From Candidatus Harpocratesius repetitus (GTDB lineage Archaea; Asgardarchaeota; Lokiarchaeia; Sigyniarchaeales; Promethearchaeaceae): DNA of 32,000 bases. This document shows positions 1 to 32,000 of the stretch, in pieces. Under the pieces are notes generated by a model, which saw only the letters and a list, made by a program, of their open reading frames with translations, had not been told where the DNA came from and did no database searches. The DNA lies in contig JAIZWK010000001.1 in the NCBI GenBank assembly GCA_021498095.1, positions 3,750,001 to 3,782,000 on the forward strand, read 5' to 3'. The position numbers and the translations under genes were made by a program. Positions within the stretch are counted from its first letter, which is position 1; each line of letters begins with the position of its first letter.

Positions 1-392
1 TTTTTACCTCTCGTAAGTGCTTCTATTAACGATGATTTTCCTGTATTTGGATATCCAACAATCAATATATTTGTATTAGAACGAATCACTGTTCTTCGAA
101 AATATTTTTCCAGTTCTATAATTCCCCTATTAAATCGGGCGCTTACTGCAAAAATTTTGTAACCTTGAGTTTTAAAAAACCGTTTCCATTCTTGCATCAC
201 AGATTTTGGAATTATATCTGCTTTATTCATAATCAGATATATTTCTATTTCTGGGCGATTTTGTTTAACAAAATCTTCGATCATACGATTGTGAGTTCCA
301 AGAGGATTGCGCGCATCAAGGACTTCTAAAATAATATCTGTTTCTTGAATTACGGTATTAAAAATATCTTTCCAATGTTTTTCGGTTCTCAT
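1..392 (-). CDS. Circularly permuted GTPase, YlqF/RbgA (YawG) family; 5' part only, runs off the window start
   Basis: Not in the ORF track. Manual translation from ATG at 392: MRTEKHWKDIFNTVIQETDIILEVLDARNPLGT...IMNKADII...FAVSARFN...ILIVGYPNTGKSSLIEAL. Shows DARxP, G4 (NKxD), G5 (SA) and then G1 (GxPNxGKSS), the permuted G4-G5-G1 order. Confidence 0.92.
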   Translation of the reverse strand, partial: MRTEKHWKDIFNTVIQETDIILEVLDARNPLGTHNRMIEDFVKQNRPEIEIYLIMNKADIIPKSVMQEWKRFFKTQGYKIFAVSARFNRGIIELEKYFRRTVIRSNTNILIVGYPNTGKSSLIEALTRGK

Positions 393-483
393 TTTAAAAG
401 CATTTTTTTTAATTTTTTTTTATTTGTTTTTTAAACATGAATAGATAAGCATGTAGAGACTAAATGTAAATTGATTATTAGTG

Positions 484-1101
484 CTAATGATTAACCAATT
501 GAAATCTGGCGCGATTATGTATAGAACGATAGCGAAGTTCAAAAAATTCGAACAAATGATAACCTAATGCTAAGATGTATCCAAAAATAAAATACCAAAA
601 ATCTGGAGTTATTAAAGTGATAGATAAGATCATACTGACTCCTGCAAGAATTTCAGCGAATTGACACCAAAATGAATTAAAGTATCGCTTAACAAAAAAC
701 CATTTATGATCAACTTCTTGAGCCATTAATTCTGGAACCCTATCTAATTCATCCCTGGCTAAAAGTAAACGTGGACCAATTATATGTCCTGAGAAAAATA
801 AATTCGTTCCCCAGTCAAATAAATCTGCACCTACATGTAATATTGCTACAATTCCACAAGCAATAATCCAAAATTTAGCAAATGCAAATCCAATTAGCAA
901 TACCAATATTGAAAAATAAATTGAATGGGTAAAAAACATACGATGATTCTTTTGAGAAGACCAGATTAAGTAAACTATATCAAAATCAGAAATAACAGAA
1001 AAGAAGACAATTACCCCATATTGCCACCAAACCAGAGGAACAAACAATGATATTAATGATGTAAATATAATTCCTATAGCATAATGAAATGAAAGATGCA
1101 T
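484..1101 (-). CDS. Membrane-bound metal-dependent hydrolase (YdjM/YbcI-like, PF04307-type), ~205 aa
   Basis: Likely start is ATG 1101 (MHLSFH); the ORF-track extension to 1209 overlaps the next gene. Motifs H..H at the N-terminus, SDFD, HRMFFTHS and LHVGADLFD, with several hydrophobic segments. Confidence 0.75.
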   Translation of the reverse strand: MHLSFHYAIGIIFTSLISLFVPLVWWQYGVIVFFSVISDFDIVYLIWSSQKNHRMFFTHSIYFSILVLLIGFAFAKFWIIACGIVAILHVGADLFDWGTNLFFSGHIIGPRLLLARDELDRVPELMAQEVDHKWFFVKRYFNSFWCQFAEILAGVSMILSITLITPDFWYFIFGYILALGYHLFEFFELRYRSIHNRARFQLVNH

Positions 1102-1131
1102 TAAGGTAAAAAAGCTCATTAAGGTAAAAAA
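1099..1131 (+). repeat. 15-bp perfect direct repeat (cattaaggtaaaaaa x2, 18-bp period) in a divergent intergenic gap
   Basis: Copies at 1099-1113 and 1117-1131, separated by gct. Confidence 0.85.
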
Positions 1132-1153
1132 ACTAATTAATTTGAAACATTCA

Positions 1154-2329
1154 ATGGAATTTGAACAATTTTTAAAAGAAATCCAAGCAGATAGTAGAGA
1201 TCGTATCAAACAACTTCATCATTTCGCTAAAAAAGTTTGGCGAGATCGTAAATTCACACCAATAGATATACAAAATAAATGCATTGAAGCGTGGGATGAT
1301 TTAGCTAGCAACATGGATTGTAAAATAATCCCTTTAATAAAAATTGATGAAGATCGTCCTGTTTCTAATCTAATTTTTGGTTCAGGAAGTTTCTCAACAG
1401 GAAAATTCCAAATAGAACAATATCTGAAAATTCAAAAACTAGTCTCAAATTCCCCAATTTCTCTTCAAGGTATAGTAAGTAATAAATCAGAAGAACATAA
1501 CTGTAACGCTCAAAAAATTGCAAACGAATTTCAAATTCCTTTAGTTCTGTTAGATTTTGAAGACTGGTACCATGAATTTATTGATAAAATGGAAAAAAAT
1601 CCAATTAGGGCAACCCGATATTGGTATCCACCAAATTCAGAGCAAAAACCTTCTTTATCCGAACTATCACGCAGATTTAAGATTCGACAACAAGAATTTC
1701 ATCATTTTCTTGGGGAACAAATTGAATCAAGAATACCTTCCCCTACAGATATTGTTAGTGCTCGTGGTTATAATTTTCAATTTTGCAGCCAGATATTCCA
1801 TCATCAAAGAAATAATCTTCCACATATCAATGATACTCATCCTGCAGACCTCTCATTTCTCGATCCAGAGACACATGAAAAACTATACGCTGGCTGGCAG
1901 GCGGGAGCAGTTCAAACCATGATCGATGATAATATCCATGAAATTTATCGTGGAAGTCTTATTGAAGTTGGGTACATGGATTCTATCTCTCAAATTTCCG
2001 AATTAGATACAGGTGCTCTTTTATCATTAGGAAAAGGTGTAAAAATCCCTGCAGATCAAGATCCCCCATTTTCAGCACAACAAATCCAATCTGCAATGAA
2101 AATAGTTGATGATTATTTTTATTGCACGTTAGAACCGACGGGATTAATTTTATTCTGGGGTATTACAGACCGCCCTGTTCCTGTAATATATCAAGACTTA
2201 AATGGAAAACCGGTAATAATCAAACAGCATGCCGTAGTTGTTGGAGATAAATTTCATAGTGGAATTCATGCTTGGGGTCAAGATCTCTCAAAAGATCTGA
2301 AAGAATTAGAAGAATTTCTTAAATTTTAG
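1154..2329 (+). CDS. Divergent formyltransferase of the PurN/GART (formyl_trans_N) fold with N- and C-terminal extensions
   Basis: First ATG at 1154 (ORF track starts at TTG 1142). Motifs appear in PurN order: LIFGSGSFST (cf. LISGNGSN), IVSNK...AQKIANEFQIP (cf. FSNK...ARQAGI), DIVSARGY (cf. DVVVLAGF), INDTHPADL (cf. LNIHPSLL), LDTG (cf. LDGG). Confidence 0.65.
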   Translation: MEFEQFLKEIQADSRDRIKQLHHFAKKVWRDRKFTPIDIQNKCIEAWDDLASNMDCKIIPLIKIDEDRPVSNLIFGSGSFSTGKFQIEQYLKIQKLVSNSPISLQGIVSNKSEEHNCNAQKIANEFQIPLVLLDFEDWYHEFIDKMEKNPIRATRYWYPPNSEQKPSLSELSRRFKIRQQEFHHFLGEQIESRIPSPTDIVSARGYNFQFCSQIFHHQRNNLPHINDTHPADLSFLDPETHEKLYAGWQAGAVQTMIDDNIHEIYRGSLIEVGYMDSISQISELDTGALLSLGKGVKIPADQDPPFSAQQIQSAMKIVDDYFYCTLEPTGLILFWGITDRPVPVIYQDLNGKPVIIKQHAVVVGDKFHSGIHAWGQDLSKDLKELEEFLKF

Positions 2330-2374
2330 AATTTATCCTACTTTTATTACTAAAATTTTAACATTTATGAATAA

Positions 2375-3220
2375 TCAAGAGTGTAGTTTAAGAACAGATA
2401 TTTGTGAAGATTCTTTTTTTTCTTTTTCTCTTTCTTTTCTAATTAAGTTAGGAAAATCTAAATTCACTGTTTTTATCATAATTCCTGCATGAGAACCAAG
2501 TTCACTTAAATGGAGTTGGGCAGGACTTGTTTTTCCTTTGATGAATGAAATGATTTTACTGCCACCTTTAAACTTACGCCCATATGCAGAATACACAGAG
2601 TTACATGACACAATAGGAATTCGATGTTCAAGAGCTCTGGCTTGAAGATAAATTTTCCAATTTTCCATACCATCATTCCTAATTAGAGTCGGTGAGAATA
2701 TTATTTCTGAACCATGGGCAATAGCCTCTGAAATCAATGTCGAAGATATATGCAAATCAAAACAAATTAAAATACTGAATGTAAAACCAAGCTTTGAATC
2801 ATGAAAACAAACTAATCGAGATCCCGGATTTAATATTTTCTTTTCGATTCCATAAAGATGAATTTTCCGCTGATAGAATTGTTCATTTCCATTTTCATCA
2901 AAATAATAGCATACAACAACAGGTTTGTTAAAATCAGAGGATTTTTCCCAAATCCCACCTGAAATAATTGAAATATGATATTTTTTAGCCCAAAATTTCA
3001 CCAAATTATATTGCAAACCTCGTTCTTCTTGAAAAAGAGAAAAACACTCTTTACTTGATATCATAGATAAATCTAAATGATACCACCGTTCTGGAAGACA
3101 TAAAATATCAGGTTTCTTTTGAACTGCTTGTTTAATTAAGATTTCGATTTGTTCAAAATTCTCCTGATTATTATGGGTAAGTTCTGGTTGAACTAGAGCA
3201 ATCTTTACTTTTTTTGCCAT
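2375..3220 (-). CDS. Carbon-nitrogen hydrolase (nitrilase superfamily)
   Basis: KIALVQ at the N-terminus, with Glu-Lys-Cys triad motifs ILCLPE, QRKIHLY and ILICFDL, and QARALEH...SCN. Confidence 0.93.
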   Translation of the reverse strand: MAKKVKIALVQPELTHNNQENFEQIEILIKQAVQKKPDILCLPERWYHLDLSMISSKECFSLFQEERGLQYNLVKFWAKKYHISIISGGIWEKSSDFNKPVVVCYYFDENGNEQFYQRKIHLYGIEKKILNPGSRLVCFHDSKLGFTFSILICFDLHISSTLISEAIAHGSEIIFSPTLIRNDGMENWKIYLQARALEHRIPIVSCNSVYSAYGRKFKGGSKIISFIKGKTSPAQLHLSELGSHAGIMIKTVNLDFPNLIRKEREKEKKESSQISVLKLHS

Positions 3221-3226
3221 TCATTT

Positions 3227-3859
3227 TCACGGTTTAAACCATTTAAACGAATAATATGTTTTCGTTGTAGGATTTGCTAAAATAAAGCGTTTTTTAACAC
3301 TTGTCGCTAATCTAGCACTTCGAACAACATCTATTGATGATATTTTTGCATAAGGGGATAAAACTTGAATACAGAATGAAGAATGATCAATTCCAGGTCC
3401 TTTTCGATAAACAATAAAATCTGCACCAAATTTTTGCCCAGGCCGTGGAATATATTTTTTCTCACGTAAATCCTCATAAATTATATATCTTTCTTCAAAA
3501 AACGGATAATTTTTAATACAAAAATTATAGAATTCCGAAGAATTCCATGTTTTTATGGTGTTGTTTTGAAAAGAATGAATAAGAATGATATTTTTCTTTA
3601 AAAGGTAATATGATTCTAGTGCCGAAAGTTCTAAGGGTCGTTGAAAGGGTTCTGTTTTTGGTTTTCGAATACCCACAGGTATACCAAAATATCGTCCAAA
3701 TCCATATAAGAGATAGCCATGAATGTGATTAAAAATCAAGATTTTTTTCCCAATCAATTTTGCTTCAATAGGCTCATCTGGTAGTTGCCCTTCTTGGAGT
3801 GTTTTTTCAACTAAGGGATCAATATTTTCATCCAATTCGGGATAGGATAATGGACTCAT
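3227..3859 (-). CDS. endA: tRNA-intron (splicing) endonuclease, catalytic subunit
   Basis: PLELSALESYYL, IYEDLREK, and PGQKFGADFIVYRKGPGIDHS (catalytic Tyr/His), followed by RLATSVKK (catalytic Lys). Confidence 0.95.
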   Translation of the reverse strand: MSPLSYPELDENIDPLVEKTLQEGQLPDEPIEAKLIGKKILIFNHIHGYLLYGFGRYFGIPVGIRKPKTEPFQRPLELSALESYYLLKKNIILIHSFQNNTIKTWNSSEFYNFCIKNYPFFEERYIIYEDLREKKYIPRPGQKFGADFIVYRKGPGIDHSSFCIQVLSPYAKISSIDVVRSARLATSVKKRFILANPTTKTYYSFKWFKP

Positions 3860-3909
3860 TATGTAGTAAAAGGATTTCTTTTGCCATAAAGTTAATCATT
3901 TTAAGAGCT

Positions 3910-4027
3910 TTTATCAACATTTGATAGATTAATAAAAAAATAAAAATCCTGCATAATTTACGCATTTATCAATATTCCATCCTAATTTGAAATTTGTCGA
4001 TCAGAAATTTAGAACTTTTTTTATCAA
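3910..4027 (+). repeat. Three TTTATCAA octamers at exact 55-bp period upstream of endA
   Basis: Copies start at 3910, 3965 and 4020. The first forms the palindrome tatcaa-cat-ttgata (3912-3926). Function unknown. Confidence 0.45.
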
Positions 4028-4256
4028 GTTCAACTATAATTTGATTAAAAATAGTCAAAAATCGACCCATAATTATATTTTCTAAAGTTCATTTTTGCCG
4101 ACTGAAATAATTCTTGGATAGAATTGATTATTGTCGGAAAACTAAAGATGAAAATGGTAATTCAGTCAAAAATAAAGATGCTACTAGAACCTCTTAAGAA
4201 ATCGAGAAGTAAATTTAGAAATATAACTATTTTTTTATAAAAATTTAAAAAGAATT

Positions 4257-4616
4257 TTAAAAATTTAACTTAAAACCACAATTAAAACATGTTTTAGCAC
4301 CAGTTGGGCTTTCAAAGCCACATCTTGGACATCTAACAACTAAACTAGGCCGATATTCTACATTAAACCTAATTTGCTTCTCAATTTTTAAATCCAAAGC
4401 ATGTTTCTTTTTTTGAGCTCGAGCGATATGTATTCTTTCTAATCGTCTTGAAACTATTTGAGGATTAAATAAGAAGGGAAGAATAAATAAAAGCAAGGCT
4501 TCTATTAGGATAGCCCACTTGGTGAAACTGGTTTCATTACCTGTTGTAATTTTCTTTATATCATTTCCGATTAATGTCAATAAAAAAATAGAAACAACGA
4601 GAGAAAGAACCGGCAT
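4257..4616 (-). CDS. Small membrane protein with C-terminal zinc ribbon
   Basis: Two hydrophobic segments followed by CPRCG...CFNCG at the C-terminus. Confidence 0.8.
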   Translation of the reverse strand: MPVLSLVVSIFLLTLIGNDIKKITTGNETSFTKWAILIEALLLFILPFLFNPQIVSRRLERIHIARAQKKKHALDLKIEKQIRFNVEYRPSLVVRCPRCGFESPTGAKTCFNCGFKLNF

Positions 4617-4874
4617 TACAACTCGTGAAAATATTCCTTTTGTTTTTTTTTCTGGTTTTGTTTGATCGATTCTAATCCGCTCCTAGAATTAAAATTTATT
4701 ACTCGTGAATAAAAATTTTTTTATCTTTGATTTTTTGGACTAGATGATTAGATAATTTTCAAAAAAAGACGATGACACCTCAGATTGCTCTCAATTATCA
4801 TCTACTTATCAGAAAGTATATATTTTTTTCCAATATGTATCAAGCAAATGCCTTATCATCATTGGTGTAAAGAT

Positions 4875-4882
4875 AAAAAAAA
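4875..4882 (-). terminator. Putative oligo-T terminator after atpI
   Basis: A8 on the + strand (T8 on the - strand), 27 nt past the atpI stop. Archaeal intrinsic terminators are oligo-T tracts, but such runs are frequent in this AT-rich DNA. Confidence 0.4.
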
Positions 4883-4909
4883 GTAAAATATTAAATCGTT
4901 ATTTTCACA

Positions 4910-7012
4910 TTATTGAAATTCAATTAAACTATATTTTGTTTCAATATCAAGATATTCAAAGGGAATCCCATCTGCTTGATAAAACTTCCCAAAGAATTCA
5001 TAGAAAGTTAAACGAAGAGCATGCACTGCAGCTAAAACAGATTCTAAAACAATAACAAAAAGATTCCCAAAAATAAGAATAATAATTATTCCAATTTCAG
5101 ATTCAAAAAATGCCACCATCGATGTAATAACGAGCATCAAACCAATATGAGCCATTGCTAATGCAAGTAATCGAGTATAACTTGCTACATTAGAAAGCAT
5201 ACTTAAATATGTTTCAGATACGTCAACTGCTTGTTCTCCGATTAAGCTACCGACTGATTCTCCTTTTAAATATGATATCCCTATTAATTTTCCTATAGGT
5301 TTTCCAATAAGAATTGGAATTGTTGGAAGAAGTACTGTAAGAATTGGATAAGGTATAGCAGAATCTGGAGAGAACCAAGCTTTAAGATCAAAGTTATAAG
5401 TAAAAATAACATATGTTCCACCAAATAACATAGCCATTTTCCAAATTGGTTCTACAAACGCCAAATATACCTTATGATTTTGAATATCATTTAGAAATTG
5501 AATTGAAAAACCCAAACTAAGATGGATTACCCCAATTATCAAAGAAACTTTTAAAACTGTAGTAACATCTTCCATTGGGCTTGCAAATACAGGATTTATT
5601 AAATCACCATTTCCAAATATCTCACCATACAAAAATCCTGCACCCATTGCAGCGATTCCAAGCCACATTAATAAAAATCCACCATCGTACATATTACTTG
5701 ATTTCTTTTTTCGATTTAAGAAAATAATTAACAATCCAAGAGCAAATAAAATAAAACCATGTCCAACATCTCCAAACATTAAACCGAATAGTAAGGGATA
5801 TGTCAAAGCAACGATTGGAGTAGGATCAATTTCAGAATAATTAGTAACTCCATATAACTGAGTCAATAAGCGAAATGGTTTGAATATTTTAGGTGTTTTT
5901 ACTAATGAAGGTACATTTTCAATATTTTCTTCATCTTCAAATCGTGAAATTTCATATTCTTCATCAGAAGTCCCAACTTCTTTTACTCCACCTTGAAGAT
6001 CGTTTTGATTTCTTTTTACAGGTTGAACAAAAATGCGTATTTCAGAATGAAATCGTTTATCAAATTCAGATAAAATTTCATCTTGCTTTTTTGTTGGAAT
6101 AAAACCATTTAATCGAACGATATCCCCTCTATATGTTTCTCTAAATTGTTCTTCTATAAAATTATACTTCCGACAATTTTTCATAATTTCGAGATAACCT
6201 CTAAATTTTACTGCACTTTTTTTATAGATTTCAATTGCTTCAAGACTTTCTAAATATCTTTTTTCAGCTTCGTTAATTTTTTCTTGAAGAAGATGAGAAT
6301 CAAAACCTTCTTCATTTAAATAATCAAGAAAATCTTCAATCTTAGTTGCAGCTTGACAAATAGAGGTAATTTCTTCATCATGACTTTTATGATAAATCAG
6401 AAAAAATGCAGTAGTTTCAGTGTTAATATCATTAAATTCTAAAATTACAGGAATTTCTTCATGCTCTAAAGCCAGTTCAAGCTCAGTAAAATCGTTATGT
6501 CCCATGAAGCATAATTTAAATCTTAATTGATCAAACCATTCAAAACAGATTTTATTTGCTTTATATTCAGTAGTAAGCCAAATAAATATCTCTTTTTGAA
6601 GATTTAAATTGGTTTTTTCCCTAAAAAATTTCTCTCGATTATTAATATATCCCTTTACCATTCTTATATCATGAGAGACTTCTTCATAAAGTTTATCAAC
6701 GACATCTTTAACTTGAGAAGCGGTATAAATAAGACGTTGATCTTCTGGAGGGATTTCAATATCATCTGGATCGATATTCAATTTTTGAAAATAATAAATT
6801 AATTTTTCTTCAATTTCTGCTAATTTTTGTTCCATTTCTTCAATGTCTTTATTTAACTGCCTTTCTCTACGTAAATGATGGTGAGTTTTTTTCTCTGTTT
6901 GTTTAAATTCTTGGATATGAATTTGATATTTAGGTACCAAATTAAGTAAAGCAGGAACTTTACTCTTATGAATAGCAATTTTTAGGAAACTCATTTTCTC
7001 TGGAGTTAACAT
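4910..7012 (-). CDS. atpI: V/A-type ATPase subunit I (a)
   Basis: 700 aa. EIDPTP...YPLLFGLMFGDVGHG, essential Arg in SNVASYTRLLAL, and HALRLTFYEFFGKFY. SD GGTGA lies 7 nt before the ATG. Confidence 0.96.
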   Translation of the reverse strand: MLTPEKMSFLKIAIHKSKVPALLNLVPKYQIHIQEFKQTEKKTHHHLRRERQLNKDIEEMEQKLAEIEEKLIYYFQKLNIDPDDIEIPPEDQRLIYTASQVKDVVDKLYEEVSHDIRMVKGYINNREKFFREKTNLNLQKEIFIWLTTEYKANKICFEWFDQLRFKLCFMGHNDFTELELALEHEEIPVILEFNDINTETTAFFLIYHKSHDEEITSICQAATKIEDFLDYLNEEGFDSHLLQEKINEAEKRYLESLEAIEIYKKSAVKFRGYLEIMKNCRKYNFIEEQFRETYRGDIVRLNGFIPTKKQDEILSEFDKRFHSEIRIFVQPVKRNQNDLQGGVKEVGTSDEEYEISRFEDEENIENVPSLVKTPKIFKPFRLLTQLYGVTNYSEIDPTPIVALTYPLLFGLMFGDVGHGFILFALGLLIIFLNRKKKSSNMYDGGFLLMWLGIAAMGAGFLYGEIFGNGDLINPVFASPMEDVTTVLKVSLIIGVIHLSLGFSIQFLNDIQNHKVYLAFVEPIWKMAMLFGGTYVIFTYNFDLKAWFSPDSAIPYPILTVLLPTIPILIGKPIGKLIGISYLKGESVGSLIGEQAVDVSETYLSMLSNVASYTRLLALAMAHIGLMLVITSMVAFFESEIGIIIILIFGNLFVIVLESVLAAVHALRLTFYEFFGKFYQADGIPFEYLDIETKYSLIEFQ

Positions 7013-7033
7013 GTTATTTTCACCATTTTTTAA

Positions 7034-7672
7034 TTATGATTCTTCAATTTCTAAAAATTCTTTTATTTTCTTTAAACGGATGAATTCTTCTCGTTCACCG
7101 TCTGAGAGTATGTCTTCAATGACACGTATATCATTATTTAATTTAGGAATTACCAAATCTTCCAAAGCATCGATTCTTCTATTGATTTTTTTATAATTCT
7201 CAGAAATACGATACATACGTTTATCTAATTCTCCTAATTTTACCAAAATTTTTAAAGATTCATGAAGGTTTTTGATTAAAATATCAATATGAAGAGCCGT
7301 GTCATAAAATGAATAAGAAGGAAGATATTCATGGGTTTCTTTCAATTTAATTTCAGGTAAATCAATACCTCCCCGATGTATATAAGTAAGTTCTATTTTT
7401 GGATCTAATTTTGAAAGATTGTATAAAGAGATCCGCTCTACTTTTTCTTTTCCAATAAATTGATAGGTTTCTTTTAATAATTCCATGTTAGCTAATAGAG
7501 TTTCTCTCATTTGATTTCTAACTCTAAAAAAAGATGATGAAGTATTTTGTAATAAATTATGTAGTTGTTCTCTCTTTATTTCGAGAAGAGACTCCCCTCT
7601 TTGAGAAAAATTGCGCTTTTTCTTTAATCGAGTCAATTCTGGTTTTGTTGGTTTAACTTTTTGAAATGACAT
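7034..7672 (-). CDS. atpD: V/A-type ATPase subunit D
   Basis: VKPTKPELTRLK...RGESLLEIKREQL, and KINRRIDALEDLVIP...EREEFIRLKKIK. Confidence 0.96.
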   Translation of the reverse strand: MSFQKVKPTKPELTRLKKKRNFSQRGESLLEIKREQLHNLLQNTSSSFFRVRNQMRETLLANMELLKETYQFIGKEKVERISLYNLSKLDPKIELTYIHRGGIDLPEIKLKETHEYLPSYSFYDTALHIDILIKNLHESLKILVKLGELDKRMYRISENYKKINRRIDALEDLVIPKLNNDIRVIEDILSDGEREEFIRLKKIKEFLEIEES

Positions 7673-7705
7673 GTATTTTTCCTTCTTTGAATAAATTCTT
7701 TAGAC

Positions 7706-9106
7706 TTAATAGATTGAATTAATATCCACATTTTCTACATAATATTTTTCAATAAACTCTCTTTTCACTCGAATTAATTCTGAACGATCCATGATTGAAA
7801 GCAATTTCCAAGCGAGATTAAACGTTTTCTCAAACGGACGCTCAGAATCACCTTGATTGATAAAATTTTGTTCGAATAAATTCGCAAACGTCAGATATTG
7901 CTTATCAATTTCTGAAAGACTTTCAGTTCCTATAATAGATTCCAATTCGCGTATTTCCAAAGCTTTAGAATAACATGCATATAATTGTGAACTTAAATCA
8001 GCATGATCTTCTCTGGTATTTTCTTTACCAATTGCATCTTTCATTAATCGAGAAAGAGACGATAAAGGATAAATGGGAGGAAATAACCCTTGCTGGTGAT
8101 AATCCCGACTCAACACAATTTGTCCCTCAGTTATATATCCTGTTAAATCGGGGATCGGATGAGTAATATCATCATTTGGCATAGAGATAACAGGTATTTG
8201 TGTTATTGAACCCTTTTTTCCTTTAATTCTTCCTGCTCGTTCATAAATACTTGCAAAATCGGAATACATATAACCAGGAAATCCTTTTCTAGCAGGAATT
8301 TCCCCTTTTACATTTGATATTTCGCGTAAAGCTTCAGCATAATTTGTTATATCTGATAATACAACCAATACATGCATATCATGTTGAAAAGCAAGAAATT
8401 CTGCTGTTGTTAATGCTACTTTTGGAATCAATAGACGTTCAATTGTGGGATCACTAGCAAGATTGATAAATGAGATAACTTTTGTAGAACCACGTTCTTC
8501 AAATTTCTGTTGAAAGTATAAGGCTTGTTCTGCTAATAATCCAATTCCACAAAAAATAGTTACAAATGGTTCATTAGTTCTGACTTTAGCATTATTGACT
8601 ATTTGGGCAACTAAACGATTATGTGGAAGCCCTTGCCCGCTGAAAATTGGAAGTTTTTGACCCCTTACTAATGTATTTAAGGTATCGAATGATGAAATTC
8701 CGGTTTGAATAACATCACGAGGATAATCACGAGTTACTGGATTCATAGGTTCTCCATTAATATCAAGTAAAACTTCGGGTAAAATTGGTTCACCGCCATC
8801 AATTGGTTCGCCAATTCCGTTAAATCTCCGACCCATCATTTCTCTAGAGACACCTACTTTAAAAACTTCATCCAAAAAAGTAACTTGAGTGGTTCCTAAT
8901 GTTAATCCAAAACTGCCTTCAACCACTTGAATTACTACGACATCTTTACTTACTGTTAATACTTGTCCTGTTCTAATTTCTCCATCTTTTGTTTTTATTT
9001 TGACAACGCTACCATTTTTTATATTGTGGTTAGGAAGAGGTTTCATATAGACAAGTGGGTCCATAATTGAAGATATATTTGCATAACTGATCGACATTTT
9101 ACTCAA
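7706..9106 (-). CDS. atpB: V/A-type ATPase subunit B
   Basis: TLVRGQKLPIFSGQGLPHN, DITNYAEALREIS, GFPGYMYSDFASIYERAG, DDITHPIPDLTGYITEGQI, SLSRLM. Confidence 0.98.
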   Translation of the reverse strand: MSKMSISYANISSIMDPLVYMKPLPNHNIKNGSVVKIKTKDGEIRTGQVLTVSKDVVVIQVVEGSFGLTLGTTQVTFLDEVFKVGVSREMMGRRFNGIGEPIDGGEPILPEVLLDINGEPMNPVTRDYPRDVIQTGISSFDTLNTLVRGQKLPIFSGQGLPHNRLVAQIVNNAKVRTNEPFVTIFCGIGLLAEQALYFQQKFEERGSTKVISFINLASDPTIERLLIPKVALTTAEFLAFQHDMHVLVVLSDITNYAEALREISNVKGEIPARKGFPGYMYSDFASIYERAGRIKGKKGSITQIPVISMPNDDITHPIPDLTGYITEGQIVLSRDYHQQGLFPPIYPLSSLSRLMKDAIGKENTREDHADLSSQLYACYSKALEIRELESIIGTESLSEIDKQYLTFANLFEQNFINQGDSERPFEKTFNLAWKLLSIMDRSELIRVKREFIEKYYVENVDINSIY

Positions 9107-10893
9107 CTACGATATTGTTTTTCTAAATTACTAAATTCATCATCCATTTCATTACCTAATTGTGTCATTTTTTCAACTTCATTCGAATGAAAATCCAATC
9201 TGGCTCTTCGTAAAGCGTTTAAACATTTCATTTCTTTGAATCTAAAAATAGGAACTCCAATTTTAATTAATTTTTCGCATTTATGGTAAAATTTAAGAAA
9301 CAATAAAGCCAACCTCATTGTCTTTAAAGGACTTGAATACATATCATTCTGATTAAAACTATTTTGAATTAAATAACCATCTTTTATCACTGTAGCCATT
9401 AGAAGTGTTAATTGTTGATCAGGAGGTAAATTTTCAGTTCCAATAAGTTTTGCTACACTTTCCAATTGATCTGCTTTAGATAATATACTATTTACTGTTT
9501 TACGGGCATCTTGCCATCCTTTCTCAATATTTTCTTCCCAATATTCTTCCAAATTATCATATAGTGAATAAGAATCAGTCCAATTTACTGCAGGATAATG
9601 ACGAGCATAAGCTAATCGTGCATCTAACGCCCAAAAAGCTTTAACAAATCGTTTTGTATTAGTAGTTACTGGTTCAGAGAAATCACCACCAGGAGGTGAT
9701 ACAGAACCGACAATAGTTATTGAACCAAATCGATTTCCTTTACCTAAAACTTGAACGAAACCAGCTCGCTCATAGAAATTACTCAAACGAGTTGCTAAAT
9801 AGGCAGGATAACCGCCTTCAGTCGGCATCTCTTCCAATCGTCCTGATAATTCCCGTAATGCTTCAGCCCATCGACTAGTACTATCTGCGAGCAACAGAAC
9901 ATTTTTCCCCATATCTCGCCAATATTCTGCCATTGTTATACCAGCAAAAATAGAAGCTTCTCGTGCAGAAACAGGCATATTAGAAGTATTAGCAATCATT
10001 ATTGTTCGATCCATTAAAGGACGGTGATTTTTCGGATCTTCCAAAGAAGGAAATGAATTTAATAGATCAGCCATTTCATTTCCACGTTCACCACATCCAA
10101 TATATACAATTACATCAGCGTCAGCAAATTTTGCAAGACTATGTTGAACTACTGTCTTTCCAGTTCCAAAACCGCCGGGAACGGCAACGACACCACCCTG
10201 AGCTACTGGAAATAGTAAATCAAACACCCTTGCACCTGTAATTAAGGGTTTTGAAGGAATGAATCGTTTTTTATAAGGTCGAGCCTTTCGGATCGGCCAA
10301 CGAGTTAGTAAACTAAATTTTTCTATTGTTTTATCTCTTTTTTCAATTGAATAAGCGAAATCTTCAACCCGCATATCCCCAGAATTAATGGAAACAATTT
10401 TTCCCGATATTCCAGGAGGAACCATAATATTATGGGTTAATGATAATTCTTGTACAGTTCCTACTATATCACCTTCAGAAACATAATCTCCTGGATTAAC
10501 AGCAGGATGGAATTCCCATATTTTTCTTCTATCAATTGCAGGAACTCTTAAACCACGTGCAATAAAGTCGCCACTAATTTCTGCAATTTTTTCAAGAGGT
10601 CGCTGAATTCCATCATAAATCATGGTTAGCATACCAGGACCCAATTCCATTGAAAGTGGATATCGATAATTTTCTACAGTGGCATTTAATTTAAGCCCAG
10701 ATGTATCTTCATAACATTGGATTACGGCAATTTTATTTACAATCTTAATGATTTCTCCAATTAAATTTAGTTTGGTACTAACATTGACCATATCTCCTAC
10801 TGATTGATCTCGAAATCCTTCGACTTTGATGACAGATCCGTTAATGGCAATAATCTTTCCTAATACCGGATGTGTTGATGATTTATATTTCAT
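9103..10893 (-). CDS. atpA: V/A-type ATPase catalytic subunit A (no intein)
   Basis: Start reset to ATG 10893 (MKYKSS), an 11-bp overlap with atpE. Walker A GGFGTGKT, YIGCGERGNE, Walker B LLLADSTSRWAEALRE, EGGYPAYL. Confidence 0.98.
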   Translation of the reverse strand: MKYKSSTHPVLGKIIAINGSVIKVEGFRDQSVGDMVNVSTKLNLIGEIIKIVNKIAVIQCYEDTSGLKLNATVENYRYPLSMELGPGMLTMIYDGIQRPLEKIAEISGDFIARGLRVPAIDRRKIWEFHPAVNPGDYVSEGDIVGTVQELSLTHNIMVPPGISGKIVSINSGDMRVEDFAYSIEKRDKTIEKFSLLTRWPIRKARPYKKRFIPSKPLITGARVFDLLFPVAQGGVVAVPGGFGTGKTVVQHSLAKFADADVIVYIGCGERGNEMADLLNSFPSLEDPKNHRPLMDRTIMIANTSNMPVSAREASIFAGITMAEYWRDMGKNVLLLADSTSRWAEALRELSGRLEEMPTEGGYPAYLATRLSNFYERAGFVQVLGKGNRFGSITIVGSVSPPGGDFSEPVTTNTKRFVKAFWALDARLAYARHYPAVNWTDSYSLYDNLEEYWEENIEKGWQDARKTVNSILSKADQLESVAKLIGTENLPPDQQLTLLMATVIKDGYLIQNSFNQNDMYSSPLKTMRLALLFLKFYHKCEKLIKIGVPIFRFKEMKCLNALRRARLDFHSNEVEKMTQLGNEMDDEFSNLEKQYRS

Positions 10894-11569
10894 ATCGTTT
10901 CGCCTTTCCATGCTTTTCTTTGTCAATCTCCATTGCATTGAGTATATTAACTTCAAAAACGGGGAATATTTTCATAAATCTTATCTCTAAATCTTGATAA
11001 TGTTTTTCTACCATAGCATCAAAGGTATTATCAATAATATATTCTCTATCATTTGATGTAATTTTGAAGCCAATTCCTGTTTCAATTGGTTCATCTGAGA
11101 TTTCAAAAAGATCTTTTTTCTCTCCAAGTTTTTCTAAAAATTGAAATTTTTTAGCATATTCTAAATCTTCTTTGTTAAAATGAATTGTAACATTATTTTG
11201 AATTAATGGAGTAAAACTTTGAATTTTTTCGATTAAAAAATACATATAAAGATCCTTCTTTTCATGAATACGCTTCCGAATTTCTAATTGTAGGAGTTTT
11301 AAGAAATCTGATATACATTTGACTTTTTTTTCAGCAATAGTCTGGTTAATCTCTGTAATTTTATCACTTTCGATTTTATTCAATTCAAATTGCTTCTTCT
11401 GTATAGATTTCAATTCCATTTTTAATGTATCATGCTTTATCTTTTGCTCTATTTCTTCTTGAATTGCTTTAATTTGAGCTTCTCCTTGAATCCGGATTTT
11501 TTCAATTTCTTGATCAACAAATCGAGCCATTTCATAACCGATATCTTTAAAATCTTCGCGCAATGACAT
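10883..11569 (-). CDS. atpE: V/A-type ATPase subunit E
   Basis: N-terminal coiled coil, then IETGIGFKITS...IIDNTFD (cf. GG...xDNTF of E subunits). Lies directly before atpA. Confidence 0.88.
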   Translation of the reverse strand: MSLREDFKDIGYEMARFVDQEIEKIRIQGEAQIKAIQEEIEQKIKHDTLKMELKSIQKKQFELNKIESDKITEINQTIAEKKVKCISDFLKLLQLEIRKRIHEKKDLYMYFLIEKIQSFTPLIQNNVTIHFNKEDLEYAKKFQFLEKLGEKKDLFEISDEPIETGIGFKITSNDREYIIDNTFDAMVEKHYQDLEIRFMKIFPVFEVNILNAMEIDKEKHGKAKRYEI

Positions 11570-11886
11570 TATTTCACATCTCCTATTGATAATCCTAAAT
11601 ATTGTTTTATAAAATGATTATAATAATCTGCTGAAAATGGTGCTTTAATATCTGGAATTTCGACAATAATTGGAAATTTTTGAGATTTAATAACTTTGAA
11701 GTAATTTTTAAAGCGAAGAAGGTATTTTTCGTTCATTATTATCATATCAATACTTTTATTACTCAAAATTTTTTCAAATTCAATTTTAAATTTTTTAAAA
11801 TCCATTTCAGGAAGAGTATATCCTTGGATTCCAATTAATCCAAACATTATATTTGTGTCTTCATCAGCTATGCATATTATATTCAT
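11569..11886 (-). CDS. atpF: V/A-type ATPase subunit F
   Basis: 105 aa. IICIADEDTNIMFGLIGI...IDMIIMNE...PIIVEIPD. 1-nt stop/start overlap with atpE. Confidence 0.95.
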   Translation of the reverse strand: MNIICIADEDTNIMFGLIGIQGYTLPEMDFKKFKIEFEKILSNKSIDMIIMNEKYLLRFKNYFKVIKSQKFPIIVEIPDIKAPFSADYYNHFIKQYLGLSIGDVK

Positions 11887-11902
11887 AAGAGATCAAAATC
11901 CT

Positions 11903-12424
11903 TTATTTTTTGTCCATACAGAGATAGTTTAAACCTAAAATTTTAAGTGCATCTTCAGTTAATTGGGGTTTATTTATTTTGTAAAGCATATCAATTTGAG
12001 AGAGTATCATATTTTCTTTTATTTCTAAAGATTTGATAGATTTTTCAATTTCGTTTTCTAAATCTTCAATATCCCTGTTTATTTCTCGTTCTTTATCTTT
12101 AATTGCAGCTTTATATTTCTTTTCCAATTTCCTTTTAGTTTCTTTTATTTTCCTTTCCCATTTCACTTTTGCAGTTTCTACCCTGTATCTATAGTGTTCT
12201 TCAATCGTTCTAACTTCTAGAAAGACATCTTCTTTGTTATTTGTAAATTCTCGATTACGTAATACTTCACAAAGTTCTGGAGAAATATCCCTGCATCTTA
12301 AACGTTCATCTTTAATTTTTCCTTGAATTTTAGAGGATAAAGAACCTTTTACAATTATTGAACTTGTTTTCTCAATTTCTCGATTATTTTTCTCGTTTTC
12401 ATCAAGATTGTTGTTCTTTTTCAT
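11903..12424 (-). CDS. Probable V/A-type ATPase peripheral-stalk subunit G/H with N-terminal extension
   Basis: K/E-rich coiled coil inside the ATPase cluster and the only candidate for the otherwise missing G/H. LEVRTIEE...VETAK resembles the LxxIKxAE...IExAK pattern. Confidence 0.65.
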   Translation of the reverse strand: MKKNNNLDENEKNNREIEKTSSIIVKGSLSSKIQGKIKDERLRCRDISPELCEVLRNREFTNNKEDVFLEVRTIEEHYRYRVETAKVKWERKIKETKRKLEKKYKAAIKDKEREINRDIEDLENEIEKSIKSLEIKENMILSQIDMLYKINKPQLTEDALKILGLNYLCMDKK

Positions 12425-12516
12425 TATTTTTCATCTTGGTTATATGTATTCGTTTTTTTTGTTTTAAATTTCCATTGTATTTGTTTAATTTGTTTAATAT
12501 TCTTAAATTTTATTTC

Positions 12517-13560
12517 CTAATACTGTTCTTGAATTAATGCAATTTGAACAGCTCGGGCAATAATTTCTTGAATCTCAATTTGTTTATACAAAATAATTTG
12601 AAACATTAATGATATAGATTTTAATGAAATATCGGCCATAATTGTATGTTGAAATCGTGTAAGGAACATTTCTAAAAATACAGTAGAAAGATGTTGCCAC
12701 ATTTTTGGATTAGGATTTTTTAAACTTTGAGCAAAAATATAAAGTTCTTTATGTTTTTTTAGTAAATTTTGAAGATGTTTAATGAATTCATCGAAGTTTG
12801 ATGAACTTTGCAGAATTTGAAGTTTCTTTTGATTAAAAATATAACCATTATTTAATAAAAAGGGAGAAATTTCATCTAAAGAGATCTTGTTAAAAAAAGC
12901 ACGATATATAAGATTAAAATTATAAAAATCGACTTGAGAACGAATAAAATGCTCGATAAATTCTTGTTCTTCAGCAGGAAAATACCCGCTTTGCTCGATC
13001 ATATTTTCAAAATAATATTTATCTAATTCTTGTTCTAAATAGAAAATTTCACCATTTTTTTCAATATGTTCTAATCCACGTTCAATGATTTTTTTATATG
13101 GTGTGTTTTTAATCGCACTTCGAATTTCTGCGAAGTTTTTAGCTTTAAGAAGCTCCTTGATGAAATTTTCACGTTCTAATATTACTGAAGGTTTTTTAAA
13201 AATATGTTCTATTTTCTGATCTATATCTAATCCTTCAATTACTCCATGAATGGCAATTTTTATATTCCAAATTTCATAACGAACAAGTAAAGTTTTTAAA
13301 AATGACTTGATTGAGTCAGGAGAAGAAACTAAAATTTTCTCTTCAATATCCATGTATGTTTTCCAAAGATTTCTCTCAAATTCGCTAATAGAAAGCCCTT
13401 CTGGATTAAATCTAGGAAAAAATCGTTTAATATAACTACCTAAAGATTCTAAATCACGGAAAGATTCAAGTTTTTTCCTATCTTGTGCACTCATAAGAAG
13501 AGATTTTAATACCACTAATTTTATGAAAATATAACCGTAATCATCAACCATTGCGCACAT
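12517..13560 (-). CDS. atpC: V/A-type ATPase subunit C (d/AC39 family)
   Basis: 347 aa. DYGYIFIKLVVLKSLL, RYEIWNIKIAI, LEQELDKYY, VDFYNFNLIYR, EIQEI. Inside the ATPase cluster. Start may be the second Met (13551). Confidence 0.9.
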   Translation of the reverse strand: MCAMVDDYGYIFIKLVVLKSLLMSAQDRKKLESFRDLESLGSYIKRFFPRFNPEGLSISEFERNLWKTYMDIEEKILVSSPDSIKSFLKTLLVRYEIWNIKIAIHGVIEGLDIDQKIEHIFKKPSVILERENFIKELLKAKNFAEIRSAIKNTPYKKIIERGLEHIEKNGEIFYLEQELDKYYFENMIEQSGYFPAEEQEFIEHFIRSQVDFYNFNLIYRAFFNKISLDEISPFLLNNGYIFNQKKLQILQSSSNFDEFIKHLQNLLKKHKELYIFAQSLKNPNPKMWQHLSTVFLEMFLTRFQHTIMADISLKSISLMFQIILYKQIEIQEIIARAVQIALIQEQY

Positions 13561-13582
13561 AGGTTTCCCGACATTTGTTAAA

Positions 13583-13589
13583 TATATAA
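13583..13589 (-). promoter_or_regulatory. Putative TATA box of an internal promoter for atpC
   Basis: The minus strand reads aacaaaaaataattaTTATATAtttaac. TTATATA ends 22 nt before the ATG at 13560, a geometry compatible with a leaderless archaeal transcript. Confidence 0.5.
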
Positions 13590-13614
13590 TAATTATTTTT
13601 TGTTAAGGATAAAT

Positions 13615-13624
13615 AAAAAAAAAA
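13615..13624 (-). terminator. Putative oligo-T (T10) terminator right after atpK
   Basis: A10 on the + strand, 10 nt past the atpK stop codon. Confidence 0.55.
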
Positions 13625-13634
13625 GCAATTCAGC

Positions 13635-13976
13635 TTACATGGTAAAGGTGGGGATTTTTGTCCACAAAAGAATTGATACAATCAATCCGTAGACTGCTAA
13701 AGCTTCACCTAATGCAACTACAAGGAAAGCTTTGAAGAATGCTTCAGGACGTTCTGCTAACATTGAAATAGAAGCAGTCCCTGTAGTTTTAATAGCTAAT
13801 CCAGCACCAATTCCTGCTAAGCCAACAGCTAAACCGGAACCAAGAGCAAGACCTAAAATAGCCAAACTATTATCAGTTGTAGAAACAGTGGTATCGCTAC
13901 TCTGTGCGAGTACAGAAATCGTATTCACTGAAAAAATAACCGTGAATATTAATACGATTTGAAAGCCTAATAACAA
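13635..13976 (-). CDS. atpK: V/A-type ATPase proteolipid subunit K (c), single hairpin, with N-terminal leader
   Basis: GLAVGLAGIGAGLAI...AERPEAFFK...LGEALAVYGLIVSILL with the ion-binding Glu. The true start may be upstream at 14003 (see findings). Confidence 0.96.
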   Translation of the reverse strand: MLLGFQIVLIFTVIFSVNTISVLAQSSDTTVSTTDNSLAILGLALGSGLAVGLAGIGAGLAIKTTGTASISMLAERPEAFFKAFLVVALGEALAVYGLIVSILLWTKIPTFTM

Positions 13977-14255
13977 AAGATAGAATTTATTTTTAGCACG
14001 CGTTCTGGTACACCTTCAATTTATTTATGAAGCGTATTAATTTAAATAAAACACCTTCTGGTTTAAATATTTCTTATAAACCGAAAACTTTTTTATATTG
14101 TGTGTTCGGTTAAGTAGAATGAATTTGAATTCTTTAAATATTTTAGGAAATAATTCATTATATCATTATTTTTCATTTTTAAAATAAAAAAGATCTAATG
14201 AATAGCCCAGTTAATCATAAAAAATTATCATTGTAATTAGTCGAAAAAAAATCAA

Positions 14256-14885
14256 TTAATGAGTTGAAAGAATAAATCTTACAGAATCAGCCACACCCGC
14301 ACAATGATCACAGGCTTCCTCAATGTGTTTAGCTACACTTAAAAATTGCATAATAAATCGAAGTGGAATATCCATACGATTGTATAAATGACCATGAAGA
14401 TCTCGATATAACTCATCTACTTTTTCTTCTACTTCATCTATTGCATTACAATATGATGGAGCCTTAGACAAATCATTTCCAAGAGTTTTCATCAAATCTC
14501 GAAGACGTTCTCCCATTTTAATAAAAGCTGCAATTAATTGTTGAAATTTTGGAATCATAGGATCATCTTTTCGAGGTCGATAATTAATGTTACCTAATCT
14601 TACAGAGGCTCCAGCTTGATTAGACATTACATCTGCCATCTTCATAACTAAACGTAAAAAGTCAGAACGATAAATACTAACAGCTTGTGCAACTGTTTCA
14701 AGGCTTTTTCGACGAAGTTTATTGGCTTCTTTTTCGAGATTTCTTATTTTTTCAATACTCTTATATATATCATCGCTGTGTTCAAAGAAAGAGTTAATAC
14801 ATGAACCCATTTCTTTGAATGTCTGATTAATATATTTGCTTTGGGCTTCTAAATTGGTAAATACAATTTTTTCCATTTGATCCAT
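14256..14885 (-). CDS. DUF47 (PhoU-like) family protein
   Basis: 209 aa. IRNLEKEANKLRR...RSDFLRLVMKMAD and IDEVEEKVDELYR...IEEACDHC: a twofold helical-bundle repeat typical of DUF47/TIGR00153. Confidence 0.88.
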   Translation of the reverse strand: MDQMEKIVFTNLEAQSKYINQTFKEMGSCINSFFEHSDDIYKSIEKIRNLEKEANKLRRKSLETVAQAVSIYRSDFLRLVMKMADVMSNQAGASVRLGNINYRPRKDDPMIPKFQQLIAAFIKMGERLRDLMKTLGNDLSKAPSYCNAIDEVEEKVDELYRDLHGHLYNRMDIPLRFIMQFLSVAKHIEEACDHCAGVADSVRFILSTH

Positions 14886-14983
14886 AATTTTTTCACTGCA
14901 ATTAACTATGATAATTACTACCTAAAAATAATACCGGCTTTTATTTACTTTAATTATTATAAAAAAAAAGATTCAAAAAGATT

Positions 14984-15910
14984 CTAAAAATTCGAATTTA
15001 ACAACCAATTAAAGAAAACTGTAAGAATTCCTGTAAATAACGCTGCAGCAACCATTTGAAATCCAAATTTCAAAATGCTTTCACGACTCAATTTTGCCAA
15101 ATATGAACCCAATAAGAAAAGGACGATTACAGAAAAAGCAAATGAAAACATATACTGCACCAAACTTGCAGGTTGTGAGGGATCTCCGAATAAAAATGGA
15201 AGTACCACAATAATTACTCCTGCAAATGGAGAGAATCCATCAACAAAAGCAGCAACTTTACCCGCAAAATCTTGAGCTTCCTCAAACATTGTTTTAGGTT
15301 CCTTATTTGTCTTTGATTTTTTTTTATTTTTCTTATTTATTGGTTTATCTTGATTCAATTTAGAATTATCATGATCACCTTGAAATTCTTCAGAATCACC
15401 ATTAAAATCTATATTGCTTTTTTGGTTCTTTTTTGAAGGAATATTCTTTTTTGGGATCATTGAACTGCGAGGAAATTTTTTTCCAATGCTATAAGTAGAA
15501 ATTTCTTCAAACTTTCCAAGTGCAAGTTTTATATCTCGATCTGAATAACGAGGTTGATCAGGATCTTCAGAACGCTCATTTCCCTCTGAATCTAATAACC
15601 CAAGTACTTGTTTCATTTGAATTACGTTCAAATTTCTTTCAGCTGATTCTGCCAAATGGCTACCCGTTAATCCAGAAATTCCAATAGCAATAGCAGTTGT
15701 TAATCCACTAAAGAATAAATAACCACTTGTTTGCATTGTTGATTCTGTCAACCAAAAAGCGAATCCAGCTAAAACTATACCAAGAGCAGTTAAAATACCA
15801 TCAAAAAAATTCATTGCAAAGTATCTTCTAATAATTGGCGAAGCTTCACTTATTTCCCATAGAATTTTATAGTGTTTTAACCTATTATCACGTTTGCTAT
15901 TTTTCGACAT
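14984..15910 (-). CDS. VIT1/CCC1-related membrane protein (TIGR00267-like) with long hydrophilic insert
   Basis: RRYFAMNFFDGILTALG, AIAIGISGLTGSHLAESAER, AFVDGFSPF, LFLLGSYLAKLSRE. Confidence 0.85.
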   Translation of the reverse strand: MSKNSKRDNRLKHYKILWEISEASPIIRRYFAMNFFDGILTALGIVLAGFAFWLTESTMQTSGYLFFSGLTTAIAIGISGLTGSHLAESAERNLNVIQMKQVLGLLDSEGNERSEDPDQPRYSDRDIKLALGKFEEISTYSIGKKFPRSSMIPKKNIPSKKNQKSNIDFNGDSEEFQGDHDNSKLNQDKPINKKNKKKSKTNKEPKTMFEEAQDFAGKVAAFVDGFSPFAGVIIVVLPFLFGDPSQPASLVQYMFSFAFSVIVLFLLGSYLAKLSRESILKFGFQMVAAALFTGILTVFFNWLLNSNF

Positions 15911-15976
15911 TTTCGTGTCAATATATTTAAAATAAGAGAATTAATGATATGTGAATAATTAAAGTAACGATCCTAT

Positions 15977-16420
15977 TTAAGTGAATTTTACATGGGAACT
16001 ATGCAGAAATAGTTTTTCAGAAGTGTGTTCCTTAAAATCATGCCAATCTTCTAAAGTAGAATAAAGTGGGATACTAAATTTTTTATTATTTTCAGGAATG
16101 ATAATGTTTCCTAAAAAGATAGATTTTCCTCGAGCACCCATGATTTCAAGAGTTTTAATTTTCTGCCCTATGATTGATATAATTTTTACATTTTTTAAAA
16201 CGATAAAATTTGGTTGATTTGCATTCTTTGAATTTCGCGCATGTTGGCGAAGATTTGTAGGAATAATAATTGATGGGTCGATTTCTAATTCAAATGAAGG
16301 AATTCCATCCAAAGAATAAAACCAAATTGCTCTAACATTTTGTAAATCTCGCCAACGCGGAATCTTCCAATGAAATCGAGTCATAGAGATTTGCATTCGA
16401 GGCATATCATAATTTAACAT
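15977..16420 (-). CDS. Hypothetical protein, 147 aa
   Basis: Fills the gap between neighbouring genes without overlap, with an ATG start and normal composition. No family recognised. Confidence 0.6.
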   Translation of the reverse strand: MLNYDMPRMQISMTRFHWKIPRWRDLQNVRAIWFYSLDGIPSFELEIDPSIIIPTNLRQHARNSKNANQPNFIVLKNVKIISIIGQKIKTLEIMGARGKSIFLGNIIIPENNKKFSIPLYSTLEDWHDFKEHTSEKLFLHSSHVKFT

Positions 16421-16469
16421 CCGGCCAACAAAAATTTTATTGATGTTTGTGTTAAAAATCTTGAGACAT

Positions 16470-17777
16470 ATGAAAATTTCTTATATCGGTTCTGGTTATG
16501 TCGGCCAAGTGAATGCCGTTGGTGCGGCTTTTTACGGACATGATGTTATTTTGATGGATATTGATGCAGAAAAAGTGGATTCTATTAATCAAGGAATTCC
16601 AACCATTTATGAAGAGCATTTAGATGAACAAATGAAAGATATTGTTCTAAATAAGAAAAAACTTCGTGCAACATTGGATTTGGAAGAAGCAGTAAAATCC
16701 ACAGAGATTTCCTTAATCTCTGTAGGAACACCAGATAAAGGCGGTATGATCGATTTATCCTATATTCAAGAGGTCGCGATTGGTATAGGAAAAGCACTAA
16801 AAAACAAAAATGAATATCATACTGTAGTTGTAAAATCTACTGTAGTTCCTGGAACAACTCTAAAATTAGTAAAACCTTTAGTTGAAGAGTATTCTGGGAA
16901 AAAAGCGGGCGTAGATTTTGGAATCGGTATGAATCCAGAATTTTTGCGCGAGGGTGTCGCATGGAATGATAGTATTAAACCAGATAGTATTGTCATCGGC
17001 AGTCAAGATGAAAAAACCAAGCAGACACTTAGAGCAATGTATTCATGGGCACCTGAAGAAAAAATTACATATGTTGGAATAAATGCAGCAGAAGCAATTA
17101 AGTATGCAAAAAATTCATTTTTAGCGATGAAAATTACATTTGCAAATGAATGGGCAAATTTCTGTGAAGCAGTTGGAATTGATGCAAAAGAAGTATTAGA
17201 AGCAATCGGTGCAGATAAAAGAATCAGCCCTATGTTTCTTCGTAATGGACCTGGTTATGGAGGCAGTTGTTTTCCCAAAGATGTAAATGCAATTGTTCAT
17301 GCAGGTCAGGTAAACCATTCTCCTTTTAGAATTTTAGAACAAGTTGTCCAAACGAATCATAATCAATATTTGAAATTGATCGATTTAGCAGAGAAGGTTG
17401 TAGGGCCTATTCGTAGAAAGAAGGTAGGAATATTAGGATTATCTTTTAAACCTTCGACTGATGATACTCGGGAATCTCCTGCATTACGAATTATTGCCTT
17501 TTTAGTATCTCGTGGTTGTGAAATTAAGGCATATTGCCCTCAAGGAATACCTATGGCAAAGAAATGGTTGGAATCCAACCGTATTACTGAAATTCAATAT
17601 CAATCGGATGGAAAAAGTTGTGTTGAAGATGTAGATTTAGTAATTGTTCCAACAGATTGGCCTGAATTTAAGGAAATAATTGCTCAAACAACAGTACCCA
17701 CCTTCATCGGTCATCGATCCTTAATGGACCCAGCAAAATATGCGCATGTTTATGCTTTGGGTTATCCAAAACCTTAA
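16470..17777 (+). CDS. ugd: UDP-glucose/GDP-mannose 6-dehydrogenase family
   Basis: Start reset to ATG 16470 (MKISYIGSGYVG). VKSTVVPGT, NPEFLREG, KYAKNSFLAMKI, catalytic GYGGSCFPKD, GLSFKPSTDDTRES. Confidence 0.96.
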   Translation: MKISYIGSGYVGQVNAVGAAFYGHDVILMDIDAEKVDSINQGIPTIYEEHLDEQMKDIVLNKKKLRATLDLEEAVKSTEISLISVGTPDKGGMIDLSYIQEVAIGIGKALKNKNEYHTVVVKSTVVPGTTLKLVKPLVEEYSGKKAGVDFGIGMNPEFLREGVAWNDSIKPDSIVIGSQDEKTKQTLRAMYSWAPEEKITYVGINAAEAIKYAKNSFLAMKITFANEWANFCEAVGIDAKEVLEAIGADKRISPMFLRNGPGYGGSCFPKDVNAIVHAGQVNHSPFRILEQVVQTNHNQYLKLIDLAEKVVGPIRRKKVGILGLSFKPSTDDTRESPALRIIAFLVSRGCEIKAYCPQGIPMAKKWLESNRITEIQYQSDGKSCVEDVDLVIVPTDWPEFKEIIAQTTVPTFIGHRSLMDPAKYAHVYALGYPKP

Positions 17778-17838
17778 AATACCTGAGCAATCAATTTTCT
17801 TAAAAGTTTATAATGAGATTAAGAATGGAGAATAAAAA

Positions 17839-18363
17839 ATGGTTCAACCACTGAAAATCCATCAGCGACATTTGTTAAAATCAAAAGATATTAAAAAATT
17901 AATTCAAACGCTGCAAACCCAATTAGGATTAAATCCAGAGATCCTTCATACAATATTAAATCCAAAAGATAGGGTAGAATGGATAAAATTAGATGATAAT
18001 CAGGAATTATATGTAATAAATGGGATACTAACCTTTTGGCATCGAGAAGGGAAATTCATTCCATTACTAAGTTTTTTAACCAAACATGATCTTCCCTATC
18101 CACGAGTCAAAGTTGATCAAGGAGCAGTGAAATTTATGTCAAAGGGAGCTGATGTAATGCGACCTGGAATCATAGAGATAGATGCAGGAATTAGACCAGG
18201 TGATATAGTTTTAATAGAAGATCCTCAACATGGTCGTATTTTATCTGTGGGAGAAGCATTATATTCAAGTGAATCTATGGAGACAATGGATTCTGGTAAG
18301 GTTATAAAATGTATCCATTCTTTATCGGATCCAATATGGAATTTTTCGAAATCCTATAAATAA
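17839..18363 (+). CDS. PUA-domain RNA-binding protein (archaeal Tma20/MCTS1-like, DUF1947+PUA)
   Basis: RHLLKSKDIKKL at the N-terminus, then VKVDQGAVKFMSKGADVMRPGI and GKVIKCIHSLSDPIW. SD GGAG lies 8 nt upstream. Confidence 0.92.
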   Translation: MVQPLKIHQRHLLKSKDIKKLIQTLQTQLGLNPEILHTILNPKDRVEWIKLDDNQELYVINGILTFWHREGKFIPLLSFLTKHDLPYPRVKVDQGAVKFMSKGADVMRPGIIEIDAGIRPGDIVLIEDPQHGRILSVGEALYSSESMETMDSGKVIKCIHSLSDPIWNFSKSYK

Positions 18364-18387
18364 ATTACAGAATTTCTTAAAATAATC

Positions 18388-18406
18388 TTTTTTTTTATAG
18401 TTTTTT
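18388..18406 (+). terminator. Putative oligo-T terminator after the PUA gene
   Basis: T9 (18388-18396) then T6 (18401-18406), 24 nt after the stop codon. Confidence 0.5.
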
Positions 18407-18576
18407 GAACAAAATCTGGTTTATTTTTTGTTCTTTATTTTACATTTCGCCCGAATTTTTAATTCAACTAGTATCTTGCCAAAACATTATTAAATACAAA
18501 AGATGATATTTGTGTTACATATTTGGAAACCCTAACTTAATGATTAGTGCTTCCTTTGCATAAAAATGATTTAAGG

Positions 18577-21500
18577 ATGAATTTTCAGAGTTATGGTTTA
18601 AAGGGGGAATTTAAAATTAAAAACCTTAAATATAGAAAGCAAATTTTGAGTATTATTATAATTGCGTCAATGATCTGCAACATTGTTCCTCAAGTTGAAG
18701 CTGTTGGAAATCAACTTTCAAATGTGGAGCAATCAGACCCAGTTCAGTTCAAGAAAGAATTAAAATTTGATTGGATTTATGTTTTTTACGATCCTTCTGA
18801 TGAAGATATGAAATATCTTGGAAAATCCGTTTATCAAATCTTGAATTATCGAATCTACAATATAAAGCTGATTCCAATTAAATCATTAGGAGAACTACAA
18901 TCAAAATTAAATGAAAAACCATGGATTGGTATTTATGCATTTAATTCAAATCTTACAGGAATATTTATCAATCAGAAATTCTATCAATGGGAAGATTATT
19001 ACGGTGTTTTAGCTTTACATCAAGATACAAAACATATCGTAGGAATGGGAAACACTATTTCTTTAAAAAGTATCTATCCAGATGGGAATAAAGCAGAGTT
19101 TATCTATGATAGTGATGCCGATCAAATTGATCTATTGCTACTGGTCTTATATGATATTTGGACAGTTTCAGAAATTGCGAATCAACGCGCATTAATTGAA
19201 CCAGAATATAATGCAACTGCTGTAGATTTGACTTTAATGGCAACAAAATTATATGCTGATAACTTTAATACTTTTATAAATGTAAATTTCCAACCAATAA
19301 AGCCAATCGGACAAATTGATGAAGTAGATCGTGAAATTCGGACTCAAAAAATGTATGAAAAGCATGCACCTCAAATAGAACCAACATATTATCATAAAGA
19401 AGAAAATGGTTCTTTAACAGAAATTCCAGCTAATGAAATCGATCAAACATTTCAACCTACAGTCAAACTTTCTAAAGTTTCTGAATTAGATGAAGGAGAT
19501 TTTATTTTAGGAGAAGTCCCATTTTTATCAGGATTAAGAGGTCCAATTGGAGAAATAGTTGATATATTACTCCCATTGTTAGGTGGTGGAGATGGAAGTA
19601 GCGTACTTTCCATACCAAGTTCAATTATGGAATCAATTAAAGATTCTTTTGGACAAATCCAAAGTATAATAGGATTAGTCAGCGATTTTAGTGCAGAAAG
19701 TGCTCTGAAAACCCTTTTAGATATTTTGGCTGAAGAGTTTCCTTTTATTGATGAATTGAAACCCTTTTTAGAAATCTTTACAAAAGCACTTTTCAATATG
19801 AGAGGTGGTATTGATGATATTTCAGAGGTTATTTTTGAGATACTAAATGCAGTTTTGGAGCAAATACTACCTGATTCCATTGGTGATATTGTTGGAACAG
19901 TATTAAACGTTGGACAAGATTTGTGGGACGAAATTGATGCAGTTGTTTCTGAAGGAAAAAGTGTATTTGATGCCATGGTAAGCTTTTTCAGTGGGAATGT
20001 AATGAAGGGAATCTTGAATAAGACATTAGTTTCAAGTTTAGGTATTTCACAGGCACAAGCAACTGAATTAGTAAATAAATTTGTTCCTTTTATAAAATCT
20101 ACAATTTCATTCTTGGTTAGTTTTGATACAGATACATTAATAGAGACTTTAACGGGCCCCCTAATGCAGACAGTTTTAGGTTCTTTAGATACTTTACAGA
20201 TTGATGGTTTAGAGAAAATTGGCAAAGTTATCAAATTAGGATTTAAAGTGGTAGATTTAGCTGATGAATTTAATATTGAATCAGTTGTTGACGTTTTAAA
20301 AGAAGCAATTTTAATTTTTATAGATAATGAAGACATCCAAGGGGATGTGGAAAAACTTGCTCAGAAAATTATGAAAATCGTTCAAAATTTTAAAGAGGGA
20401 GCGTTTAGTAGTATTTCAAATTTTAAAGATCATGTTATTAACACTTTATCTGAATCTTTAGCAAGCAAAGTAACCGCAGAAACGAAAGAATTATTTGCTG
20501 ATATCATGACAATGGTTTGTGGTATCTATAATGAAGGTTTTGATCCTACAGAATTACCTAATATTTTTGACTTAGCAGAAGAAATAATCGATTATCTAAA
20601 TATGGATAGCAGCTTAGCAAATACATTAAAAGGTGCAATAAACAATTTAGTTAAGCCTGTTTTAGGAATAATTGGCCATTTAACCGGTTCTGAAGGATTA
20701 AAGCAAATGTTACCTGCAGATCTCTTTTCTACCAGTAATCTTATGGAAGCTATTCCAAATATAATCAAAACAGTTTTAGAATATATAGATACTGATGATT
20801 TATTAGATGGCTTACCTGATGTAGACACAATTATAAATACATTTGGACAAATTGCAAGCGGAATTATGGGTGTTGTTGATGCAGCTAAGGGAAAATCATT
20901 TACCGGTGTCCTAAAATCAATATGGATGTCTGTTGGATCTGTAATTACTTTGATTCCACCATTTGATGGAATACCCTTAGATGCAATATTTAAATTATTT
21001 CAAAGCTTTTTCCCTGAACAATTCGGATTAAGTCTTGAAAATGCACCTAATCCAACTGAAGTTGTTCAAGAAATAATGGAAATTGCATCATCATTCTTAG
21101 ACAGTTCAACTCAAGACATTCTATCCAACTTTTTGAATATGGCTATGAACCTGAAAGGCTTGTTTACCGATGGATTAGATTGGATCGTGGGCAAAATTCT
21201 TGATTGGGTGGGGGGTATGTTAGAACCCATACTCAACGACATTGAATCGTCTCTGATGGATATTCTGGGTGGTACCGGGGATTTGTTGGGTTATCACGGC
21301 ACGCTTCCGATCGGTTTGGGTGATTGGAGTCTCTTTGATTTGAAGATAGACCTGGGCATCCAAGCTAATTTTAATATTGATATCACCCCTCTGCTGGAAT
21401 TAGTAAAGAGCATGATTTTAGATGCTCGTAGTACTTTTTCTTTGGATAATATTGATGATTTCTTTAAAACTATATTTTCGATGTTCGAAATCAGCCCCCA

Positions 21501-24500
21501 ATTTTACGCCGAGCTTGGTGTAAGCGGTTTAGATACCGAATCCAATTCATTCATGAAATTCTTGTTGGAATCATTGGGTCTCGAATTGAGTTTTTCGGGT
21601 TATGCAAAATTCGTGATGAATTTATTCACCTTCAAAGGTGGCATTTTCGAGTGGGAGGATTTCTTCCATGTGGTCGAATGGGCTTTCGGTTTAAAGGTTG
21701 AACTAGGAAAAACATTTACATTACTCGACTTTCTTACAGGAGGAGTGGGAGGCGGGGCGCTAAACGCCATTGCTAAATTTTTAGGTCTTGATAGTATTAA
21801 TGTTCGGGTTTGGATAGGTTTAAGTTTAGATATAGTAAAGAAAGCCGGCTCGGCAACACAACCCGAGGTTTCAACATTAACAGTGGTGATTACACTCGGA
21901 TGTGCGGTTACAATTGGTATTGATTTACTTATTGTAGGAATAAAATTAATCGGATCATTAGAAATAATCCTAACATTCTTCCAAGATTTTGCTGCAGCAG
22001 CTCCGATGAAAATTACACTTCGACTAGTGTTAACTTTCAAAATAGAATTGAAATTCTTGTTTTCAACAACAACTAAGACATGGACGTGGGAACCTGGTGG
22101 TCCATGGGACCTCTCACCAAATAAAGGAGATCCAGAATATGAAAAATCAGGTGTTGGTTTCGATTCAGATGGAGATGGTTTAGGTGATGACTATGAAACT
22201 GATATACCAGGATTAGATCCAAATAATCCTGATACCGATGGAGATGGTGCCAATGACAAATTGGAAGTAAAAACCATGAATACCGACGCTACTAAACCGG
22301 ATACCGATGGTGATGGACTAACTGACTGGGAAGAATGGCAGCTGGGAACTAATCCATTAATCATTGATACTGATTACGACAAACTCACCGATTATGAGGA
22401 AGCTAAAATCTACTTAACCGATCCTTTAGTTCAGGACACAGATGGAGACAGACTATCCGATGCCTATGAAGTTTATACACGCTGGGATATCAGCAATGTC
22501 ACCACTACAGTTGATGAAGTTGTGATTGGAGGAAAAATATACAACGATCATACCGACCCGCTTAACAGGGATACTGATGGAGATGGATTACTAGATGGAG
22601 AAGAAGGGCCGATGGGACCATATTATGGTAATACTGCTCTGTATAATGAATCTGCTTCCGATCCTAATCCGCTTATCTATTTTAATGGATACACTCACCC
22701 GTTGGATGCAGATACTGATGATGACTCCTATTTACAGCTATATAACGGTGCGATTGACACTCAAGCGTTGACATTTCTAAAGGATATGAATGACGGCGCG
22801 GAGGTAAGGGGTTTTGATATTATTGTATTTGATGAAGAGGGAGAACCTGAATGGAAACACGTGATAACCAATCCATGTAACCCTGATACCGATGGAGACA
22901 CAGGAATAACAGACAGAACTCCGCAACCGGGCGCGTGGATTAACAGCGATGGCTATGAGTTGGCACAAACTCCGCCTACCGATCCGACTGATGGTGATAG
23001 CGATGATGACGGTTTGTTGGATGGTTTAGAAGGTGTACTGAGTCAATTCTCGAACCATACAAACCCAAATGATCCTGATACAGATGATGACGATCTTTTA
23101 GATATGCATGAAATTTTACTTGGAACAGATCCACGTTGTGCAGACACTGATTTAGATATGATCCCAGATGGTATTGAATTTTATGTTTTTCATACTAATC
23201 CTCGTTTATCTGATTCTGATTTTGATGGACTAAGTGATGGAGAAGAAGTCTATATTTGGCATTCAAATCCATTAAGTGATGATTCTGATGGAGATAGGCT
23301 TCTAGATGGAGTAGAAGTATTAAGATATGGTTCAGATCCGATGGACGATGATTCTGACAATGATGGTTTAACGGATTTTGAGGAGATTAAGGTATATTAC
23401 ACCAATCCGTTTGAGTACGATAGCGATGGAGATTTGCTTTCTGATGGTGAAGAAATCATCTTATATGATACTGATCCGCTTAATTGGGATACTGATATGG
23501 ATTCCATAACTGAACCAAATGCAATCGGTGAAATGACTTGGCCGATGAGCGATTACGACGAAATAATGTACTATGGAACAGATCCTACAAAACCGGATTC
23601 TGATTTTGATGGGATCAGTGATTCTATTGAATTATATTTAAGTTCAGGTATCATTCCATGGGCGCCAATGAATTTCACCCTCAACCCGTTATCAAAAGAT
23701 ACGGATAATGATGGATTTGCAGATGGATCAGAATTATTAATGAAGAACGTGTCTCAAATTATTTATCCTTTTGTTTCGCTTACCTACACTCTACCGTATA
23801 ATACTTCGCCAAGTTTGGCCGATACTGATTTTGATGGACTGAATGATTATGAGGAAGTAGTTACTTATTCGACTTCCCCTACACTTGTTGATACAGATAA
23901 CGACACACTGAGTGATTATGATGAAATTATGGTCTATAACACAAGTGCTTTGACAAATGATACTGATGGAGATGGATTACTTGATACTGAAGAATTACTT
24001 GTGCCGATGTCTTCGAGCCTACCAAGTGTAGCGACGGGGTATAATGGCGTTCCTATGAGAGCAGCAAAATATAATACAGATCCTCTTGACTGGGATTCTG
24101 ACAATGATTATCTACCTGATGGGGCAGAAGTTTACCTATATGGAAGTGATCCACTAAATCCTGATTCAACTGATTTAATTCCTGATGGTGTTCTCGATGG
24201 AGATGAGTTTGATAGTGATTTGGATGGGCTTTCTGATGGAATGGAGTTTTACATAGGAACTCAAAGAATATATAGTGGCGGTATATTCAATCCTGATTCA
24301 GATTTTGATGGATTGCTAGATGGAGATGAATATTATATCTTTGGAACTGATCCTATGAAAGCAGACACCGATAGTGATGGTTTTAGCGACGGTATCGAAA
24401 TTACTGTAGGAACAGACCCACTTGTATTTACCAATCAGAGCCAATTTAATGATGCTCTAGCCCTACTAAAAGGTAATGTAAATTTAGTCATAATGCAACC

Positions 24501-24867
24501 TCGAAGCGATAAGAAAGTATACCAAAATACACCTGTTGAAGTTGCAAATCTTACATCTATGCAGGAAGTTTGGTATCGTTATAAAGGATCAAACGATACA
24601 GAATGGTCTAATAATATATCTTGCCAATATGATGCAGGAAGTCAATTGTGGCAAGATAAAAATATAACATGGCAACCAGGACCTACTGAAATGGAGGTTT
24701 ACGGTCGTGGAATAAACGGAACCTTGTATAAAGCATATGTTCAATTTACAGTAAATAGCGGAAATGCACCAAATTGGGTTTTAATTGGAGGTCTTGGTGG
24801 AGGAAGCACAATAGCACTGGCCACACTAATATTTATTTTGATTAAGAAAAAGAAGGGAGGGAAATAA
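18577..24867 (+). CDS. Giant (~2100 aa) secreted, C-terminally membrane-anchored multidomain surface protein with Ca-binding TSP3-like repeats
   Basis: Signal-peptide-like KNLKYRKQILSIIIIASMICNIVPQVEA, amphipathic helical region, beta-rich region, 25 D[ST]DxD repeats, Ig-like segment, and TM helix followed by KKKKGGK. The start is uncertain: GTG 18547, ATG 18577 or ATT 18616. Confidence 0.92.
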   Translation: MNFQSYGLKGEFKIKNLKYRKQILSIIIIASMICNIVPQVEAVGNQLSNVEQSDPVQFKKELKFDWIYVFYDPSDEDMKYLGKSVYQILNYRIYNIKLIPIKSLGELQSKLNEKPWIGIYAFNSNLTGIFINQKFYQWEDYYGVLALHQDTKHIVGMGNTISLKSIYPDGNKAEFIYDSDADQIDLLLLVLYDIWTVSEIANQRALIEPEYNATAVDLTLMATKLYADNFNTFINVNFQPIKPIGQIDEVDREIRTQKMYEKHAPQIEPTYYHKEENGSLTEIPANEIDQTFQPTVKLSKVSELDEGDFILGEVPFLSGLRGPIGEIVDILLPLLGGGDGSSVLSIPSSIMESIKDSFGQIQSIIGLVSDFSAESALKTLLDILAEEFPFIDELKPFLEIFTKALFNMRGGIDDISEVIFEILNAVLEQILPDSIGDIVGTVLNVGQDLWDEIDAVVSEGKSVFDAMVSFFSGNVMKGILNKTLVSSLGISQAQATELVNKFVPFIKSTISFLVSFDTDTLIETLTGPLMQTVLGSLDTLQIDGLEKIGKVIKLGFKVVDLADEFNIESVVDVLKEAILIFIDNEDIQGDVEKLAQKIMKIVQNFKEGAFSSISNFKDHVINTLSESLASKVTAETKELFADIMTMVCGIYNEGFDPTELPNIFDLAEEIIDYLNMDSSLANTLKGAINNLVKPVLGIIGHLTGSEGLKQMLPADLFSTSNLMEAIPNIIKTVLEYIDTDDLLDGLPDVDTIINTFGQIASGIMGVVDAAKGKSFTGVLKSIWMSVGSVITLIPPFDGIPLDAIFKLFQSFFPEQFGLSLENAPNPTEVVQEIMEIASSFLDSSTQDILSNFLNMAMNLKGLFTDGLDWIVGKILDWVGGMLEPILNDIESSLMDILGGTGDLLGYHGTLPIGLGDWSLFDLKIDLGIQANFNIDITPLLELVKSMILDARSTFSLDNIDDFFKTIFSMFEISPQFYAELGVSGLDTESNSFMKFLLESLGLELSFSGYAKFVMNLFTFKGGIFEWEDFFHVVEWAFGLKVELGKTFTLLDFLTGGVGGGALNAIAKFLGLDSINVRVWIGLSLDIVKKAGSATQPEVSTLTVVITLGCAVTIGIDLLIVGIKLIGSLEIILTFFQDFAAAAPMKITLRLVLTFKIELKFLFSTTTKTWTWEPGGPWDLSPNKGDPEYEKSGVGFDSDGDGLGDDYETDIPGLDPNNPDTDGDGANDKLEVKTMNTDATKPDTDGDGLTDWEEWQLGTNPLIIDTDYDKLTDYEEAKIYLTDPLVQDTDGDRLSDAYEVYTRWDISNVTTTVDEVVIGGKIYNDHTDPLNRDTDGDGLLDGEEGPMGPYYGNTALYNESASDPNPLIYFNGYTHPLDADTDDDSYLQLYNGAIDTQALTFLKDMNDGAEVRGFDIIVFDEEGEPEWKHVITNPCNPDTDGDTGITDRTPQPGAWINSDGYELAQTPPTDPTDGDSDDDGLLDGLEGVLSQFSNHTNPNDPDTDDDDLLDMHEILLGTDPRCADTDLDMIPDGIEFYVFHTNPRLSDSDFDGLSDGEEVYIWHSNPLSDDSDGDRLLDGVEVLRYGSDPMDDDSDNDGLTDFEEIKVYYTNPFEYDSDGDLLSDGEEIILYDTDPLNWDTDMDSITEPNAIGEMTWPMSDYDEIMYYGTDPTKPDSDFDGISDSIELYLSSGIIPWAPMNFTLNPLSKDTDNDGFADGSELLMKNVSQIIYPFVSLTYTLPYNTSPSLADTDFDGLNDYEEVVTYSTSPTLVDTDNDTLSDYDEIMVYNTSALTNDTDGDGLLDTEELLVPMSSSLPSVATGYNGVPMRAAKYNTDPLDWDSDNDYLPDGAEVYLYGSDPLNPDSTDLIPDGVLDGDEFDSDLDGLSDGMEFYIGTQRIYSGGIFNPDSDFDGLLDGDEYYIFGTDPMKADTDSDGFSDGIEITVGTDPLVFTNQSQFNDALALLKGNVNLVIMQPRSDKKVYQNTPVEVANLTSMQEVWYRYKGSNDTEWSNNISCQYDAGSQLWQDKNITWQPGPTEMEVYGRGINGTLYKAYVQFTVNSGNAPNWVLIGGLGGGSTIALATLIFILIKKKKGGK
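22162..24423 (+). repeat. Protein-level tandem repeat, consensus D[ST]DxDGLxDxxE...G[TS][DN]P (bacterial TSP3-like Ca-binding)
   Basis: 25 D[ST]DxD motifs counted by hand (aa ~1206-1959 of the track ORF) plus one degenerate copy. Basic period ~23 aa, with several long insertions. Confidence 0.92.
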
Positions 24868-24869
24868 TA

Positions 24870-32000: not shown

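Follow-up and report, generated by a model that had tools for sequence, protein, structure and literature searches.

A candidate two-subunit surface complex of Asgard archaea encoded by adjacent TSP3-repeat and FG-GAP-propeller genes

Described systems and the locus

Long arrays of TSP3/COMP-like repeats (DxDxDG) on cell-surface adhesins are known from CglD and MtsD, and the function of CglD in Myxococcus xanthus is Ca2+-dependent (10.1101/2023.10.19.562135). Integrin-type propellers occur in bacteria as well, in the FG-GAP/VCBS multi-propeller surface proteins of prokaryotes (PMC3192720). Cultured Asgard cells have no S-layer and carry protruding surface proteins (PMC9834061; 10.1101/2025.11.06.686947). 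Of these 'complex surface proteins', some link protrusions to one another or are located at curved membrane (PMC9834061). The host is bounded by a single membrane (PMC9834061).

The window analysed here is a stretch of 32,000 nucleotides from Candidatus Harpocratesius repetitus. Its Asgard origin, only surmised in an earlier note made from the letters alone, holds: the source genome belongs to the same family as Lokiarchaeum ossiferum. The note had described two large ORFs 2 nt apart, with the ribosome-binding site of the second inside the first. Both points were confirmed; the junction reads TAA-ta-ATG (gene 1 stop codon at 24865-24867, gene 2 ATG at 24870), and all features of the two genes and their products, P1 and P2, are listed in Table 1. 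An in-frame GTG at 18547 is an alternative start of gene 1, and the public gene call for P1 begins at M42, within the signal peptide. Gene 2 ends 867 nt beyond the window, and the downstream contig extends P2 from the minimum of 2377 aa given earlier to its full length. The cluster had been suspected to continue past the window; it ends with gene 2, which is followed by LSm, L37e, radical-SAM, DUF4130 and FeoB genes. The model behind the sigma-70 promoter and terminator scan of the DNA 3' of gene 2 is uninformative for an archaeon. In the literature we found no mention of the P1-P2 pair, of the L. ossiferum locus tags or of an Asgard TSP3/FG-GAP system, nor the prior description of the operon that the note had named as counter-evidence to novelty.

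Table 1. Features of the P1-P2 locus (positions in the window)
Feature	Position	Strand	Remarks
Gene 1 (P1)	18577..24867	+	ORF, ~2,096 aa from ATG 18577
P1 signal peptide	18577..18702	+	basic n-region, hydrophobic core; PQxxxA↓G-type end conserved in orthologues; presumed to be cleaved
P1 N-terminal alpha/beta domain, residues ~77-330	18775..19536	+	flavodoxin-like three-layer fold (AF2 model)
P1 all-helical domain, residues 331-905	19537..21261	+	acidic, GRAVY +0.38, without classical TM helix
P1 beta domain, residues 906-1190	21262..22116	+	9-10 strands of 14-19 aa, one purely hydrophobic face
P1 TSP3 calcium-repeat region, residues 1191-1955	22117..24411	+	22-23 repeats; best-conserved part of P1
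Non-repeat insert in TSP3 region, residues 1356-1480	22612..22986	+	81-84% identical to Thor-type orthologues
P1 membrane-proximal beta-rich module, residues 1956-2072	24412..24762	+	earlier 'Ig-like' domain; sequon-rich, poorly conserved
P1 TM helix and 7-aa Lys-rich cytoplasmic tail	24763..24864	+	TM 2077-2100, tail KKKKGGK
GGGAGGG, Shine-Dalgarno-like site for gene 2	24855..24861	+	within gene 1, 8 nt before ATG
Gene 2 (P2)	24870..32000, on to window-equivalent 32867 (L003:871-8868)	+	ORF, 2,665 aa
P2 N-terminal TM segment, residues 9-32	24894..24965	+	kept as TM helix in fused proteins
P2 conserved N-terminal propeller and inserted domain, residues 85-600	25122..26669	+	60-75% identical, Loki vs Thor
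P2 second conserved block, residues 1000-1400	27867..29069	+	with FG-GAP Ca loops
P2 variable half	29070..32000	+	20-40% identity; more propellers; C-terminal TM past window

Architecture of P1 and P2

P1 begins with a signal peptide (hydrophobic signal at residues 32-54) and a head of 1,150 aa; the TSP3 calcium repeats come next, and a small beta module leads over to the TM segment. The AF2 model of residues 40-1190 (pLDDT 76.6, pTM only 0.50) contains an alpha/beta domain, then ~575 aa of helices and then ~280 aa of long strands, which bears out the order read earlier from the sequence (~600 aa of helices, ~260 aa of strands). Across 860 aa of the head the GRAVY is +0.45; its hydrophobicity exceeds that of 93% of the long ORFs of the same genome. 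No Pfam match was obtained for the head, nor for its alpha/beta or helical domain separately. A PDB sequence profile search with the head returned designed helical repeats only, the helical domain had no PDB sequence match, and the best score in the ESM Atlas feature search (0.78) was uninformative. Among known folds (VIA), the alpha/beta domain matched the PurE, receiver and TIR domains at Z 8-10; the Raptor caspase-like domain and separase scored Z 6-7, below these generic flavodoxin-like folds. The top 50 matches included no vWA chain; failing to appear in such a ranking proves little.

The two strand faces of the beta domain (model pLDDT 73.7) differ in hydropathy (+2.35 vs -1.20). Besides the strands, the domain has a conserved Gly-rich loop and short helices that are hydrophobic; its hydrophobicity equals that of membrane proteins (GRAVY +0.59; +0.46 to +0.79 in orthologues). 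N-X-S/T sequons are absent from it in 12 of 12 orthologues, against ~14 expected; they are 2-4x enriched in the TSP3 region and the proximal module. In a VIA search of 48,161 chains the top 50 fold matches were all bacterial OM barrels (Z 9-11.7 over 180-205 residues; TM up to 0.53 in the Atlas), where a Z of ~10 may arise from geometry alone. The model shares a long-strand meander with two-faced strands with OM barrels (autotransporter beta-domain, TonB-dependent receptors, CymA), and its meander is akin to that of lipid carriers with open barrels or sheets (LolA, LptD, MTP/lipovitellin). Neither group has a sequence or Pfam relation to P1, and the modelled likeness to OM barrels is one of shape only. 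The head may be described as a new protein family of 1,150 aa with a predicted OM-like amphipathic beta domain, in an organism without an outer membrane; to our knowledge, archaea have neither an outer membrane nor BAM machinery. Judged from the model, the beta domain looks membrane- or lipid-engaging, but its hydrophobic sheet face may just pack on hydrophobic helices of P1 itself.

Two other candidate relationships of the head were considered. A relation to viral fusogens found no support, the viral fold library giving nothing at E <= 0.001. A likeness to large lipid transfer proteins is a lead only: Foldseek aligned the whole head with MTP/lipovitellin at E 2.9e-4 (about 3e-4; prob 0.85) but with a TM of 0.08 and an rmsd of 35 A, the beta domain alone gave E 0.027, the family was absent from the top VIA rows, and Vitellogenin_N-type families had no Pfam match in P1.

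The TSP3 array reported earlier is present, with 22 strict or 23 loose DxDxDxxxDxxE motifs (0.06 in shuffles) instead of the 25 repeats counted then. Pfam TSP3_bac (PF18884) matches at E 4.2e-31 (106.8 bits, cut-off 25), and a PDB sequence profile search gave generic Ca-binding proteins only. The region had been read as a 'stalk'. Its conservation argues against a simple spacer: Loki and Thor sequences are 65-84% identical here, the repeat number is fixed and the insert is highly conserved. The calcium-binding Asp residues are invariant across classes. Adjoining type-3 repeats with invariant Asp are a feature shared with thrombospondin/COMP, and the array probably forms a Ca2+-filled wire, not a flexible linker. 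Unlike thrombospondin/COMP, P1 has no EGF repeats or L-lectin-like C-terminal domain (no Pfam match to EGF or TSP_C) and ends in the small beta module, itself without a Pfam match, and the TM helix. The NCBIfam CglD model (NF033765) matches P1 over the repeats only (E 7e-41, 140 bits), below its 400-bit equivalog cut-off. CglD is a 1,130-aa OM lipoprotein with a vWA domain, whereas P1 has no vWA/MIDAS and possesses a TM anchor, an unrelated head and a propeller partner.

P2 is matched by Pfam FG-GAP, FG-GAP_3 (E 5e-24) and Itfg2, plus related propeller families, and has 16 Ca loops of the FG-GAP type (0.3 in shuffles), in agreement with the N-terminal hydrophobic segment and Ca-loop propellers recognised earlier. 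Its C-terminus carries a TM helix of its own and a basic tail (HRTRKIRR), so that TM helices at both ends pin P2 to the membrane. Described earlier as secreted, both proteins are membrane-anchored and not free; the C-terminal TM anchor of P1 had already been noted then. PDB sequence searches with P2 gave no match. Its orthologues are named 'FG-GAP repeat', 'VCBS repeat' or 'PQQ-like propeller' in the databases. Residues 1400-1750 show, by eye, a BNR-like sequence pattern. With the prokaryotic FG-GAP/VCBS proteins P2 shares the repeat family and the Ca loops; it is set apart from them as an orthologous family of its own (113 clusters, Asgard names only) that is paired with P1.

Integrins resemble the pair in having two membrane subunits, single-pass in type, that are made together. 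P2 is integrin alpha-like in being built on FG-GAP Ca2+-binding propellers (seven-bladed in integrin alpha), and P1 is integrin beta-like in its N-terminal alpha/beta domain, repeat-rich leg, TM helix and short tail. However, the propellers of P2 are many, a TM helix at either end replaces the single C-terminal one, and P2 has no thigh or calf domains by Pfam and no GFFKR tail; P1 contains no vWA-like betaI, PSI or EGF domain by Pfam, its N-terminal domain being best described as flavodoxin-like. The integrin likeness is an analogy, not homology.

Pairing and distribution in Asgard genomes

Profiles of the P1 beta domain and the P2 N-terminus matched 89 and 85, respectively, of 400 Asgard genomes. 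Each was found in 37 of 85 genera, counts by family were equal within 1, and in one family (f3) neither was found in any of 135 genomes. These near-identical counts run against an independent occurrence of the two families. At least 60 loci have P2 on the same strand as P1 and 4-5 kb downstream of it, which answers the earlier question of synteny; the flanking genes differ and are unrelated between genomes. The gap at the junction is 3 nt in L. ossiferum, and elsewhere there are 4-nt overlaps or gaps of 0-12 nt. A shorter paralogous pair (~1,550-1,650 aa and ~1,950 aa) with unchanged gene order is present in at least 12 genomes. At least 5 Thor-type genomes of one genus encode P1-P2 fusion ORFs of 4,271-4,901 aa, and more fusions come from metagenomes (P0142, P0057, P0211). 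The fusions keep the order signal, P1-TM, ~55-aa basic loop, P2 N-TM and C-TM, with a TM-loop-TM hairpin in the middle. At the level of genome sequence, then, synteny, co-occurrence, the paralogous pair and the natural fusions show P1 and P2 to be a coupled two-component unit, as the earlier note had supposed. Co-folding of P2 residues 85-600 with P1 residues 1191-1500 scored 0.00 with an uncertain partner fold, and counts neither way.

A sequence search of 1.84 billion representatives gave only 86 matches. All named relatives are Asgard (Loki, Thor, Odin, Heimdall, Hod, Kari or 'Asgardarchaeia'), and all are annotated as hypothetical or by generic repeat names. The module is carried by ~22% of the Asgard genomes searched. 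In the family of the source genome it is present in 3 of 14 genomes counting G000 (2 of 13 without G000) and absent from a closed 4.3-Mb genome; most Lokiarchaeia searched lack it. In the tree, a single clade unites the Loki copies and a few Thor-labelled rows; it lies within a group dominated by Thor. Of the relevance to syntrophic contact suggested earlier, the Asgard host stands; with most of the searched Lokiarchaeia lacking it, the module cannot be generally required for such contact or essential to the Asgard lifestyle.

Proposed complex and rival explanations

We regard it as somewhat probable that P1 and P2 are the two subunits of a surface complex that is specific to Asgard archaea and anchored in the cytoplasmic membrane, with a proposed role in contact. 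The data point strongly to a physical complex, and from the sequences we infer its Ca2+ dependence and surface location; a role in contact or lipid engagement is our hypothesis, and glycan recognition by P2, which the earlier note had proposed, is likewise hypothetical. With the ribosome site of gene 2 lying within gene 1, both subunits would be made together from one mRNA. P1 would be a type I membrane protein with its head distal, set on a rigid, Ca2+-loaded TSP3 array, below which would follow the glycosylated beta module, the TM helix and the tail. P2, held at both ends, would loop out ~2,600 aa of propellers. Given the hairpin of the fused forms, the P1 TM and the P2 N-terminal TM are probably side by side. 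The likeliest subunit contact would be between the P1 TSP3 region and P2 residues 100-600, the best-conserved parts of the ectodomains. Both proteins have short cytoplasmic tails that are not conserved, and a cytoskeletal link is therefore not apparent. The complex may account for one of the 'complex surface proteins' that protrude from Asgard cells. It would serve contact between the cell and other cells or surfaces; lipid, or a hydrophobic surface of another kind, would be engaged by the hydrophobic head of P1. In a bolder form, which we consider unlikely, it would be an Asgard-specific membrane-contact machine: the modelled P1 tip, on a support stiffened by calcium, would bear a beta-barrel of the membrane type or else a large cavity for lipid. 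It would insert in a membrane, or trade lipids or hydrophobic molecules with it, this membrane being that of a partner cell or of the archaeon's own protrusions and vesicles.

The same complex could instead be structural, a building block of an amorphous coat that replaces the S-layer, with the beta sheet packing as an ordinary core against the helical domain. This would fit a coat that is non-crystalline in Asgard archaea (PMC9834061; 10.1101/2025.11.06.686947), as well as the very high conservation, the fixed repeat number, the mostly single copy per genome among housekeeping genes, and the hydrophobic helices inserted in the beta domain, which could cover the sheet. A core envelope component would be expected to be more general, however, and an archaeal S-layer protein would be abundant, lattice-forming and general in its lineage. 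The module is patchy: neither the closed genome in the family of the source genome nor any genome of family f3 has it. A GRAVY as high as that of the head is also odd for a soluble coat protein. On balance we find a coat somewhat unlikely.

A machine for nutrient capture or polymer degradation, with P2 propellers binding or cleaving glycans and P1 as accessory, is suggested by the lambda-carrageenase propeller family, which matches 5 of 7 P2 orthologues (best E 1.5e-11), by BNR_2 matches in some orthologues, one of them named 'sialidase family protein', and by the BNR-like pattern. Yet propeller families cross-match freely, no catalytic domain or active-site family was above threshold, the PDB sequence searches were empty and the P1 head would be left unexplained, which makes this reading very unlikely. 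Least probable of all is that P1 and P2 are independent surface proteins sharing an operon. Operon neighbours frequently do not interact, and the sole co-folding attempt gave no verdict; against this stand the full-length fusions with consistent membrane topology in several genomes, the co-occurrence and co-loss of the families across 400 genomes and the duplication of the unit as a pair.

The preferred reading, a complex with a role in contact, would offer a concrete molecular candidate for the surface structures of Asgard cells: a calcium-binding, two-subunit complex of ~4,760 residues, carried by Loki, Thor, Odin, Heimdall and Hod lineages and Asgard-restricted among named relatives. Cell-cell contact is central to ideas on the origin of eukaryotes. 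If true, a membrane-contact machine would represent an archaeal device of a kind not known before and would bear directly on syntrophic contact and on models of eukaryogenesis. L. ossiferum has orthologues of both proteins (P2, NEF87_004126), which makes the proposal testable by proteomics, antibodies and subtomogram averaging. Speaking against the contact role, adhesins usually evolve fast, and the 60-84% identity between classes is high for an adhesin.

The locus and its two genes

The closed archaeal host chromosome is 4.36 Mb in size, with a G + C content of approximately 31%. Two long ORFs, gene 1 and gene 2, encode the proteins P1 and P2; upstream of them are housekeeping genes, including an A-type ATPase operon. 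The TAA stop codon of gene 1 (24865-24867) is followed by the dinucleotide TA and the ATG of gene 2 at 24870. Fetching the chromosome past the window end showed that gene 2 ends 867 nt beyond it, giving P2 a full length of 2,665 aa. Since the next genes are, in order, those for LSm, ribosomal protein L37e, a radical-SAM/HhH protein, DUF4130 and FeoB, the cluster consists of exactly two genes; its continuation beyond the window, considered in the earlier note, was not borne out. A search of the same genome revealed no paralogue of P1 or of P2.

Features of the gene pair and its downstream region (L003 is the chromosomal stretch running past the window end; other positions are those of the window)
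Feature	Position	Strand	Remark
Gene 1 (P1)	18547/18577-24867	+	long ORF
GGGAGGG	24855-24861	+	within gene 1, ahead of gene 2 ATG
Gene 2 (P2)	24870 to past window end	+	long ORF
LSm-like gene (81 aa) and ribosomal protein L37e gene (83 aa)	L003:9048-9572		directly 3' of gene 2, just outside window
DDE transposase gene	L003:17986-19284		beyond window

In the signal region of P1 (window 18547-18702), the public gene call (2,065 aa) begins at Met42, within the hydrophobic core (residues 32-54). Starting at the ATG at 18577 yields a complete signal peptide in agreement with the N-termini of the orthologues, which share a PQxVWA|G-like end. At the other end, a transmembrane segment (residues 2077-2100) precedes a KKKKGGK tail. 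The cytoplasmic tails of P1 orthologues (e.g. P0009, P0027, P0040 and P0008) are Lys-rich, 7 to about 200 aa long and in many cases end in GG[A/K], which may be a conserved C-terminal signal.

An exact copy of ~168 bp from within gene 1 (window ~20556-20723, P1 residues ~671-726) was found 1.7 Mb away, inside a 130-aa ORF (G000:C1 ~2077110-2077280, in the host's own genome; ~1501-1680 of fetched stretch L009, - strand). Its borders are sharp and the flanks unrelated; a captured fragment, a scar left by recombination and an assembly artefact are all possible origins.

Conservation and distribution of the pair

The order P1-P2 recurs widely, with a gap of 0-12 nt or a 4-nt overlap. Adjacency was found in L. 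ossiferum (identified by the identity of its P2 translation to database entry NEF87_004126), another genome of that family, Thor-labelled contigs, one Heimdall-labelled contig and two further Asgard contigs. The flanking genes were unrelated in each compared locus. The pairing proposed in the earlier note held up when its synteny was checked across Asgard archaea. Profiles of the P1 beta domain and the P2 N-terminus were searched against 400 genomes of the phylum, matching 89 and 85 genomes, respectively; each was present in 37 of 85 genera, and counts per family differed by at most one. In the large Lokiarchaeia family f3 both were found in 0 of 135 genomes. Comparison of the two lists of places put P2 4-5 kb downstream of P1, on the same strand and contig, in no fewer than 60 loci. 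Departures from this were seen at contig ends and in a divergent paralogous cluster of Heimdall-type genomes.

At least 12 genomes carry a paralogous pair of shorter proteins (~1,550-1,650 aa and ~1,950 aa) arranged in this same way. P1 and P2 form a single ORF of 4,271-4,901 aa in five genomes, all of one genus, and related fusions occur in independent metagenomes. The fused proteins retain the P1 transmembrane segment, a basic loop of ~45-55 aa and the N-terminal transmembrane segment of P2; full-length fusions also retain the C-terminal one. This topology fits only if the two ectodomains are both outside the cell; it shows the N-terminal segment of P2 to be a true membrane helix, so that P2 is pinned at both ends. 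Genes that are translationally coupled, inherited together, duplicated as a unit and repeatedly fused typically encode partners in one assembly, and P1 and P2 are very probably subunits of a single complex.

The short P1-like protein, seen for example in L030 (G335:C4:308000-316000), consists of a signal, a reduced head with the same beta domain, and a transmembrane segment, with the ~1,950-aa P2-like protein ~3.5 kb downstream. A closed Heimdall-labelled genome (L029, G107:C1:1640000-1659999) contains two P1/P2 clusters separated by about 29 kb and extra P2-like paralogues, one of which (P0256, 3,144 aa) has lamin-tail and C-type-lectin Pfam domains.

The P1 head family gave only 86 matches in 1.84 billion representative proteins. 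Every named relative of P1 or P2 belonged to Lokiarchaeia, Thor-, Odin-, Heimdall-, Hod- or Kari-archaea or 'Asgardarchaeia', annotated as 'hypothetical', 'FG-GAP', 'VCBS' or 'PQQ-like'. In a tree, head sequences grouped broadly by named Asgard lineage, the Loki copies forming one clade within a Thor-dominated group. Most of the Lokiarchaeia that were searched lacked the module, among them a closed 4.3-Mb genome from the host's own family.

Architecture of P1 and P2

An AlphaFold2 model of the head (P1 residues 40-1190, 57 homologues; pLDDT 76.6, pTM 0.50) begins with an alpha/beta domain; a helical stretch of about 575 aa follows, and then come nine to ten strands, each 14-19 residues long, into which short, hydrophobic helices are inserted. 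No sequence relatives of the head were found in Pfam, NCBIfam, PDB-sequence or Atlas-feature searches. The N-terminal domain resembled flavodoxin-like folds (Z 8-10). The whole head weakly matched microsomal triglyceride transfer protein/lipovitellin in Foldseek (E 3e-4), but with a TM of only 0.08. When the beta domain, modelled by itself (pLDDT 73.7), was matched, with no prefilter, against 48,161 representative PDB chains, the best 50 matches were all bacterial outer-membrane barrels (e.g. CymA, Z 11.7; EspP, 10.7; FecA, 10.6; 180-205 residues aligned), and Foldseek and the ESM Atlas agreed.

The strands alternate strictly: mean hydropathy is +2.35 for one face and -1.20 for the opposite face. 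Across 12 orthologues the GRAVY of the domain was +0.46 to +0.79, and none of the 12 contained an N-X-S/T sequon there, versus about 14 expected in total; residues 331-1190 exceed 93% of the long ORFs of the genome in hydrophobicity. Hydrophobic and free of predicted glycosylation sites, the beta domain must be buried, which could be in lipid (a membrane or bound lipids) or against the hydrophobic helices of P1 itself.

C-terminal to the head are 22 strict or 23 loose TSP3 repeats (Pfam E 4e-31), interrupted by a 125-aa insert that lacks the repeat. Conservation within P1 is highest in this 'stalk' (65-84% identity to Thor-type and 50-60% to Heimdall-type orthologues), where repeat counts are equal and the Asp ligands invariant; it is lowest in the proximal beta module and transmembrane segment. 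Sequons are two- to four-fold enriched in the TSP3 region and membrane-proximal module.

P2 has a hydrophobic segment at residues 9-32 and a transmembrane segment at 2637-2659 followed by a basic tail. FG-GAP, FG-GAP_3 and related propeller families are spread along the chain, in which a strict pattern counts 16 FG-GAP-type Ca loops. Residues 100-600 (60-75% identity, Loki versus Thor) and 1000-1400 are strongly conserved and the C-terminal half is variable. P2 was called in two pieces in L022:10527-18382 (258 and 2,349 aa, one contig) and L025 (543 and at least 1,058 aa), which could represent split genes, frameshifts or sequencing errors.

Possible roles and comparison with known systems

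Motif conservation suggests that the pair binds calcium; for the TSP3 repeat type, Ca2+ dependence was shown experimentally in CglD (10.1101/2023.10.19.562135). Asgard cells lack an S-layer and carry unidentified protruding surface proteins (PMC9834061; 10.1101/2025.11.06.686947), for which a P1-P2 complex of two chains and about 4,760 residues would be an obvious candidate. The main rival, a structural coat role for P1-P2, draws support from their high conservation, but their patchy distribution speaks against it. Engagement of lipid or membrane by the beta domain is possible, with the balance tilted slightly against it; a true inserted barrel or a lipid-exchange device is unlikely.

The repeat families of both proteins are already known, and the head is an undescribed family; the literature searched held no mention of the pair. 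It is best placed with the giant Ca2+-repeat surface adhesion proteins, and there is a real chance that it is a categorically new system. P1 falls outside the definitions of CglD, thrombospondin and integrin-beta, and P2 lacks the leg and tail features of integrin-alpha, whereas the two-subunit logic of the pair is integrin-like.
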